A stretch of DNA of 64,000 bases from a virus, in IMG/VR virus record IMGVR_UViG_3300017917_001616, positions 10,983-74,982 of that record; one strand, written 5' to 3'. Shown here piece after piece: positions 1 through 64,000 of this stretch. Under the pieces are notes generated by a model. The model saw only the letters and a list, made by a program, of their open reading frames with translations. It was not told the origin of the DNA and ran no database searches. Every line of letters begins with the position of its first letter. Position 1 is the first letter of the stretch. A program made the position numbers and the translations under genes.

Positions 1-70
1 AAGAGAAGTATATATTGATAGTGAAAACTATGAAGATTATGACTCAGATGACGAAGATAAATGGTAAGTA

Positions 71-526
71 ATGAACTGGTTTAGAGAAATCCGTCAGGAC
101 ATATCTCAAATTATTCCTGCAATTGATTATTACGAGTCGCAACTTGCACAAGCTCGTATTGAGTGCGGTCTTAAAGGCAATGTCGAAAAACATAGCCGTG
201 ACATGCCGGGTATAGTTGAACATAGGTTTAATCAATTGCAGGAAATCGAAGCAATATTAGAATATCTAAATATTGAACTTCGTAAAAAAAGAACCGAGCA
301 TTACAAGAAATTTTTAGAACACTATAACCGTGCATTGACCAGTCGTGATGCTGAAAAGTATGTAGACGGCGTCCAAGAAGTTGTAGATCAACAGCACATC
401 GTAAATGAATTTGCACTCATCCGTAACAAGTATATGGGTTTAATCAAAGCCCTTGATGCGAAGCAATTTCAGATTAATAACATAGTAAAATTAAGAGCAG
501 CAGGACTAGAAGATGTCTCATTATAA
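71..526 (+). CDS. uvsY: UvsY-like recombination mediator protein
   Basis: 151 aa helical protein with Y..HYNRALTSRDAEKYVDG and KQFQINNIVKLRAAG motifs typical of T4-like UvsY. Confidence 0.7.
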   Translation: MNWFREIRQDISQIIPAIDYYESQLAQARIECGLKGNVEKHSRDMPGIVEHRFNQLQEIEAILEYLNIELRKKRTEHYKKFLEHYNRALTSRDAEKYVDGVQEVVDQQHIVNEFALIRNKYMGLIKALDAKQFQINNIVKLRAAGLEDVSL

Positions 527-962
527 TATTGCAATCGGTTCCGATCACGGGGGCTATGAACTAAAAACTGCCATTGTAAAGCATCTGTCGGGCCGAGATC
601 CGTTTGCAGACTTTTATACATGCAGCGTGACTGATTTCGGATGTTATAGCACTGAAAGTGTAGATTATCCAGACTACGCTCATGCAGTGTGTGGCGCAGT
701 TGGCGAGCATGACAATTTTGGTATTTTAATTTGTGGAACTGGCATTGGGATTAGTATTGCAGCCAACCGTCATGCCCACATTCGGGCAGGACTTTGCCAT
801 ACTGTCGAAACTGCAAAGCTAACGAGACAGCACAACAATGCAAATGTGTTGTGTTTAGGCGGTCGCATTACTTCAGTTGAAGATGCTATTAAGATAGTTG
901 ATGCATTTTTGACTACCGAGTTTGAAGGTGGACGACACCAAAAAAGATTAGATAAATTGTAA
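513..962 (+). CDS. rpiB: Ribose-5-phosphate isomerase B
   Basis: GSDHGG, SVDYPD, CGTGIG, HNNANVL, FEGGRH motifs. Confidence 0.95.
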   Translation: MSHYNIAIGSDHGGYELKTAIVKHLSGRDPFADFYTCSVTDFGCYSTESVDYPDYAHAVCGAVGEHDNFGILICGTGIGISIAANRHAHIRAGLCHTVETAKLTRQHNNANVLCLGGRITSVEDAIKIVDAFLTTEFEGGRHQKRLDKL

Positions 963-970
963 AATAGTTC

Positions 971-1000
971 TTGCAATCCAAGAGCTCATACACTATATTA
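971..1000 (+). promoter_or_regulatory. Early sigma70-like promoter with conserved spacer element
   Basis: ttgcaa-tccaagagctcatacac-tatatt; variant of the motif at 2179, 7056, 25032, 26530. Confidence 0.6.
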
Positions 1001-1028
1001 TAAATGTAGGCGATAGAGGAGACTGCCA

Positions 1029-1316
1029 ATGACGAAACCCGCTCGTAAGACTGTTGAAGTTGGTAAAGTTCTTAAGATTGCAAATAACTTCCTTGCTGCG
1101 AAGCACACCACTGCCGACGAGCGTGAAGCTGTTGCTGCAGTGATGGAAGCTATCCTGTTTGAAACAGGTAACTATCGTGGGTATGCATACCTTCCCAAGG
1201 AGAACTACCCCGACGAAGTTGACGGGCTCGGCACTCGTCGTCGTTACTTTGTAAGCGGCACTATCGACGCTGACTACGAGGCAGAAGACCGCAACATCAA
1301 CAAGATTCGTGTGTGA
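1029..1316 (+). CDS. Hypothetical early protein
   Basis: ORF with gagga RBS downstream of promoter. Confidence 0.7.
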   Translation: MTKPARKTVEVGKVLKIANNFLAAKHTTADEREAVAAVMEAILFETGNYRGYAYLPKENYPDEVDGLGTRRRYFVSGTIDADYEAEDRNINKIRV

Positions 1317-1327
1317 GGAGAATAAAC

Positions 1328-1561
1328 ATGCGTAACTTTGGCCATAGGAAAGATGGAATGGACTGGTTCTTTGACAGGGTGTTTCCTAAATTGTTTATGA
1401 CAATTTTTGCAATTGCCTTTATCGCTATCCTTGTGCAGTTTGCAGTCATTGGATATGCCGGCTATAAGTTGGTAACCGATCCTAGCGGAACTGCCAACTT
1501 CGTAGGAACGATTGCAGGCGAGGCTATCCGTCCTGTTGCTGACGCTGTTCGTGGAGAATGA
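1328..1561 (+). CDS. Small membrane protein
   Basis: gaggag RBS; hydrophobic TM stretch. Confidence 0.6.
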   Translation: MRNFGHRKDGMDWFFDRVFPKLFMTIFAIAFIAILVQFAVIGYAGYKLVTDPSGTANFVGTIAGEAIRPVADAVRGE

Positions 1562-1740
1562 TTTTGAGATATACTGTTGCAATTGACTATGCAGATAACA
1601 GTCCTACTAAGTGGCACTCTGCAATTTTAGAGTGGCAAATGTTAAGTAACACTCTTTATTTACGTGGTAGTGATATTGAAATTTTGATTCCTATGACAGA
1701 AAATATCATTAACGTTAATATAACTAAAGACGAGGACTGA
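1558..1740 (+). CDS. Hypothetical protein
   Basis: Overlapping ATGA coupling with upstream gene. Confidence 0.5.
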   Translation: MILRYTVAIDYADNSPTKWHSAILEWQMLSNTLYLRGSDIEILIPMTENIINVNITKDED

Positions 1741-1841
1741 CATGGACTGGACCATCGAAGAATATCTAGCGTTCGAGAGACACCTACTTGAGCAAATGGA
1801 AGAAGACGAAGAAGACGAAGAACCCATCTACTGGTGCTAAT

Positions 1842-2171
1842 ATGTCGGAATTTCTTATCTCATGGGATATAAATGGCATCGAAGCTATTATTCCCATTGG
1901 TGAACAACGCAATGTAAATTTAGTAGCTAAGTTGTCTGGGCAACGAGAACCCTATAACATTGGATCGACATACAATATGCTATGTATGCGAGCTCGATTC
2001 AACCCGCAACGTTCTCCACAAATTTGGGGTATCAATGTAGACGACAGTATCACCGAAGCAATGCTTCGTGAGATTGCAGACGCCGACCCACAAGTTCTTG
2101 TTGATCTTGTGAAGGAAAAAGGAGTCAAACTTTACGGAGATAAAATCCAAAAAAGTGTGATTTCTTATTGA
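1842..2171 (+). CDS. Hypothetical protein
   Basis: ORF; likely start MSEFLISWD. Confidence 0.65.
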   Translation: MSEFLISWDINGIEAIIPIGEQRNVNLVAKLSGQREPYNIGSTYNMLCMRARFNPQRSPQIWGINVDDSITEAMLREIADADPQVLVDLVKEKGVKLYGDKIQKSVISY

Positions 2172-2178
2172 ATAGCGG

Positions 2179-2210
2179 TTGACATTCAAGAGCTCTTACA
2201 CTATATATAA
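2179..2210 (+). promoter_or_regulatory. Early sigma70-like promoter with AAGAGCTCTT palindrome in spacer
   Basis: ttgacattcaagagctcttacactatatataa, identical copy at 26530. Confidence 0.75.
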
Positions 2211-2241
2211 TATGTAGGCAGAAAAGAAGAGGACTTCAAAG

Positions 2242-2655
2242 ATGGCTTATGTGTCCCAAGAAATGAAACGTGCTAAAGCCCCTGCTATCAAAGCAGTGCT
2301 TAAAAAGTATGGCATGAAAGGCACGATCAGTGTTGATAACCATTCGTCGCTTGTTGTGACTCTTAAAGAAGGTGTGCTGGATCTGATCGGCGAAGCTAAC
2401 CGTTCCAACAAAGAATACGCCGAACGGCGCAATGAACGTTTTTACCCTGTAGAGGGTAACTACAGCGTTAACACTTACTGGATCGATGAAAACTACAAAG
2501 GTAAGATCCGGTCGTTCTTTAAAGAGCTGCTTGCTGCTATGCGGGGCGATGACTGGTTTGATGAGAGCGATGCGATGACCGATTACTTCCACACTGCGTT
2601 CTACATCAACATCAATGTTGGTCGTTGGAACAAGCCCTACGTTCATTCGAAATAA
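2242..2655 (+). CDS. Conserved early phage hypothetical protein
   Basis: ORF with RBS; DxMTDYFHTAFYININVGRWNKPY C-terminus seen in many large phages. Confidence 0.75.
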   Translation: MAYVSQEMKRAKAPAIKAVLKKYGMKGTISVDNHSSLVVTLKEGVLDLIGEANRSNKEYAERRNERFYPVEGNYSVNTYWIDENYKGKIRSFFKELLAAMRGDDWFDESDAMTDYFHTAFYININVGRWNKPYVHSK

Positions 2656-2666
2656 GGAGAAATAAA

Positions 2667-3002
2667 ATGCCTTGCAGATCTGATGGTTGGGATACTCCTG
2701 AAACTCCGAAACGTAACGGTCTAGATATTGATCAGTTTGAAGCAACCCTCTGTGCGTTGTTCACTATGATTGAAGTTAATGCCCCAGAGGGCGAAAGCCT
2801 AAAAGAAGCTCTTGACAAGGTCGACTGGCGAGAAGCAGGCGTAAAGCGTGGACATGTTGAGGCGTGGTGGACACGCCACAAGCGCCAAGATGAAGATCGC
2901 CGCAAGCGTGAAGCTGCTGAAAAGCGTAAGGCTGAATTGCGTAAAGTTGCTATCGGAAAACTAACGCCAGAAGAACTTGACGTCCTCGGTATTCGACTAT
3001 AA
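2667..3002 (+). CDS. Hypothetical protein (MPC-start family)
   Basis: aggaga RBS then MPCRSDG. Confidence 0.7.
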   Translation: MPCRSDGWDTPETPKRNGLDIDQFEATLCALFTMIEVNAPEGESLKEALDKVDWREAGVKRGHVEAWWTRHKRQDEDRRKREAAEKRKAELRKVAIGKLTPEELDVLGIRL

Positions 3003-3373
3003 TATAATGACACAAGCAACGGAGAAGACTATGGAAAATATTCACAGTGGTTATCTTCCTTACCTAACTCGTTTGCAACGGACGAAATACGGTAAGCACA
3101 AATACTGGATGAAAATGCTGAAGCAATGGTCTGACGGAAGAATGACTGTCCAGTTTATTCCATACGAAACGGGAGACAACTAATGGCATATTATATCCGT
3201 ATTGAAGGTGAAATTATTGCCGTTGCAACCGATGAAAAGGATGCAGTTGCTATTGCTACCGGTATGGCTATTGATCCCGATAAAAAAGATAAAAAAGTTA
3301 CAGTTACAAAAGAATAACGTTGACAAACTAGCGAAAACAAGATATAAATAATACTGTAACAAGAGATACAAAA

Positions 3374-3667
3374 ATGAAACTAGCAGATTACTTTATGATT
3401 CGAAAAGATTTGTTTAGAGAAGGTAACCAAGTTCTACTGGACTTCGGTAACTATCATCTAAGCATTGTTGACGACGGCATGGGTAAAACTGCAAATCTCT
3501 TTGAAATCGCAACCTTTAATTCCAATGACGGAATTGCATCGGACTTTGTTGAACTGCCTGGCATTACTGATAAGCGTGGTGTTCGTGGTTACTTGACAGA
3601 AGACGATGTTGACGCTATTATTAAAAAGATGTATAGTGTAACTGGTCGATTACCTGTTCAGATATAA
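3374..3667 (+). CDS. Hypothetical protein
   Basis: ORF after ttgaca-type promoter. Confidence 0.65.
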   Translation: MKLADYFMIRKDLFREGNQVLLDFGNYHLSIVDDGMGKTANLFEIATFNSNDGIASDFVELPGITDKRGVRGYLTEDDVDAIIKKMYSVTGRLPVQI

Positions 3668-3702
3668 AAGTTGTTTTTTGCTGGTTTGGGAGTTTTTCTG
3701 AT

Positions 3703-3779
3703 CTGCCCGTAGCACAACTGGATGGTGCAAGGCACTTCTAATGCCAAGGTTGGGGGTTCGAGTCCCTCCGGGCAGGCCA
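3703..3779 (+). tRNA. tRNA-Arg(TCT)
   Basis: Cloverleaf, loop cttctaa, GGTTCGAGTCC, CCA. Confidence 0.9.
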
Positions 3780-3832
3780 AAAAAACTTCTTATCTTGCGC
3801 TCTTATTATAAATATAATAAAAGGAGTGCAAG

Positions 3833-4312
3833 ATGCCAGGACCAAAACCTACTGTATCTAAAGAAGATATTATTGATCTTATAAGCCAAGGATATCTCAA
3901 AAAAGAAATTGCTACTAAGTTAAATGTATCGTTATCGACTATTAAAAGACACAGTTCGGGACTAATTACAAAAAGAATAAGCTCTAAATATATTTGTCGA
4001 ACATGTAGTATAGAAGGTAAAGAACATTTTTATAAAGATGCAAAGTATCAATGTAAATCTTGTTGGAATAAAAGATCATATACTGCTACTAAATCTAGAA
4101 TTGCAGAATATATGGAATCTAGAGGTGGTGCAAAATGTCAAATATGTGGTTATGATAAATGTGTAGCTGCTTTAGATTTTCATCATAGAGATCCTAATGA
4201 AAAGGATCCGTCATGGAACAGAAGTTGGAGTATTAAAAGATTAAAAACTGAACTTGACAAATGTGATATATTATGTTCAAATTGTCATAGAGAATTACAT
4301 TGGTTAAGTTAA
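3833..4312 (+). CDS. HNH homing endonuclease with N-terminal HTH
   Basis: HTH, CxxC pairs, ALDFHHRDP...LCSNCHRELH; AT-rich insertion between tRNAs. Confidence 0.85.
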   Translation: MPGPKPTVSKEDIIDLISQGYLKKEIATKLNVSLSTIKRHSSGLITKRISSKYICRTCSIEGKEHFYKDAKYQCKSCWNKRSYTATKSRIAEYMESRGGAKCQICGYDKCVAALDFHHRDPNEKDPSWNRSWSIKRLKTELDKCDILCSNCHRELHWLS

Positions 4313-4316
4313 AAAT

Positions 4317-4399
4317 GCGGGCATGGTGAAATGGTAGCCACGAGAGACTTAAAATCTCTTGCTCAATGCGTCCCGGTTCGAGTCCGGGTGCCCGCACCA
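4317..4399 (+). tRNA. tRNA-Leu(TAA), long variable arm
   Basis: agaga-cttaaaa-tctct, CCA. Confidence 0.9.
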
Positions 4400-4406
4400 G
4401 AAATAC

Positions 4407-4483
4407 GCCCTTGTAGCCCAACCGGTAGAGGCAGGAGACTTAAAATCTCTGTGTTGTTGGTTCGAATCCGACCAGGGGCACCA
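4407..4483 (+). tRNA. tRNA-Leu(TAA), short variable loop
   Basis: ggaga-cttaaaa-tctct, 77 nt, CCA. Confidence 0.85.
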
Positions 4484-4489
4484 AAGTTT

Positions 4490-4566
4490 GGGGGATTAGC
4501 TCAATTGGTTAGAGCGTCCGACTCATAATCGGCAGGTTATCGGTTCAAGTCCGGTATCCCCTACCA
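4490..4566 (+). tRNA. tRNA-Ile2(CAT) (lysidine type, probable)
   Basis: CAT anticodon, ileX-like body, next to tilS. Confidence 0.8.
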
Positions 4567-4570
4567 AAAC

Positions 4571-4647
4571 GGAAGGATAGTATAATTGGTGAATGCATAC
4601 GTCTCATAAACGTAACTATCTGGGTTCGAGTCCCAGTCCTTCCACCA
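4571..4647 (+). tRNA. tRNA-Met(CAT)
   Basis: tacgt-ctcataa-acgta, CCA. Confidence 0.85.
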
Positions 4648-4662
4648 AAATAGAGTAATACG

Positions 4663-5268
4663 ATGATTAAAGTCCAAGGCAAACTTCCTAGAGACGTAGT
4701 AGTTGCTTGCAGCGGCGGCGTTGATAGTATGGCTATTGTTGATTTTCTAAAAAGAAATCATCGTATTACTCTACAGTTTGTGCATCATGGCACGGAAACT
4801 AGTGAACAAGCACACCAGTTTCTAGTGCAATATGCTGCAGATAATCAACTTAAACTATACACGTCACATATCAACACTGATCTTCCTAAAGGCGTAAGTC
4901 AAGAAGAACACTGGAGAAACGAACGTTATAAAATTTTTAATGCTTGGCAGAAACCGGTTATTACTTGTCATCATTTAGATGATTGTGTAGAGACTTGGAT
5001 TTGGTCAAGTATGCACGGCGAGGGTAAAGTTATTCCCTACCAAAATGAAAATGTAATTAGGCCTTTTAGACTAAACAAAAAACATGAGTTTATCAATTGG
5101 TGTAAACGAAAAAATGTAAGTTGGATTGAAGATAAATCAAATCTTGACACATCATATATTAGAAACTATATTCGTAACAATATTGTAGAACAACTGTTAG
5201 TTATTAATCCAGGCTTACATAAAGTAATCGCAAAGAAAATTGAACAAGAACACAAAGGACACATGTAA
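4663..5268 (+). CDS. tilS: tRNA(Ile)-lysidine synthetase (minimal catalytic domain)
   Basis: PP-loop SGGVDS, HHLDDxxET, IRP, EDKSN..Y.RN.IR motifs. Confidence 0.9.
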   Translation: MIKVQGKLPRDVVVACSGGVDSMAIVDFLKRNHRITLQFVHHGTETSEQAHQFLVQYAADNQLKLYTSHINTDLPKGVSQEEHWRNERYKIFNAWQKPVITCHHLDDCVETWIWSSMHGEGKVIPYQNENVIRPFRLNKKHEFINWCKRKNVSWIEDKSNLDTSYIRNYIRNNIVEQLLVINPGLHKVIAKKIEQEHKGHM

Positions 5269-5840
5269 TGGAAATCTCACTACGTAAAGCAAACGCACTA
5301 CAACACGCCATCAACGAGATGCTAGGCACACTAGACCTTAGCACTGAAGTCTCGATTAATGAATTCGAGAAGCCAAGCGAAAAGGTAACCGAAGCAACTG
5401 CTCGCTTTGCTACACACATGGCTACTCGTAGCAAGCTAATTGCTGTGCTTTACGAGATTCGCAAGGCTGTTGCAGATGCAAATGCAGCGTCTGGGATCGA
5501 CGGGCACCTTGCAGACGTAGCAATGCTAGACAAAGATATCCAGCTATATGGGCGTCTAAGCAAGCTAGAGCCTGCAGTGGCTAACGATGTGCTAGTCGGT
5601 AAGCTAGGCAAGATTAAGGGACGTGACAAAGCAGACGTTTACGGGCGTTTCGGCGACGACACTGTCACAACTAACATCTTCGATAAGGAAAAGATCGAAG
5701 AATTCAAGTCAGAGCTTGCTCGTCTGAAGCGAGCAAAGACTGCACTGCAAGATGAATTGCTAGAGCTTAACGTAAGCACTACAATCACACTGGACGACGA
5801 AACAGAGCGTTTCCTTGTTCGTGCAGGAATCGTAGAATAA
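5268..5840 (+). CDS. Coiled-coil protein, possibly DIP1984/septicolysin-like
   Basis: MxISLRKANAL start and LQDELLELNVSTTI end resemble the DIP1984-type helical hairpin pattern; family call is inference. Confidence 0.5.
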   Translation: MEISLRKANALQHAINEMLGTLDLSTEVSINEFEKPSEKVTEATARFATHMATRSKLIAVLYEIRKAVADANAASGIDGHLADVAMLDKDIQLYGRLSKLEPAVANDVLVGKLGKIKGRDKADVYGRFGDDTVTTNIFDKEKIEEFKSELARLKRAKTALQDELLELNVSTTITLDDETERFLVRAGIVE

Positions 5841-5889
5841 GTTTTGGTAGATGCAGGGCAAGGTAACTTGCCCGAAACTACCCGGAGTA

Positions 5890-6119
5890 GGAGAGAGAAA
5901 CGAGAATAAAGGCGGGCAAGCGTTACTTGCATATTCAAACGATCGGTTTTTGATCTCCGCTGTGTGTTCCGATTTTATTATATTCGTCTTAATTGACACT
6001 GCATTTTGATAATCGGAAATATAGGCATTGTAGATTGCGTGTTGTTTGTTGCAAAAGTAGGTCTGTATACCACGCTACATGCACTTTGCTGGATCTTTAT
6101 TACTCACTCTTTCCTCTCT
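5890..6119 (+). ncRNA. Putative structured RNA downstream of the coiled-coil gene
   Basis: Ends complementary (gagagagaaa/gagaataaag with ctttattactc/tttcctctct); internal TTG repeats at 7-nt spacing. Confidence 0.5.
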
Positions 6120-6130
6120 GTTTTAGTTTA

Positions 6131-6207
6131 GCCCTTGTAGGCCAATTGGTAGAGTCGGCGGATTCAAAATCCGCATAGTGTCGGTTCGAGTCCGACCAAG
6201 GGCACCA
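6131..6207 (+). tRNA. tRNA-Leu(CAA), short variable loop
   Basis: gcgga-ttcaaaa-tccgc, CCA. Confidence 0.88.
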
Positions 6208-6233
6208 AATATTTTGTATTAAGGAAGTATAAT

Positions 6234-6617
6234 ATGCGTAGAGATGGGAGAAATGCAATGCGTAGTGTTAAGATGAATCGTGACGAACTTTTAAAGATTG
6301 TCAAAGAAAATAAGATTAAGCACGTTGCCGAATACGAAGAAGCAGTGAATGATTATAAAGCACTTGCTGTTAAGATTACAAAAGAAAATGTGAAGCTAGC
6401 AAACACCGGCGACTTGGATAAAATTAAAGATATCAAAAGCATTCCGTCTGCACCACGTAGCTACGAGAACGATTACAATCGTGCAGCACGTATGCTTGAA
6501 CTAAGCGTAGAAGACGTTATCGAACTTGAAGATGATGTATTCAACCAACTAGTGCTTGACGAATGGTCTTGGAAACAATCATTTACTGTAAGCAACAGTA
6601 TGTATAAATCAATGTAA
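6234..6617 (+). CDS. Conserved phage hypothetical protein
   Basis: ORF with aagga RBS; FNQLVLDEWSW C-terminus. Confidence 0.75.
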   Translation: MRRDGRNAMRSVKMNRDELLKIVKENKIKHVAEYEEAVNDYKALAVKITKENVKLANTGDLDKIKDIKSIPSAPRSYENDYNRAARMLELSVEDVIELEDDVFNQLVLDEWSWKQSFTVSNSMYKSM

Positions 6618-6639
6618 TACTCTGTAAAGAGTAACCAAG

Positions 6640-6790
6640 TTTAGTCTGCGTCTTGTAGTTTATAACTGAGATTCACTACTTAAGGCGTAACAATGGACCG
6701 ATAAGAACATTCGAAGTAAGAAGTCCTAACACTGCTGGTAAAACCGTTAAATGCTTTCTCAGGCTGTGCAGTTGCCGGACGCAGACTAAA
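6640..6790 (+). ncRNA. Putative ~150-nt structured RNA
   Basis: 13-bp terminal inverted repeat tttagtctgcgtc/gacgcagactaaa. Confidence 0.45.
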
Positions 6791-6870
6791 TAATTTAAGA
6801 TGATAAATAAAAGTGTAAGATAATTTTATCTCAGATGATAAATAAACTTATATAAGGAATACAAAGTTCA

Positions 6871-6960
6871 ATGATTACATGCGGAACCACAGCACAGAAT
6901 ACATGGTCACTAGGGGGCAATCCTAGTGTCGATTCCGTGCGGGCGGGCCGAGGTAGTTAA
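6871..6960 (+). CDS. Putative leader peptide (29 aa)
   Basis: aagga RBS, MITCGTTAQNTWSLGGNPSVDSVRAGRGS, followed by terminator. Confidence 0.5.
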   Translation: MITCGTTAQNTWSLGGNPSVDSVRAGRGS

Positions 6961-6985
6961 GAACAAACCAAAAAGTTCGAACACC

Positions 6986-7017
6986 AAGGCCCCAAGCGAA
7001 AGCAGAGGGGCTTTTTT
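6986..7017 (+). terminator. Intrinsic terminator after leader ORF
   Basis: aggcccc...ggggctt plus T-run. Confidence 0.7.
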
Positions 7018-7202
7018 AATGGCTCAAAAAAAGATAAAAAAAGACAAAATAACAGTTGACAGGCAAGAACTCATACACTATATGTAACTAGTAAGGAACG
7101 CAGACGCAGCAACGCAGAGCTTCCAAACAAAAAAGAAAAAAGTTGTTGACAAGGCAAAAACAAGACGCTAAGTTAACAAGGTAAGCAAGAAGTTGTTTAC
7201 AC

Positions 7203-7213
7203 GCTCTTTGACA
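7203..7213 (+). promoter_or_regulatory. rrn-type boxA antitermination site
   Basis: gctctttgaca downstream of ttgaca promoters at 7056 and 7147. Confidence 0.65.
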
Positions 7214-7316
7214 ATTTAGACGTATTACGGTAAGCTATAGTAGCTTATCACATTCCTTAGCGAAAGCGATGATAGGGATTGTAAGTAGACAATGTATGCA
7301 CCAACATACATTAACT

Positions 7317-7448
7317 AACTCTACTTACACGTATGTTAGAAATGGGGGTAGCACGGTTCGACTCCGTGCGTGGTTGGGTTGACCTATGCAAAAAGCCGGC
7401 GGGCGCTCGCTGTTTCGAAGACAGACTAACATACTTGTAAGTAGAGTT
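7317..7448 (+). ncRNA. Closed-stem small RNA with T-loop hairpin (family B)
   Basis: aactctacttaca.gtatgttag / ctaacatac.tgtaagtagagtt enclosing gcacggttcgactccgtgc. Confidence 0.55.
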
Positions 7449-7559
7449 AATAACTAGCGCAGGGGGATGACCCCGTAAGACGCAAGAGACTCGGCACTGC
7501 TAGGCTTATAGCAGCTAAGTCGCCCTTGTTGCCTGGGGTAGAGCCCATAACTGTTATGT

Positions 7560-7635
7560 TCCGTCTTAGCTCAGTTGGTAGAGCAGGTGACTGTTAATCA
7601 CCGGGTCGCTGGTTCGAGCCCAGCAGACGGAGCCA
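7560..7635 (+). tRNA. tRNA-Asn(GTT)
   Basis: Canonical cloverleaf, CCA. Confidence 0.93.
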
Positions 7636-7643
7636 AAAATTAT

Positions 7644-7722
7644 CTGGGTGTAGCTCAGCTTGTGTTAGAGTGCTCGCCTTGGAAGCGAGAGGTCGAAGGT
7701 TCAAATCCTTTCACCCAGACCA
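7644..7722 (+). tRNA. tRNA-Pro(TGG)
   Basis: ctcgc-cttggaa-gcgag, CCA. Confidence 0.9.
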
Positions 7723-7810
7723 GATACATCACGGTGCTGCATAAGCGAGGCTTAATCATAAATGCAGTTAAATCACTAACGGGCAGCGGTTAGCAGAGCC
7801 AAAAACATAC

Positions 7811-7898
7811 GGAGCGGGGGCAGGATGGTAATGCAGCAGATTGCTAATCTGTAGAGGGGGCAACTCCTCACTGGGTTCGACTCCCAGTCGCTCCGCCA
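7811..7898 (+). tRNA. tRNA-Ser(GCT)
   Basis: Long variable arm, G73, CCA. Confidence 0.92.
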
Positions 7899-7970
7899 AT
7901 GGCACACTAGCATCAGGCTAGTCCAGACCGTAAGGTTAACGGTGACAAGCAGGGAGAGTCCTGCACACAC

Positions 7971-8080
7971 ATTCTACTTTAAACTATGCACAAGGCGTAG
8001 GCCACGCCGATGTTATGGCAACAGGTTGGCATTTGCTGACTAGGTGGTTCGATTCCACAGTGTATAGTTTAAAGTAGAAT
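7971..8080 (+). ncRNA. Closed-stem small RNA with T-loop hairpin (family B)
   Basis: attctactttaaactatgcac / gtgtatagtttaaagtagaat enclosing gtggttcgattccac. Confidence 0.55.
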
Positions 8081-8082
8081 AT

Positions 8083-8159
8083 TGCGGGGTAGAGAAGTGG
8101 TCATCTCGCTTGGCTCATAACCAAGAGATCGCTGGTTCGAATCCAGCCCAACGCAACCA
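8083..8159 (+). tRNA. tRNA-Met(CAT), initiator-like with irregular acceptor stem
   Basis: tgcgggg start, ctcataa loop, extra A in the 3' acceptor strand. Confidence 0.75.
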
Positions 8160-8262
8160 AATTTCCAGTCTTAGTTACTAGGATCTCTCAGTTAAAAGCT
8201 GTCCTAGTGTAAAGCAATGTCCTAAATGGCTTGCTTCTAAGGTAGCTGGAAAGCCAACAGTT

Positions 8263-8353
8263 GGACACTTGGCAGAGATGGATTATTGCACCGGTCTTGA
8301 AAACCGACGACGCTGAAAGGCGTCCCAGGGTTCGAATCCCTGAGTGTCCGCCA
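8263..8353 (+). tRNA. tRNA-Ser(TGA)
   Basis: Long variable arm, CCA. Confidence 0.92.
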
Positions 8354-8359
8354 TAAATT

Positions 8360-8433
8360 GGCCCTATGGTATATGGGTATTACACTAGGCTGTCTACCTG
8401 GTGAACGGGGTTCGAGTCCCCGTAGGGTCGCCA
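8360..8433 (+). tRNA. tRNA-Asp(GTC)
   Basis: ctagg-ctgtcta-cctgg, G73, CCA. Confidence 0.9.
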
Positions 8434-8436
8434 AGA

Positions 8437-8606
8437 TACTTGAGTGTTAGTAAGTGAAAGGTGCAACAGTTTAGCGGCTGTTGTAACAAGGAGATATGCA
8501 ATCCTCCGAGTAACTGTAATAACGGACCCCAAGGACGCAAGTCCATAACTGCACGGCCGAAAATTTGCAGATAATGCTGTTGATGTTGTGGCAACAGGCT
8601 CAAGTA
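8437..8606 (+). ncRNA. Putative multibranched small RNA
   Basis: tacttgagt/gctcaagta closing stem with several internal hairpins. Confidence 0.4.
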
Positions 8607-8634
8607 ATAAAATAAAAAAAAGATAAAAAAAGTG

Positions 8635-8706
8635 TTGACAATGACAACAACACATACTATATTAAGAACATAAGCAGCAAACGTGTTGTTTATGCGCTCT
8701 TTGAAA
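8635..8706 (+). promoter_or_regulatory. sigma70 promoter plus boxB-like hairpin and boxA
   Basis: ttgaca..tactat, hairpin taagcagca/tgttgttta, gctctttgaaa. Confidence 0.65.
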
Positions 8707-8717
8707 ATTTGGTAAAC

Positions 8718-8902
8718 ACTGTGTTTAAAACTAACACGATACTAGATACTGTGTATAATGCACCGTTGGTTAGTGACCAGGTATTAGTAGGCTGAACAGC
8801 GTTGGGACGCAACTGTCGCAAAGACAGGAGGACTGGTTCGATTCCAGCAGTAGCAATTTACTCTCGAGGTGGGTTGCTTATTGTGTTAGTTTTAAACACA
8901 GT
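8718..8902 (+). ncRNA. Long closed-stem RNA with T-loop hairpin
   Basis: ~23-bp IR actgtgtttaaaactaacacgat / attgtgttagttttaaacacagt; ctggttcgattccag inside. Confidence 0.5.
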
Positions 8903-8907
8903 ATAAC

Positions 8908-9765
8908 ATGGGCGGTATAGCGTCCGACTTAAGGGTAAGTGCAGTAATGCACCCAAAGCAAGGTTTCCTATAAACTTGCGCTGTAGCAATACAGTCCATC
9001 TATGCAAGCCTGAACTAGAGTTGACTCGGTTATCCGAAAGCAACTCCCGTCCGTAGAAAGGCGGTAGGCAGTAAGTTAGGAATGGTGTCCGAAAGGATAG
9101 TCGCAGAGCCAGTCGGTGAGCGATAAGAGGGTTGGCGCCCAAACACCGTTCAGCCAAACTAACGAATGCTGAAAGTTAACAGGTAGCTACAGAGTCTGAG
9201 CCCGCAAGCAAAGGCATGGTAGCATCTTGAGAGTGGAAGGGTTAGGCCCCGGATACTTGAAAAGACGTTGAGTAGTCCGCAAGACGAAAGACAGTTGGTG
9301 TGTTGTATTCTGTATCTAACAAGATATGGAGCAACTGGGGCAGCACATCGAAGTAGGTTCGCAATATTGCATAACGGTAATGCAATCGTATTATCAAACG
9401 ACAGACTGTGGGTTCGATTCCCACTGTTGCACACAAAAGCGAAAGACTGTCCCGGTATACTACGAAAGGTGGTTAATGCCACACTCGAAAGAGAATGTGG
9501 TCTACAGATGCTCGCAAGGCGGACGTAGTTGTTCGGAAAGATAGCGTAACTTCTTAGCGGAAGTGAACTGCTCGCAAGGCAGGCGAAGGATAGAAGGACG
9601 AGTAGTAGTATGCGACGAGAGAAACGCCACTCTCCAAAAAAGGCACCACTGGAAGATACAGGATGACCGTAAAAGGCTCCTGTGGATAACGAGAGAACGT
9701 GGCTCGCAAGGCTAACGGTAATGCTCAAAGGCTTCCATCCTATGCTGTAATCTCAAGCTAGGCAA
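8908..9765 (+). ncRNA. GOLLD-like giant ncRNA
   Basis: ~860 nt, no credible ORF, dense GNRA-capped hairpins (gcaa, gaaa), in a phage tRNA cluster, 3' end gctgtaatctcaagc; matches my recollection of GOLLD. Confidence 0.7.
9361..9430 (+). ncRNA. tRNA-like domain embedded in the GOLLD-like RNA
   Basis: gcaata/tgttgc acceptor, D arm, 8-nt anticodon loop, gtgggttcgattcccac T arm, no CCA. Confidence 0.65.
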
Positions 9766-9769
9766 AACA

Positions 9770-9855
9770 TTACGTTTTGATGATACACATATATACTAAC
9801 AGAGGCTTAGTCCGGAGAGCGTTATGCCAAGTTTATGTGTATCTTCTAAGCGTAA
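9770..9855 (+). ncRNA. Closed-stem small RNA (family A, copy 1)
   Basis: ttacgttttgatgatacacata / tatgtgtatcttctaagcgtaa. Confidence 0.55.
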
Positions 9856-9869
9856 AATAAATACTTTAC

Positions 9870-9945
9870 GGGCTCTTAGCTCAGTTGGGAGAGCGGTAGC
9901 TTTGCAAGCTTCAGGTCAGCGGTTCGATCCCGCTAGGGTCCACCA
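9870..9945 (+). tRNA. tRNA-Ala(TGC)
   Basis: G3:U70, tttgcaa loop, CCA. Confidence 0.92.
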
Positions 9946-9952
9946 AAATAAT

Positions 9953-10027
9953 GCGGGTGTAGCTCAGGGGTAGAGCGGCTGCTTGCCAAGCACCAGGTCA
10001 CGGGTTCGAATCCCGTTACCCGCTCCA
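9953..10027 (+). tRNA. tRNA-Gly(GCC)
   Basis: cttgccaag, U73, CCA. Confidence 0.9.
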
Positions 10028-10081
10028 AGTTAGGTTTTCGGTTAAGCCATTTAAAACCGTAAATGTATGTGAGAGGACAAT

Positions 10082-10336
10082 ATGAAAACTTTAGAAGAAA
10101 AAGAACAGTTTTACACTAAATGTGGAGAACTATTGGGAATAGAACACGTTTACACTACACCGGTTCCTAGACGTAACAGATGGAATACAAGACGATTAGG
10201 TAACGGTCGGTATCCCGGGTTTGGGTTGATACACTGTTATGGTAGTAGTGTGCGAGTTATGAGTAAACACGGAACACGTATGTTTAGCTCATACGAAGCG
10301 GTATATGAATATTTGTTAAAAGTTTTGCCCTTATAG
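10082..10336 (+). CDS. Hypothetical protein (stop codon inside next tRNA)
   Basis: gagga RBS, 84 aa. Confidence 0.65.
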   Translation: MKTLEEKEQFYTKCGELLGIEHVYTTPVPRRNRWNTRRLGNGRYPGFGLIHCYGSSVRVMSKHGTRMFSSYEAVYEYLLKVLPL

Positions 10337-10402
10337 CTCAGCTGGTAGAGCATCTGATTTGTAATCAGAGGGTCGGGAGTTCAAGTCTCTCTGGGGGCAC
10401 CA
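10327..10402 (+). tRNA. tRNA-Thr(TGT)
   Basis: tctga-tttgtaa-tcaga, CCA. Confidence 0.93.
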
Positions 10403-10408
10403 AAATTT

Positions 10409-10484
10409 GGCTCGGTAGCAAAAGCGTCGAATGCGTGATCTTGCAAAGATCGAGGTGGTGGTTAAAGTCCATCCTGAGCCTCCA
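10409..10484 (+). tRNA. tRNA-Cys(GCA), divergent
   Basis: gatc-ttgcaaa-gatc, U73, atypical D and T loops. Confidence 0.7.
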
Positions 10485-10494
10485 AAAACTAAAT

Positions 10495-10578
10495 GGTCGG
10501 TGGCCCGGATGGTAAGGGGATGGACTGCAACTCCATAGCACTGCAAAGTAATGTGTTCGATTCACATACCGACCTCCA
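10495..10578 (+). tRNA. tRNA-Cys(GCA) with extended variable region
   Basis: atgga-ctgcaac-tccat, U73, CCA, 84 nt. Confidence 0.8.
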
Positions 10579-10597
10579 AGTTTTTATAAATATATGT

Positions 10598-10987
10598 ATG
10601 AAGATATTTGAGATCACAGCAAAACTTGTAAACAAGTATTATCCAGAGCCGGATGAGACTGAAGTTGGGTCTGATGTAAAGAATGTAAGAAATGAAGTAA
10701 ATCGAGTTGTTACATTGCCAATGAATCAAATTAAGTCTAGATTCGAAGGCGACGATAAAGCAGATCCTGCGTGGACTACAGCTAGAGCAAATATCGAAAA
10801 CATTAAAAAACAAATTAAAAAAGATGTCAAACAGCTACCTCCAATAGTTGTGAGAAGGCTTCCAAGAGAAAATACGTATCAAGTAATAGATGGTCACCAT
10901 CGTTACTTTGCATTTCGTGAAATGAATATTAAACTTATACCAGCTATAATACTAAATGCTGGACAAGTTACTGGTGACAAATATTAA
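10598..10987 (+). CDS. ParB/Srx N-terminal domain protein
   Basis: PPIVV...YQVIDGHHRYFA; TATAAATA late promoter upstream. Confidence 0.8.
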   Translation: MKIFEITAKLVNKYYPEPDETEVGSDVKNVRNEVNRVVTLPMNQIKSRFEGDDKADPAWTTARANIENIKKQIKKDVKQLPPIVVRRLPRENTYQVIDGHHRYFAFREMNIKLIPAIILNAGQVTGDKY

Positions 10988-10996
10988 AAATACAAT

Positions 10997-11073
10997 GCGG
11001 ATGTAGGCCAATTGGTAGAGTCGCTGCGCTTAGAACGCAGATGTTGGGGGTTCGAGTCCCTCCATCCGCACCA
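10997..11073 (+). tRNA. tRNA-Leu(TAG), short variable loop
   Basis: ctgcg-cttagaa-cgcag, CCA. Confidence 0.88.
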
Positions 11074-11081
11074 AAGGTTGA

Positions 11082-11156
11082 TGGGAAGTAGTTCAGTGGT
11101 AGAATAACTGACTTTGAATCAGCAGGTCGGAGGTTCGAGCCCTCCCTTCCCAACCA
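11082..11156 (+). tRNA. tRNA-Gln(TTG)
   Basis: U1:A72, ctttgaa loop, CCA. Confidence 0.9.
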
Positions 11157-11164
11157 AAAAATAT

Positions 11165-11241
11165 CCGAGTGTAGCTCAGTTTGGTAGAGCGCCTGGTTTG
11201 GGACCAGGATGTCGTGGGTTCAAATCCTGCTACTCGGACCA
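11165..11241 (+). tRNA. tRNA-Pro(TGG)
   Basis: cctgg-tttggga-ccagg, CCA. Confidence 0.92.
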
Positions 11242-11311
11242 ATAAATTGTAGTGTTGAGCAACGACAACAAGACTGCTACAGCGGTCTACTACATTCGGT
11301 AAGCGGGACCG

Positions 11312-11492
11312 TTCGTTGTAACAGCCAAACAAGACGACCGAAGTAAACTAGTTTAGACCTAGCGAAAAGGGCCAGCTGCCTGTGACGTGCATTCCGGGGT
11401 TAGAGAAGCTGGGGATATGGTTTCGGTGTTTACCTGAACAAAATATACTGTGGAATGTCGTTTTCTGTCTAAGAATAATCTGTTACAACGAA
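11312..11492 (+). ncRNA. Putative ~180-nt rod-like RNA
   Basis: ttcgttgtaacag/ctgttacaacgaa plus nested aagacgac/gtcgtttt, gtaaac/gtttac, ccagct/agctgg. Confidence 0.45.
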
Positions 11493-11537
11493 ATAGTAAC
11501 TCCGGATGATAGTAACCGGTTTATATAGAGATTCAAT

Positions 11538-11612
11538 GCGGGTGTAACTCAGAGGTAGAGTGTCAGCCTTCCAAGCTGTTCGTCGAGGGTTCGATTCCCT
11601 TCGCCCGCTCCA
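11538..11612 (+). tRNA. tRNA-Gly(TCC)
   Basis: cttccaa loop, U73, CCA. Confidence 0.93.
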
Positions 11613-11616
11613 AATT

Positions 11617-11691
11617 GCCGGTGTAGCTCAGTGGTAGAGCGACGGTCTCCAAAACCGTGCGTAGTGGGTTCGATTCCTACCTCCGGCGCCA
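11617..11691 (+). tRNA. tRNA-Trp(CCA)
   Basis: acggt-ctccaaa-accgt, CCA. Confidence 0.9.
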
Positions 11692-11942
11692 AACTTGGGA
11701 GTTAGCCGCCCAAAACCAGTGTCAACGACTTCTCATACAACTTGACACTCTAATAAACTTTTGTATCTGAGACGAGGCCATCTGCGTAGTGATGGCAGGC
11801 GTTGGTTGTGTTGGTCTTGAAAGAAACGCAACGGGTATTGATGCATGCCTAAGGAAAGGGTTGGCCCCCAGCATCGACTATTTTATGACCTAGCGTCACT
11901 GTATTGGTCTAGTCACCCTTATACACCTAGGTCTTCTTATTT

Positions 11943-12017
11943 GCGCCCTTGGACAAGATGGATTGTCAGAGGATTCTAACCCTTAGTAGACGGGATCGTT
12001 ACCCGTAGGGCGCACCA
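11943..12017 (+). tRNA. argU-like tRNA with irregular anticodon arm (TCT, or CTA in another register)
   Basis: gcgccct/agggcgc acceptor, gagg-attctaac-cctt. Confidence 0.65.
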
Positions 12018-12387
12018 AATATTTCTGGGTTATCCGAGACAATCTCCGCCACGGGCGGCTTGGCTGTTTATAAGTCTAGCAAAGCTAGTTAGATACTATA
12101 GGACATAGACGGTAACTTGGGGCGCTATAAATAAAAGGAGCAATACATGAGAATGACCAAAGAAGAAATTGAAACCGCAGTTCGAGTTTGGCCAGCTAAT
12201 GTAAAGGCTCCGATAACTCGAGACGAACAAATACAACTAATTATTACAGCACGTGAACGTCACGCTGCTAACAGAGAAAAAATTCGACAACTTTTAAAGG
12301 AGAATAATAATGTCGTAGATTGAATATGCTTGTAAGGAACTAGTTTTCCATTTCAACAAAAAACACTTAGAAGATGATACTATCCCG

Positions 12388-12903
12388 ATGTGGGTTATCA
12401 AGTTTCGTGGTGAAACATATTATGTTAACCATGTAGATTGCAGCGTTCCGTGGTCAACCAAAGAAACGCCAGATAACAATCACACCAAAGGCAGTATTAA
12501 AGTTAAAAACTGCTTAGTAGTAATTGATGATTCAAACACAGCAATTATTACACCATTGACTGAAGCAGATAAGAAAAAACTCGAAAGTAAGAAAAAATTT
12601 ACACGTATTATTACTAGCTATGGTGCAAAGTTGAAGGCAGCAATCAACGACTTAGGACTTGAAACTGGTTATATTAAAAAAGCAGGCGGTGGCTGTAGCA
12701 CGTTATGGTTCATCACCGAGTTGTATAATTACGATGAGTTTTTTCAACTTAAGTTTGCTATGACAGGCACAGACTTGCGAGTGTTAAAAGAAAACGAAGA
12801 CTACTTCAAAGCGTATGGTTCATCAACAGATGACCAAGAATATATCGACGACGAAGAAGATTTGTATGATGACGAGGATTACGAATCATTATACGAAACT
12901 TAG
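12388..12903 (+). CDS. Conserved phage hypothetical protein (true start probably 12310, interrupted by TAG)
   Basis: ORF; upstream in-frame ATG TCG TAG with aaggag RBS. Confidence 0.7.
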   Translation: MWVIKFRGETYYVNHVDCSVPWSTKETPDNNHTKGSIKVKNCLVVIDDSNTAIITPLTEADKKKLESKKKFTRIITSYGAKLKAAINDLGLETGYIKKAGGGCSTLWFITELYNYDEFFQLKFAMTGTDLRVLKENEDYFKAYGSSTDDQEYIDDEEDLYDDEDYESLYET

Positions 12904-13011
12904 ACTACAAACGTAGCAGTAACTAGGTTACTGCCCGTATAAAACCCCCGCTGTGATCCCGAGATAAGAACACAGAGGACCAGCACCCCACGCTTTCGAG
13001 CGTGGGTTTTT

Positions 13012-13086
13012 GCGGGATTAGCTCAGTGGTAGAGCCGCTCGTTTACACCGAGAAGGTCGGGAGTTCGAACCTCTCATCCCGCACCA
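13012..13086 (+). tRNA. tRNA-Val(TAC)
   Basis: tttacac loop, CCA. Confidence 0.92.
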
Positions 13087-13108
13087 ATTATTTTTATGGA
13101 CGTTATAT

Positions 13109-13735
13109 ATGGTTAAAATGACTTGTTACTCGGATGTTCCTGGATGGGGAGATTTTCCGATAGTATACCGTGATTTAGTTGCGTCACTGCCTGCTAACGC
13201 TAGTATACTTGAATTAGGTGTTGGGTTTGGACGTGGAACATGGACAATGCTCGACGCAATGACGGATACCATGTCACTTTATATAATTGATAGTTTTAAT
13301 GCAGTAGACACAGTAGATTTGTGGGAAAATTATTTCGAAACAGGTAGTCCGGTAACACTAAGTCGGGAAAATATATTAGAGTATGGAAATATGACTAAAA
13401 TATATAACCACTACGAAATCTTTTTACATAATATATGTCAACACACACGTTACTCTCAAATACAAGCAATACATGCTATATCAAGCGACGAGTATATTGC
13501 TTCGAATTTTAAGAATGATTTTGATCTTGTATTCCTAGACGGCGAGCATTCATATGAAGCTGTAAAGCAAGAACTTGAATACTTTAAAAATTCTGGCATA
13601 ATTTCTGGACATGACTACAATATTGAAACTTGGCCGGGTGTAATACAAGCGGTAACCGAATTTCTTGATAGTAACCCCGATCGGTATTTAAAAGTATACG
13701 AAGAAAATGAAGTATTTGTGATTTGCCGTCGTTAA
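13109..13735 (+). CDS. Class I SAM-dependent methyltransferase (Methyltransf_24-like)
   Basis: ILELGVGFGRGT, FDLVFLDGEHSYE, GHDY. Confidence 0.85.
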   Translation: MVKMTCYSDVPGWGDFPIVYRDLVASLPANASILELGVGFGRGTWTMLDAMTDTMSLYIIDSFNAVDTVDLWENYFETGSPVTLSRENILEYGNMTKIYNHYEIFLHNICQHTRYSQIQAIHAISSDEYIASNFKNDFDLVFLDGEHSYEAVKQELEYFKNSGIISGHDYNIETWPGVIQAVTEFLDSNPDRYLKVYEENEVFVICRR

Positions 13736-13773
13736 ACTGAATAATAAATAGTTTTAATTACGGAGATTACAAT

Positions 13774-14637
13774 ATGGTCTATCATTTAGAAAATTCTATC
13801 TGGAATAAAAAAAATCATCCAGAAGGACTTTCGCTGCCTATGATCGAAGATTTACCTAGGGTCAACTTATTATTAAAGCCTGCAATAGAAAGAAAGGCAA
13901 AAGACAAGATTGTTATTGACCTTGGGTGCGGCAGCGGATTATTGGGACTATATGCTTTTGACTACGGTGCAAAATTTGTTTATTTTGTTGAACAAGACCC
14001 TTTCATGATTGATACATTACGTAACAGTTTGCCTAAAATACTAGATCCTAACAAATTTAAAATTATTCATAAGTATGCACAAGACTTAACTTATGATGAT
14101 TTTGATTGTGGCGAACCAGAGTTATGTGTTAGTGAGTTACAAGGGCCGCAACTGTATGACGAAGGTTGCTATCAATGCACAATTCCTATACGAAGCATGT
14201 ATCAAAACTTAGTATTCATACCAGAAGTGTATCGACTCGATATCATTGAATCAGATGTAGACTATAGCAAATGGCCGTGGCCTCAAAGCGAAACACGTTT
14301 GTTAGAGCATTACAAATATATGTATTCTAAAATAGGTTGGACAAATGGGTTTATCGGATTAGACCGTCCTATCGAATTAGTAAATCCGAAAAAAATAGGT
14401 GAGCTTGTATACGACACAAGATCTGGTATTTTTAAAAACACATTTTCTACTGTTATTACTGCGCCAGAAGGCAAAATGATTAACATGTTTGGTTTTTGCC
14501 AATCTGACGAATTAGAAAATGTTACAACTAAATTTGGTTGGTATGTTTATCCCAGACAGGAACAGATGTTATTGACAGTTCATAATCCCAATACAGCTAT
14601 TGATTCTAGGATTATGTTTTCTTTAGCATTACAATGA
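13774..14637 (+). CDS. SAM-dependent methyltransferase (PrmA/PRMT-like motif I)
   Basis: VIDLGCGSGLLG..A...GAKFVYFVE, VSE. Confidence 0.75.
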   Translation: MVYHLENSIWNKKNHPEGLSLPMIEDLPRVNLLLKPAIERKAKDKIVIDLGCGSGLLGLYAFDYGAKFVYFVEQDPFMIDTLRNSLPKILDPNKFKIIHKYAQDLTYDDFDCGEPELCVSELQGPQLYDEGCYQCTIPIRSMYQNLVFIPEVYRLDIIESDVDYSKWPWPQSETRLLEHYKYMYSKIGWTNGFIGLDRPIELVNPKKIGELVYDTRSGIFKNTFSTVITAPEGKMINMFGFCQSDELENVTTKFGWYVYPRQEQMLLTVHNPNTAIDSRIMFSLALQ

Positions 14638-14643
14638 AATTAT

Positions 14644-14717
14644 GCCGGTATAGCTGAGTGGTTTAGCAGCTGATTAGTAATCAGCCGACGGGAGTTCGAT
14701 TCTCTCTACCGGCACCA
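14644..14717 (+). tRNA. tRNA-Thr(AGT)
   Basis: gctga-ttagtaa-tcagc, CCA. Confidence 0.88.
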
Positions 14718-14735
14718 ATACTAAATACATGATAC

Positions 14736-15548
14736 ATGTTTGTAAAGGAATCGGCAATGGGTGTAAAATTTGTAATAGGGTTAACAGATGTAACAATACA
14801 TGAATCGTTTTATCCGACTCCGGACGTTGTTAACACATATCAAGGTCCCGCAGATCAATTTGAAAAAGTGGCATATTATGTTTTACAAAATAATAACGCT
14901 TCAATTGAGAAAGCATCGATAGAATGGACATTGGATACAACTCTTCCTGCTGTCAATACTGTGTTAGATATCATTGATACTGTAAAAATATCGCCCTTAA
15001 ATGTTACACACATATATGCTCACAAGTATACACAAGAAGTATTGCCTAGTTTGTTTGACACAGACTTTATCATTGAAATGAAAAATTTGGTCCCAGTGGA
15101 TGGGTTAGTGTTCCCTGAGTATACTAGTGTTGATTATGATAATATTTCAACAAACAAACCTCCGATGTATTGCAGTTTAGAATTAGACGGCACATGTGCT
15201 ACATTAACAAGTCAGGTTGAAGATGCACAAACACTTGCATACGCTATGTTTAACAATGATTTATCATATTTGGTTAACGGGCCTATGATAAAATATGTTT
15301 ATCCTACGTTTAGGGTAAATTTTAGACATAATGGAGAAACAGTGTTAAACAAATCTATGTCAGTGCAACAAACACAATGGATGCGTGATAACAAAGATTT
15401 TCTTGAATCTAAAGGATATTTCGAGTCTGATAATAAAAACAAATTAGGATCTCTTGTGATAGGTCAACTTGTAGGTAGCTATCAAGATGCATTTGCAAAA
15501 GCACAACAGTATACCAGAATTTGCAGAGTTGAAATAATAAGGGATTAA
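14736..15548 (+). CDS. Hypothetical protein (paralog of next gene)
   Basis: Shared KFVxGLTDV start and ..RICR C-terminus. Confidence 0.75.
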   Translation: MFVKESAMGVKFVIGLTDVTIHESFYPTPDVVNTYQGPADQFEKVAYYVLQNNNASIEKASIEWTLDTTLPAVNTVLDIIDTVKISPLNVTHIYAHKYTQEVLPSLFDTDFIIEMKNLVPVDGLVFPEYTSVDYDNISTNKPPMYCSLELDGTCATLTSQVEDAQTLAYAMFNNDLSYLVNGPMIKYVYPTFRVNFRHNGETVLNKSMSVQQTQWMRDNKDFLESKGYFESDNKNKLGSLVIGQLVGSYQDAFAKAQQYTRICRVEIIRD

Positions 15549-15554
15549 TATTAC

Positions 15555-16316
15555 ATGCTAAAATTTGTAGTAGGCTTAACAGATGTAGTTGATTACGAAG
15601 GGTTTGTATACAACGAGTCAAACAAAGATGATCCAGGTGTATATTACAACATACGTAAAGCATCTGTAGAAATAGAAAAAGCAAAATTAGAATGGAAGAT
15701 ATACACAGATATTGATGCTGCTAAAAATTCCATTATGCTTTGGGAAAAAATAATAAGAATACCTCATTTGTGCATGATCGGTTCTCATTCACAAGAATAC
15801 AAGTTTTATCCAGAGTTTAAAGAATATAATTTTTCTATCTCTTATGTTAACTTATTGCCAATGGGATTAGAATACGTAAAGAAGTTTACAGATGATGATT
15901 ATGATAAGTGTAATGGCGAACCTGACTTTGGAGATCTATGTATACATATGTGCGAAGACATAAACGGGTTACCACAGCACGATTCTAATATTATCGGTGC
16001 CTTTAGTGCAAATGATATAAATTTGTTACCGGATGCATCAATAAGAGGTGATGTATTACCTAGATACTTTATTAATTTTCCGTTACGTGGAAATTCAAAA
16101 CCAAATCGTTGGATCAAGCAAGCAAATTTTGCAGAGTTTGTTGACAACAATAAAGAAACCATCATATCAAAAGGGTATGATATAAGTTCTAATAGAATCG
16201 AAAATTATGGTCCTATTACAATTGGTAAACTGCTTAACGACCCAAACGAAACTTACGATTTCTTAACAAAATATCCGAGGATATGCAGAACAAGTTTTGT
16301 CCAAACAGAAGAATAA
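15555..16316 (+). CDS. Hypothetical protein (paralog of previous gene)
   Basis: Shared KFVxGLTDV start and ..RICR C-terminus. Confidence 0.75.
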   Translation: MLKFVVGLTDVVDYEGFVYNESNKDDPGVYYNIRKASVEIEKAKLEWKIYTDIDAAKNSIMLWEKIIRIPHLCMIGSHSQEYKFYPEFKEYNFSISYVNLLPMGLEYVKKFTDDDYDKCNGEPDFGDLCIHMCEDINGLPQHDSNIIGAFSANDINLLPDASIRGDVLPRYFINFPLRGNSKPNRWIKQANFAEFVDNNKETIISKGYDISSNRIENYGPITIGKLLNDPNETYDFLTKYPRICRTSFVQTEE

Positions 16317-16413
16317 TTTTTTTTGTGTAATACGTCTAAATTGTCAAAGAAAACGGTTGACGAAGATAAATAAAAGCACTATATTACTAACATAAGCAAA
16401 AGGAAATCAAGAG

Positions 16414-16503
16414 ATGACTCACAATACTAAACACATGATTAGCATTAAGCGTTTTGAACGCCACGAGTATCTCTTTGGATTCTCGGAGGGTTATAGCGGA
16501 TAA
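16414..16503 (+). CDS. Putative attenuator leader peptide (29 aa)
   Basis: aagga RBS; MTHNTKHMISIKRFERHEYLFGFSEGYSG; after ttgacg..tatatt promoter. Confidence 0.6.
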   Translation: MTHNTKHMISIKRFERHEYLFGFSEGYSG

Positions 16504-16529
16504 GTGTATATACACATAAACGCAATGAC

Positions 16530-16561
16530 ACCCTCCAGTAGAGATACTAGGAGGGTTTTTT
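16530..16561 (+). terminator. Conditional intrinsic terminator (attenuator)
   Basis: accctcc..ggagggt plus T-run; alternative pairing with the leader ORF. Confidence 0.75.
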
Positions 16562-16697
16562 ATTAGGCTAAAGTGGAAATGCGGAACGAGACTGCGAGTA
16601 ACCACTATAAACAAACTCAAATGGGCGTGTTAGAAGATGAAACGACCGGTGGTAACGGCGGAGTAAAAATCTAGCAGCAAGCTAATAATTTTGTTTT

Positions 16698-16768
16698 GGC
16701 GACACGGCAAGTGCCGACTCGGCTCTCATAAGGCTGATGATTTGGAGCGTTACCAAATGTCGCTACCA
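16698..16768 (+). tRNA. Minimal tRNA(CAT) with reduced D arm
   Basis: ggcgaca/tgtcgct, cggct-ctcataa-ggctg, atypical T loop, CCA. Confidence 0.6.
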
Positions 16769-16770
16769 AC

Positions 16771-16896
16771 AACTCTATTTTTAGAATAGGCAGAGCAAGT
16801 AAGCAAAAGTAGTTACATTCCCTAGTGTAGCGAAAAGAGGAGCAGGTTTAGGGACCCGGAGCATATCCCCTCGCTGCCTTTTGTAAAAGTAGAGTT
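16771..16896 (+). ncRNA. Closed-stem small RNA (family B)
   Basis: aactctatttt...aggcag / ctgcct...aaaagtagagtt. Confidence 0.5.
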
Positions 16897-16900
16897 TTAT

Positions 16901-16975
16901 TGCCTCTTAGCTCAGTGGTAGAGCAATCCCCTGATAAGGGATAGGTCACTAGTTCGAATCTAGTAGGGGCAACCA
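16901..16975 (+). tRNA. tRNA-Ile(GAT)
   Basis: atccc-ctgataa-gggat, CCA. Confidence 0.92.
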
Positions 16976-16981
16976 ATTATA

Positions 16982-17059
16982 TCTCGCATAGGACTACTCG
17001 GTGATGGTCGCTGGCCTTTCAAGTCGGAGAAACGGGTTCGAAACCCGTATGCGGGACCA
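16982..17059 (+). tRNA. tRNA-Glu(TTC)
   Basis: ctggc-ctttcaa-gtcgg, CCA. Confidence 0.8.
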
Positions 17060-17064
17060 ATAAC

Positions 17065-17140
17065 GCTTCTAACTGTCTAATGGAAAGGCAGGCGCCCGAT
17101 AAGCGTCTAGAAGGAAGTTCGATTCTTCCTAGAAGCACCA
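17065..17140 (+). tRNA. tRNA-Ile(GAT), C33 variant
   Basis: ggcgc-ccgataa-gcgtc, CCA. Confidence 0.75.
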
Positions 17141-17147
17141 AACACAT

Positions 17148-17233
17148 GTGCAGGTGGGTGAGTGGCTTAAACCAGCAGACTGTAACTCTGCCGCTGAGAA
17201 GCAACGTTGGTTCGAATCCAACCCTGCACACCA
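17148..17233 (+). tRNA. tRNA-Tyr(GTA)
   Basis: Long variable arm, ctgtaac loop, CCA. Confidence 0.92.
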
Positions 17234-17347
17234 AATATAGATCAAGCCTAGTTGATCTCGAAAGTCGCTAGGCCCGCCCTTGCAAGAGGTTATAGAAAGG
17301 ATCGAGACTTTCTATGTGGGATCGTTCCCCACCAAGGGTATCGTTAC

Positions 17348-17439
17348 GGGGGATGCAAGTAAGGCTAGGTGGTCCTGGCGGCTGGCTGTAAACCAGTCCC
17401 TGCAAAGGCAAGGCGTTCGAATCGTCCCATTCCCCACCA
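17348..17439 (+). tRNA. tRNA-Tyr(GTA), atypical
   Basis: 8-bp acceptor gggggatg/cattcccc, enlarged D region, CCA. Confidence 0.7.
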
Positions 17440-17444
17440 AATAT

Positions 17445-17520
17445 CCCTAGGTAGTTCAGTTGGTAGAACACATGCCTGAAGAGCATGGTGTCGGCGGTTC
17501 GATTCCGTCCCTAGGGGCCA
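17445..17520 (+). tRNA. tRNA-Phe(GAA)
   Basis: catgc-ctgaaga-gcatg, CCA. Confidence 0.9.
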
Positions 17521-17523
17521 TAT

Positions 17524-17599
17524 CTGTCTGTAGCTCAACTGGAAGAGCAAGGGATTTCTACTCCCTAGGTTGCGAGTTCGACTCTTGCCAGGCAGGCCA
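17524..17599 (+). tRNA. tRNA-Arg(TCT)
   Basis: aggga-tttctac-tccct, CCA. Confidence 0.88.
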
Positions 17600-17601
17600 A
17601 T

Positions 17602-17676
17602 CCTGATGTAGTGATAATGGTAGCACACTGAGCTGTGGACTCAGTAGAGTTGGATCGTAACCAACCGTCAGGACCA
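17602..17676 (+). tRNA. tRNA-His(GTG), A73 and no G-1
   Basis: ctgag-ctgtgga-ctcag, ends ggacca, preceded by T. Confidence 0.88.
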
Positions 17677-17766
17677 AAAAAATTAAAAAAAGATGAAAAT
17701 AGTTGTTGACTCCAAGATGTCTTGAATGTAGTGTGTATATGTAAGTTGAGAACAACGGAGACAACA

Positions 17767-18123
17767 ATGAAAGTTATCGTCCAGCATATCGACCAAGATC
17801 GTGATACTGGTGCTGTTTTGGGCTTTACTAATGTTGCAGAAGTTAACGTGTGGCACACCGAAGACATCGACGAAGCACTCGAATACGCTTATCGTTGGAC
17901 CAACAACGTGTCAGGTTCGTGGAGCATCAAGTTGCGAGATATGCGACTGCGTGATGGCACTATGTTTGAGAATGGTGACTACAACGATGATGTAACTGTG
18001 CTTGTTCCCTTGCATAAGGGCGGAGTTGGTTTGCGTAGCACTTCGATGTTTGACCGTATGATTCTTAACGGCAAGACATACAAAGTATCGATGGTTGGGT
18101 TTACTGAAATGGAGACTGCATAA
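17767..18123 (+). CDS. Hypothetical early protein
   Basis: ggag RBS after promoter at 17706; GLRSTSMFD motif. Confidence 0.7.
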   Translation: MKVIVQHIDQDRDTGAVLGFTNVAEVNVWHTEDIDEALEYAYRWTNNVSGSWSIKLRDMRLRDGTMFENGDYNDDVTVLVPLHKGGVGLRSTSMFDRMILNGKTYKVSMVGFTEMETA

Positions 18124-18389
18124 TGTCGGACGTTACTAAGTTTTTTGCAATCGCACTTAATAGTGCGCTAGCAATTGTTGTAATCGGGATGGTGGTTAAC
18201 TACGATCCCATGCGGGCAGCAATCGATCATGCTGTGCTAGTTGCAATTATGAGCGAGTAATGAAGTTAGACCCCGAAGAAAGAATACTGTTAACAAAGGA
18301 GGAAGCTGAGCGTATTGAAGACATATGTAAAAATCCTCCCGAGCCGACCGACTACGTAAGACGATATATTAACGCATATAGGAAGAAAG

Positions 18390-18528
18390 ATGAAACGAAA
18401 ACGCCAAAAGGTTCCTAAGGAAAGGAACGTGTTTGTAGCTGCCGCATTGTTTCGCAAGGCAGGCGCACACACTAAAACAAACAAAGCGAAACGAAAACGT
18501 GAAAAACAAGACTTCACAGAAAACATTA
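18390..18528 (+). CDS. Small basic protein whose frame runs into tRNA-Lys (formal stop at 18716)
   Basis: MKRKRQKVPKERNVFVAAALFRKAGAHTKTNKAKRKREKQ. Confidence 0.5.
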
Positions 18529-18615
18529 GGACCGGTGCCCGAGAGGCCGATGGGGACAGACTTTTAATCTGTAGCAGCAATGCCAACGAAGGTTCGAATC
18601 CTTCCCGGTTCACCA
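18529..18615 (+). tRNA. tRNA with Lys(TTT) anticodon and long variable arm
   Basis: acaga-cttttaa-tctgt, 87 nt, CCA. Confidence 0.8.
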
Positions 18616-18925
18616 TTACTTTGATGATACGTAAAATATGGGTTCGATTCCCGGCACTATACCTCGCAAGGGTGAAGGGCTCCTTTAAGGTAGGATTGAA
18701 CGTATCTTCTAAGTAATGATTATTTTGACGATAACAGAATAGCAGATCCTGGGTAATTAAGTTTGCTTTAGAGTGGGATCAGGGATATGTTGCGAGCCCT
18801 GCTGTTATCTTCTAAGTAATGACATTGTTTTGATGATATATTGATACCGAAGGGCACGACGGTTTGGTTAGTAACCCTGATGCCGGGTGAACGGTTCGAA
18901 TCCAACAATATATCTTCTAAGTAAT
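18616..18925 (+). repeat. Tandem array of three family-A closed-stem RNAs
   Basis: tttga(t/c)gata ... tatcttctaagtaatg three times, period ~103-105 nt, unrelated interiors. Confidence 0.75.
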
Positions 18926-19000
18926 GCGCCGGTAGCTCAGAGGCAGAGCAGGGGGCTCTTAATCCCAAGGTCGAGGTTTCGAAATCCTCCCGGCACACCA
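18926..19000 (+). tRNA. tRNA-Lys(CTT)
   Basis: ctcttaa loop, CCA. Confidence 0.85.
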
Positions 19001-19008
19001 AAGAATAT

Positions 19009-19086
19009 TGTCCTAGAGTCGTCCAGGTGACGGCACCTGGCTGTTAACCAGGATGGAGAGAGGTTCGAGTCCTCTTAGGACAGCCA
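19009..19086 (+). tRNA. tRNA-Asn(GTT)
   Basis: cctgg-ctgttaa-ccagg, G73, CCA. Confidence 0.85.
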
Positions 19087-19288
19087 AAATAGAATAGTGA
19101 ACTCGAGAGGATAAAAACTAAAACACTGCAAGCTGATCACTTGCTGATTTAAAAAAACAATACTAAATCAGTTTTAGTTTGACTTTCGATGTAGCTTAGT
19201 AGGGCGGCCACTAAAACTCCGGAGAGATGGCTCATTACCATCCAGTGCCCTACGACCAATTACTGTGTTATAAATAAAATTAAAAGGT

Positions 19289-19834
19289 ATGTTTATGACA
19301 CTAAGACACGTTTTTCTAGACTACGATTTTTCATTATTTCTAGGTGCAAACTATCACATACACGAAGGAAGTTGCATTAAGCATCAAGTGTATGAACTCA
19401 CTGATATTCACAATGAATACGGCGGCTTTCCTGACTCTTACAGTTTTGAAAATACACGTATTCATCAGCTCTGGTGGAATGAAGAACAAGTTGATTTTGT
19501 CGAGTTAGGAAATCAACTTGGCATGGATGTAGTGACTATAAGCACTATACTGCAGCCGCCGGGAAATGTTATTCCTATACACCGAGATACGTTTTTTCAA
19601 ATAAAAAACAAATATCCAGATGACAGTAGAGTTAAGGTCAGGGCTAACATATACTTAGAAGAATGGGCAGTCGGTCACCTTATACAATACAAAGAGAACG
19701 GTGAGTGGAAAAATTCTACACATTGGAAGGCTGGCGAAGGCTGGTTATGGGATAGCAGTATTTTGCATCTTAGTGCCAATGCAGGAATGAAAAACAAATA
19801 TACTATGCAAATAAGCGGCTTCTTACGAGAATGA
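19289..19834 (+). CDS. Cupin / 2OG-Fe(II) oxygenase-like protein
   Basis: PGNVIPIHRD ... LHLSANAG ... MQISG. Confidence 0.65.
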   Translation: MFMTLRHVFLDYDFSLFLGANYHIHEGSCIKHQVYELTDIHNEYGGFPDSYSFENTRIHQLWWNEEQVDFVELGNQLGMDVVTISTILQPPGNVIPIHRDTFFQIKNKYPDDSRVKVRANIYLEEWAVGHLIQYKENGEWKNSTHWKAGEGWLWDSSILHLSANAGMKNKYTMQISGFLRE

Positions 19835-21030
19835 TTTCTAAGGATGTTTTTGTTGTGTTAAGCAACACTGTTGAAAGTTATCATTCTTTTTTATCTGTTA
19901 AAAATGAACGTATAAACAGCATAGAAAATACTTTAGGTTTTTATCCAGGGTTTGACTATAACTTACTTGTAAATTTTAAATTTGCAAAGTTTTTACCCGT
20001 CGATTCGTTAAAGTTAGTATTAAATTTAACTATGTTACCAAATTACGTTAATATATACCTAGATAGTGAAGTAATCGATTATATAAATCAAACAGACAAC
20101 GTATATCTTTGGTTATATTCGCCGCACGAATCTACATTACGATTTGATTTATTGTTCGACGAATTACAAAAACATAATATAAAATTTGAAAAAGTCATTA
20201 TATCTAACAGTAGTGATCGCTATCATCATAAAATAGTAGATGGTGTAAAGTTTACTTGTTTATATAATTGGTGGGAACAATATTATAAGTTTCATTTACA
20301 GACCTTTACAGACGTTTCCTTTGTGACTCCGGAACAAAGATTAGCAACTATTAGCACTGCAAATAAAAAGTTCTTAAACTTAAACCGGAATTTAAAAAAC
20401 TTCAGAGTTTGGTTCTATTACAAAATGATAGAACACGGCGTCGTAGATCAAGGACATGTAAGTTACCATTTGCCTACAATAGCAAATAGTTTTGAAGATT
20501 ATAATTTGTTTTTAGAAAAAGAACTATCTAAACTAAACAACAATACATTAAAAAATAAAATTTTACTAACACCTGAAATTTATAAAGTCAAAGAACTTGA
20601 TGCGTTAAACCATAATATGATAATCAATTACCAAAATAGTATTGCAGATTATTATAATGACAGTTTAGTATCTTTTACTTGCGAAAGTTTATTAGAAGAA
20701 AACTTTATAACGGAAAAAACATTTAAGTCTATAACACATTCGCATCCGTTTATAATGATAGGCAACGATAAGATAACACAACGATTAAGATTAGCGGGCT
20801 ATAAAACCTTTGAATCAATATTTGGGTTAGATCACGTATCTACCTTAGATGCTGCAGATGAATTGTTATATGCAGTAAAGAATACAACGTTAGACAATTT
20901 AAAGAAAATTGTTAGAGAAGAATGTTTTGAAGATGTGACGTATAATTACAATCATTTTTTTAATCGAAAAGTTCATTTCAACGAAATACTCGACGATATT
21001 AAAAAAGTGGTTGACTTCAAGACATCATGA
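19831..21030 (+). CDS. Hypothetical protein, glycosyltransferase-like family of large phages
   Basis: KFLNLNR, FITEKTFK...HPFI, GYKTF motifs. Confidence 0.55.
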   Translation: MISKDVFVVLSNTVESYHSFLSVKNERINSIENTLGFYPGFDYNLLVNFKFAKFLPVDSLKLVLNLTMLPNYVNIYLDSEVIDYINQTDNVYLWLYSPHESTLRFDLLFDELQKHNIKFEKVIISNSSDRYHHKIVDGVKFTCLYNWWEQYYKFHLQTFTDVSFVTPEQRLATISTANKKFLNLNRNLKNFRVWFYYKMIEHGVVDQGHVSYHLPTIANSFEDYNLFLEKELSKLNNNTLKNKILLTPEIYKVKELDALNHNMIINYQNSIADYYNDSLVSFTCESLLEENFITEKTFKSITHSHPFIMIGNDKITQRLRLAGYKTFESIFGLDHVSTLDAADELLYAVKNTTLDNLKKIVREECFEDVTYNYNHFFNRKVHFNEILDDIKKVVDFKTS

Positions 21031-21052
21031 AAGTATATATAAATTAACAAAT

Positions 21053-21127
21053 GCCTCTGTAGCTCAGTGGAAGAGCTCTGGTCTTCGAAACCAAGGGTCG
21101 GGAGTTCGAATCTCTCTAGGGGCACCA
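21053..21127 (+). tRNA. tRNA-Arg(TCG)
   Basis: cttcgaa loop, CCA. Confidence 0.88.
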
Positions 21128-21132
21128 AATAT

Positions 21133-21208
21133 ACTTCCGTAGCTCAATTGGAAGAGTGCCGCCCTACGAAGGCGATTGTTGGGGGTTCGAGTCCCTCCGG
21201 GAGTGCCA
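21133..21208 (+). tRNA. tRNA-Arg(ACG)
   Basis: ctacgaa loop, CCA. Confidence 0.9.
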
Positions 21209-21214
21209 ATTTTA

Positions 21215-21291
21215 TAGGCCGTAACTATGGTGTAGTCGGACAATATGACATGTTGTCGTCGGAGATGGGTTCGATCCCCGCAGGCCTACCA
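21215..21291 (+). tRNA. Degenerate tRNA-Val(GAC)-like
   Basis: aggcc/ggcct, gacaata-tgaca-tgttgtc, T loop, CCA. Confidence 0.5.
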
Positions 21292-21295
21292 ATTT

Positions 21296-21369
21296 GCTGC
21301 TATAGTATAAAGGTATTATGCGTCTTTGGTAAGGACGAGACGGAGGATCGTTACCTCCTAGCAGCACCA
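21296..21369 (+). tRNA. tRNA-Thr(GGT)
   Basis: cgtct-ttggtaa-ggacg, CCA. Confidence 0.88.
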
Positions 21370-21388
21370 GAAAAAAGATAAAAAAGAT

Positions 21389-21450
21389 GTTGACATTTAT
21401 AACGTCTTACTTTAAATGTAACATGTAGACGATGAAGATGCTCTTTGACA
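21389..21450 (+). promoter_or_regulatory. sigma70 promoter plus boxA
   Basis: ttgaca at 21389, tgctctttgaca at 21439. Confidence 0.65.
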
Positions 21451-21460
21451 AATTAAACAA

Positions 21461-21964
21461 ATGACTTGGTTGTGTGCAGAACACGTAAACCCAAGTTGCG
21501 TAAATAACAGAAGCTGGTGACTATAGCATATTGTTAATGCGCTACATTGAAGGAAAGATGGCGTGGCGACCATCCAGAGCAAAGGCTCTGCAAGCACAAA
21601 TCAGCTAACATGTGCGTCAGTTGTAGAGAAACTTGTCGATTCAAGTCAATGGTCGCTTCTGTTTTCACATGCACATGCGGTAGGCGCCGCTTCGAAAAGG
21701 TATGAAAGACCTAACGCCGAAAGGATAGCGAAAGACACTCTGCAGGGTGGCTCGAGTAACTAACATGTGCAGCTGAAAGCAGAAATACCTGGGCGATGAC
21801 TCGAGTAAAGCAATCTTTACCAGAGGTTGTTTGAAAGACGGCGTCAGGCTCGATACTCTAATTGTAGGGGTGCATAACGTCTACTACTACGGGCATCGGG
21901 CGGCAAGATAAGGTGCTGGTAACACTGGACTTGCTGGTGGGTTCAACTTCCCATGCCTTGGTCA
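21461..21964 (+). ncRNA. Unknown ~500-nt structured RNA
   Basis: No credible ORF; cagaagc/gcttctg, tgcacatg/catgtgca, GAAA tetraloops; 3' tRNA-like module. Confidence 0.55.
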
Positions 21965-22118
21965 AAATAATAGATTGGCCTGAGTTTGATGTTTCTCGAG
22001 ATAAATCATTCCAGGACGACGTCGGCCTGTGTTCCCACCGTGCTTGAGCCGACGATAAAAAAGCAGAGTGAAAATGCTTGAGAGACTGTTCAGTTAACGG
22101 TGGGCCGTAATTTAGTTA

Positions 22119-22225
22119 CGCTGGGTCTAGCATGGTGCTGTCGAAGAGGTTGATCTCTCCTAGACGAAGTAGAGAAATGAAACGCTCATGTGCTTCATCC
22201 CGTTCGAATCGGACGCCCGGCGCCA
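22119..22225 (+). ncRNA. Enlarged tRNA-like element ending CCA
   Basis: cgctggg/cccggcg acceptor, gttcgaatc T loop, no canonical anticodon arm. Confidence 0.5.
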
Positions 22226-22427
22226 ATTAACACCCATGTTCGTCTTGCTTAGTTTAGCATGTATGACTTGGGCACCAAATATTCACTATACAGGGGGTCG
22301 ACATTCTGTGTAGAGAGAACACTGCCTAGCCCGTGGGACCTCGGGGTAGCATTAAGGCGAAATACCAGTTCGTGCAGGGGTAAAAGTCCTAACGGGGGGT
22401 CCCAGGAAATTTTTAAGGTAATAGAAG

Positions 22428-22949
22428 ATGAAAGAAGCACGTAAATACCTAGTATTTTTGGATGTTGATGGCGTGTTTACTTCGTCACGTGTTCATTATG
22501 GTCACAATGCTAGCTACGATATGTGGCACAGGTTTGATCCAGTTGCAGTAGACTTTATGAATAAGATTCATGATCGGTATCCAGTTGAGTTTGTTCTAAT
22601 GTCAACTTGGAAAAACTATATCGATGTAAAAAGTCATATGATCCAGCATTGGGTTCGTGCTGCATTTGGTAATAGCGGTTTCAGGGGGCAACTTGCAACT
22701 CCGTGGAAAACAGATCCTGACGAACTTTGGATCAACAGAAAAAACTTTGACCGAGGCGACGAAGTAAAAGAGTATTTAGATGTATACGGACAGGATGTCA
22801 ACGATTTCATCTTATTTGACGACAATGCTTATAACTTCGATAAAGCACTAGGAGTTAAGCGGCTAGTAAGAACAGATCATGAAAATGGACTGTTATACAA
22901 GCATATGCTACATGCCCAGAGTATCATGGGACAATGGCATGAACGATAG
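22428..22949 (+). CDS. HAD-family (Swiss-army-knife RNA repair type) domain protein
   Basis: FLDVDGV, STW, RGDEV, FILFDD motifs. Confidence 0.7.
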   Translation: MKEARKYLVFLDVDGVFTSSRVHYGHNASYDMWHRFDPVAVDFMNKIHDRYPVEFVLMSTWKNYIDVKSHMIQHWVRAAFGNSGFRGQLATPWKTDPDELWINRKNFDRGDEVKEYLDVYGQDVNDFILFDDNAYNFDKALGVKRLVRTDHENGLLYKHMLHAQSIMGQWHER

Positions 22950-23013
22950 GTAGCTGCAACTACCTTGGCTAGGAGACTATCTTTAACGAACTTTGCAGAG
23001 TTGTTGATAGGTA

Positions 23014-23085
23014 GACTGTTTCGTCTAACGGAGAGGACGCTGCCTAGAGGTGGCAGAGATATAGGTTCGAATCCTGTAGCAGTTT
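23014..23085 (+). pseudogene. tRNA-like pseudogene (GAG-centred loop, no CCA)
   Basis: gactgtt/agcagtt, ctgcc-tagaggt-ggcag, ggttcgaatcc. Confidence 0.5.
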
Positions 23086-23104
23086 TGCTCTTAGCCAGAA
23101 ATTA

Positions 23105-23183
23105 GTCCTTGTAACGGAAATTGGTAAACCTCTTCCGTCGAGAGCGGCAGGATTTGTGGGTTCGAGTCCCACCAAGGACACCA
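23105..23183 (+). tRNA. tRNA-Leu(GAG), short variable loop, C33
   Basis: gtccttg/caaggac, ccg-tcgagag-cgg, CCA. Confidence 0.7.
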
Positions 23184-23246
23184 ATTAATATCTTGACATT
23201 ATACCAAATGTAATTTACAATTTAGTAGAAATATGAAAGGTATAGC

Positions 23247-23813
23247 ATGACAAAAGATATTTGGGTTATTAGTGATACGCACTTTAACCACGCAAACATT
23301 CTAAAATTTACAGATAGTAACACAGGCGAATTGATTCGTGGCGCTAAATTTCAGTCAGTGACTGAAATGGACGAATATATGGTAGACCGTTGGAACAGCA
23401 CAGTAAAGCCCGGGGATAAGGTTTATCATCTAGGCGATGTTATGTTCGGAGATAAAGAGTATTTCCAAAAGCTATGGCCTAAGCTACACGGACAAAAGCG
23501 TCTTATTGTGGGAAACCATGACGACATTAAGTATCTATCTAGTGGCGGGTTCTTTGCAAAGGTTCATATGTGGCGTATGATGACTGAGTTTGGCTTGCTG
23601 CTAACACATGTTCCTGTTCATCCTAGCAACTTGCGAGTATACGCTGTAGAAGGCGAATACAACGAGGGTGATGTAGGAACAGTTCAAAAGACGTTTCTTA
23701 ATGTTCATGGACATATTCACCAAAATCCAAGCCCAGAAGGGCCATATCGCAATATGAGCGTAGAGGCCATTGATTATACTCCTGTTAACATCGAAGAACT
23801 GAGGATTAAGTAA
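23247..23813 (+). CDS. Calcineurin-like metallophosphoesterase
   Basis: SDTHF, HLGD, GNHD, HGHIH. Confidence 0.9.
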   Translation: MTKDIWVISDTHFNHANILKFTDSNTGELIRGAKFQSVTEMDEYMVDRWNSTVKPGDKVYHLGDVMFGDKEYFQKLWPKLHGQKRLIVGNHDDIKYLSSGGFFAKVHMWRMMTEFGLLLTHVPVHPSNLRVYAVEGEYNEGDVGTVQKTFLNVHGHIHQNPSPEGPYRNMSVEAIDYTPVNIEELRIK

Positions 23814-23971
23814 ATGCTAGAAATTATTCTGTGGTATGTGTTGCCTAATGTTGCACTGTTTGGCAGTCTTTATCTACTTGGTAAAGGCATTGAGCGAGCA
23901 ACATGGTTTTTTATTGAAAACTATGACGATATTGTCTCTGGTAAACTCACTCTAAAAAAGAATCGTTAATA

Positions 23972-24208
23972 ATGCGTTGGAAATCATATCAAGGGCCCAA
24001 GTCGGGTGAGAAGCGTGTAGTAGAATGTTTTGCAATTCTTCCAACAAGACTAGATGATGGTTATACAGTATGGTTAGAAAAATACTATGCTGTAGAAACA
24101 TGGGATGATGGCACAACTAGCACTGGGTTCGGTTATTGGAAAACAAATAGCACTTCGTCAGAACATCCACACAAACCTGACACTGGAAGTAATTATCGGA
24201 GAACATAA
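23972..24208 (+). CDS. Hypothetical protein
   Basis: FAILP...VWLEKY small phage family. Confidence 0.6.
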   Translation: MRWKSYQGPKSGEKRVVECFAILPTRLDDGYTVWLEKYYAVETWDDGTTSTGFGYWKTNSTSSEHPHKPDTGSNYRRT

Positions 24209-24858
24209 TGACACTAACAAGACTAATCGGCGACATTCACGGAATGGTAAATGATTATAAGGCATACTCCATTGGAGATTTCGCCGGGCCTACTATCCAA
24301 ATAGGAGACTTTGGCATTGGCTTTGGTCAGAGCGATTACTGGCATGAAAGCGTTAATGAGTTTCACACTATTGGTGGGCATCGTTTTATTCGTGGCAATC
24401 ACGATAATCCTGCAACTTGTAAGACAATGTCTGGATATATCCCAGATGGTCTAGTAGAAAACGATGTGATGTTTATCGGCGGCGCATGGAGTATCGATAA
24501 CCCAAATGCTCCTCCGGGGTGGTATCGCAGAACTGCTAATTATGACTGGTGGGACGATGAAGAATGTTCGGATAAACAATTTCGACATTTCCTTGAAATT
24601 TATGCTACTGTAAAGCCTCGAGTTATGATTACACATGACTGTCCTGCTAAAGTTTCTTACCCTATGTTTTGGGGAAGCGGCTTTATCAAAGGACCGGTGT
24701 ATCCTAACCGCACTAGCGCATGGTTTGATAAGTTTATCGATGTTCACGAGCCTGAAGAATGGTATTTTGGACATTGGCACAAAACCATGGCACACAAACA
24801 CGGTCGCACAATGTTTCAGTGTATTGGCGAACTAGATTATATGGATGTAGAGCTATGA
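24208..24858 (+). CDS. Metallophosphoesterase
   Basis: GDIHG, GDFG, GNHD, THDCP, FGHWH. Confidence 0.9.
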   Translation: MTLTRLIGDIHGMVNDYKAYSIGDFAGPTIQIGDFGIGFGQSDYWHESVNEFHTIGGHRFIRGNHDNPATCKTMSGYIPDGLVENDVMFIGGAWSIDNPNAPPGWYRRTANYDWWDDEECSDKQFRHFLEIYATVKPRVMITHDCPAKVSYPMFWGSGFIKGPVYPNRTSAWFDKFIDVHEPEEWYFGHWHKTMAHKHGRTMFQCIGELDYMDVEL

Positions 24859-25031
24859 TACATGGCGGTCATTTGCTGTTATTTTGTATCTTGTTTTGGG
24901 TGCTTGTGATTTTCTTTAGTTTTCAGTATATCGGTTGTTCAAATTACTTACTTATGTGGTATCAAATTACAGAATGTGTGTTGACTACAAATCAAACACC
25001 ATTCTTTAAGTAAAGATTACAATATTTTCTA

Positions 25032-25063
25032 TTGACAACCGAGATGTCTTACACTATATTATA
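25032..25063 (+). promoter_or_regulatory. Early promoter with AGATGTCT spacer palindrome
   Basis: ttgacaaccgagatgtcttacactatattata. Confidence 0.7.
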
Positions 25064-25090
25064 AGTGTAGACAGCGAAGAGAGGCACTAG

Positions 25091-25486
25091 ATGGCTTGGG
25101 GCGATTTCGAAACTGCGGTCGGTAAAGAAGTTGGCATCGTTCGTCGTAACCGTTCCTATGGCGGCTTGTCGCTTGCCAAGTTTGGCACTGTGACCAAGAT
25201 CAACGGTCATGGTCACATTTTTGTCAAAGCTGGAGATAAAGAATTTCGTTTCACTCGGCGGGGCGATGCTTACAAAGATAATTGGGGCCCGCACTTGTGT
25301 CATGCAGATCAGCTTCGTGAAGAAGTTGCTCGTGAAGAACGGCGTAAAGCAGTCAACACTGTTGCTCGTGAGATTGAGCAGACGCTGAAGAATGGTTGGG
25401 GATACAGCGGCACGTTTCATGCTAGTAAAGAAACTGTTGCTGAACTCGAAGCACTCGTTGCTAAACTTAAAGAAAATGTAAAATAA
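25091..25486 (+). CDS. Hypothetical early protein
   Basis: gagagg RBS after promoter. Confidence 0.7.
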   Translation: MAWGDFETAVGKEVGIVRRNRSYGGLSLAKFGTVTKINGHGHIFVKAGDKEFRFTRRGDAYKDNWGPHLCHADQLREEVAREERRKAVNTVAREIEQTLKNGWGYSGTFHASKETVAELEALVAKLKENVK

Positions 25487-25876
25487 ATGGAACCTAGACT
25501 TTATATCATTATGCGCCGTGACCTGTGGGATATGAACCCAGGTAAAGGTATGGCACAAGCCGCTCACGCTCAAGCAGACTTTGACGCACATCTGTTTCCA
25601 ATGGATATTCCAGATGCAGATGAATTTCAAGCTGCTGTAATGGCTTGGCGTGAAAACCGTAATTTTGGCACCACGCTAGTTCTTCACGAACCGCTTGATA
25701 AGTTTGGGCTGATTTCGATGAATGTAGCACATTGGGGATTCGTCACTGATCCTACATATCCATACCGTAACTACTACGGCGAAGTGTTTACTCGCAGCGA
25801 AGTTACTTGCATGTGGGTATTTGTGTATACAGAGGAAGAACTGGAATATATGCGTCAATGGGATCTACATAAGTGA
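25487..25876 (+). CDS. Peptidyl-tRNA hydrolase II (Pth2)-like protein
   Basis: LYIIMRRDL..MNPGKGMAQAAHA motif. Confidence 0.7.
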   Translation: MEPRLYIIMRRDLWDMNPGKGMAQAAHAQADFDAHLFPMDIPDADEFQAAVMAWRENRNFGTTLVLHEPLDKFGLISMNVAHWGFVTDPTYPYRNYYGEVFTRSEVTCMWVFVYTEEELEYMRQWDLHK

Positions 25877-26244
25877 GTGAAGATATATACCAATTCCTAG
25901 CTTGCGATTACTATGCCACCGGTGAAGGGAGAACTATTATGCTTCTTATCACTCGTGCATATCCACGATCAGACGACTACGAATATCACGGACATATTGA
26001 CGAAAATGGCCAATGGGTCAGCGGCAAACTAAAAGATCATCATACGCCTAAGGTGATTGCTGCTAAAGAATTTATCGAACAGTTCGGTGACTATTTTGCA
26101 CAAGGGGCTGAAAACCTGCCACGGGAAGAATTTTTAAAACGATTTGGACATCACCTTCCGGAATATATTAAAAAGATGCTATCAGAATCTGATCAGCCAG
26201 GAAATTTGCATTTTGTGCAATCATTCCATTTTAACTTTTCATGA
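25873..26244 (+). CDS. Hypothetical protein
   Basis: Coupled ORF; DYYATGEGRT. Confidence 0.65.
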   Translation: MSEDIYQFLACDYYATGEGRTIMLLITRAYPRSDDYEYHGHIDENGQWVSGKLKDHHTPKVIAAKEFIEQFGDYFAQGAENLPREEFLKRFGHHLPEYIKKMLSESDQPGNLHFVQSFHFNFS

Positions 26245-26299
26245 TGCCATAAATATCCTTATACGTTTAATCGTATAATCAATCATGTGAGGATACCAA

Positions 26300-26524
26300 A
26301 TGAAAGCTCTTTCTACTTTTACCAGTGATTGCGGCAGCAAAAAAGCTGTTATTCGCATTTCAAAAGAAACTCTTGTAGTTGACTTTTATCACAACGGACA
26401 ACGTATCGGAGAAATCGAATACCCTAATTACAGTTATCCTTATGTAAGAGATGCTGCTGATAATTGGGTAACCGGTGTTATGACCGAAGAGACAATTCAA
26501 AAATATTCACAATTTGCTGCATAA
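26300..26524 (+). CDS. Hypothetical protein
   Basis: gagga RBS. Confidence 0.6.
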   Translation: MKALSTFTSDCGSKKAVIRISKETLVVDFYHNGQRIGEIEYPNYSYPYVRDAADNWVTGVMTEETIQKYSQFAA

Positions 26525-26529
26525 ACAGG

Positions 26530-26561
26530 TTGACATTCAAGAGCTCTTACACTATATATAA
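26530..26561 (+). promoter_or_regulatory. Early promoter identical to 2179
   Basis: ttgacattcaagagctcttacactatatataa. Confidence 0.75.
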
Positions 26562-26583
26562 CATGTAGACAGCGAAACAAAGG

Positions 26584-27021
26584 GTGATGCAGATGACCTA
26601 TACCTTCGATGAGCAGATCGTTTCCGACCTTCACAAAGACGCCTACGGTTATCGTCCTTCCTCTTACTGGTGGAGCCTGTGGATGACCTCCACAGACGAC
26701 GAGAAGCAGTCGACTTGGGACAACCTACTTGTTGAACTTCGCCACTCGATGGACGAAGAGCGTGATCGTCACGCTCGTGCCGAAGCTCGTTTTGGCGAGC
26801 TTATTGCTAAGAATATGCAGCTCGGTGCCCGAGACGAAGAGACCGCCGTCCGTTGGATCCTCGACGCCGAAGAACTGAGTGACGTGGACCGGATGTATGG
26901 CTCGGACTATGTGGCCTACCTGTTCGACCTGCCCTACAAGGGCCGCTACGATAACATGATCCAAACGGTGCTGGCAGGGATGGAACCTGCCCGCCGCATC
27001 GCTGAAGAAGTCGACCTCTAA
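26584..27021 (+). CDS. Conserved early hypothetical protein
   Basis: SDLHKDAYGYRP motif. Confidence 0.75.
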   Translation: MMQMTYTFDEQIVSDLHKDAYGYRPSSYWWSLWMTSTDDEKQSTWDNLLVELRHSMDEERDRHARAEARFGELIAKNMQLGARDEETAVRWILDAEELSDVDRMYGSDYVAYLFDLPYKGRYDNMIQTVLAGMEPARRIAEEVDL

Positions 27022-27036
27022 CCAAAGGAACACACC

Positions 27037-27264
27037 GTGAACGTCTCCGATAAGCGACTGAACACTCTGATCGACAATTCCATCAACGCCGCAATGGCTG
27101 TGCTTACTGTGGGTCTGCCTGAGTTCCCCAAAGCCTTGCTGAAACAACTGCGAGAGGATATCGAGATGCACCTCTCGGACACAATCGAAAGCCACGTGGC
27201 TGGGCTGACCGAAGAAGAGTATCGCAAGCCCAAAGAACCGCACCCGTTTGAGGCTGAAGAATAA
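27037..27264 (+). CDS. Hypothetical protein
   Basis: aagga RBS, GTG start. Confidence 0.55.
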   Translation: MNVSDKRLNTLIDNSINAAMAVLTVGLPEFPKALLKQLREDIEMHLSDTIESHVAGLTEEEYRKPKEPHPFEAEE

Positions 27265-27331
27265 CGGTTGACAACCACGCAGAATGCGTGTTAACTTAGT
27301 ATTATAGCTGGACAAGAAAACCTAGGATAAG

Positions 27332-28033
27332 ATGAAAATGAAAGTATCTAAGACTACGTATAACACAGATTCGGTTCTTGCGCTGTCTGTTGCAATTGAC
27401 CGTGAACAAGGCTTTATTAAGAGCGGGTTTGGATACTACGATTACGGTCGTGGAGTTCAAATTCATGATAACAAAACAGCTATCTCGCTGGCACTTACTG
27501 CAACGGAAAAAACTGTTGTCGTAACTGACGAAGACCGTGAGCTTGCACAAGTGATTAAAACTTCTTTCAAAGAAGAACTCATTGCTAAGAAGCTAATGAA
27601 TAAGCTGAACCAGTTCGAGGAAAGCGTTCTTAATTCTATTGCAAATGATAATGTAGATAACTTTGGGGTTAGCATTCTTGCAAGCCTGCCCAATAGTTAT
27701 CGTGTGCAAAAGAAGCGGCAGACCCTGGACAACTGGTTTGATGCACACCGTGCTACTAGTGAGTTTGTTGGAAAGATCGGCGACCGTGTGAAATTTGAAG
27801 TCGAAGTTAAGGATGTCAAGTTCATTGCCAAGTTTGGCATTCACCTTGTTACTTGCATCAACGATGATGGTAACATCGTAAAATTCTTCTTCAATCGGGA
27901 ACCTGACATTGCAGGGCTGCTCGAAGGCAAGCGCATTGTTCTGACCGGCAAAGTTAAGACACACGATGTTAGCAAGTTTAGCGACTGTAAAGAAACAGTG
28001 CTGAATTATGTAAAGATCGAAAATAAAGGTTGA
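27332..28033 (+). CDS. Hypothetical protein with C-terminal OB-fold-like domain
   Basis: FVGKIGDRV...GKVKTH...ETVLNYVK. Confidence 0.65.
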   Translation: MKMKVSKTTYNTDSVLALSVAIDREQGFIKSGFGYYDYGRGVQIHDNKTAISLALTATEKTVVVTDEDRELAQVIKTSFKEELIAKKLMNKLNQFEESVLNSIANDNVDNFGVSILASLPNSYRVQKKRQTLDNWFDAHRATSEFVGKIGDRVKFEVEVKDVKFIAKFGIHLVTCINDDGNIVKFFFNREPDIAGLLEGKRIVLTGKVKTHDVSKFSDCKETVLNYVKIENKG

Positions 28034-28080
28034 CTCTACTGTCGCATATGTTAATGTAAATTGTAGGCAGAAAAAAGAGG

Positions 28081-29100
28081 GTGACACCGATGCAAAAAGT
28101 TCTAGTTCATAGCGGCAGCTATCGCAATCTTGAGATTAAGGATACCGTTTTTACTTTGGTTAAAGAATACACAGAAGGCAAAGACAGCAACTACATTACT
28201 GTCGACGGTGCTGAACACGCCGGTCTTCCGAATTCCAAAGTTCGTATCAAAGTAAATCCTGAGGACTTCGAAATTCTCGAGGGCGAATACGAAGCACCGC
28301 ACCCTGTCAAAGCTAAGGCAGAGTCGGACGAAGAGATTATGGATCGGCTTCGTGAACGATTCCAGATCCTAGACGACATGAGCTATGCTGCATGTGACGG
28401 TGTTGTGCGGGGTATGATTGTTTCAGGTCCTCCGGGCGTGGGTAAATCATATGGCGTCGAGAAAGTCATGCGTGAAGCAGAAATGATGAACAAGATGAGC
28501 GGCAGTCAAAGCACTACCGGGCGTAAGTTCGGTGTAGAGAAGGGTGCTGCTAGTCCGATCGGCTTGTATAAACTGCTTTACGAATACTCGGGTGCAGGCA
28601 GTGTGCTTGTTATGGACGACTGCGATAGTGTGCTGTATGACGAACAGTCGCTGAACTTGCTCAAGGCAGCACTGGACAGCGGCACCAAGCGTTGGTTGAG
28701 CTGGCGTTCAGAAAGCCGTGTGCTTAAAAATGAAGGCATCCCTGACAAGTTTGAGTTCAAGGGTTCGATCATCTTTATTACCAACCTTAAGTTCGATAAA
28801 GTAAAAGGTAAAATTGGTCACCATCTTGAGGCTGTCATGTCACGTTGTCACTATATTGATCTCACTATCGAGACCTTCCGTGACAAGTTTCTTCGCTGCC
28901 GTCAAATTGTGCAAGATGGTATGCTGTATCAATACGGATTTAATCAAGTAGAGCAAGACGAACTGCTAGATTACATTTACGATAACCGGAACAAGTTGCG
29001 TGAAATCAGCTTGCGTATGGTTCTAAAAATTGCCGATCTCAAGAAGATGAACGGCAATAAATGGAAACGTTATGCAGAGACGACCTGCATGAGGCGTTAA
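28081..29100 (+). CDS. AAA-family ATPase
   Basis: Walker A GPPGVGKS, Walker B VLVMDDCD. Confidence 0.85.
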   Translation: MTPMQKVLVHSGSYRNLEIKDTVFTLVKEYTEGKDSNYITVDGAEHAGLPNSKVRIKVNPEDFEILEGEYEAPHPVKAKAESDEEIMDRLRERFQILDDMSYAACDGVVRGMIVSGPPGVGKSYGVEKVMREAEMMNKMSGSQSTTGRKFGVEKGAASPIGLYKLLYEYSGAGSVLVMDDCDSVLYDEQSLNLLKAALDSGTKRWLSWRSESRVLKNEGIPDKFEFKGSIIFITNLKFDKVKGKIGHHLEAVMSRCHYIDLTIETFRDKFLRCRQIVQDGMLYQYGFNQVEQDELLDYIYDNRNKLREISLRMVLKIADLKKMNGNKWKRYAETTCMRR

Positions 29101-29167
29101 TCCAGACCGCTCCGGCAGTGGCTCCTCTGTCACTGTCACTCTCACTCAACCACTGTCGGGGCTACCT

Positions 29168-29202
29168 AAGGGCTAGTAAGATGTCTTACTAGCCCTTCTT
29201 TT
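29168..29202 (+). terminator. Intrinsic terminator
   Basis: aagggctagtaaga/tcttactagccctt plus T-run. Confidence 0.75.
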
Positions 29203-29258
29203 ATATAAGTATTTACGTAAAGATTGACAAATATTAACAGTTGCTTTATATTGATAAA

Positions 29259-30761
29259 ATGAAGTGTAACATTATTTTAAAAGACGAAGTTAATTGTAAA
29301 ATAGAAAACCTGCAATTAACAACTCGTCGCAAATTAGAAAAAAAACTAAAGTTTCTCTTACCGTATGCGTTTCATAGTCCTGCATATAAACTAGGGCGTT
29401 GGGATGGCTGTGTAGGCTTTTTCACTACGGGCGGTAATACTTTTATCAACTGTTTGCCTACCATTCTGCCTGTGTTAGAGGAAGATGGTTACAGTATTGA
29501 TATTGAAGATCAGAGAACACCGTGGAAACTTGAATTTCCAGAAATACAAGAAGACCATTTTAGTCATAAAGTCTGGCCTGCAAAACACCCTGCTGCAGGT
29601 GAGCCTGTTGTGTTGCGAGACTATCAGGTTGAGATTATTAACAAGTTTTTAGCTAACCCACAATCGCTACAGGAGATTGCAACAGGCGCTGGGAAAACAT
29701 TGATTACTGCCGCATTGAGCAACTTAGTTGAAACTTCAATTGATCTTGATACTAAAGTGCAACTAAAACTGTCAACAGGCAAAAGCGGCGCTCGTAGTAT
29801 TGTAGTTGTCCCCAATAAAGACCTTGTTGTCCAGACCGAAGCAGATTACATCAACTTAGGGCTAGATGTGGGTGTATACTTTGGTGACCGCAAAGACTTA
29901 AACAAAACACATACAATTTGCACTTGGCAAAGTCTTAACGTTATCGACAAGAGATTTAAAGACGGCGAAAGCGACTACAGTTTAGCAGATTTTGCAGAAG
30001 GTGTAGTTTGTATTATTGTAGACGAAGTTCACCAAGCAAAAGCAGATGTATTAAAAAAGCTACTAACAGGGCCGTTTAGTAACATACCAATACGTTGGGG
30101 ACTGACAGGAACCGTTCCTAAAGAGCAGTGGGAACGACTATCGCTTGAAGTTAGCTTAGGCGAAGTTGTTCATCAGTTAGCAGCAAGTGAACTGCAAGAG
30201 CAAGGAGTTCTTGCACAATGCGAAGTTAATATATTACAGTTACAAGACAACGTTACATATAATAACTACCAAAGCGAACTTACTTATCTTACCACTAACG
30301 CACAACGGCTAGATTACTTAGCAAATCTTATACAAACGTTAGCCCAAGACGGAAACACGTTAGTTCTTGTTGACCGTATCAAAACAGGCGAAGGTCTATT
30401 AGAACGGCTAGGCGACGATGTAGTGTTTATTAGCGGTAGTATGAAAAGCAAAGATCGTAAAGACGAGTATGATGGAGTATCGGAAGCAAACAACAAGATC
30501 ATCGTCGCTACATATGGTGTAGCGGCAGTTGGTATTAACATACCAAGAATTTTCAATCTTGTATTACTTGAACCAGGTAAAAGTTTTGTAAGAGTTATCC
30601 AAAGTATTGGTCGTGGTATCCGTAAAGCAAAAGATAAAGATAGTGTCCGTATATGGGATATTACTAGCAGTGCAAAGTTCAGCAAGCGACATTTAACTGA
30701 ACGTAAAAAATTCTACAAAGAAGCGAATTATCCTTTTGTAGTAGACAAGGTAAACTATTAA
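29259..30761 (+). CDS. uvsW: UvsW-like SF2 DNA helicase
   Basis: LRDYQ, ATGAGKT, DEVH, GLTGT, QSIGRGIR. Confidence 0.9.
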   Translation: MKCNIILKDEVNCKIENLQLTTRRKLEKKLKFLLPYAFHSPAYKLGRWDGCVGFFTTGGNTFINCLPTILPVLEEDGYSIDIEDQRTPWKLEFPEIQEDHFSHKVWPAKHPAAGEPVVLRDYQVEIINKFLANPQSLQEIATGAGKTLITAALSNLVETSIDLDTKVQLKLSTGKSGARSIVVVPNKDLVVQTEADYINLGLDVGVYFGDRKDLNKTHTICTWQSLNVIDKRFKDGESDYSLADFAEGVVCIIVDEVHQAKADVLKKLLTGPFSNIPIRWGLTGTVPKEQWERLSLEVSLGEVVHQLAASELQEQGVLAQCEVNILQLQDNVTYNNYQSELTYLTTNAQRLDYLANLIQTLAQDGNTLVLVDRIKTGEGLLERLGDDVVFISGSMKSKDRKDEYDGVSEANNKIIVATYGVAAVGINIPRIFNLVLLEPGKSFVRVIQSIGRGIRKAKDKDSVRIWDITSSAKFSKRHLTERKKFYKEANYPFVVDKVNY

Positions 30762-31261
30762 TGAAAATTTTAACAGTAGAAAATAAGCCATACGACTTAG
30801 ATTACGTCCCGGAAGAAATTGACGATATCCGATACTGTGTGTTAGACTATAGCGATAAGGATAATGCAGATTACATATTTGTGCCGCTTGTCTTTTTGGA
30901 AAGTTTCAATAGTCCGGCTGCAGTATTGAGGTTAGGAAAACACACGATAACTGTTCCACTAGATTGGAGTCTTATAGTATGTGACCCCGAAGTAGGCGAT
31001 CCGGAAGTGTTGCCTATTACAAGTTTAAACGACAGGGGATTTAAAGCATTCTTGTTTAACCCGATTACAGGATTTATTCCAGATTTTGTAGAAATTGAAA
31101 TTGTCAATATATACCAAGATATGAGATGGTATTTTCCTAAACTAAAGTATGGACATATTTTAACTATTCCTGTTCAAACAACAGATAACCCGAAGTGTGC
31201 ATTTTTTGTTAAAGAGACAAGCAAAGTGCCGGACGTATTAAGCACAGATGACCTATGGTAA
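30761..31261 (+). CDS. Conserved jumbo-phage hypothetical protein
   Basis: Coupled ORF between uvsW and clamp-loader subunit. Confidence 0.7.
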   Translation: MKILTVENKPYDLDYVPEEIDDIRYCVLDYSDKDNADYIFVPLVFLESFNSPAAVLRLGKHTITVPLDWSLIVCDPEVGDPEVLPITSLNDRGFKAFLFNPITGFIPDFVEIEIVNIYQDMRWYFPKLKYGHILTIPVQTTDNPKCAFFVKETSKVPDVLSTDDLW

Positions 31262-31719
31262 ACAAACTAGACATCAAAGAAGAGATGCGAGCAATAGATT
31301 GCCGAGACAAGTCTTGGTGGGATAGCTTAACAGAAGAAGAACAAGGCAAAGTTAGTATCTTTGTTCTTATGCGATATACTAGTGCTGTTGATAGCAAAAA
31401 CTTCGACATCCAAGCGCATTATTTGACAATGACAAATGAATTTGTTAATGTTCATAATAATATATTGCGCCATCATCCGCAACTGCAGCATCAGTTACTA
31501 CAACTGGTGGGCATAGGGGCACCGCAGTATCACCCTTGGATTGCGCCAGGTAAACGTGGTAAGAAAAACAAATTACTAGAATGGCTTGCTGCACAATATC
31601 CAATATATAATGACGATGAGCTAGATTTACTTGTTGCAACAAACACTAAAGAAGATTTGATCGATTTAATGGAGCAACAAGGCATGACTACTAAGGAAAT
31701 TAAAGAACTGTTCAAATGA
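31255..31719 (+). CDS. Clamp loader small subunit (gp62-like)
   Basis: Size, N..H.....HP.LQ motif, replication context. Confidence 0.55.
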   Translation: MVNKLDIKEEMRAIDCRDKSWWDSLTEEEQGKVSIFVLMRYTSAVDSKNFDIQAHYLTMTNEFVNVHNNILRHHPQLQHQLLQLVGIGAPQYHPWIAPGKRGKKNKLLEWLAAQYPIYNDDELDLLVATNTKEDLIDLMEQQGMTTKEIKELFK

Positions 31720-32366
31720 TTACATGTGAATACTGCAAACAAACATTTAAAACAGAGCGCACCGCAGCGGTGCATATGTGTGATAAAAAACGCAGATGGA
31801 TGCAAAAGTCTATGCCCGAATCAATTGCCGGATTCGATGCATTTGATTTGTTTTATAGGTTGGGTATGCAAAGTAAACCTAAAACATTTGATGACTTTGC
31901 AAATAGTCAGTATTATAGTGCATTTGTTAAATTTGGTAGTTATTGTATTAACACTCGTGTTATTGATGCTGAAGCATATGCCCGTTGGCTAATCCGTAAT
32001 CAAGCAAAACTTAAAGATTGGCCCACTGATCGAATGTATGGATTATTTGTCAAAGAACATTTGAAGAAAGAAACTGTAGAACGGGCATTAGAACGTTTTG
32101 TAGAACATGCAAGCGAGCTATCGTATTTCGATACATTTTGGGAAGATGCGAGCGGATATTTAATTGCAGATTGGACAGAAACTGGAAAAATTAGTCCATG
32201 GCTACTTATATGCAGTAAACGTGGTCAAGCTGCAATTGAGCGCCTTAATAACGAACAACTAGACAGAGTAGCAGCATGTGTTGATGCTGACTACTGGGCC
32301 CGTAAACGTGATCTTAATCCAGCAGATGCTGCATGGGTCAGCCATATTATTGATGGGACAACATAA
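31716..32366 (+). CDS. Hypothetical protein with N-terminal zinc finger
   Basis: CEYCKQTF...H.C. Confidence 0.65.
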   Translation: MITCEYCKQTFKTERTAAVHMCDKKRRWMQKSMPESIAGFDAFDLFYRLGMQSKPKTFDDFANSQYYSAFVKFGSYCINTRVIDAEAYARWLIRNQAKLKDWPTDRMYGLFVKEHLKKETVERALERFVEHASELSYFDTFWEDASGYLIADWTETGKISPWLLICSKRGQAAIERLNNEQLDRVAACVDADYWARKRDLNPADAAWVSHIIDGTT

Positions 32367-32923
32367 TGGATATTGATATCGACTTAGCAAATCGTAACGA
32401 CATTTTGAAATTACTTAAACATGTTCCTGCAAGACTAGGAGACCGTAAACATAACACAGGTGTTTATTTTCATCGTGTCCCAGTTGATCCTTTTAAAAAT
32501 GTTTGCACAATAGATCATAAAGATGGTGAGGGTCACGGTTATTTTAAAATCGACTTGCTCAATGTAAATATATATAAAGAAGTTCAAAACGAAACACATC
32601 TTAACACATTAATGAATACTGAGCCATTATGGGAATTATTAGAACACGACGAATTTTGCTCGCAAGTATTTCACTTAGCAGGTAACGAAGATTTAGTAAA
32701 ACGGCTAGCGCCTAAGAATTTAGAACAATTAGCTGTTACTTTGGCATTGATTAGACCGTCGAAACGATACTTAACAAGAGATATTGATTGGAATCGTATA
32801 CAAAAGGAAGTATGGCTCAAACCCTCGGACGGTAGTTATTATTTTAAAAAGGCACACGCCTTTAGTTATGCAATGGCAGTAGTAGTGCATATGAATTTGA
32901 TATGTGAAAAGTTACAAAGGTAA
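32366..32923 (+). CDS. Small DNA polymerase III alpha (DnaE)-like fragment protein
   Basis: DIDID, KHNTGV, FKIDLL, ALIRP, YYFKKAHAFSYA. Confidence 0.8.
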   Translation: MDIDIDLANRNDILKLLKHVPARLGDRKHNTGVYFHRVPVDPFKNVCTIDHKDGEGHGYFKIDLLNVNIYKEVQNETHLNTLMNTEPLWELLEHDEFCSQVFHLAGNEDLVKRLAPKNLEQLAVTLALIRPSKRYLTRDIDWNRIQKEVWLKPSDGSYYFKKAHAFSYAMAVVVHMNLICEKLQR

Positions 32924-32931
32924 ATAAATTT

Positions 32932-33675
32932 ATGGAAGTAGATAGAGAAAAATTTATTAGGGAAATAACAGATATTGGATTTACTACACATGAGTCTGTG
33001 TTTCCAATTGAAATGATACAAGAACTGAATATCTATGCAGAAACATTAAAGCCAGAGCGTGGTCATGACATGAATCATAAATGGCACGGGTGGAATGAAG
33101 TTGAAAAATTACAAGATCCGTTCAGCGTAAATTGGGCATATTACTGGACTCCCCATGCAGAGCACCCTCATATAGAAACAATTAAACAGACGCTGGAACC
33201 GTTAGCTGATGCTGCCTTTGGAAAAGACAATTGGGTATGGCATGTTCAAGATTTCATTACTACTATGCCGGGAATGAATTTTTATAGGCCTCATATTGAT
33301 ACGCCTTATAGATTTAAAGAATTTCGTTATGCTACCGAGCTGTTAGGGTTGCAGTTTATGGTCATGATGTGCGACTTCAACGAGTGGTCAGGTGCAACAG
33401 GTTACGTTCCGGGAACTCACAAATATACATATGATGGTATTCATATGCGTGATAAACAAGAAAGTTGGAAAATATTTTTTGGTGATAATTATCAGCAATT
33501 TACAGCACCGGCCGGAAGTTTTGTGTGCTGGCACCCTAGATTAATTCACAGCACTATGCCTAATAGAACTAAACAACCCAGACGTGCGTTGTTAATACAT
33601 GCTGCGGAACGTGTTACTGCAAGACGACTAGATGTAATAGATCCGCAAGTAAACAGTGTGTTGAGAACAACCTAA
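32932..33675 (+). CDS. PhyH-like 2OG-Fe(II) dioxygenase
   Basis: HIDTPY, GATGYVPGTH, H.TMPN.T..PRRA. Confidence 0.85.
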   Translation: MEVDREKFIREITDIGFTTHESVFPIEMIQELNIYAETLKPERGHDMNHKWHGWNEVEKLQDPFSVNWAYYWTPHAEHPHIETIKQTLEPLADAAFGKDNWVWHVQDFITTMPGMNFYRPHIDTPYRFKEFRYATELLGLQFMVMMCDFNEWSGATGYVPGTHKYTYDGIHMRDKQESWKIFFGDNYQQFTAPAGSFVCWHPRLIHSTMPNRTKQPRRALLIHAAERVTARRLDVIDPQVNSVLRTT

Positions 33676-34052
33676 AGTTTTCGTATAAGCTGAATGTTTC
33701 TGCGCTTAACCCGGCGCTGAATAATATTACTCAAACTAACAACAGGCCCGTGTATTACTTCAAAGTCTTTAAGACTGAATGTAACTAATGCGGGCCTAAA
33801 CTTTTCAAACCGGGCTTTAAAGATAATGTTGATGGGTATCATCCTGTTGGTCCCCCACCACCATTCCTCGCCTAATTCTAAAAATTCTTTTCGGTCGTCT
33901 AATGTCTTAACATTTTCAAAATTATACATACTTGCTAGATTGTTATCTACATTTTGTATAATACCTATATACTCGTTTCCACCATAAGAAACTAGTGTTA
34001 AGAACGGAAAATCATCTAAAAGTGTTTGATATTTTTTTGGCAGTGTTGTCAT
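33672..34052 (-). CDS. Conserved jumbo-phage hypothetical protein
   Basis: YGGNEYIGIIQN, WWW..NRMIPINI. Confidence 0.7.
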   Translation of the reverse strand: MTTLPKKYQTLLDDFPFLTLVSYGGNEYIGIIQNVDNNLASMYNFENVKTLDDRKEFLELGEEWWWGTNRMIPINIIFKARFEKFRPALVTFSLKDFEVIHGPVVSLSNIIQRRVKRRNIQLIRKL

Positions 34053-34092
34053 ATTATTACTTAGCAAATAAATAGTATTGGAGATTTAAAAA

Positions 34093-34887
34093 ATGAATTA
34101 TCAAGGCACCGCATACAGCTATAACCAACGAGCAGAAATACTTGTTCCTAATAGAAAAGGAACAACATACTTTGTTCCGCAAAATGCAAGAAATTTAGTT
34201 ATATATACCGGTCTAGATACTGATATTGAATTTTTTATAGCCGACAGTAGCAGAAAACCAGTTAACCTTAGCGGCAAGACTTTTGTAGCCCAATTAGTAG
34301 ATAGAACTACTGATACTGTTCGTTTGACAGAAACCCTTGTTCCAATTAATTACGAAACTAGTAATCTAGTTATGCGTGTTTCACAAGATGATACAGTTGA
34401 CTTAACTGAAGGACTATACGATCTTGTAATTACTTATACAGACGCACAAAACAGAACTTTTGGACTTTTAAGTGACCAAAACAATAGAATAACTTTTGTT
34501 CTAGAAGTTAAAGAAAACCCACTGCCTGAATTAAGAGAGAGCGCAACACTTAATACTTTCACAACAATCAGCGGCGGCTATTATACAAGCAGAACTGCAG
34601 GAACAGCGCAATCATTCAACAAGGACGGCACTAACACTTGTGCAGTATACTTAGATGGTTATACAGGTGTGTTTTATGCACAAGGCACACTGGAATTAAA
34701 TCCAACAGAATCGGACTGGTTTACTATACAGTTAGATCCAGAAAATGCAGAAGACGGTTATACGTTTACCAATGAATCAGGTGTTATCCCGTTTACATGG
34801 GACGGTATGTTCATGTGGGTAAGATTCTATCATATGCCAGATGTTGCTAACACCGGAACACTTGACAAAGTATTATATAGAAACTAA
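34093..34887 (+). CDS. Putative virion structural protein
   Basis: Beta-rich, TAAATA late promoter. Confidence 0.55.
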   Translation: MNYQGTAYSYNQRAEILVPNRKGTTYFVPQNARNLVIYTGLDTDIEFFIADSSRKPVNLSGKTFVAQLVDRTTDTVRLTETLVPINYETSNLVMRVSQDDTVDLTEGLYDLVITYTDAQNRTFGLLSDQNNRITFVLEVKENPLPELRESATLNTFTTISGGYYTSRTAGTAQSFNKDGTNTCAVYLDGYTGVFYAQGTLELNPTESDWFTIQLDPENAEDGYTFTNESGVIPFTWDGMFMWVRFYHMPDVANTGTLDKVLYRN

Positions 34888-34896
34888 TATTATTGC

Positions 34897-35913
34897 ATGT
34901 TAGCCTTAGAATTTATTCGACAGCAAATACCACACGGCTGGCGGCAAACGCCTAGCGGTTGGATCAGTGGAAACTGTCCAATGTGTGCTACTCGTGGTCA
35001 TCGCCCCGACACTCGTCGGCGTGGCGGTATCATGTTTGTTGACGACAAGTTCCAATACAATTGCTTTAACTGCAGTTATAAAACAGGTTGGAGTCCAGGT
35101 AAGCGTATCAATGATAGATTGAAAGACTTACTTGTGCAGTTTGGAACTGATCCTGCACAAATCCAACGAGTCAATTTCGAACTTCTTAAAGAAGCCGACG
35201 CTGAAAATATTGCTAAACAGTTTCTTCCTGTCGCTACAGTTGAAGAAGTAAAGGTATATTGGAAAGAATACGAACTACCTCCTCATTCGAAGTTGCTGCA
35301 AGAAGTAGATACAACAGAACTCACTGACGAACAATTAGAAAAGTTCATCGTTGCATGTGAATATGTTGCAAGTCGTAGTTTAGACTTTTACGATAAATGG
35401 CATTGGTCCCCGCATAGTCATTTTGTAAATCGGGTCATCTTGCCCTTTTATCATAATGACATGGTAGTCGGTTATACTGCTCGGTGGACGTTACCTGACC
35501 GCTCGGCAGAAATGCCTAAGTATTATTTGCAAAGTCCAAAAAACTTTGTGTATAACTTAGATGCACAAGGTGATCATGAATATGTTATTGTTACTGAAGG
35601 TCAGCTAGACGCACTGCTAGTTGGTGGCGTTGCACTGAATGGTAATACTCCAAATCCGACACAATGTAGCATTATTGACCAGTTAAACAAAAAAGTTATT
35701 TTGTTGCCGGATTTTGACAAGCCAGGGCTCGAAACAGTTAAGATTGCAATTAAGAGAAACTGGTCAGTTAGTTTCCCTCCATGGGAGAACTGCAAGGACG
35801 CAGGCGATGCGGTTGCTAAATATGGCAGACTGTTCACTGTGCGTAGTATCTTAGATAGTGCTGAGACTAGCAGCACAAAGATTCAGATTTTAGCAAAGCA
35901 ATATTGTAGATGA
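34897..35913 (+). CDS. DNA primase
   Basis: Zn finger CPMC..YNCFNC, TOPRIM TEGQLD, PDFD, KDAGD. Confidence 0.9.
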   Translation: MLALEFIRQQIPHGWRQTPSGWISGNCPMCATRGHRPDTRRRGGIMFVDDKFQYNCFNCSYKTGWSPGKRINDRLKDLLVQFGTDPAQIQRVNFELLKEADAENIAKQFLPVATVEEVKVYWKEYELPPHSKLLQEVDTTELTDEQLEKFIVACEYVASRSLDFYDKWHWSPHSHFVNRVILPFYHNDMVVGYTARWTLPDRSAEMPKYYLQSPKNFVYNLDAQGDHEYVIVTEGQLDALLVGGVALNGNTPNPTQCSIIDQLNKKVILLPDFDKPGLETVKIAIKRNWSVSFPPWENCKDAGDAVAKYGRLFTVRSILDSAETSSTKIQILAKQYCR

Positions 35914-36116
35914 AATATGTGGGTGTTATGGGAATACATTGGGCAGGAGATAAACGATTTGCGTGGCGACCAATAAAGCTAGATTCGAACAAATATGTTT
36001 GGTTGACACATTATTATGTAGTTGTTACATTTACAGGGTTAACTAATTATTACGAAATATTAGATTGTGAAAAGTTGTCAGTAGACGAATACATTGTTAG
36101 GAAGTTGTCGAGATGA
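35910..36116 (+). CDS. Hypothetical protein
   Basis: Coupled between primase and helicase. Confidence 0.55.
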   Translation: MKYVGVMGIHWAGDKRFAWRPIKLDSNKYVWLTHYYVVVTFTGLTNYYEILDCEKLSVDEYIVRKLSR

Positions 36117-37510
36117 GTGAAGAATATACAGATGAATTACAAAAATTATATATTGAGTTCTTGTTAGCCGAGAAGGATCTGTATGTTCGGTGTAATGCGA
36201 TCACGAACCCAAAATACTTTTCTAGGAAGTTTCAACCTACTATTACGTTTATTGACGAGCATGTTAGAAAATATAACGACTTGCCTACACTTGAACAAAT
36301 CAAAGCAAAAACACAACAGCAGTTCGACGACATCACTGGTAAAGTAACAGATGACCACAAAAAGTGGTTTATGGACGAATACGAAAAGTTTTGTCGACAT
36401 AAGGCACTTGAAAACGCAATTTTACAAAGTGCTGATAAACTCGAGAAACACGAATACGGTGCAGTTGAACAATTAATCAAAGATGCAGTAGGCATTGGTC
36501 TTGCTAAAAACTTTGGTCTTAACTACTGGGATGACCCTGCAGGACGTATTCAAAAGATTAAAGACAATAGAGGTCAAAACAGCACTGGCTGGGCAAGCCT
36601 TGATAAAATTTTGTATGGTGGATTTAACCCGGGCGAATTAAATATTTTCGCAGGTGGTTCTGGATCCGGTAAATCGTTGTTCATGCAAAACATGGCATTG
36701 AACTGGGCGCTACAAGGTAAGAACGTTGTTTACGTAAGTTTAGAACTTAGCGAAGAACTATGCTCTATGCGTCTTGATGCTATGCTTACAAACATGAGCA
36801 CCGTCAATGTTATGCGTAATCCAGAAGATGTAGAACTTAAAGTTAAGATAGCATCTAAAAAAGCAGGCATATTACAGATCATTCAAATGCCTAACGGTTC
36901 TACTGTCAACGACATTAGAGCTTATATTAAAGAGTATCAGATACAAAAGCGTATCAAAGTCGATGCGCTGTTCGTTGACTACCTGGACCTTATGATGCCA
37001 GTTAGTGTAAAAGTAAATCCTAGCGATCAGTTTATTAAAGACAAGTATGTATCGGAAGAGTTACGTAACTTGGCAATTGAATTGCATATCTTGTTTGTTA
37101 CGGCATCGCAGTTAAACCGTAGCGCAGTTGATGAAATTGAGTTTGACCATAGCCACATTGCAGGTGGTATTTCTAAGATCAATACAGCAGATAACTTGAT
37201 TGGTATTTTTAGTAGCCGTGCAATGCGTGAGCGTGGTCGTGTTCAAATTCAGTTTATGAAAACACGTAGTAGCAGTGGTGTGGGCACCAAGCTGGACTTA
37301 GGTTACAACATGGAAACGTTGCGTATTACTGATTTGGATGAAGATGAACAAGACAGCAGTGAAAACCAAGTAACTAGCATTTATCAAAAGCTAAAAACAA
37401 AAAGCTCTATTACACCAGGAGAGCAAGCTGCACAGCCAGCAGCGCCTGTAATGACACATTCTAATGTTAATACAGATAAACTAAAAAGTTTACTTAAACG
37501 AAGAGAGTAA
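36113..37510 (+). CDS. Replicative DnaB/gp41-like helicase
   Basis: GGSGSGKS, SLELSE, VDYLDL, TASQLNR. Confidence 0.93.
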   Translation: MSEEYTDELQKLYIEFLLAEKDLYVRCNAITNPKYFSRKFQPTITFIDEHVRKYNDLPTLEQIKAKTQQQFDDITGKVTDDHKKWFMDEYEKFCRHKALENAILQSADKLEKHEYGAVEQLIKDAVGIGLAKNFGLNYWDDPAGRIQKIKDNRGQNSTGWASLDKILYGGFNPGELNIFAGGSGSGKSLFMQNMALNWALQGKNVVYVSLELSEELCSMRLDAMLTNMSTVNVMRNPEDVELKVKIASKKAGILQIIQMPNGSTVNDIRAYIKEYQIQKRIKVDALFVDYLDLMMPVSVKVNPSDQFIKDKYVSEELRNLAIELHILFVTASQLNRSAVDEIEFDHSHIAGGISKINTADNLIGIFSSRAMRERGRVQIQFMKTRSSSGVGTKLDLGYNMETLRITDLDEDEQDSSENQVTSIYQKLKTKSSITPGEQAAQPAAPVMTHSNVNTDKLKSLLKRRE

Positions 37511-37773
37511 GTGCTGAAGCAAAGATGTTGTTGACCTTATCTTTATCTATATATGATTCTGAACGACGAGCAGAGCCAAACGGAGTCAATAAGTATGAGC
37601 CTGTGTGTGCCAAATCGTAAGCCTGTATTTTGCTCGCCTGTCATTGATGTTCTAGTTCTTATAAGCAATGAATCTGTTGTCCAGGTATCAGGTTGTCCGT
37701 AACTGCCATAAGTGCTGATCATCAATGCTTCAGCTAAAAATATTTACCAGCTAAACCGCTAAATAGTGTTATA

Positions 37774-38046
37774 ATGAAGAAAAATACGAGATCTATTTTA
37801 GAAGAAATCAATGCAATGTCTCCCAAAAGAGACAAAAAGCAAATTGTTGAATCTAATGCACAGCAAGTTATCATTACTGCGATTAATCTTATAAAGTTGA
37901 TTAATGAAAGTTTTGATCCAGAAGTTGCAGAAGATTTAAACAAGCGTTTGCTAGCTAGTATTCGACTACAGGATCCGAAAAAATTTAGTAGAGGAATAGC
38001 AAAAATTGAAGATAAGAGACATCCTAAGTGGGACAAAGAAGCGTAG
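37774..38046 (+). CDS. Hypothetical late protein
   Basis: TAAATA upstream. Confidence 0.65.
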   Translation: MKKNTRSILEEINAMSPKRDKKQIVESNAQQVIITAINLIKLINESFDPEVAEDLNKRLLASIRLQDPKKFSRGIAKIEDKRHPKWDKEA

Positions 38047-38767
38047 GGCAGGACGTGGCCCACGTGTTAAGCGTCTACTTCAACACGATTTGATAATTAA
38101 AGAAGGCGGCAACGTCTTCTCAGATGCACAGCCTTTTGCACACGAAATGATTCCTACTATTGTTGCAACAGTTAATAAAGTGCTGGCGCAAACAGGAGCA
38201 AAAGCTATTCCGATTGGCAGTGGTGCTACACCAACGCCTGGTAAAGTTAGCGGCGACTTAGATTTAATCGTCGATCAAGATACACTAGCCCGTGAATTCA
38301 AATTAGAAGATCCAAAATTAATAAGAAAAAAATTACGTCAAGTATTTGACCTTGCAGGTTTGCAAACAGGTCAAAGCGGTGTTAGTGTTCATGTTAGAGT
38401 GCCAATGGAAGATCACTCGCATCAAGTTGACATTATGGTTGTTCCTAATGCAGAAGATGTTTCTAAATTCCATACACATGCTATTCCCCAAGGTAGTCCT
38501 TTTAAAGGTGTTAATAAACATATTGCAATGTCATACCTTGCAAAACAAAAAGGCTTAAAGTGGAGCGGTTTTAAAGGTTTACTAAAGCGTGACGACGACA
38601 GTATGGTATCAAAAGATGTTAACGATGTTGCTAAAATATTATTAGGACCGTCTGCGTCGGCTGCAGATTTAGGTAGCGTCGAAGCAATTATGAATGCGTT
38701 GCCAGATAAAGGACAACAAATGCTAGCGGATTTGAGAGCAGATCCGAACTGGAAGGAAATAGCGTAA
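38006..38767 (+). CDS. Putative Pol-beta-type nucleotidyltransferase
   Basis: GSG...SGDLDL and QVDIM motifs. Confidence 0.55.
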   Translation: MKIRDILSGTKKRRAGRGPRVKRLLQHDLIIKEGGNVFSDAQPFAHEMIPTIVATVNKVLAQTGAKAIPIGSGATPTPGKVSGDLDLIVDQDTLAREFKLEDPKLIRKKLRQVFDLAGLQTGQSGVSVHVRVPMEDHSHQVDIMVVPNAEDVSKFHTHAIPQGSPFKGVNKHIAMSYLAKQKGLKWSGFKGLLKRDDDSMVSKDVNDVAKILLGPSASAADLGSVEAIMNALPDKGQQMLADLRADPNWKEIA

Positions 38768-39949
38768 ATGAAAGCCAATGAGTTTTTAGCAGAAGCATGG
38801 AGCGAAAAATACAAGCGTAGTATTAATTGCAACAACCCGAAAGGATTTTCGCAAAAAGCTCATTGCGCTGGCCGTAAAAAAAATGAAAGTGTAACCGAAG
38901 CAACAAAGGTCGGCCGTGAATGGCAACACTTGGAAGACCTAGTATTTGTTGATGGAAGTCAAGGCGCATTGCAAGCTGCAAAAATATTGCAAGATATGGG
39001 TAGCGGGGCTACCGCACTCAACATCAAGTGGGACGGTAGAATTGCAGTTTATTGGGGTCGTGAACCAGACGGCACATTTGTATTAGTCGGAAAAAATGGA
39101 TGGGGTAAAGACAAATACACATCTCCCGAAGAAATGCAAACCGCTATAACAACTGCAGGAAAAGGCGAAGAATGGCGGCAAAAGCTAGGTGCAGACATGG
39201 CACAAGTATTTGCTATCATGGAGCGTAACACACCTGCTAATTTTAAAGGGTATGCGTTCGGCGACTTGCTATGGTATCCCGGAGAACCGTTTGCTGTAAC
39301 TAAACAAGGCATTTCATTTACCCCAAACAAAGTTACATATACCGTCAATCCTCAAAGTGAATTAGGTAAGCGTGTTGCAAATAGTAGTGTAGGAATCGCT
39401 GCACATTTATACTATAAAAATTTCGGCGATGCAGAAGGCTCGCCTTTAACTGATGTAACAGCATTAAACTCTGCAGACGCTGTTGTGTTAAATTCTAGAA
39501 TCACTTCATACAAAACAAAAATAGATACAAGTGCAGTTAACGAGATTGTATCCCTAGCTAAAGCACATGCAAATGAAATCGACGACTTGTTAGCACCACA
39601 GCCTGGGTTAAGTGATATGAAAAATATCATATACACTTATGTTAATCAAATGAGCAGAGCAGGACGCTTAAATGAACTTGCGACCGGATTTACAGACTGG
39701 CTTAAAACTAGCAAAGTAAGTCCGCAAAAGCAAGCTAAAATTCTTGCAATGCCACAAAGCAAGTCTATACCTTTGCTCTTTGAACTAGTGTTAAAAGTGC
39801 AAAGTGTTAAAAACGATATTATTGACCAATTGGATCAGCAAACAGCAGATATAACTGCTACTACTGACGGACAACCAGGCGGCGAAGGTTACGCAGCAAA
39901 CATAGAAAAAGTTAAACTGGTGCCACGTCACCGCTGGACCCCAAGCTAA
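38768..39949 (+). CDS. Ligase-like (KWDG) protein, DUF6267-type
   Basis: HLED, KWDG, GDLL, GEGY motifs; small Cys module at N-terminus. Confidence 0.55.
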   Translation: MKANEFLAEAWSEKYKRSINCNNPKGFSQKAHCAGRKKNESVTEATKVGREWQHLEDLVFVDGSQGALQAAKILQDMGSGATALNIKWDGRIAVYWGREPDGTFVLVGKNGWGKDKYTSPEEMQTAITTAGKGEEWRQKLGADMAQVFAIMERNTPANFKGYAFGDLLWYPGEPFAVTKQGISFTPNKVTYTVNPQSELGKRVANSSVGIAAHLYYKNFGDAEGSPLTDVTALNSADAVVLNSRITSYKTKIDTSAVNEIVSLAKAHANEIDDLLAPQPGLSDMKNIIYTYVNQMSRAGRLNELATGFTDWLKTSKVSPQKQAKILAMPQSKSIPLLFELVLKVQSVKNDIIDQLDQQTADITATTDGQPGGEGYAANIEKVKLVPRHRWTPS

Positions 39950-39962
39950 GGTAAATATCGAT

Positions 39963-40682
39963 ATGGAACAACGATACACAGCAAATGAATATGCACAATT
40001 AGCAGGCGGACACACTGTAGAAGAAACTAAACCTTCACTACAACTAAGTATCATTTCGGATTTAAATGAAAGCACTATGTTCAGATCAAAGCAACAAGTG
40101 CAAACAACAGACGCAAGATTTATGATTGATTTTGCGTTTATCAATCTGTTAACAATCGAGTTATTATTCAACGAAGGCGAAACTAATTCATCTGCACAGT
40201 CGTATGCAGCTAAGACAATACAGTATCAAAACTTTAATAGTTACCAACAATCAGGAACAGATTTGTATATTGCATTGAATAGTATTTTGACAAAAAAATT
40301 AGTAGGTGACCGTCTTGTTGCTAGCAAAATAAACAAACTAGCTGTTCCGTATAGTAAAATTAAAGATTACTTAATAAAGTTAAGCAATGGTGTTTCTTAT
40401 CCGGGCGCTAATGCATTTTTCTTTTCGTTAGAGCGTAGTTTCGATATTACTAACTCGAACTATAAAGATTTGAGAAGATTAATTACTAACTGGTCAAATT
40501 TAGACGATAATCAACAAAAGTTAGTAGTAACTCGTTTATTACAGTTTTATAGAACAACTGCAATACGTAGCGAATTATATCAAGTGCTAAATGATTACGC
40601 AAGAGAACAGGATCTAGAATTGAAAAATGTTAAAAACGCAGAACAACCAAGATCATCAGTTTCTCCGTTAAGTAAACTTTAA
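39963..40682 (+). CDS. Hypothetical late protein
   Basis: ORF after taaata. Confidence 0.65.
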   Translation: MEQRYTANEYAQLAGGHTVEETKPSLQLSIISDLNESTMFRSKQQVQTTDARFMIDFAFINLLTIELLFNEGETNSSAQSYAAKTIQYQNFNSYQQSGTDLYIALNSILTKKLVGDRLVASKINKLAVPYSKIKDYLIKLSNGVSYPGANAFFFSLERSFDITNSNYKDLRRLITNWSNLDDNQQKLVVTRLLQFYRTTAIRSELYQVLNDYAREQDLELKNVKNAEQPRSSVSPLSKL

Positions 40683-40710
40683 TAGTTCGTGATATTTTAT
40701 AGGTTACTAG

Positions 40711-41127
40711 TTGACACAGCAATTCACAGCATACACGTTAGTTGATATTACAGAAACAAATGTTTTTAATAGTAAAACTTTAGATACTAAAGGTTACAAT
40801 CAACAACAAAATTTAAACACATTGATACAATTAATAAGTATGCGTAGTCAGCCTATTAATATCCGTGTGACTGCATTACAGACACAAGATTTAGTTAATT
40901 TTAGATTCGGAAAACAATTTTCAGGACTACATAGTGTGTGGAAACTCGACTTTGCATCTGAGCATACGGATGTATACAATCATAATGAAGATGCTGTTTA
41001 TTTTTTAAAAGAAGATAGTGATGGTGCTGCATTTGTATCTAATTTAACTGAAACTGTTAAGTTTAAGCGTGGCACGTTCGAAACTAAAAATAAACATAGT
41101 ATAAACTTATACTTTTTAAATTGGTAG
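40711..41127 (+). CDS. Hypothetical protein
   Basis: YTLVDIT.T...QQ.N..TL.Q family. Confidence 0.65.
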   Translation: MTQQFTAYTLVDITETNVFNSKTLDTKGYNQQQNLNTLIQLISMRSQPINIRVTALQTQDLVNFRFGKQFSGLHSVWKLDFASEHTDVYNHNEDAVYFLKEDSDGAAFVSNLTETVKFKRGTFETKNKHSINLYFLNW

Positions 41128-41234
41128 TAAAGTAATAAATATATTAATAAAATTAGGCACAACATTTAGGCACAACATCTAAGGCTCCTATAAACAAATT
41201 AGCTAGAAGCTAATGAAGAAGTAGGCAGTGAACC

Positions 41235-41525
41235 ATGTCTGTTACAATGACAACACAATTAGAGAAAACTAATTTGGAAGCACATGTTGACCTATGCGCT
41301 GAAAGATATCGTGTCTTGGAAGAAAAAGTAAAAAATATTAGTGACCGGTTAGATAACATAGAAGACAAAGTCACTGCCTTACGTGAAGAAGGCATCAAAG
41401 CATTTGCACAAATGCGTGAAGATAACCTTAAGCAAAACCAAACAACTAATAAAATATTGCTAGGCTCTGCAGCAAGCGTTGTTGCAGGCATACTAACAAC
41501 CATCGTTGTTATATTAATGAGCTGA
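41235..41525 (+). CDS. Coiled-coil membrane protein
   Basis: LEAHVDLCAERY, C-terminal TM. Confidence 0.7.
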   Translation: MSVTMTTQLEKTNLEAHVDLCAERYRVLEEKVKNISDRLDNIEDKVTALREEGIKAFAQMREDNLKQNQTTNKILLGSAASVVAGILTTIVVILMS

Positions 41526-41550
41526 GCATGTAACTGTAATAAATAGTTAT

Positions 41551-41838
41551 ATGGATTTAGATGATTTAACACCAAACAAACCAATTGTCGAGGCACAACT
41601 AGTTTGGGCCCGTAAAGGTAAAACATTGGCTAGAAAATACCGCTGTAGCGTTGGACATAGATCCGGAAGACTAGTTAGCAACCCGGGGCAATGCACACAG
41701 CCAGTTGATCTAAAAAAGCAAATTATATTGCGTAGAACTAAAGCAAAAATGGGTGTAAGATTACAAAAGAAAGCAAAGTTTACTAAACGATTTAATCCGG
41801 CAAGCATTGCAGTTCGTAAACTTAATAAGGTGAAATAA
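41551..41838 (+). CDS. Basic hypothetical protein
   Basis: ORF after late promoter. Confidence 0.65.
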   Translation: MDLDDLTPNKPIVEAQLVWARKGKTLARKYRCSVGHRSGRLVSNPGQCTQPVDLKKQIILRRTKAKMGVRLQKKAKFTKRFNPASIAVRKLNKVK

Positions 41839-41839
41839 A

Positions 41840-42115
41840 ATGAAAGTTAGTGATATAGTCGAAGCATACGGATTAAATGATGAACCAAATCGAGGCATTT
41901 CTAGTGCTTCTATTAGACAACAACAATCCGGCGATCCTGCAAATCAGAATAAACGTGCTAATAATGATAACAAAAATGCAAACGACGAAGCTAACATCAA
42001 AGCAGCACACGAATATTATAAAGAAAAGCGTAGACAATACGCACCCACCGGAATTCCTAATAGGTTATTAAATCCACAGCCCGCCGCTGCACCTGCACAA
42101 GGACAGCAAAAATGA
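41840..42115 (+). CDS. Hypothetical late protein
   Basis: ORF in operon. Confidence 0.6.
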   Translation: MKVSDIVEAYGLNDEPNRGISSASIRQQQSGDPANQNKRANNDNKNANDEANIKAAHEYYKEKRRQYAPTGIPNRLLNPQPAAAPAQGQQK

Positions 42116-42339
42116 AAACATTTGTTACAAAGGGCGGATTTCATACATGGATTAATAGTAGAGAAAGCAAGTTTCTCGAAGAACATTTTAACGACAAAGA
42201 GTTACTAGATAAAAAAGACTTAAACGAACGTGATGAGTATATTGCCCAAACACTTGTTAGTAGAGGAGTGTTGGACAAAGTTGTAGACCGTAAGTCGGTT
42301 AATTATAAGTTAAATGTTAATAATCTAAATAGGGAATAA
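42112..42339 (+). CDS. Hypothetical protein
   Basis: Coupled ORF. Confidence 0.6.
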   Translation: MKTFVTKGGFHTWINSRESKFLEEHFNDKELLDKKDLNERDEYIAQTLVSRGVLDKVVDRKSVNYKLNVNNLNRE

Positions 42340-42821
42340 TGAAAGATTTACTTAAAGAGCTAGACAAACTAAGTCACGTGATTGATAAGCAATTGCGTGA
42401 AGCTGTTGATGACTTGGCTAAAGAAGCGTTAAAAGATGTTGAGCTTTCGATAGCTATGACTCAAGTAGTAACCGAAAACAGTATAGAAGTTCAGAATTAC
42501 AGAGTAGATATAGTAGAACACGATTTTGCAGGTCGTAAAAAAAAGTTTTATAATATAATTGATACTGAAATTAATGAAACATTGCAAACAGAACTAGGGT
42601 TATTTGAAACTGCATTAGCAATGGTCAAAGCGTATATGTTAGGTAAGTCTAATACAATTCTAGAATTAGAAAAGCATGATCTAGATTATTGTAATGCGTT
42701 ATATGAAGTATACATGTATAAGAATAAACCATACTTGTCAGAAGACATCAGTTTAGCTAAAATCGATAACGCTACTCGTAAGTTGCAAGAAGCGAAACGG
42801 AAAATTATTAGAAAACTATAA
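42339..42821 (+). CDS. Hypothetical protein
   Basis: Coupled ORF. Confidence 0.65.
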   Translation: MKDLLKELDKLSHVIDKQLREAVDDLAKEALKDVELSIAMTQVVTENSIEVQNYRVDIVEHDFAGRKKKFYNIIDTEINETLQTELGLFETALAMVKAYMLGKSNTILELEKHDLDYCNALYEVYMYKNKPYLSEDISLAKIDNATRKLQEAKRKIIRKL

Positions 42822-42852
42822 ATATACTATAACAGAATCAGGAACCACTATC

Positions 42853-43695
42853 ATGTATTTAAATGACTTAAATTCATCACAGCATAATGTCCAAAAGATT
42901 AATAGTGTTCTTGCAAACACTTTTGGGCATAATGTAAATTTGGAAGAAATGAGCACCGATGCATTGCACCGTATGCTAAGAACTACAAACGCTAAAATGG
43001 AAGCTATTAAAGAGAGCGACCTCAAGTATTGGGAAAATGCACAATACAATAAATTAAACTTAATCGCACACTCATTGAAAACATATATTAGTGAAGTTGC
43101 GCCAGCAAGAAAAGATGGAAAAGCTATGAAAAAGAAAACAATGGAAAGCAGACGAATAATGGAACAAGATTTAGCACAAGCTGAAGTTCTATTAGCAGCA
43201 CAAGAATTGGTAGACAAGCTACAAAAAATGGTCGAAGATGTTGCAGCAATGCAAGTTCAAGAACTAATGCCAATTACTGATGCGATGAAAGAGCAAATTG
43301 GTTTTGATGTAGCTGAACAATACAACAGCGCAGCAGATTCAGCATTGGGATCATTATTAGATCAACTAAAAGCAGCTAAAGAATCACTTGAAAATGCTAC
43401 ACTTCAGGCACAAGGAAAGCCAGTTAATGCACCTGCACCAACTGACATGGGGCCAGCAGCACCTGAAGATATGGACATGGACATGGGCGACGATTTCGAA
43501 GGCGATGATGCTGCCGCAGGCGCAGACAACACTGTCGGCCGTGAATTAAAAGCTGAAAGTGTTATGGACCGTATGGAAAAAGATGCACTTAAAGAGCAAA
43601 GAGTTATCAATGCTAAGAAAAAAGTGTTAGAAGCAGCAAGAGCAGCAGGCTATACAAGACCACAACTAGAAAAACTATTAAAGCAAATCAGATGA
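42853..43695 (+). CDS. Putative prohead core/scaffold-like protein
   Basis: Coiled coil, acidic linker, TATAAATA promoter. Confidence 0.5.
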   Translation: MYLNDLNSSQHNVQKINSVLANTFGHNVNLEEMSTDALHRMLRTTNAKMEAIKESDLKYWENAQYNKLNLIAHSLKTYISEVAPARKDGKAMKKKTMESRRIMEQDLAQAEVLLAAQELVDKLQKMVEDVAAMQVQELMPITDAMKEQIGFDVAEQYNSAADSALGSLLDQLKAAKESLENATLQAQGKPVNAPAPTDMGPAAPEDMDMDMGDDFEGDDAAAGADNTVGRELKAESVMDRMEKDALKEQRVINAKKKVLEAARAAGYTRPQLEKLLKQIR

Positions 43696-44018
43696 GATTT
43701 TCAGATTTAGTTGAATCCACAGTTGAGCAAGATGATATTGCTAACGATCTTGAGGAAATAATCACTCGAGCAAAGGCTCGTGGATACACTAAACTCAATA
43801 CACCATCCGTGTTATCTAAATTACAAACAATGGGCTATAGTGTAGATATTATTAGTTTAAAAAGTTTGTTGAAAGATATAAAAAGTGTAGGCGCAGCATC
43901 TGATACTGAAATCACTCTTGATACAGCGGTTCCTGATTCACCAAACGCTGATAAAGAAAAAGACAAAGATACAGTTAGTAAGTTAGCTAACAAGCAAATT
44001 AAGAAAAGAATGCCATGA
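43692..44018 (+). CDS. Hypothetical late protein
   Basis: Coupled ORF. Confidence 0.6.
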   Translation: MRFSDLVESTVEQDDIANDLEEIITRAKARGYTKLNTPSVLSKLQTMGYSVDIISLKSLLKDIKSVGAASDTEITLDTAVPDSPNADKEKDKDTVSKLANKQIKKRMP

Positions 44019-44629
44019 CATATAGTTTTAATAGTAAACAAGCATTAACAGTAGCAAGGAATGATCTTGTAATATTCCGTGAAATAAACACAATCATGGA
44101 GCAAGTTATATCCGACGCAAGCAATGGTTTATATGAAACTACAATAAGCGACGGAACAACAATGACAGAATCAACTCCTGACATTGTTGTTACTGGCACG
44201 GTATCAAACCCTACTATTACAGTTGGTCAGACTCTTATACTTAATGGCACAACACTTACACTTGGAACTACTGGCACTAGTTTAAAAGCAATCATTGCTG
44301 ATATCAACGGATATTTTCCTGGGGTAGTAGCAAGTGCAAATGCTTCTAATAGACTTGTGCTTACAAAAACTACTACTGCAGGTGCATGGACATTTACTGT
44401 AGGCGCAGGCACTGCAAATACTGCACTTGGGTTAACTGCTACAACACATACTGCAACAAACCCAGACAGCGTATCATATTTCAATGTTTGGAATGGCTCA
44501 ACAACTGATCGTTCAAAAACAGATCAAATGAGCCAAGTTATTGCACATTTTGAAAGTTTAGGGTATAGCATCGAACAACAAACAAATGCATCTACCACTA
44601 ACACATTCAAATGGGTAATTACTTATTGA
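44015..44629 (+). CDS. Putative virion structural protein
   Basis: Thr/Gly/Ala-rich beta content. Confidence 0.55.
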   Translation: MTYSFNSKQALTVARNDLVIFREINTIMEQVISDASNGLYETTISDGTTMTESTPDIVVTGTVSNPTITVGQTLILNGTTLTLGTTGTSLKAIIADINGYFPGVVASANASNRLVLTKTTTAGAWTFTVGAGTANTALGLTATTHTATNPDSVSYFNVWNGSTTDRSKTDQMSQVIAHFESLGYSIEQQTNASTTNTFKWVITY

Positions 44630-44660
44630 CAATATTGTTACAATACTATATTGTCAAAAC

Positions 44661-45335
44661 ATGTTAACAATAACCACACCATATCCATATCAAGAATTAA
44701 AGCGTAAATCGTTAAACGGAAAGCGCCTATATGAGAACCCATGGGGCGAACCTGTTCCTAGTGTCACTACTATTCTCGACAAAACAAAGCCAAAAGAAAA
44801 ACGTGAAGCTTTAAACAATTGGAAACAACGAGTTGGTGAAGAAGAAGCCCAACGTGTGGTTACTGAGGCAGCAAATACAGGAACGTATATGCATGCCATA
44901 TTAGAGCATTGGGTCAAAAACGAAACATATACAGGTGAAGCAACTGTTCAGTCTAAACTCATGGCTGATACAGTAATTAAAAATATTCAGCCGCATATTT
45001 CAGAAGTTTGGGGAAGCGAAGTTAATCTTTGTTATCCTGGACTATACGCAGGGACTACTGACCTTGTTGGAGTGTGGAAAGGCAAGCCTGCTATAATGGA
45101 TTTTAAACAAACCAATAAGCCAAAAAAACGAGAATGGATTGAAGATTATTTTATGCAAGCTGCCGCATATGGAATGGCACATAACGAGCTATACAAAACA
45201 AATATTGAACATGCTGCAATTTTTATGTGCAGTAGAGATTGCGAATGGCAACTGTTCGAAGTAGAGCCCGACGAGTTTAAATTTTGGGAAGAAAAATGGG
45301 CTACTCGAGTTGCTGAGTTTTATAAACTCAACTAA
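44661..45335 (+). CDS. PD-(D/E)XK exonuclease
   Basis: PSVTTIL, GT.MH, AGTTD, IMDFKQ, QAAAY. Confidence 0.85.
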   Translation: MLTITTPYPYQELKRKSLNGKRLYENPWGEPVPSVTTILDKTKPKEKREALNNWKQRVGEEEAQRVVTEAANTGTYMHAILEHWVKNETYTGEATVQSKLMADTVIKNIQPHISEVWGSEVNLCYPGLYAGTTDLVGVWKGKPAIMDFKQTNKPKKREWIEDYFMQAAAYGMAHNELYKTNIEHAAIFMCSRDCEWQLFEVEPDEFKFWEEKWATRVAEFYKLN

Positions 45336-45358
45336 ATATGTTATCGAGGGAATAAAAA

Positions 45359-46018
45359 ATGGCAACTACACGTATTAGTAAAATGAAAGTAAAGCAAGGT
45401 AATTTTGCAGATTTGCCTTTGTTAGATGCGGGCGAGTTTGGATATGCAAAAGACCAACGTAGATTATTCATAGGCAACGATACGATTGCAGTAGGCACAG
45501 GTAACGGGTCTACCACTGCATTTGTTCTTCCTGTGGATTTTAGTAATCACAACGTTATCGGTGTTTACTTAAACGGAACAATTACAACTGCATACACTAT
45601 ATCTGGAACTACAATAACATTTAACACTGCACCAGGATCAGGTGTTGCCATTACTGCAAAGTTCAATGGTGAACTTGACTTCTTAAACGATATTGTAACA
45701 CCTAGCAGTATTCAGTTAGCTGCAAATGGATCTGCAGCAAACACAGGCTTTAGTTTTAATACAACTGTTGCGGATGTGTGTATTATTGATTACACACTAA
45801 AATCAGCAAATGGACTTAGAGTAGGTCAATTGCGTATCGCAGTAAACACAACGGGGCCTACTGCAGCTATTGATGACAACTATACTGAAGTAGGCACAGT
45901 TGATATATCATTCGGAACTAACGTTGCAACTGCAAATACACTAAGATTGACATATACAGATAATGCCAACGCCGTAGCAAAATTCAAATATACATATCAA
46001 CTTTGGAACAGCAATTAA
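45359..46018 (+). CDS. Putative tail/fibre-associated structural protein
   Basis: LP.L.AGEFGYA.D.RRLFIG motif. Confidence 0.65.
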   Translation: MATTRISKMKVKQGNFADLPLLDAGEFGYAKDQRRLFIGNDTIAVGTGNGSTTAFVLPVDFSNHNVIGVYLNGTITTAYTISGTTITFNTAPGSGVAITAKFNGELDFLNDIVTPSSIQLAANGSAANTGFSFNTTVADVCIIDYTLKSANGLRVGQLRIAVNTTGPTAAIDDNYTEVGTVDISFGTNVATANTLRLTYTDNANAVAKFKYTYQLWNSN

Positions 46019-46458
46019 GACATAGAGCATGGTTTGAATCTCCTAGCGTAAGATTAAATCGCTGGAGAGAATTCAGACGTGGATTAGATACAACAAACAC
46101 ACTTGATGTGTGTAAGACTGTAGTGACTTGGTGGGAGACTGCACCGTTGGTTAGTATAACTATCGATCCTGTCGACTGCCGTCAGTGGCCAACTCCTTGG
46201 GAAATGTTACACCAAGGAGATTTTTGTGAAAATAGTTTAGCGTTAGGAATGGCATACACAATATATTATGCTAATCAAGAAATACCAAACGAACTAGTTT
46301 ATGTAACATGCAATGGCAGAAGTTTCCAAAAACTTTGTGCCTTAATAGATAATAAACACTTGCTTAATTATGAGCGAGGAACGATAAGTAGTTTTCACGA
46401 CAGCGAATGTTCGATATCTTATCGTATTTCCGTTAACGATATTATAAAAAATTTATAA
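46003..46458 (+). CDS. Hypothetical protein
   Basis: WPTPWE conserved family. Confidence 0.6.
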   Translation: MEQQLRHRAWFESPSVRLNRWREFRRGLDTTNTLDVCKTVVTWWETAPLVSITIDPVDCRQWPTPWEMLHQGDFCENSLALGMAYTIYYANQEIPNELVYVTCNGRSFQKLCALIDNKHLLNYERGTISSFHDSECSISYRISVNDIIKNL

Positions 46459-46522
46459 TTTAAACCTTGCGTTATACTAACGCATAGGAAGCCTATTTTA
46501 TTCTAAAAGGGAAAAGTATGTT

Positions 46523-48835
46523 ATGAGCAATATACAAGTAATTAAACGAAATGGTTCGAAAGAAATTTTAAACTTAGACAAGCTACACAAAGTAGTATTC
46601 CACGCCTGCGAAGGCATATCCGGCGTTAGCCCCAGCGAAGTTGAATTAAAAAGTGCTATTCAATTTTACAATGGCATCACAACTGACGAAATTCAAGAAA
46701 CTTTAATAAAAGCTGCGGCAGATTTAATTAGTGAAGAAACACCAAACTATCAATCTGTTGCAGGCAGACTAATTGTATACCACCTACGTAAAATGGTATA
46801 CGGATCATACGAACCATGCCACATACTTGAGCTTATTAAGAGAAACATTGCAGAAGGATTTTACGATCCAGAATTGCTCACTGCATACACTGAAAATGAA
46901 TGGAACGAATTAAATAGCTACGTAAGACACGACAGAGACGAATCACTAACCTATGTTAGCATGGAACAGTGGCGTGGAAAGTATCTTGTTCAAAACAGAG
47001 TGACAAACGAGATAAAAGAAACGCCCCAAATGGCATACATGCTGATAGCAGCAACGCTATTCAGTAATTATCCAACTGAAACCCGTCTCCGCTGGGTGAA
47101 GGATTATTACGATGCTATTAGTATGCACGATATTAGTTTGCCTACTCCTATTATGGCGGGAGTCAGAACTCCGCAAAGGCAATTTTCTAGTTGCGTTCTC
47201 ATTGAAACTGGCGATTCTCTCGATAGTATTAACGCTACTACTAGCAGTATCGTTAAGTATGTATCTCAAAAAGCAGGGATTGGTATCGGAGCAGGATCAA
47301 TTAGAGCTATTGGCTCCCCAATTCGTAAAGGAGATGCTTACCACACAGGAGTAATTCCTTTTTATAAAATGTTCCAGGCAGCAACTCGTTCTTGCAGCCA
47401 AGGCGGCGTCCGCAATGGTGCAGCTACATTATATTACCCTATATGGCATTTAGAAGTCGAAGATTTACTTGTTTTGAAAAACAATAAAGGCATCGAGGAT
47501 AACCGTGTTCGTCATATGGACTACGGGGTTCAGTTTAACAAGCTAATGTATGAGCGTCTAATCACTGGCGGTAATATTACACTGTTTTCGCCGAGCGATG
47601 TTCCCGGACTTTACGATGCGTTCTTTGCTGACCAAGATAAGTTTAAAGAACTATACGAAACTGCTGAACGCAATACAAGACTACGTAAGAAGGTAGTTAG
47701 TGCATTAGAACTTTTCAGTTCATTTATGAGCGAACGTAAAGATACTGGTCGCATTTACTTAATGAATGTTGACCATGCAAACACACACGGTTCGTTTAAA
47801 CCTGATCTTGCACCAATTAAGCAAAGCAACCTTTGCACTGAAATCGACTTACCGACCAAGCCGTTGAATGATTTCAACGATGAAGAAGGTGAAATTGCAC
47901 TTTGCACTCTGTCGGCAATTAATTGGGGTAATATCAAAAAACCTTCCGACTTTGCAAAAATATGCGAACTTGCTGTCCGTGGACTAGACGCATTGTTAAG
48001 TTACCAGAGCTATCCTGTTAAAGCAGCATACCGTGCAACAATGGGTAGACGTCCATTGGGTATTGGTATCATTAACCTTGCATACTGGATGGCTAAAAAT
48101 GACATGACTTATAGCAATCCAAATCTAGCAATGATTGACGAGTATGCAGAGGCTTGGAGTTATTACCTAATTAAAGCTAGTGCCGATTTGGCGGCAGAGC
48201 AAGGTGCATGTATATGGAACGATCAGACAAAGTATAGTGATGGTATATTGCCAATTGATACTTATAAGCGTGATGTCGACGAACTCGTTGCACATCAAGA
48301 ACGCATGGATTGGGACGGTTTAAGAAAACAATTGCGTAACACTGGTATTCGCAATTCAACTCTTATGGCGCTAATGCCAGCAGAAACATCTGCACAGATT
48401 TCAAACTCAACAAACGGCATCGAACCTCCACGCTCCTTAGTGTCAGTGAAGCAGTCAAAGCACGGCGTATTGAAACAAGTTGTGCCTGGTATTCATAAAC
48501 TAAAAAACAAATACGAATTACTATGGGAGCAAAAGAGTCCAGAAGGCTATCTAAAGATTATGGCAATACTACAAAAATATATTGACCAAGGTATCTCTGT
48601 AAACACTTCTTATAATCCACAGTTTTTCGAAGACGAAAAAATTCCGATGTCTACAATGATCCAGCACATGTTAATGTTCTATAAGTATGGCGGCAAACAA
48701 TTGTATTACTTCAATACATATGACGGCGCAGGCGAAATTGACATTGACAAATTTGCACAATCAAATATAGTGGTCGAAACAGAAAATGTAAATGGTTTCG
48801 CAGATGAAGCCGCTTGCGATAGTTGCACAATTTAA
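46523..48835 (+). CDS. nrdA: Class Ia ribonucleotide reductase alpha subunit
   Basis: ATP cone, PTPIM, FSSC, SNLCTEI, C-terminal CxxC. Confidence 0.97.
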   Translation: MSNIQVIKRNGSKEILNLDKLHKVVFHACEGISGVSPSEVELKSAIQFYNGITTDEIQETLIKAAADLISEETPNYQSVAGRLIVYHLRKMVYGSYEPCHILELIKRNIAEGFYDPELLTAYTENEWNELNSYVRHDRDESLTYVSMEQWRGKYLVQNRVTNEIKETPQMAYMLIAATLFSNYPTETRLRWVKDYYDAISMHDISLPTPIMAGVRTPQRQFSSCVLIETGDSLDSINATTSSIVKYVSQKAGIGIGAGSIRAIGSPIRKGDAYHTGVIPFYKMFQAATRSCSQGGVRNGAATLYYPIWHLEVEDLLVLKNNKGIEDNRVRHMDYGVQFNKLMYERLITGGNITLFSPSDVPGLYDAFFADQDKFKELYETAERNTRLRKKVVSALELFSSFMSERKDTGRIYLMNVDHANTHGSFKPDLAPIKQSNLCTEIDLPTKPLNDFNDEEGEIALCTLSAINWGNIKKPSDFAKICELAVRGLDALLSYQSYPVKAAYRATMGRRPLGIGIINLAYWMAKNDMTYSNPNLAMIDEYAEAWSYYLIKASADLAAEQGACIWNDQTKYSDGILPIDTYKRDVDELVAHQERMDWDGLRKQLRNTGIRNSTLMALMPAETSAQISNSTNGIEPPRSLVSVKQSKHGVLKQVVPGIHKLKNKYELLWEQKSPEGYLKIMAILQKYIDQGISVNTSYNPQFFEDEKIPMSTMIQHMLMFYKYGGKQLYYFNTYDGAGEIDIDKFAQSNIVVETENVNGFADEAACDSCTI

Positions 48836-48844
48836 GGAAACATT

Positions 48845-49975
48845 ATGACATCAGTATTTGATATTAACAACAAAAGTGATCACACAACAGTAAAGGCCTT
48901 CCTCGATCCAAGCGGAGGGCCAACTATTCAACGTTACGATACAATGAAGTATCCTAGCTTTGACAAGTTTACAGATAAGCAGTTGGGGTTCTTTTGGCGT
49001 CCCGAAGAAGTAGATGTTATGAAGGATGCAAAAGACTTCAAAGCACTTACAGAACACGAACAACATATTTTTACATCAAACCTAAAGCGTCAAATTCTAC
49101 TTGATTCTGTGCAAGGTCGAGCACCAGTCGAAGCCTTCGGCAGTATTGTTAGTCTGCCTGAACTTGAAAACTGGATTATGACTTGGACTTTCAGCGAAAC
49201 AATTCATAGTCGCAGTTATACTCATATTATTCGAAACATTTATAGTAATCCTAGTAAAATTTTCGATGGGATGATGGACATCGAAGAAATCGTTGATTGT
49301 GCAGAAGACATTTCTAAAAATTATGATGAACTAATTGAGCTTGCAGGTTACTACAACCTATTAGGCGAAGGAACACACACTGTAAATGGCAACACAGTTG
49401 TTGTGGATCTATATGAACTAAAAAAGAAGCTATGGCTTGCACTTATGAGTGTAAACATTCTTGAAGGCGTTCGTTTCTATGTTAGCTTTGCATGTAGCTG
49501 GGCATTTGCTGAATTGAAAAAGATGGAAGGCAATGCTAAGATCATCAAGCTAATTGCTCGTGATGAAAACTTGCATCTTGGTAGCACACAGTTGCTACTA
49601 AAAACACTACGCAAGGACGATTCTGATTTCGAGAAAATTGCAGTTGAAACAGAAGAAGCGTGTATCAAAATGTTTGTTGACGCAGTTGAGCAAGAAAAAG
49701 CATGGGCAGAATACTTGTTTAAAGACGGTAGCATGTTAGGCCTTAACAAGCAATTACTATGCGAATATATTGAACATATTGCAGCAAAGCGTATGTCGCA
49801 TGTATCTTTGCCTAAAGTATACAGCCAAGCAACCAACCCACTACCATGGACACAAAAATGGATTGCTGGGGCAGAAGTCCAAGTTGCACCACAAGAAACC
49901 GAGATTAGTTCGTATACTATCGGTGCAGTTAAACAAGATGTTAGTGGCGACACATTTAAAGGATTTAGTCTATAA
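48845..49975 (+). CDS. nrdB: Class Ia ribonucleotide reductase beta subunit
   Basis: FFWRPEE, ETIHSRSY, EGVRFY, DENLH. Confidence 0.97.
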   Translation: MTSVFDINNKSDHTTVKAFLDPSGGPTIQRYDTMKYPSFDKFTDKQLGFFWRPEEVDVMKDAKDFKALTEHEQHIFTSNLKRQILLDSVQGRAPVEAFGSIVSLPELENWIMTWTFSETIHSRSYTHIIRNIYSNPSKIFDGMMDIEEIVDCAEDISKNYDELIELAGYYNLLGEGTHTVNGNTVVVDLYELKKKLWLALMSVNILEGVRFYVSFACSWAFAELKKMEGNAKIIKLIARDENLHLGSTQLLLKTLRKDDSDFEKIAVETEEACIKMFVDAVEQEKAWAEYLFKDGSMLGLNKQLLCEYIEHIAAKRMSHVSLPKVYSQATNPLPWTQKWIAGAEVQVAPQETEISSYTIGAVKQDVSGDTFKGFSL

Positions 49976-50108
49976 TGGAAATATTGCTAGGAATGCTTAT
50001 TGCATGGTTAGTGCCAAGACCGGCATTTATCGGCAAGATCGAAAGAGCTATTTGGGAACCAGTTAAACAAAAGTTACCAGATAGCTTTAGAAAGTTATGG
50101 GGATAAAA

Positions 50109-50372
50109 ATGATTACAGTTTATAGTAAAGCAGGATGCGGGTATTGTGACCTTGCAAAAAACTATCTTACTAAAAATAATATTCAATTCGAAGAAATTAG
50201 AGTTGACCTGGACGCTGCTCAACGAGAGTGGATTATGGCGCAAGGACACAAGACTGTTCCACAAATTTATTATAAAGGAAAGGTTTTAGTTGAAGGCGGC
50301 GGCATGCCATTGAGCAAGATGAATCCAGCAGAGGTAAAACAATTAATGGAAAATATTGATGCTCAATCTTAA
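50109..50372 (+). CDS. Glutaredoxin
   Basis: CGYC, TVPQI. Confidence 0.9.
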   Translation: MITVYSKAGCGYCDLAKNYLTKNNIQFEEIRVDLDAAQREWIMAQGHKTVPQIYYKGKVLVEGGGMPLSKMNPAEVKQLMENIDAQS

Positions 50373-50682
50373 ACCAACTTATGTTGTAAATGACGTAGTC
50401 ACACTTAAATTAGTTACCGGTGAAGAAATTATCGGTAAACTAATCGAAAATAAAGCCGATGCGTTGACACTCACTCGGCCATTGGTCTTTACAGTTAATC
50501 CACAAAATGGTCAAGCAATGCTTATTCCGTGGTTAATGAGTATCGATCCTAAGGATACTACGCCTATCGACATTTACAAAAACAATGTTGTTATGGTTAC
50601 AAAAACAGTTAAACAAATATCTGACAATTATACACAAGCTACATCTGGTATTGTAGCAGCACCTGCAGGTCTTGTTCTGTAA
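50356..50682 (+). CDS. Sm-like fold hypothetical protein
   Basis: TLKLVTGEEIIGK motif. Confidence 0.6.
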   Translation: MMLNLKPTYVVNDVVTLKLVTGEEIIGKLIENKADALTLTRPLVFTVNPQNGQAMLIPWLMSIDPKDTTPIDIYKNNVVMVTKTVKQISDNYTQATSGIVAAPAGLVL

Positions 50683-50693
50683 TAAATATATGC

Positions 50694-50981
50694 ATGGGAT
50701 ACGTGCATAGAGACAGGGATTCGAGAAGTTGCGGCGCACAAACTATCGCAACAGGTGTTAACGTTAGAGTAAACGGTAAAACTGTTGCAGTAGATGGTGA
50801 TAAAAATACACACGGCGGCGGTGCGCTAATTACATCTAATCCAAAAATTCGAATCGGTGGGAAGCCAATTATTGTTTTAAACGATAATGCTTCCCCTGAC
50901 CGATTATGCCCGATAGTCGGCCCGCCTCATTGCAATCCTAAGGCAACAGGTGCAAGTGGCAATGTAAGAGCAGGTGGATAA
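50694..50981 (+). CDS. PAAR-like baseplate spike tip protein
   Basis: HR..D...CGA, V.VNG, HC.P....S.NV. Confidence 0.75.
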   Translation: MGYVHRDRDSRSCGAQTIATGVNVRVNGKTVAVDGDKNTHGGGALITSNPKIRIGGKPIIVLNDNASPDRLCPIVGPPHCNPKATGASGNVRAGG

Positions 50982-50983
50982 CA

Positions 50984-52549
50984 ATGACTACATTTACAGA
51001 TTTCCAAGCAGGTTTGCAAAATGCAAACGATTATTTAGATGCAACACAATTTGGCGGGGGTATTGGTATAGATGCCGGCCCTGTGAAAATTATTGCATCG
51101 GCTGAGTATAGTTTTACACTCAGAGAACTTATTTGTGGATTGCTAAGTGGTAGCGGGTTTAAGTTGCCTAACTTGCAAATTTGTATGTATGCTAACATAC
51201 AAGAATTACTAGGTTTGCCAAACTTACAAGCTGCATTGTATTCTGCGTTAGACAAACTTGCAGGTGCATTGCAGTCATTTATGGATCACACTAAAATAGA
51301 TGATATTTTAGGCAGACTAAATGCCATTATTGCAGAGGCTCAAAACGTTGCAGCAATGATTAACTTTTGTGCTTCTCCTGTAAATCCTATTGCTATTCCA
51401 AATATTATCGGAAATGCGTTTGGTAGTTTTCTCGGTGCAGGCAAAGCTATAATTGATCAGATCGGCAGTATTGTTCCAGGTCAAGTATGCGGTTGCTTAA
51501 GCACAGGCGGATTTAATACCGGCGTGTTCAATGGCGGTATTTTAGGAACAATTGCAGACAACTTTGAAGCTGTTAGCCTTGGAACTTTAAGTCAAAGTGT
51601 TATTGACAGCATCACAAATGACGTAAATGTTGTTGCAGATGCTATATCTAACATAATTAGTTTTGAGAACAATATACTAGGTTCTTATAACACAGGCGGC
51701 AGCAACTTTACTTCTGGAGCATGTAATACTGAAGTAGGTGTAATGTATAACTCTGGCGGATCGATAACATCAACTGCTAGTGTTGTTTCATCCCTGAAAA
51801 GTGTTTACGATAATCTAGCATCGTATCCTGTTACTTACAAGTATAATTACAACCCAGTGACCGGCGGTCCGTTATTTACAAATACACAAACTGTTATCGG
51901 TGAGCCAATAACATACCCTAACATATTTCACTTATTAGTAGAACCTGAGATTTTAGATATCTTAGACAGAGACGACGAACCTAATCCTAATATATCTCAG
52001 CAGGTGCCTATATATGATTATTGTGGAACTATAACCGGTTACCGAACTGTTTACTCACAAAAGCAAACTGAAAGAAGCACAGGCGCAGAACCTGTTGAAT
52101 CTACCAATCCGGGCTTCAACGGCGGCGACATAGTAACTACAACACCGCTTACTTCTACTAGTGCAGTTATACAAACAGATACAGTTTCGGGCAGCGATCC
52201 TTATACAAAATATTCTATTAAAACCGTCGGTGCTTCACAGTCTGTGGTAAAATTTGACAATGTAGAGATGACACCTGCTTTAAATAAAATATGGTCTTAT
52301 ACCGTAGAAGCTGTTGGATCAAATAATGCAAGAACTGAATTGCAAAAAATAAAAATAGAAGGCGTTGTTCAAAATAATAACGGCGGATATGTCTTACCAG
52401 TGACTCCTACTAAAACATATACCTTTTCTAATGCAAACGGGTGGGATATAGACACAGTAATAGATAACGGTCAGTTCAAAATTTATGCGAACGGGTCTGC
52501 TACCGCAGATGTTACATGGTCATTAAAGTTTTCGTATATCGAACTTTAA
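50984..52549 (+). CDS. Putative baseplate/tail structural protein
   Basis: Follows PAAR; Gly/Thr-rich. Confidence 0.5.
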   Translation: MTTFTDFQAGLQNANDYLDATQFGGGIGIDAGPVKIIASAEYSFTLRELICGLLSGSGFKLPNLQICMYANIQELLGLPNLQAALYSALDKLAGALQSFMDHTKIDDILGRLNAIIAEAQNVAAMINFCASPVNPIAIPNIIGNAFGSFLGAGKAIIDQIGSIVPGQVCGCLSTGGFNTGVFNGGILGTIADNFEAVSLGTLSQSVIDSITNDVNVVADAISNIISFENNILGSYNTGGSNFTSGACNTEVGVMYNSGGSITSTASVVSSLKSVYDNLASYPVTYKYNYNPVTGGPLFTNTQTVIGEPITYPNIFHLLVEPEILDILDRDDEPNPNISQQVPIYDYCGTITGYRTVYSQKQTERSTGAEPVESTNPGFNGGDIVTTTPLTSTSAVIQTDTVSGSDPYTKYSIKTVGASQSVVKFDNVEMTPALNKIWSYTVEAVGSNNARTELQKIKIEGVVQNNNGGYVLPVTPTKTYTFSNANGWDIDTVIDNGQFKIYANGSATADVTWSLKFSYIEL

Positions 52550-52679
52550 ATAAATACTATAACCAAACATTATTGGTTGACAAGTAAGTCATCTTGCCAT
52601 AGTATCTTAATACAAGATAATCATGGAGAGATGTCATGGCACATCAGAATTTAACATATTGGCAACGAAAGGCATAACT

Positions 52680-52970
52680 ATGAGGTCAAAAGATACTGGC
52701 ACTGGGCGAAAGATTTTAGCTAAAGTAGAAGTCCCACTTAGCGTAAAAGATATTACTGTATATGCATTGCGATATCTAGATGATATCGGCGACAATGATA
52801 TGCAAGACACACTACTCCAAAGCAATAAACGAGAAATTTTTGGATTTGCGAAAAACGCAATTTTTCGTTGGGGAACAGAAGAACCCCATGTTTACGTGAA
52901 AAATAAACTCAATGGGCATTTTTCTGGCATGGAGCAAATTGTAAAACATAAGTTTCCTGAATGTGACTGA
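52680..52970 (+). CDS. Hypothetical protein
   Basis: Likely start MRSKDTG. Confidence 0.6.
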   Translation: MRSKDTGTGRKILAKVEVPLSVKDITVYALRYLDDIGDNDMQDTLLQSNKREIFGFAKNAIFRWGTEEPHVYVKNKLNGHFSGMEQIVKHKFPECD

Positions 52971-53775
52971 ACTAATTGTTTTTTGCTTTCAAAGAACTGG
53001 ATCGAGTGTATTTGGCAAATGGTTAACAGACGCAGGGTTTGTTGATCTCAAAGAAATATATGCAGTTGGGTTTGATTATCAAATCTTAGAAATACCAGAT
53101 TCTGGCGAAGCAACCACCGAAGAATACATAAAACACTGCAACGATTTTAGTTGTATTCAATGTCATGAATTTTACGACAAATATCTACGTATGATTTCTG
53201 CATTTGATAAGTTGCACTCACCTAAAAAATTCTTATATAAAATGTTTTTAAGTTGGCATTCATTTTACTGCCAACAATCGTTTTATAAAGAATACATAAA
53301 AGATAAGAAAAAAGTTTTATTAATTAGAAAAGATTTTATCGATTGGGTGACTTCTATAGCACTACAAAACGCTAACATATACTTAGGACATCAACAAAAT
53401 TATGATGATGTAACAATTGATGTGGCAAGTAAATTACTAGATGATTTGCTATATGGTTTCGAATCATTGATTCGTCATGTCGAACATATCGATTATATTA
53501 TTGTTTATGAAGATGTTATTCGTGATAAACTGTTTGATGCAGAGTTAGAAAATATATTTGGAATTTTACAAAATTTCGATGAACATGTAGCAGTAATAGA
53601 CAACCCTTATAAATTAAAAAAACAATATGTAACTAACTTTGAACAATTTTCAAAATCAATGTTAGAGACCGGATACGTTGACAAATATAAAGAAATTCTA
53701 CATGACGTGTATCGAACGTATGCAGTAAACGGCAAGACAACAATCATCGGAAATCTGCTTGACAAACGAGTATAA
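52963..53775 (+). CDS. Sulfotransferase-like protein
   Basis: PSB-like QRTGSS, R...S, YED. Confidence 0.55.
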   Translation: MTELIVFCFQRTGSSVFGKWLTDAGFVDLKEIYAVGFDYQILEIPDSGEATTEEYIKHCNDFSCIQCHEFYDKYLRMISAFDKLHSPKKFLYKMFLSWHSFYCQQSFYKEYIKDKKKVLLIRKDFIDWVTSIALQNANIYLGHQQNYDDVTIDVASKLLDDLLYGFESLIRHVEHIDYIIVYEDVIRDKLFDAELENIFGILQNFDEHVAVIDNPYKLKKQYVTNFEQFSKSMLETGYVDKYKEILHDVYRTYAVNGKTTIIGNLLDKRV

Positions 53776-53815
53776 GTAAATTATATTATACTTTACTGTA
53801 TAAGGAGTAATAGCG

Positions 53816-54037
53816 ATGGCAACTTTCGAAGTAGAAACCATTTATTATACTTCCCAAGGTGGGGTCAAGACTAAAGAGTGTGATCTGTTTGATAACAGAA
53901 AAAATGCTCTTGCATATATGCGGTCCAAACTAAGTAGATCAGAAATGATCAAGCAAGGTGATGTAAAGGACGGCGTTGTTAAATTACTAGATGACCGTGG
54001 CAATTTACGGCAGGTAGTAAAGTTTGGAACGCTGTAA
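53816..54037 (+). CDS. Hypothetical protein
   Basis: aaggag RBS. Confidence 0.6.
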   Translation: MATFEVETIYYTSQGGVKTKECDLFDNRKNALAYMRSKLSRSEMIKQGDVKDGVVKLLDDRGNLRQVVKFGTL

Positions 54038-54060
54038 GGCTTTCGTGCATAAATAAATGC

Positions 54061-54999
54061 ATGAGAGTTTTTGAAGTTACATCCCAACCAATTAATGAGG
54101 GTCCAAACGATCCTTACATCTTTAAAGCAGTCTTTATGGCTGGCGGCCCAGGTAGTGGCAAAAGTTACGTTGCTGGAAAATTGCTAGGAGGATATCCTGG
54201 TCTTAAAATGTTAAACAGCGATGACGTATATGAAATTTTTATGAAAAAGGCTGGCATGGAATTAGATCCTGCCAGCATTTTTAGTCCCCAAGGTCAAGAA
54301 ATTCGTAACCGTGCAAAGCAAACAAGTGCTACACAAGACGACTTATATAAACTAGGTCGCCTTGGAATGGTAATCGATGGCACAGGTAAAGACGCAGACA
54401 AAATTGCAACATTGAAAGCAAGATTGGATGCATTGGGATACGACACAATGATGATATATGTAAACACATCATTGGATGTTGCACAAGAACGTAATCGTCA
54501 ACGTTTACGTAGTTTAGATCCTAAAGAAGTTGAAAAAATGTGGAGTGCAGTCCAAAATAATATCGGACGTTTCCAGCGTATGTTTGGCAATGATATGATT
54601 ATTTTTGATAGCACGGAAGGATTTGAAGCAGATCCTGACCAAGTAAAAAATGCACAAACAAAAATTAGAGAATTTTTATCTTCACCTGTTAGCAAAAAAC
54701 AAGCTAAAGATTGGATTGCAAACGCAGATAAAACTCAAGCAAACTTTGGTAGTAAATCACCAGATGAGAAAAAAGCAGCAATTGCAGCTACTAGAAAACC
54801 AGAACCAAATACTAACCAAGAACCAAAGCAAGAATCAATAACAGAAGCACAGTTTGATGAAGCAGCAGGTGAAAAAGACGCTTGCTATCACAAAGTTAAA
54901 TCTCGCTATAAAGTATGGCCAAGTGCATATGCTTCCGGTGCGTTAGCAAAGTGTCGCAAAGTCGGCGCCAAGAACTGGGGCAATAAGAGTAAAGACTGA
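54061..54999 (+). CDS. P-loop kinase (zeta-toxin/AAA_33-like) with C-terminal Cys module
   Basis: GGPGSGKS, IDGTG, RN..R.R; DACYHKVK..WPSAYASG. Confidence 0.75.
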   Translation: MRVFEVTSQPINEGPNDPYIFKAVFMAGGPGSGKSYVAGKLLGGYPGLKMLNSDDVYEIFMKKAGMELDPASIFSPQGQEIRNRAKQTSATQDDLYKLGRLGMVIDGTGKDADKIATLKARLDALGYDTMMIYVNTSLDVAQERNRQRLRSLDPKEVEKMWSAVQNNIGRFQRMFGNDMIIFDSTEGFEADPDQVKNAQTKIREFLSSPVSKKQAKDWIANADKTQANFGSKSPDEKKAAIAATRKPEPNTNQEPKQESITEAQFDEAAGEKDACYHKVKSRYKVWPSAYASGALAKCRKVGAKNWGNKSKD

Positions 55000-55253
55000 T
55001 GTTAATAGAAGAAATAGTAACAGAAGACTTACGTAAATGGTTCAAGCAAAAATGGGTCAGATTTGGCCCAGACGGAAAAGTTCGTGGTCCTTGCGCTCGG
55101 GGAGATGATAGCGAAGGTAAGCCTAAGTGCTTACCGCAAAGTAAAGCATATGCGTTAGGAAAAAAAGGCAGAGCTAAAGCAGCTCGTCGTAAACGCAGAG
55201 AAGATCCTAATCCAGAGAGACGTGGTCCTGCTAAAAATGTAGCAACAAAATAA
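54999..55253 (+). CDS. Small basic Cys-containing phage protein
   Basis: LRKWFKQKWV..C...KPKCLP. Confidence 0.6.
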   Translation: MLIEEIVTEDLRKWFKQKWVRFGPDGKVRGPCARGDDSEGKPKCLPQSKAYALGKKGRAKAARRKRREDPNPERRGPAKNVATK

Positions 55254-55265
55254 AGGATTTGTAAA

Positions 55266-55472
55266 ATGAACAATGCAACAGATATTCAAACTTGGATTGA
55301 CAATTACACCTTTGTAGATAACGGAACTACTAGCAGAGATATATTGTCTCAAATTGTTCCGCATTTTAGTAATCACGGGTTTCGATACGGCCCAACTGTT
55401 GCCGGTGGCTATACATTAAGTATTAACGGCCCTATATTAACACAAGATTTTGTAATCAAAGCAGACAACTAA
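55266..55472 (+). CDS. Hypothetical protein
   Basis: aagga RBS. Confidence 0.5.
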   Translation: MNNATDIQTWIDNYTFVDNGTTSRDILSQIVPHFSNHGFRYGPTVAGGYTLSINGPILTQDFVIKADN

Positions 55473-55535
55473 TACAGTCGAGCTATAAAAATCCTTATTT
55501 GTCTATAAATATTAAGAGACAGAGGATTATAACAA

Positions 55536-55883
55536 ATGTATGAATATAAATGTTTTGTTATCCGTGTAGTAGACGGATGCACAGTTGACGCTCAAATTGA
55601 TTTAGGATTTAATGTTCTAATCAGACAACGTATTAAGTTATACGGAATCAATTGCGAAGATATCAAAAGCACAGACGAGTCTATTAGACAAAAAGCTGTT
55701 GCATCTAAAAACAGATTAACAGACCTATTAGGTAAAGAATTTATTTGTCAAACAATCATGAATAAACGTGGTAAAGCTGGTAGAACATTAGGACATGTAT
55801 TTACAGAAGATGAAAACGGTGTTAAAATAGACATTAACCAAAAAATGATAGATGACGGTTACGCTGTTACATACGGAGAATAA
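55536..55883 (+). CDS. Thermonuclease (SNase)-like protein
   Basis: RVVDG.TVD..IDLGF; catalytic residues look altered. Confidence 0.7.
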   Translation: MYEYKCFVIRVVDGCTVDAQIDLGFNVLIRQRIKLYGINCEDIKSTDESIRQKAVASKNRLTDLLGKEFICQTIMNKRGKAGRTLGHVFTEDENGVKIDINQKMIDDGYAVTYGE

Positions 55884-55886
55884 TAT

Positions 55887-57422
55887 ATGTTATTTGGATC
55901 ATTAGTTTTAGTCACTGCTCTTACTATTAGCGGTGTTGCTATATATTATAGCGTATCTGGCTTAGTGGCCATATTTGCGGCTGCAGCTATACCTATTATA
56001 ATCATGGGCAGCGCACTTGAGATTGGTAAGCTAGTAGCCGCTGTATGGTTGCACAAATATTGGAACAGGGCGGCTTGGTGGTTACGAGCATATCTGAGTG
56101 TTGCAACACTTGTATTAATGTTCATCACAAGCATGGGTATTTTCGGTTTCTTATCTAAAGCACATATCGATCAAACTGCAAGCGCAAGTGAAAGCGTTGC
56201 TCGAATCGAACGTATTGATTTAGAAATTGCTAAACAACAACGAATCATTGACAAGTCAGAATCTGAAATTGCAGAGTTGGAAACTGCAGGCAAAAATAAC
56301 GACACTGAATTACAAACGCAAATTGACAAAGAGCAAGAACGTATCGATTCTGCATATGAGCGCATTCAGCCTGCTATCGACGAACAAAACGAAATCATAC
56401 GTAAAGAAGAACAACGACTAACAGGTGGTCTATCAATTTACGAAGATCAGCTAGCTACAGTTAACGATAATTTACAAAAAATTGAACAATATATTACAAG
56501 CAATAGTATTAAAGAATTGCAAGCATTAGTCGGTGTAGAAGCTGACGGATCAATTGGGCCTGCAACAACAAGTGCAATCGAAGCGTATCGAGTAGCACAA
56601 ACTAACGAAAAACAACGTTTAGCAGAATTGATTGCATCCGAACGTAGTAAGTTAACATCACCTGTAATTGATGCTGCTCGAGCAGAAATACAAAGACTGC
56701 GAACAACTGCAGAGTCACAAATTGCACAATCCAATGAACTTATCAATCGTTTAAGAGAACAACTAGGAACTGAAGATAAAACAACAACAGAAGCAAATAT
56801 CTTAACCGAAGAAGGAAAAATACAACTAGCTGAAGCAGAAGTTGCAAAATTAGCGGAAGAAAAATATAAACTCGAAGCAGAATACCGAAAGTTAGAAGCT
56901 GAAGTCGGACCAGTCAAGTATCTGGCAGAGTTTGTATATGGGGAAACTGCAAATAAATCACTACTAGAAGAAGCAGTTCGCTGGGTTATTATCACTATTA
57001 TATTTGTGTTTGACCCACTTGCTGTTATACTGTTAGTTGCAAGTCAATACACATTTAAGTGGGCTAGGGAAGATAAAAAGGTTGTTGCAGCGAAAGTCGA
57101 AGATCAGATAACAGACGCTGTTACAACTAAACCAAAAAAAGTTACTAAACCAAAAAAAGAAAAAGTCGTAGTTGTTAAAAACAATTTGCCTAAAACTATA
57201 ATTGTAGATACTCAATTAGAAGAAATGTTAGAAAAGGCAGATCCCGAAACTATCGAAGAAGTATTCAACGAATTGAAAAAAGAAACGGTTGACAATGAAC
57301 GTATCGAGCCTTATATTGAGATAAATGATACTGTTACAGATAAAGTATATGGCATCGACGGTAAACTTGTGCAACCAACAAAACAAATTAAATCTATTAA
57401 AATAAAGAGCAAGGACGAATAA
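55887..57422 (+). CDS. Membrane-anchored coiled-coil protein with PG-binding-like insert
   Basis: N-terminal TMs, LQ..VGV.ADG.IGP.T..AI, FVFDPLAV TM. Confidence 0.7.
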   Translation: MLFGSLVLVTALTISGVAIYYSVSGLVAIFAAAAIPIIIMGSALEIGKLVAAVWLHKYWNRAAWWLRAYLSVATLVLMFITSMGIFGFLSKAHIDQTASASESVARIERIDLEIAKQQRIIDKSESEIAELETAGKNNDTELQTQIDKEQERIDSAYERIQPAIDEQNEIIRKEEQRLTGGLSIYEDQLATVNDNLQKIEQYITSNSIKELQALVGVEADGSIGPATTSAIEAYRVAQTNEKQRLAELIASERSKLTSPVIDAARAEIQRLRTTAESQIAQSNELINRLREQLGTEDKTTTEANILTEEGKIQLAEAEVAKLAEEKYKLEAEYRKLEAEVGPVKYLAEFVYGETANKSLLEEAVRWVIITIIFVFDPLAVILLVASQYTFKWAREDKKVVAAKVEDQITDAVTTKPKKVTKPKKEKVVVVKNNLPKTIIVDTQLEEMLEKADPETIEEVFNELKKETVDNERIEPYIEINDTVTDKVYGIDGKLVQPTKQIKSIKIKSKDE

Positions 57423-57427
57423 ACCCC

Positions 57428-57847
57428 ATGAGGGAAAATTCAATTTATACTATCACACCGCCCGATATGCATTTAACAGATACCGGGCCTACTATTACCG
57501 TTGTTAGCACAAATGAAAAGTTTATTAGTAAAGTAGAGACACTGCACGAACGACTGTTTAAAACGGTGCCTGTAAGCATTTATCACTGTGACGGACAAGT
57601 AAACGAATCTAATATGGCATGGCTAATTAGTGTTATGCGTTTTAGTGACAATGTGTTTGTTGATTTGGATACAGCAAATGACTTAGGTATATTGTGTGCA
57701 ATCTTTAGCGACACTAACACTGTGTTTATTAATAACGAAAAGAAACGTAATGATATCGCAAAGCTGTTTAATGCAGTAAATAACGGTTTCAACGTATATG
57801 AAGACCTCCAAGACTATTTTGATTTAGTTTTGGATAATCTAGAATGA
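57428..57847 (+). CDS. Hypothetical protein
   Basis: ITPPD family. Confidence 0.65.
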   Translation: MRENSIYTITPPDMHLTDTGPTITVVSTNEKFISKVETLHERLFKTVPVSIYHCDGQVNESNMAWLISVMRFSDNVFVDLDTANDLGILCAIFSDTNTVFINNEKKRNDIAKLFNAVNNGFNVYEDLQDYFDLVLDNLE

Positions 57848-57881
57848 GGAGTTCAATGTTTAGTAATATTAAGGATCAAAA

Positions 57882-58415
57882 TTGAGCAAAGATTTTAAAC
57901 GAGTCGATAGACCACAAATTAACGAATATATTCGTTACCATGAGCTTAGAGTCAACGATGACAATGGCCCAATTGGTGTTATGAGTAAGCGTGATGCACT
58001 GCGTCTTGCGGATGAACGAGGTCTTGATTTAGTTCTTATTACTGAAACTGCGAATCCCCCCGTTGCAAAAATTATAGCAGCAGATAAATATTTCTACGAA
58101 CAAAAGCGTAAGGAAAAAGAAGCAGCTAAGAAGCAGCGAGAAAACCGAATTGAATTAAAGGAAGTCCAATTCAGGCCGGGCATCGATCCTAACGATTTTG
58201 CAACAAAGCTAAAGCATATAGAGCGTTTCCTAGCAGACGGTGCAAAAGTAAAATGCATGGTTCAGTTCAGGGGTCGTGAAAATGCTAATAGGCAACTAGG
58301 GTTTGATGTAATGAATCGTATTTCTGAACAACTAGAAAATTACGAATGGGAACAACAACCTAGCCTGAACGGCACAAAAATTATCGGGATTCTAAAAAGA
58401 GGAAAACATGTCTAA
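57882..58415 (+). CDS. infC: Translation initiation factor IF-3
   Basis: INE.IR, GLDLV..ANPPVAKI, KEVQFRP, FRGRE; non-ATG (TTG) start. Confidence 0.92.
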   Translation: MSKDFKRVDRPQINEYIRYHELRVNDDNGPIGVMSKRDALRLADERGLDLVLITETANPPVAKIIAADKYFYEQKRKEKEAAKKQRENRIELKEVQFRPGIDPNDFATKLKHIERFLADGAKVKCMVQFRGRENANRQLGFDVMNRISEQLENYEWEQQPSLNGTKIIGILKRGKHV

Positions 58416-58644
58416 ACATTATAAATTGCAAGATCCAATCGTGAAAGGCACTCATGTAGAAGTGCGTAATAACGATGTATCTAGAGCAATGCGTAAGCTG
58501 AAAAAAATCTTAAACAACGAAGGAGTTTTGCAAGAACTCCGTGATCGTGAGGCATTTGAAAAGCCAAGCATCACTAAGAAAAAGCAGCGGGCCGCAGCAC
58601 GTAAACGTTGGCTAAGAAAATTAGATAAAGAAAAACTATCTTAA
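58408..58644 (+). CDS. rpsU: Ribosomal protein bS21
   Basis: VEVR..V..A.RKLKK, R..FEKPS..K...AAARKR. Confidence 0.9.
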   Translation: MSKHYKLQDPIVKGTHVEVRNNDVSRAMRKLKKILNNEGVLQELRDREAFEKPSITKKKQRAAARKRWLRKLDKEKLS

Positions 58645-58938
58645 TCTTTTGTTCTTGACAATTGCACACACACATACTATATTAGTTCTATAAATATACT
58701 AGATAGCCAGATGCGGAAAAGAATTCATCTGGCGAAAGTGACAAGATATTATTAATTATTAAACTACTAGAAACTTATATTATTCATTGACCGCTGATAA
58801 GATTAAAGCGAGTGGCTTGAAAAGACGTTAGTTATTATATTTAAATAAGAATAGGGTAGCGCCTTAATACGCTCGTGGGAGGCCATGGTTAGCCTCCCGT
58901 TATAAATAAAAATGGATGCCAATGATGGGTCCGAAAAA

Positions 58939-58968
58939 ATCTTGCTATTATAGGAGATACAGCAAATG
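58939..58968 (+). promoter_or_regulatory. ROSE-like RNA thermometer
   Basis: tcttgct opposite aggaga SD upstream of Hsp20. Confidence 0.55.
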
Positions 58969-59400
58969 ACTAGATTAACAACCCTTGACTTGAACAAACT
59001 AACACCACATGCAGTAGGTTTTGACCGTTTGTTTGATGATATGTTCCGCTACGTAGAACATAATAACGCAGGTTACCCTCCATACAATATCGTTAAGAAC
59101 GACAACAAGTTTCAAATTGAACTTGCACTTGCTGGCGTTAAGCTAGACGATCTTGACATTGAGGTAGCAGACAACATTCTTACTATTTCACACAATCCTG
59201 CAGAAATCGACCAGCCGGAAAACTGGCAGTGGATTCATAAGGGCATTGCACAGCGCAAGTTTAAGCGTCACTTTACCCTTGCTGATGATGTTGTAGTTAA
59301 CGGGGCAAGTATGGAAAACGGTATGCTTTATATTGAACTAGAGCGTATTATTCCAGAAGAAAAGAAACCACGTAAAATTACTATTGCTCAAAACAAGTAA
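58966..59400 (+). CDS. Small heat shock protein (Hsp20/IbpA)
   Basis: GFDRLF, YPPYNI, A.MENGML.I.L. Confidence 0.95.
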   Translation: MTRLTTLDLNKLTPHAVGFDRLFDDMFRYVEHNNAGYPPYNIVKNDNKFQIELALAGVKLDDLDIEVADNILTISHNPAEIDQPENWQWIHKGIAQRKFKRHFTLADDVVVNGASMENGMLYIELERIIPEEKKPRKITIAQNK

Positions 59401-59454
59401 TAGTGCTATTATAGTGGGGGAGCAATCCCCCACTTTTTTTTATGGAAAAAATAA

Positions 59455-59757
59455 ATGAGCCAGACCAGTGTAACAATTAAAGAAACCATTAATATTAAAT
59501 TTGATAAACCTAAAAAGTTTAAGGTTGTTTTACACAATGATGATAAAACACCAATGGCGTTTGTTATTGAATTGCTTATAGGTTTGTTCAATCACGATCC
59601 TGCTAAGGCAGAAGATATTACAATGGAAGTTCACACCAAAGGCAAAGGCGTTGCTGGCATTTATTACTATGAAATTGCAGAACAAAAAGCTCACGAAGCT
59701 AACACTATTAGCCGTCACAGCGGGTTTCCTTTGACATTTAGTGTCGAAGAAGAATAA
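59455..59757 (+). CDS. clpS: ATP-dependent Clp protease adaptor ClpS
   Basis: VVLHNDDKTPMAFV, VH.KGKG, IAEQK, FPL. Confidence 0.92.
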   Translation: MSQTSVTIKETINIKFDKPKKFKVVLHNDDKTPMAFVIELLIGLFNHDPAKAEDITMEVHTKGKGVAGIYYYEIAEQKAHEANTISRHSGFPLTFSVEEE

Positions 59758-59766
59758 GAGGATTAA

Positions 59767-60924
59767 ATGCATTTAGAAAACGATATTAAGTTGGACTATA
59801 GCGATGTGCTAATTCGTCCAAAGCGTAGCACGTTGTCTTCACGAAAAGATGTCGAACTATTGCGTAAATTTAAATTTAAAAATTATCAGCCAGATTTTCC
59901 AGACAACATCGAAGACGAACATTATCTTGGTGTTCCAATTATGGCTGCTAACATGGATGGTGTTGGCACATTTAAGATGGCAGACGAGTTGTCCAACAAA
60001 GGAATTTTTACATGTTTAGTTAAGACATACTCTGTAGCTGAATTAACAGATTTTTTTAATTCCGGGACGTGGCTTCGAACTGCTAATGTTGCAATGAGTA
60101 TTGGGACAAGCTCGGCCGATTACGATAAGTTTGTTCAAGTATATGCACGAGTTGGTAATAATCTTAAATATTTGTGCATCGATGTTGCTAACGGTTACAG
60201 CCAGCACTTTGTTGAGCATGTAAAGAACATTCGTAAAATTTATCCACATATTGTAATTATTGCAGGTAACGTAGTCACTGCAGATCAGACACAGGAGTTG
60301 ATTCTCAATGGAGCAGATATTGTTAAGGTGGGAATTGGTCCCGGTAGTGTATGCACTACTAGGATTCAGACTGGCGTTGGGTATCCCCAACTTTCGGCAG
60401 TTATCGAATGTGCAGATGCGGCTCATGGTCTTGGCGGACATATTATTGCTGATGGTGGCTGCACTTGCCCTGGTGATGTGGCTAAGGCTTTTGCTGCCGG
60501 TGCCGACTTTGTGATGCTTGGGGGTATGCTTGCTGGCCACGACGAGGGTGGCGGAGAAGTTATTACAAAACATTACAAGACAGGGGAAGTTATTCTCCAT
60601 CTAACTGATCACAGCGATAGCTATGAAAAAGAAGAATTATACGATACTAAGAAATTCGTGCAGTTTTACGGCATGAGCAGTGATGCAGCTAATACTAAAC
60701 ACTTCGGCGGTCTTAAAGATTACCGTGCAAGCGAAGGCAGAGAAGTTCTTGTTCCATATCGTGGACCTGTCGAAAATACTATACAAAATATTTTAGGCGG
60801 CATTCGTTCTACTTGCACATATGTTGGTGCATCCACTCTCAAACAGCTCAGCAAATGCACAACATTTATTCGAGTCAACAATCAATACAACAGAACTTAT
60901 GAATCATCTACAACCAAAATGTAA
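59767..60924 (+). CDS. guaC: GMP reductase
   Basis: [35 protein letters not shown]. Confidence 0.95.
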
Positions 60925-60935
60925 TAAATAGTTGC

Positions 60936-61742
60936 ATGAGAGTAGTAGAATTTATAAACAACATTGAAGAAACTGTAGGTGCAGGCGGCGTAGAATACGA
61001 AAACCGTGTTTACGCTGCACTGCAATCTGCACAAGTTCCTGGTCTAGATCCGGGCACATCCGGCGGCGCTGGCTATAGTAACGTAGGTGCTGGCGACATT
61101 GAAGCAACATTTAATGGCAACGCATTTAACATTGAAGTTAAAGCAAACAAAAATGCTCAACTTGGTGGAACAAGCGTTCGTGTTGATCCTGAAAACAATG
61201 TATATGAAATTGTAACGCCCGATGCAATCGACGCAGATGCAATACCGTTTTATATACAAGCGGCAAAAAATAAAGCAGATGATGCGATTGCGTATGTTAA
61301 CTTTGTTAGAACGCTAGAACCTGCTGAACTACATGCAAATATACCTCATACTATTCCATTCGGATCAGTAACAAAAGATGCTTGGAATCAGGCCCAGAGC
61401 AAAGGTTTCTTAACTAGACTTAATGCAATCGAATCATTCGATAATGCAAAAATTATTGCAGCTACATATAATCGCAAAGGCGTTTATTATATTCAAATCG
61501 GCGGTGCTGGTTTATTTTATTTAGGTTCAAATCCGCTTAATTTACCTATTCCAGAATTCAACGGTGCAGTTAACATTGAATTTAGACTAGGACGTAGTGG
61601 TAGTAGAGACCGCAAACTAGGTGACCAAGTTGTTAGTGTTGTAGCAGCAGGATACCGTTGCCAAGGACGACTAAAAACTAATATTAAATCTCCGTATACA
61701 TTAGATGATCCCGCAAGTATACGTAAGCTATTCGGTATGTGA
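60936..61742 (+). CDS. Hypothetical protein, possible PD-(D/E)XK fold
   Basis: GD...IEVK motif; late promoter. Confidence 0.55.
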   Translation: MRVVEFINNIEETVGAGGVEYENRVYAALQSAQVPGLDPGTSGGAGYSNVGAGDIEATFNGNAFNIEVKANKNAQLGGTSVRVDPENNVYEIVTPDAIDADAIPFYIQAAKNKADDAIAYVNFVRTLEPAELHANIPHTIPFGSVTKDAWNQAQSKGFLTRLNAIESFDNAKIIAATYNRKGVYYIQIGGAGLFYLGSNPLNLPIPEFNGAVNIEFRLGRSGSRDRKLGDQVVSVVAAGYRCQGRLKTNIKSPYTLDDPASIRKLFGM

Positions 61743-61881
61743 TATGCACTAGACGCATACCGTCTTTGCACAAATACAGGTAGAAAAACGACCATTTTAG
61801 TAGTAAATATGTGTGTGCAGGTGCAGCAATGCATCTGCAACATCTTAACACATATAGACATACAACGAAAGAGAGAATATT

Positions 61882-62046
61882 ATGTTAACACTAAAATTGT
61901 TCGATGGCTTAGTTTCTAGAAAAAAAGTTAAAGCTAATCACGATTTACAAACTTGGGCAAGAATTGAATACAAGCACGACTCTGATTACGCATACAATTA
62001 CATGCTAGAATTTGGAGTTGCTCCAACAGTAGGAGGACTAAAATGA
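61882..62046 (+). CDS. Small hypothetical protein
   Basis: 54 aa, TWARIEY..D..YAY. Confidence 0.55.
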   Translation: MLTLKLFDGLVSRKKVKANHDLQTWARIEYKHDSDYAYNYMLEFGVAPTVGGLK

Positions 62047-62201
62047 TTAATCAAATCAAAGTTTGGTATGCTCGTCGTAAAGTTTACAATCAAACTTATA
62101 GAGAATTAAATTCTTTAACACAGCACGAATTACATGATCTTGGCATTACCGCAGAAATGATTCCTGCAGTTGCATTCGAAGCAACATACGGGAGAAGATA
62201 A
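62043..62201 (+). CDS. DUF1127 family small protein
   Basis: W..RR....T.REL..L...ELHDLGI; aggagg RBS. Confidence 0.75.
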   Translation: MINQIKVWYARRKVYNQTYRELNSLTQHELHDLGITAEMIPAVAFEATYGRR

Positions 62202-62377
62202 TGCTTAAGAATTTTTTTAAAAATTTACTAACTGCTACTACCGAGAAAGATATGATCGATGCATATCTAGCAGATGCGGTTGATTTGGTCGACTTAGAAA
62301 ACAGACTAAGAAACATCGACCGTGGCCTTGCACCTTGGCAAATTAGAGCCAATCAAAATTTAAAAGGATGGGTATGA
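62201..62377 (+). CDS. DUF3563-like small protein
   Basis: AYLADAVDLVDLENR.R.IDRG. Confidence 0.6.
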   Translation: MLKNFFKNLLTATTEKDMIDAYLADAVDLVDLENRLRNIDRGLAPWQIRANQNLKGWV

Positions 62378-62608
62378 TGATAGATCCAGATCACACAGTA
62401 TTCAGAACTTATGCTGAAAAGAAAAAAGGTGGAAAATGATGGCACATATTCCATATTATGGCGAAGACGAAGCACAGAAAAAAGTCAATAAACCAGTTGA
62501 CAAAAATAAATAAACTTACTATTGTTTATAGATAGCAATAGCTTACACACATAGGATTGAGTAATGATAAACATATGCAATCCATACACACACAAAAGGA
62601 AAAACATT

Positions 62609-62905
62609 ATGAATGATATGTCAAAACAATTTGAACAATTTGCAGAAATTATGAAGGCTGCAATGCCACAAGTTAAGCCAAACAAGAATGGCTACGAGAT
62701 TCGCACTAAAGTATTAGAGTTTGCACAAAACCAAGTATGGCAAGATTTTCATGCAAAGTGGGGTGCATTTGAGACTAGCATTTCTAGAGATGGTAAGGAC
62801 CTTGTTACTAAAGTAGACATGCCTGAAATTCCAGGTGCAGACAAAGTTTTAGAAGCTGCTGAAAAGTTTTATAGTTTCGTAAGCGGCACATCCGATAAAA
62901 AATAA
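62609..62905 (+). CDS. Conserved phage hypothetical protein
   Basis: KNGYEIR..VL..A...P....VL..A.KFY.FV. Confidence 0.7.
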   Translation: MNDMSKQFEQFAEIMKAAMPQVKPNKNGYEIRTKVLEFAQNQVWQDFHAKWGAFETSISRDGKDLVTKVDMPEIPGADKVLEAAEKFYSFVSGTSDKK

Positions 62906-62929
62906 TAATAAACGCAACTAATGACTTAA

Positions 62930-62955
62930 AGTAGCCCTTTTGGGCTACTTTTTTA
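62930..62955 (+). terminator. Intrinsic terminator
   Basis: agtagccc-tttt-gggctact plus T-run. Confidence 0.75.
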
Positions 62956-62992
62956 TTTGCCTATAAATATTATTATATGAATAGGAGTTTAT

Positions 62993-63538
62993 ATGGGATA
63001 CAAAAATAATTTCCTAGTGAGTTTGCCATCCATTGCAGGCGGTAGCTTTAATAAAAGTGTCGTCTATGTAGCAGACCACAATGGTGACGGTGCCAAAGGA
63101 TGGATCGTTAACAAACAGTTAGAAGATAGTGTTGCCGAAAAACTAAGAAAAGGCATGAACTTACAATTTAAGGCGCCAATATACTATGGCGGTCCTGTTG
63201 AAATTAGTAGTGCTTATGTGATACATAGTAAAGATTTCCAACTACCCGGGACTATAGAGCTTAATCATAAACTCAGTATGACACGGGACAAAGCAATAAT
63301 TAATATAATGAATATAGGGCAATACCCAGAATACTGGAGAATTATTGTCGGTAGTAGCGCATGGGGTCCAGGTCAATTAGAATCTGAGATTTACGGCAGT
63401 GTTACAAACGGTGTAGGATGTTGGACTGTGCTTCCATACAATAACAAACTCATGTGGGGAACATACCCAGAGGAACAGTGGGATAGCGGCATTCGTCTAA
63501 GTGCAGAGAATTTAACGTCTACAGTATTAAATTTTTAA
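62993..63538 (+). CDS. YqgE/AlgH family protein
   Basis: F.KSVVY, GGPV, G...W..GQLE.EI. Confidence 0.85.
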   Translation: MGYKNNFLVSLPSIAGGSFNKSVVYVADHNGDGAKGWIVNKQLEDSVAEKLRKGMNLQFKAPIYYGGPVEISSAYVIHSKDFQLPGTIELNHKLSMTRDKAIINIMNIGQYPEYWRIIVGSSAWGPGQLESEIYGSVTNGVGCWTVLPYNNKLMWGTYPEEQWDSGIRLSAENLTSTVLNF

Positions 63539-63539
63539 C

Positions 63540-63974
63540 TTACTTTAACGTAGACTTTAGCATCCATGCATATTTGCGATACACGTCTTGACGATCAGCT
63601 AAGAAGTTTGCAAAGCCAAATTCATTTGCGCCTTCTGCTAATTTGTAAACCATACCGCAAAGTTCTGCCATTTTGACCGAGTCTTGTGCAAGTATTGCAA
63701 TCATTGTCATTGCATCCACTGGCTCATTGACTTCTGATACAACAGACAACGAAGCAAACGCACTGAATGAACCCGGTGCGTATGCATCAAGTTTGCGAAT
63801 ATTTTCCGCAAATAAATCAACACTAGCATGGACTTCTTCGTAAATTGTTAAAAATAATGCATGGAAATCATTGAAGTTTTGACCTTCAACATTCCAATGG
63901 AAATTGTGTGCTTTTAGATAAAATGCAAATTCACTTGCAAATGCAATTCTTGCTGCTTTGACTAAGTCTGCCAT
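63540..63974 (-). CDS. dps: Dps / ferritin-like DNA protection protein
   Basis: HNFHWNVEG..F...H, D..AE.IR, WML. Confidence 0.92.
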   Translation of the reverse strand: MADLVKAARIAFASEFAFYLKAHNFHWNVEGQNFNDFHALFLTIYEEVHASVDLFAENIRKLDAYAPGSFSAFASLSVVSEVNEPVDAMTMIAILAQDSVKMAELCGMVYKLAEGANEFGFANFLADRQDVYRKYAWMLKSTLK

Positions 63975-64000
63975 GTTAAACTCCGTTTTAGTTATTTATT

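Follow-up and report, generated by a model that had tools for sequence, protein, structure and literature searches.

Positions 21461-21964 of the window (the whole 64,000-nt stretch of DNA analysed here) probably hold several small structured RNA modules lying in a row, and not one RNA. We draw this from the pattern of conservation: each part recurs in its own set of phage contigs, and relatives do not keep the parts linked. The modularity is shown, as are homology, strand and secondary structures. An earlier interpretation made from the letters alone (the sequence-only reading) had proposed a single ~500-nt ornate RNA or ribozyme. We retain its structured, non-coding + strand RNA behind a boxA, belonging to no described family, but not the single large molecule, and nothing points to catalysis. 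The 3' limit that it set at 21964 is arbitrary: the GC-rich ORF-free block extends to 22428. With unit boundaries at 21506, 21657 and 21787, the block and its surroundings are laid out as follows:

21390..21418, + strand: promoter-like site, with an A-rich tract, a perfect -35 TTGACA (21390-21395) and a weak -10
21440..21451, + strand: boxA GCTCTTTGACAA of the rrn/nut type, from a motif scan
21463..21497, + strand: M0, a conserved leader hairpin (GACUUGG-UUGUGUG..ACACG-UAA..CCAAGUU), from predicted fold and homologs
21506..21663, + strand: M1, a 158-nt multi-hairpin RNA closed by AACAGAAGC/GCUUCUGUU plus GACUA/UGGUC
21657..21784, + strand: M2, a 128-nt constant-stem cassette with 5' arm UUCUGUUUUCACAUGCAC (+AUG), 3' arm (CAU+)GUGCAGCUGAAAGCAGAA and an 85-nt A/G-rich cargo
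21787..21962, + strand: M34, a 176-nt five-helix RNA, from homologs and covariation
21973..22116, + strand: D1, a further module of the ORF-free block, beyond the limit set earlier
22120..22225, + strand: Dmid, a 106-nt oversized tRNA-like RNA with a 7-bp acceptor-like stem GCUGGGU/GCCCGGC, a UUCGAAU hairpin and a 3' GCCA
22280..22410, + strand: D2, a conserved module (UUCACUAURCARGRGGUCGACAU...GUGCAGGGGUAAAAGUCC) just upstream of the HAD_SAK_2 gene
22428-22949: HAD_SAK_2 gene, from a Pfam match

The source record is a 75-kb IMG/VR viral contig of an uncultured jumbo phage, estimated to be 19% complete, whose ribonucleotide reductase is nearest to those of Stenotrophomonas phage DLP_6 and of 350-380-kb jumbo phages such as GAP32, CBB and XaC1. 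The window carries 41 tRNA genes, all on the + strand, and a GOLLD RNA (RF02032) at ~8710-9760, of which the Rfam model covers 9295-9759 only. An A-tract, a TTGACA promoter (8636) and a boxA (8696) lie at the head of the GOLLD block, and the same layout of A-tract, TTGACA and boxA is found ahead of the present block and in the related phage G001 (L016). Of the promoter previously claimed for the region, the perfect -35 behind an A-rich tract stands, but the -10, read from the sequence as either TTAAAT (at 16 nt) or TAAATG (at 17 nt), is weak, and a consensus promoter scanner made no call at the site. The boxA ahead of the RNA is confirmed at 21440-21451. Matches to this motif with at most 1 mismatch number 6, against 0.89 expected by chance; three of the window's boxA sites are on the + strand (7203, 8696 and 21440) and each heads an RNA block, and boxA-like words also lead homologous modules in G028/L051, L053, G010 and G001. 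The absence of a credible ORF is borne out as well, the longest stop-to-stop frame between 21370 and 22430 being 70 aa on the + strand and 85 aa on the - strand (table 11). Recoding TGA as W, or TAG or TAA as Q, opened no long + strand frame (maximum 92 aa), with up to 193 aa on the - strand. The G+C content, raised across 21475-22440, is 47-52% versus 39.5% window-wide and is similar to that of the GOLLD block. No terminator-like sites were found in 20900-23300. Upstream of the promoter-like site, directly after two tRNA-Arg genes, lies an uncalled tRNA-like gene (21218-21292) that ends in ...ACCA, has the T arm GGGUUCGAUCCCC and is ~91% conserved in G028 and L073.

BLAST against the collected loci brought out relatives of the leader, and a search of 30 whole viral records those of M1 (in G010) and M34 (in G028). 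The leader has homologs in L051, L028, L025 and L053, M1 in G010 only, and M34 in G028, L070, L071, L072 and L073. The closest relative, G028, shares synteny with the window over the span between tRNA-Lys and tRNA-Leu, and at this place it lacks four module-sized stretches (21293-21780, 21850-21905, 21973-22116 and 22227-22279). Its M34 comes after an odd tRNA-like gene, and its own leader and cassette lie ~670 nt upstream, ahead of tRNA-Lys; the 5' and 3' halves of the supposed single RNA are therefore unlinked in the nearest relative. Exact-pattern scans for M4, M1 and the leader brought no relatives beyond those already known, and models R1 (M34) and R2 (M1), run over 33 related viral records, found only G028, G010 and one weak match of 16.6 bits. 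A blastn search of the RNA block against GenBank phages gave 0 matches. As synteny anchors, the upstream 399-aa protein had distant relatives only, and the HAD_SAK_2 gene led to 3 contigs, at 73-79% identity, in which the RNA is absent at that place. A 16-nt match in G002/G003 was set aside as chance, sitting within a coding region, and a boxA-like word in G003 was rejected as also coding.

As far as we checked, M34 appears to be a new clover-shaped RNA family with strong evolutionary support. Its helices are the following:

21787-21794/21955-21962: P1, the closing stem
21795-21845: P2, a long arm with the invariant loop UUUACCAG (21816-21823)
21848..21901, + strand: P3, an optional arm; the indel spans 21850-21905
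21902-21935: P4, with the 7-nt loop CUGGUAA (21916-21922)
21937-21954: P5, with the 8-nt loop UUCAACUU

Scanning metagenomes with the pair of invariant loops from the 3' part yielded 4 further copies of M34, which now has 5 metagenomic or viral homologs, 4 of them distinct in sequence (G028/L056 and the metagenome contigs L073, L072, L070 and L071). Identity to G028/L056 is 81% over 21781-21849 and 95% over 21906-21970. The window, L072 and L070 have P3, G028/L073 lack it and L071 is missing most of it; the P3 helix (21848-21858/21891-21901) shows 3 compensatory pairs. Across the 3 long forms, pairing holds in 96.9% of cells, and M34 retains many G.U pairs. Double-change pairs number 15, versus 5.8 +/- 1.8 in shuffles (0/500 reach 15) and at most 5 in slid controls; the short forms add compensatory changes in P1 and P2. 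The genomic position of the module differs between copies: in L071 it takes up precisely the space that separates tRNA-Ile from tRNA-Glu, L072 and G028/L073 have it behind a promoter of its own (TTGACR-17-TAnnAA), and the L072 copy precedes a protein gene. Rfam gave no M34 match at E<=5 on the homolog contigs L071, L072 and L073, and an exact-pattern scan with the T-like hairpin plus the window's own 3' strand gave 0 matches.

The same covariation bears on the words from which the sequence-only reading had built its structure. All of them are present: the pairs cagaagc (21508)/gcttctg (21655), tgcacatg (21670)/catgtgca (21764), gggcat (21891)/atgcct (21953) and cggcaag (21901)/cttgctg (21930), and the repeats ctaacatgtgc (21605 and 21760) and ctcgagta (21751 and 21800). 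Both copies of the last are there, but by our estimate a second copy of an 8-mer within 500 nt is expected by chance. The pairing of gggcat with atgcct as a tRNA-like acceptor is contradicted: gggcatcgggc (21891-21901) pairs by covariation with gctcgatactc (21848-21858), and atgcct pairs with gggc at 21791-21794. The D-armless tRNA-like module once suggested for the 3' part is not supported, its acceptor helix being contradicted by covariation, and neither RF00005 (above 29 bits) nor ARAGORN called a tRNA in 21461-21964 or on the M34 homologs L071, L072 and L073.

Two of the M34 loops are related to each other. UUACCAG in the P2 loop and the P4 loop CUGGUAA are exact reverse complements of each other, and both occur in 6/6 copies. 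The duplex would have an energy of -9.3 kcal/mol, and an exact 7-mer complement arises in 1.5% of shuffled modules. We infer that M34 folds on itself via this 7-bp loop-loop contact; both loops are invariant. CUGGUAA is also one base off the anticodon loop UUGGUAA of the phage's tRNA-Thr(GGU) at 21296, and UUACCAG contains the Thr codon ACC. On these grounds we put forward, as a speculation with a small chance of being right, that M34 is a new class of tRNA-array RNA whose invariant loops form a codon-anticodon-like 7-bp contact, serving as a tRNA-shaped decoy, in assembly or in tRNA-Thr capture, and that it titrates or shields a host factor. A contact within the molecule could make a compact tRNA-shaped decoy. 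Contacts between molecules could give dimers or larger RNA-only assemblies, as for GOLLD and ROOL, for which such assemblies have been reported. The UUACCAG loop could also capture the real tRNA-Thr. If any of this were true, the phage would be titrating or shielding a host factor directed at tRNAs, for example ThrRS, a modification enzyme or an anticodon nuclease. M34 offers a compact and well-supported fold of 144-195 nt, with a putative loop-loop contact built in.

The 5' modules are conserved in other lineages. M0 is 79-83% identical in L051/G028, L028/L025 and L053, and shows no covariation because its sequence is invariant. Next to it comes AACAGAAGC (X'), whose sequence complements the 5' arm of the cassette that follows. 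The leader region that recurs is 21440-21512; in L051, L028, L025 and L053 a cassette lies directly 3' of it, and in L028 and L053 tRNAs come straight after leader and cassette. More tentatively than M34, M1 may be a new small RNA family. Its one homolog, 88% identical over 21515-21666, is in G010, a complete 195-kb phage record, where it lies directly 3' of a boxA and is followed by a cassette with the same UUCUGUUUUC arm; the M1 covariance model R2 found G010 only among 33 records. The consensus fold of the two has 44 pairs with 2 compensatory changes and 0 broken save one gap, a covariation that, coming from two sequences only, is suggestive. The 3' strand of M1 and the 5' arm of M2 have 7 nt in common (the AACAGAAGC/GCUUCUGUU helix uses the first 7 nt of M2), so the closing helices of M1 and M2 are mutually exclusive and there is some coupling between neighbouring modules. 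In the X'-X-X' layout after boxA (21506-21514 / 21655-21668 / 21774-21784), X can pair either with the upstream X', closing M1, or with its true 3' arm. This layout recurs in G010, and also in L028, L051 and L053 with a 3-4-nt loop replacing M1; the alternative pairing may order folding or cutting. Modules that travel separately could yet dock on each other in this phage.

M2 is one member of a larger family. A recurring 18-nt match supplied the scan pattern TTCTRTTTTCACATGCAC, with GTGCAGYTGAAARYAGAR for the 3' arm. Scanning viral contigs with the 18-mer gave 35 matches, 33 of which have a matching 3' arm 80-155 nt away; these cassettes adjoin tRNA genes and their interior is different each time. 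As a control, the same 18-mer matched 20 times in 596 Gb of prokaryote genomes, with a 3' arm in 1/20, on a 743-nt MAG contig. By its distribution the cassette is phage-specific, sits beside tRNA genes and varies in cargo between copies. We collected 33 distinct copies from all loci, including 21657-21784 of the window. The arms of the family, UUCURUUUUCACAUGCAC and GUGCAGYUGAAARYAGAR, stand 80-155 nt apart on the tRNA strand; the window matches the first at 18/18 positions (21657-21674) and the second at 17/18 (21767-21784), an A to G change giving U.G. The stem is ~22 bp long and its extension pairs covary. Across the 33 copies we counted G.U 19 times and A.C 3 times, which indicates that selection acts at the level of the + strand RNA, not of an inverted repeat in the DNA. 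A tandem mismatch at stem positions 12-13 is conserved, being A.G in 33/33 copies and C.U or C.C in 32/33; in the window it is C.C and A.G, and the extension is AUG/CAU. By eye, the stem has no obvious sequence likeness to phage T7 R1.1.

The stem, then, is what makes the cassette stable, since M2 as a whole has z = -2.6 while the cargo alone (21679-21763), at z = +1.96, folds worse than shuffles. The cargo is predicted to be unstructured, and the GAAA-capped stems described within it are weak. An exact-pattern scan found 0 further copies of this cargo. The word GAAAGAC occurs three times, at 21704 and 21730 in the M2 cargo and at 21833 in the conserved junction of M34 (GAAAGAYGGCGUCAG). Elsewhere in the window, the cargo of a cassette after GOLLD (9785-9840, ...tatactaacagaggcttagtccggagagcgttatgcc...) recurs in L094, the 743-nt MAG contig, inside the UUCUGUUUUCACAUGCAC stem type, so that the same cargo is found inside two different constant stems. 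In G001 (L016), the minus strand at 1520-680 has its own promoter and boxA and then ~800 nt of ORF-free structured RNA. The cassettes in this stretch have a third type of stem (CUCUACUUACACAUG.../...UUGUAAGUAGAG), with 4 compensatory pairs relative to the window's stem, and the stretch has no Rfam match.

Downstream of M34 the block continues in the same manner. D1 is 79-81% identical over 21976-22042 to L033, L044 and L047 and 75% identical to L040, and is absent at the corresponding place in G028. Dmid, which neither ARAGORN nor Rfam called, is 97% identical in G028 and also present in L073 and L024; the homology block stops at CCA. D2 is 79-88% identical to L024, L033, L047, L028 and G028. 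An ORF comes directly after it in the window, L033 and L047, and a cassette in L024; D2 could be the leader of the HAD_SAK_2 gene or a separate RNA. Its word GUAAAAGUCC is reminiscent of RNase P CR-I, with no model match. After the RNA block come the HAD_SAK_2 gene (22428-22949), which we take to encode a 'Swiss Army Knife' RNA-repair HAD, two tRNA-Leu(GAG) genes and then a calcineurin-like phosphoesterase gene (23247-23813). These genes fit a neighbourhood of tRNA repair and maintenance.

The best explanation, and in our judgement a likely one, is that 21440-22428 is a ~1-kb ORF-free, boxA-led stretch of a stable-RNA/tRNA operon in which autonomous modules are set end to end, with 21461-21964 making up its first half. 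The transcription unit, its processing by RNase III and tRNA-type enzymes, and its function are inferred by analogy with rrn operons, phage T7 RNase III sites and the T4 tRNA cluster. Host RNA polymerase would start at the sigma-70-like promoter or read in from the tRNA promoter at ~21010. The boxA would render it resistant to termination, as in rrn operons, and so let it cross the strong structures. The precursor would then be cut into modules by host RNases, with the ~22-bp constant stem of M2 acting as a stalk for double-strand processing and protection, most plausibly by RNase III, and the ends of adjacent tRNAs and tRNA-like RNAs being handled by tRNA-processing enzymes. Once released, the RNAs probably have a part in tRNA metabolism or in a tRNA-directed conflict with the host.

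The modules might instead be no more than cis-acting operon furniture (antitermination signals, folding insulators and RNase entry sites that aid tRNA maturation), with no trans-acting product. The conservation of the constant stem but not of its cargo, here predicted to be unstructured, would suit such a role, as would the constant location of the modules in or beside tRNA arrays and the X'-X-X' pairing right after boxA, kept in five lineages. M34 and M1, however, have elaborate covarying multi-helix folds and invariant loops that exceed the needs of a cleavage site, and the L072 copy of M34 comes with a promoter of its own and has a protein gene, not a tRNA, after it. We therefore regard this account as unlikely.

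A single ~500-nt ornate RNA or ribozyme, GOLLD- or ROOL-like and with unevenly conserved domains, is very improbable. It would explain why the layout is the same as in the GOLLD block (A-tract, TTGACA, boxA and ~1 kb of GC-rich ORF-free RNA), why M1 and M2 have a strand in common and why the 12-nt word ccgaaaggatag occurs in both the region and the GOLLD block; moreover, the 5' half of GOLLD is itself variable, leaving only 9295-9759 to the Rfam model. Yet the two halves are unlinked in G028, M34 can be found by itself, either flanked by two tRNAs or with a promoter of its own, 3 lineages have leader and cassette but neither M1 nor M34, the fold of the whole region (516 nt) barely beats shuffles (z = -1.7), and GOLLD and ROOL are not matched at E<=10. 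The least credible account, that these are selfish DNA insertions (MITE-like or homing cassettes) and decayed tRNA genes with no RNA function, takes in the module-sized indels between close relatives, the inverted terminal repeats of M2 and the cargo shared by two stem types (L094 and window 9785-9840), but it sits ill with the G.U to A.C ratio and the strand-specific C.U/A.G mismatch, where DNA inverted repeats would be symmetric, with the many G.U pairs retained in M34, and with the co-orientation of all copies with tRNAs and a G+C raised as in GOLLD.

Under the modular operon reading, modules would pass as cassettes from phage to phage, with an rrn-style boxA driving them. The tRNA arrays of jumbo phages are usually annotated as tRNAs and empty gaps; here a gap of ~1 kb consists of conserved, covarying RNA structures. 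Should the modules turn out to serve as decoys or scaffolds for host factors directed at tRNAs, the struggle over tRNAs between phage and host would gain an RNA layer. The case also cautions against over-reading: a long GC-rich ORF-free block beside GOLLD need not be another giant RNA.

Comparison with described families supports the novelty expected from the sequence-only reading, since none of them matches 21461-21964, including GOLLD, ROOL, introns and tRNA. All Rfam families, searched at the gathering threshold over the window and at E<=10 over 21200-23300, gave only tRNAs, GOLLD elsewhere and noise, and the contigs of relatives gave likewise nothing else. The models of GOLLD (RF02032) and ROOL (RF03087) found no match in 21200-23300 at E<=10. 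Signatures of tmRNA and RNase P are lacking, as that reading held, with 0 hits in 21461-21964 even at E<=10: ARAGORN called no tmRNA and Rfam matched none, and RNase P RNA and group I/II introns had no model match at E<=10. YrlA (RF02553) did not match the region, and the 75-kb record, itself 19% complete, contains no TROVE (Ro) or RtcB genes. On the T4 tRNA region, models R1 and R2 gave at most 10 bits, which is noise, and we found no description of these modules in the literature that we searched.

Among known systems, the T4 species 1 and 2 (rnaC, 139 nt, and rnaD, 119 nt), annotated in the T4 record as small stable RNAs only, resemble the modules in being small stable RNAs, about as long as a tRNA or slightly longer, encoded right beside tRNA genes in a phage tRNA operon. 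Unlike them, the modules are more numerous, boxA-led and accompanied by a constant-stem family, and there is no homology. E. coli rrn operons combine boxA antitermination with leader and trailer helices cut by RNase III. Here too boxA follows the promoter, the leader pairs with sequence beyond a structured RNA, there is a ~22-bp stem and the putative polycistronic precursor has embedded tRNAs; the enclosed RNAs, in contrast, are of 80-130 nt and unrelated to rRNA, the stem has a constant sequence with a conserved 2x2 mismatch, and cleavage is proposed by analogy. GOLLD shares the promoter and boxA heading, the rise in G+C, the tRNA-rich jumbo phage setting and the GAAA-rich sequence, but its model finds no match at E<=10, and the present region splits into separately inherited modules with no single conserved core. 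The closest formal likeness of M34 is to tRNA. Its short form is a four-way junction in cloverleaf order, its last hairpin (loop UUCAACUU) lies right against the 3' strand of the closing stem, in the manner of a T arm, and the arm with the 7-nt loop CUGGUAA resembles the anticodon arm, its loop being like that of tRNA-Thr(GGU). Unlike tRNA, M34 is without a CCA end, its 'D arm' is ~50 nt, its anticodon-like arm is ~2x the normal length, its T-like loop has 8 nt and it may carry an optional fifth helix. Altogether, we would place M34 and M1 among the small stable RNAs of phage tRNA clusters and the tRNA-like RNAs.
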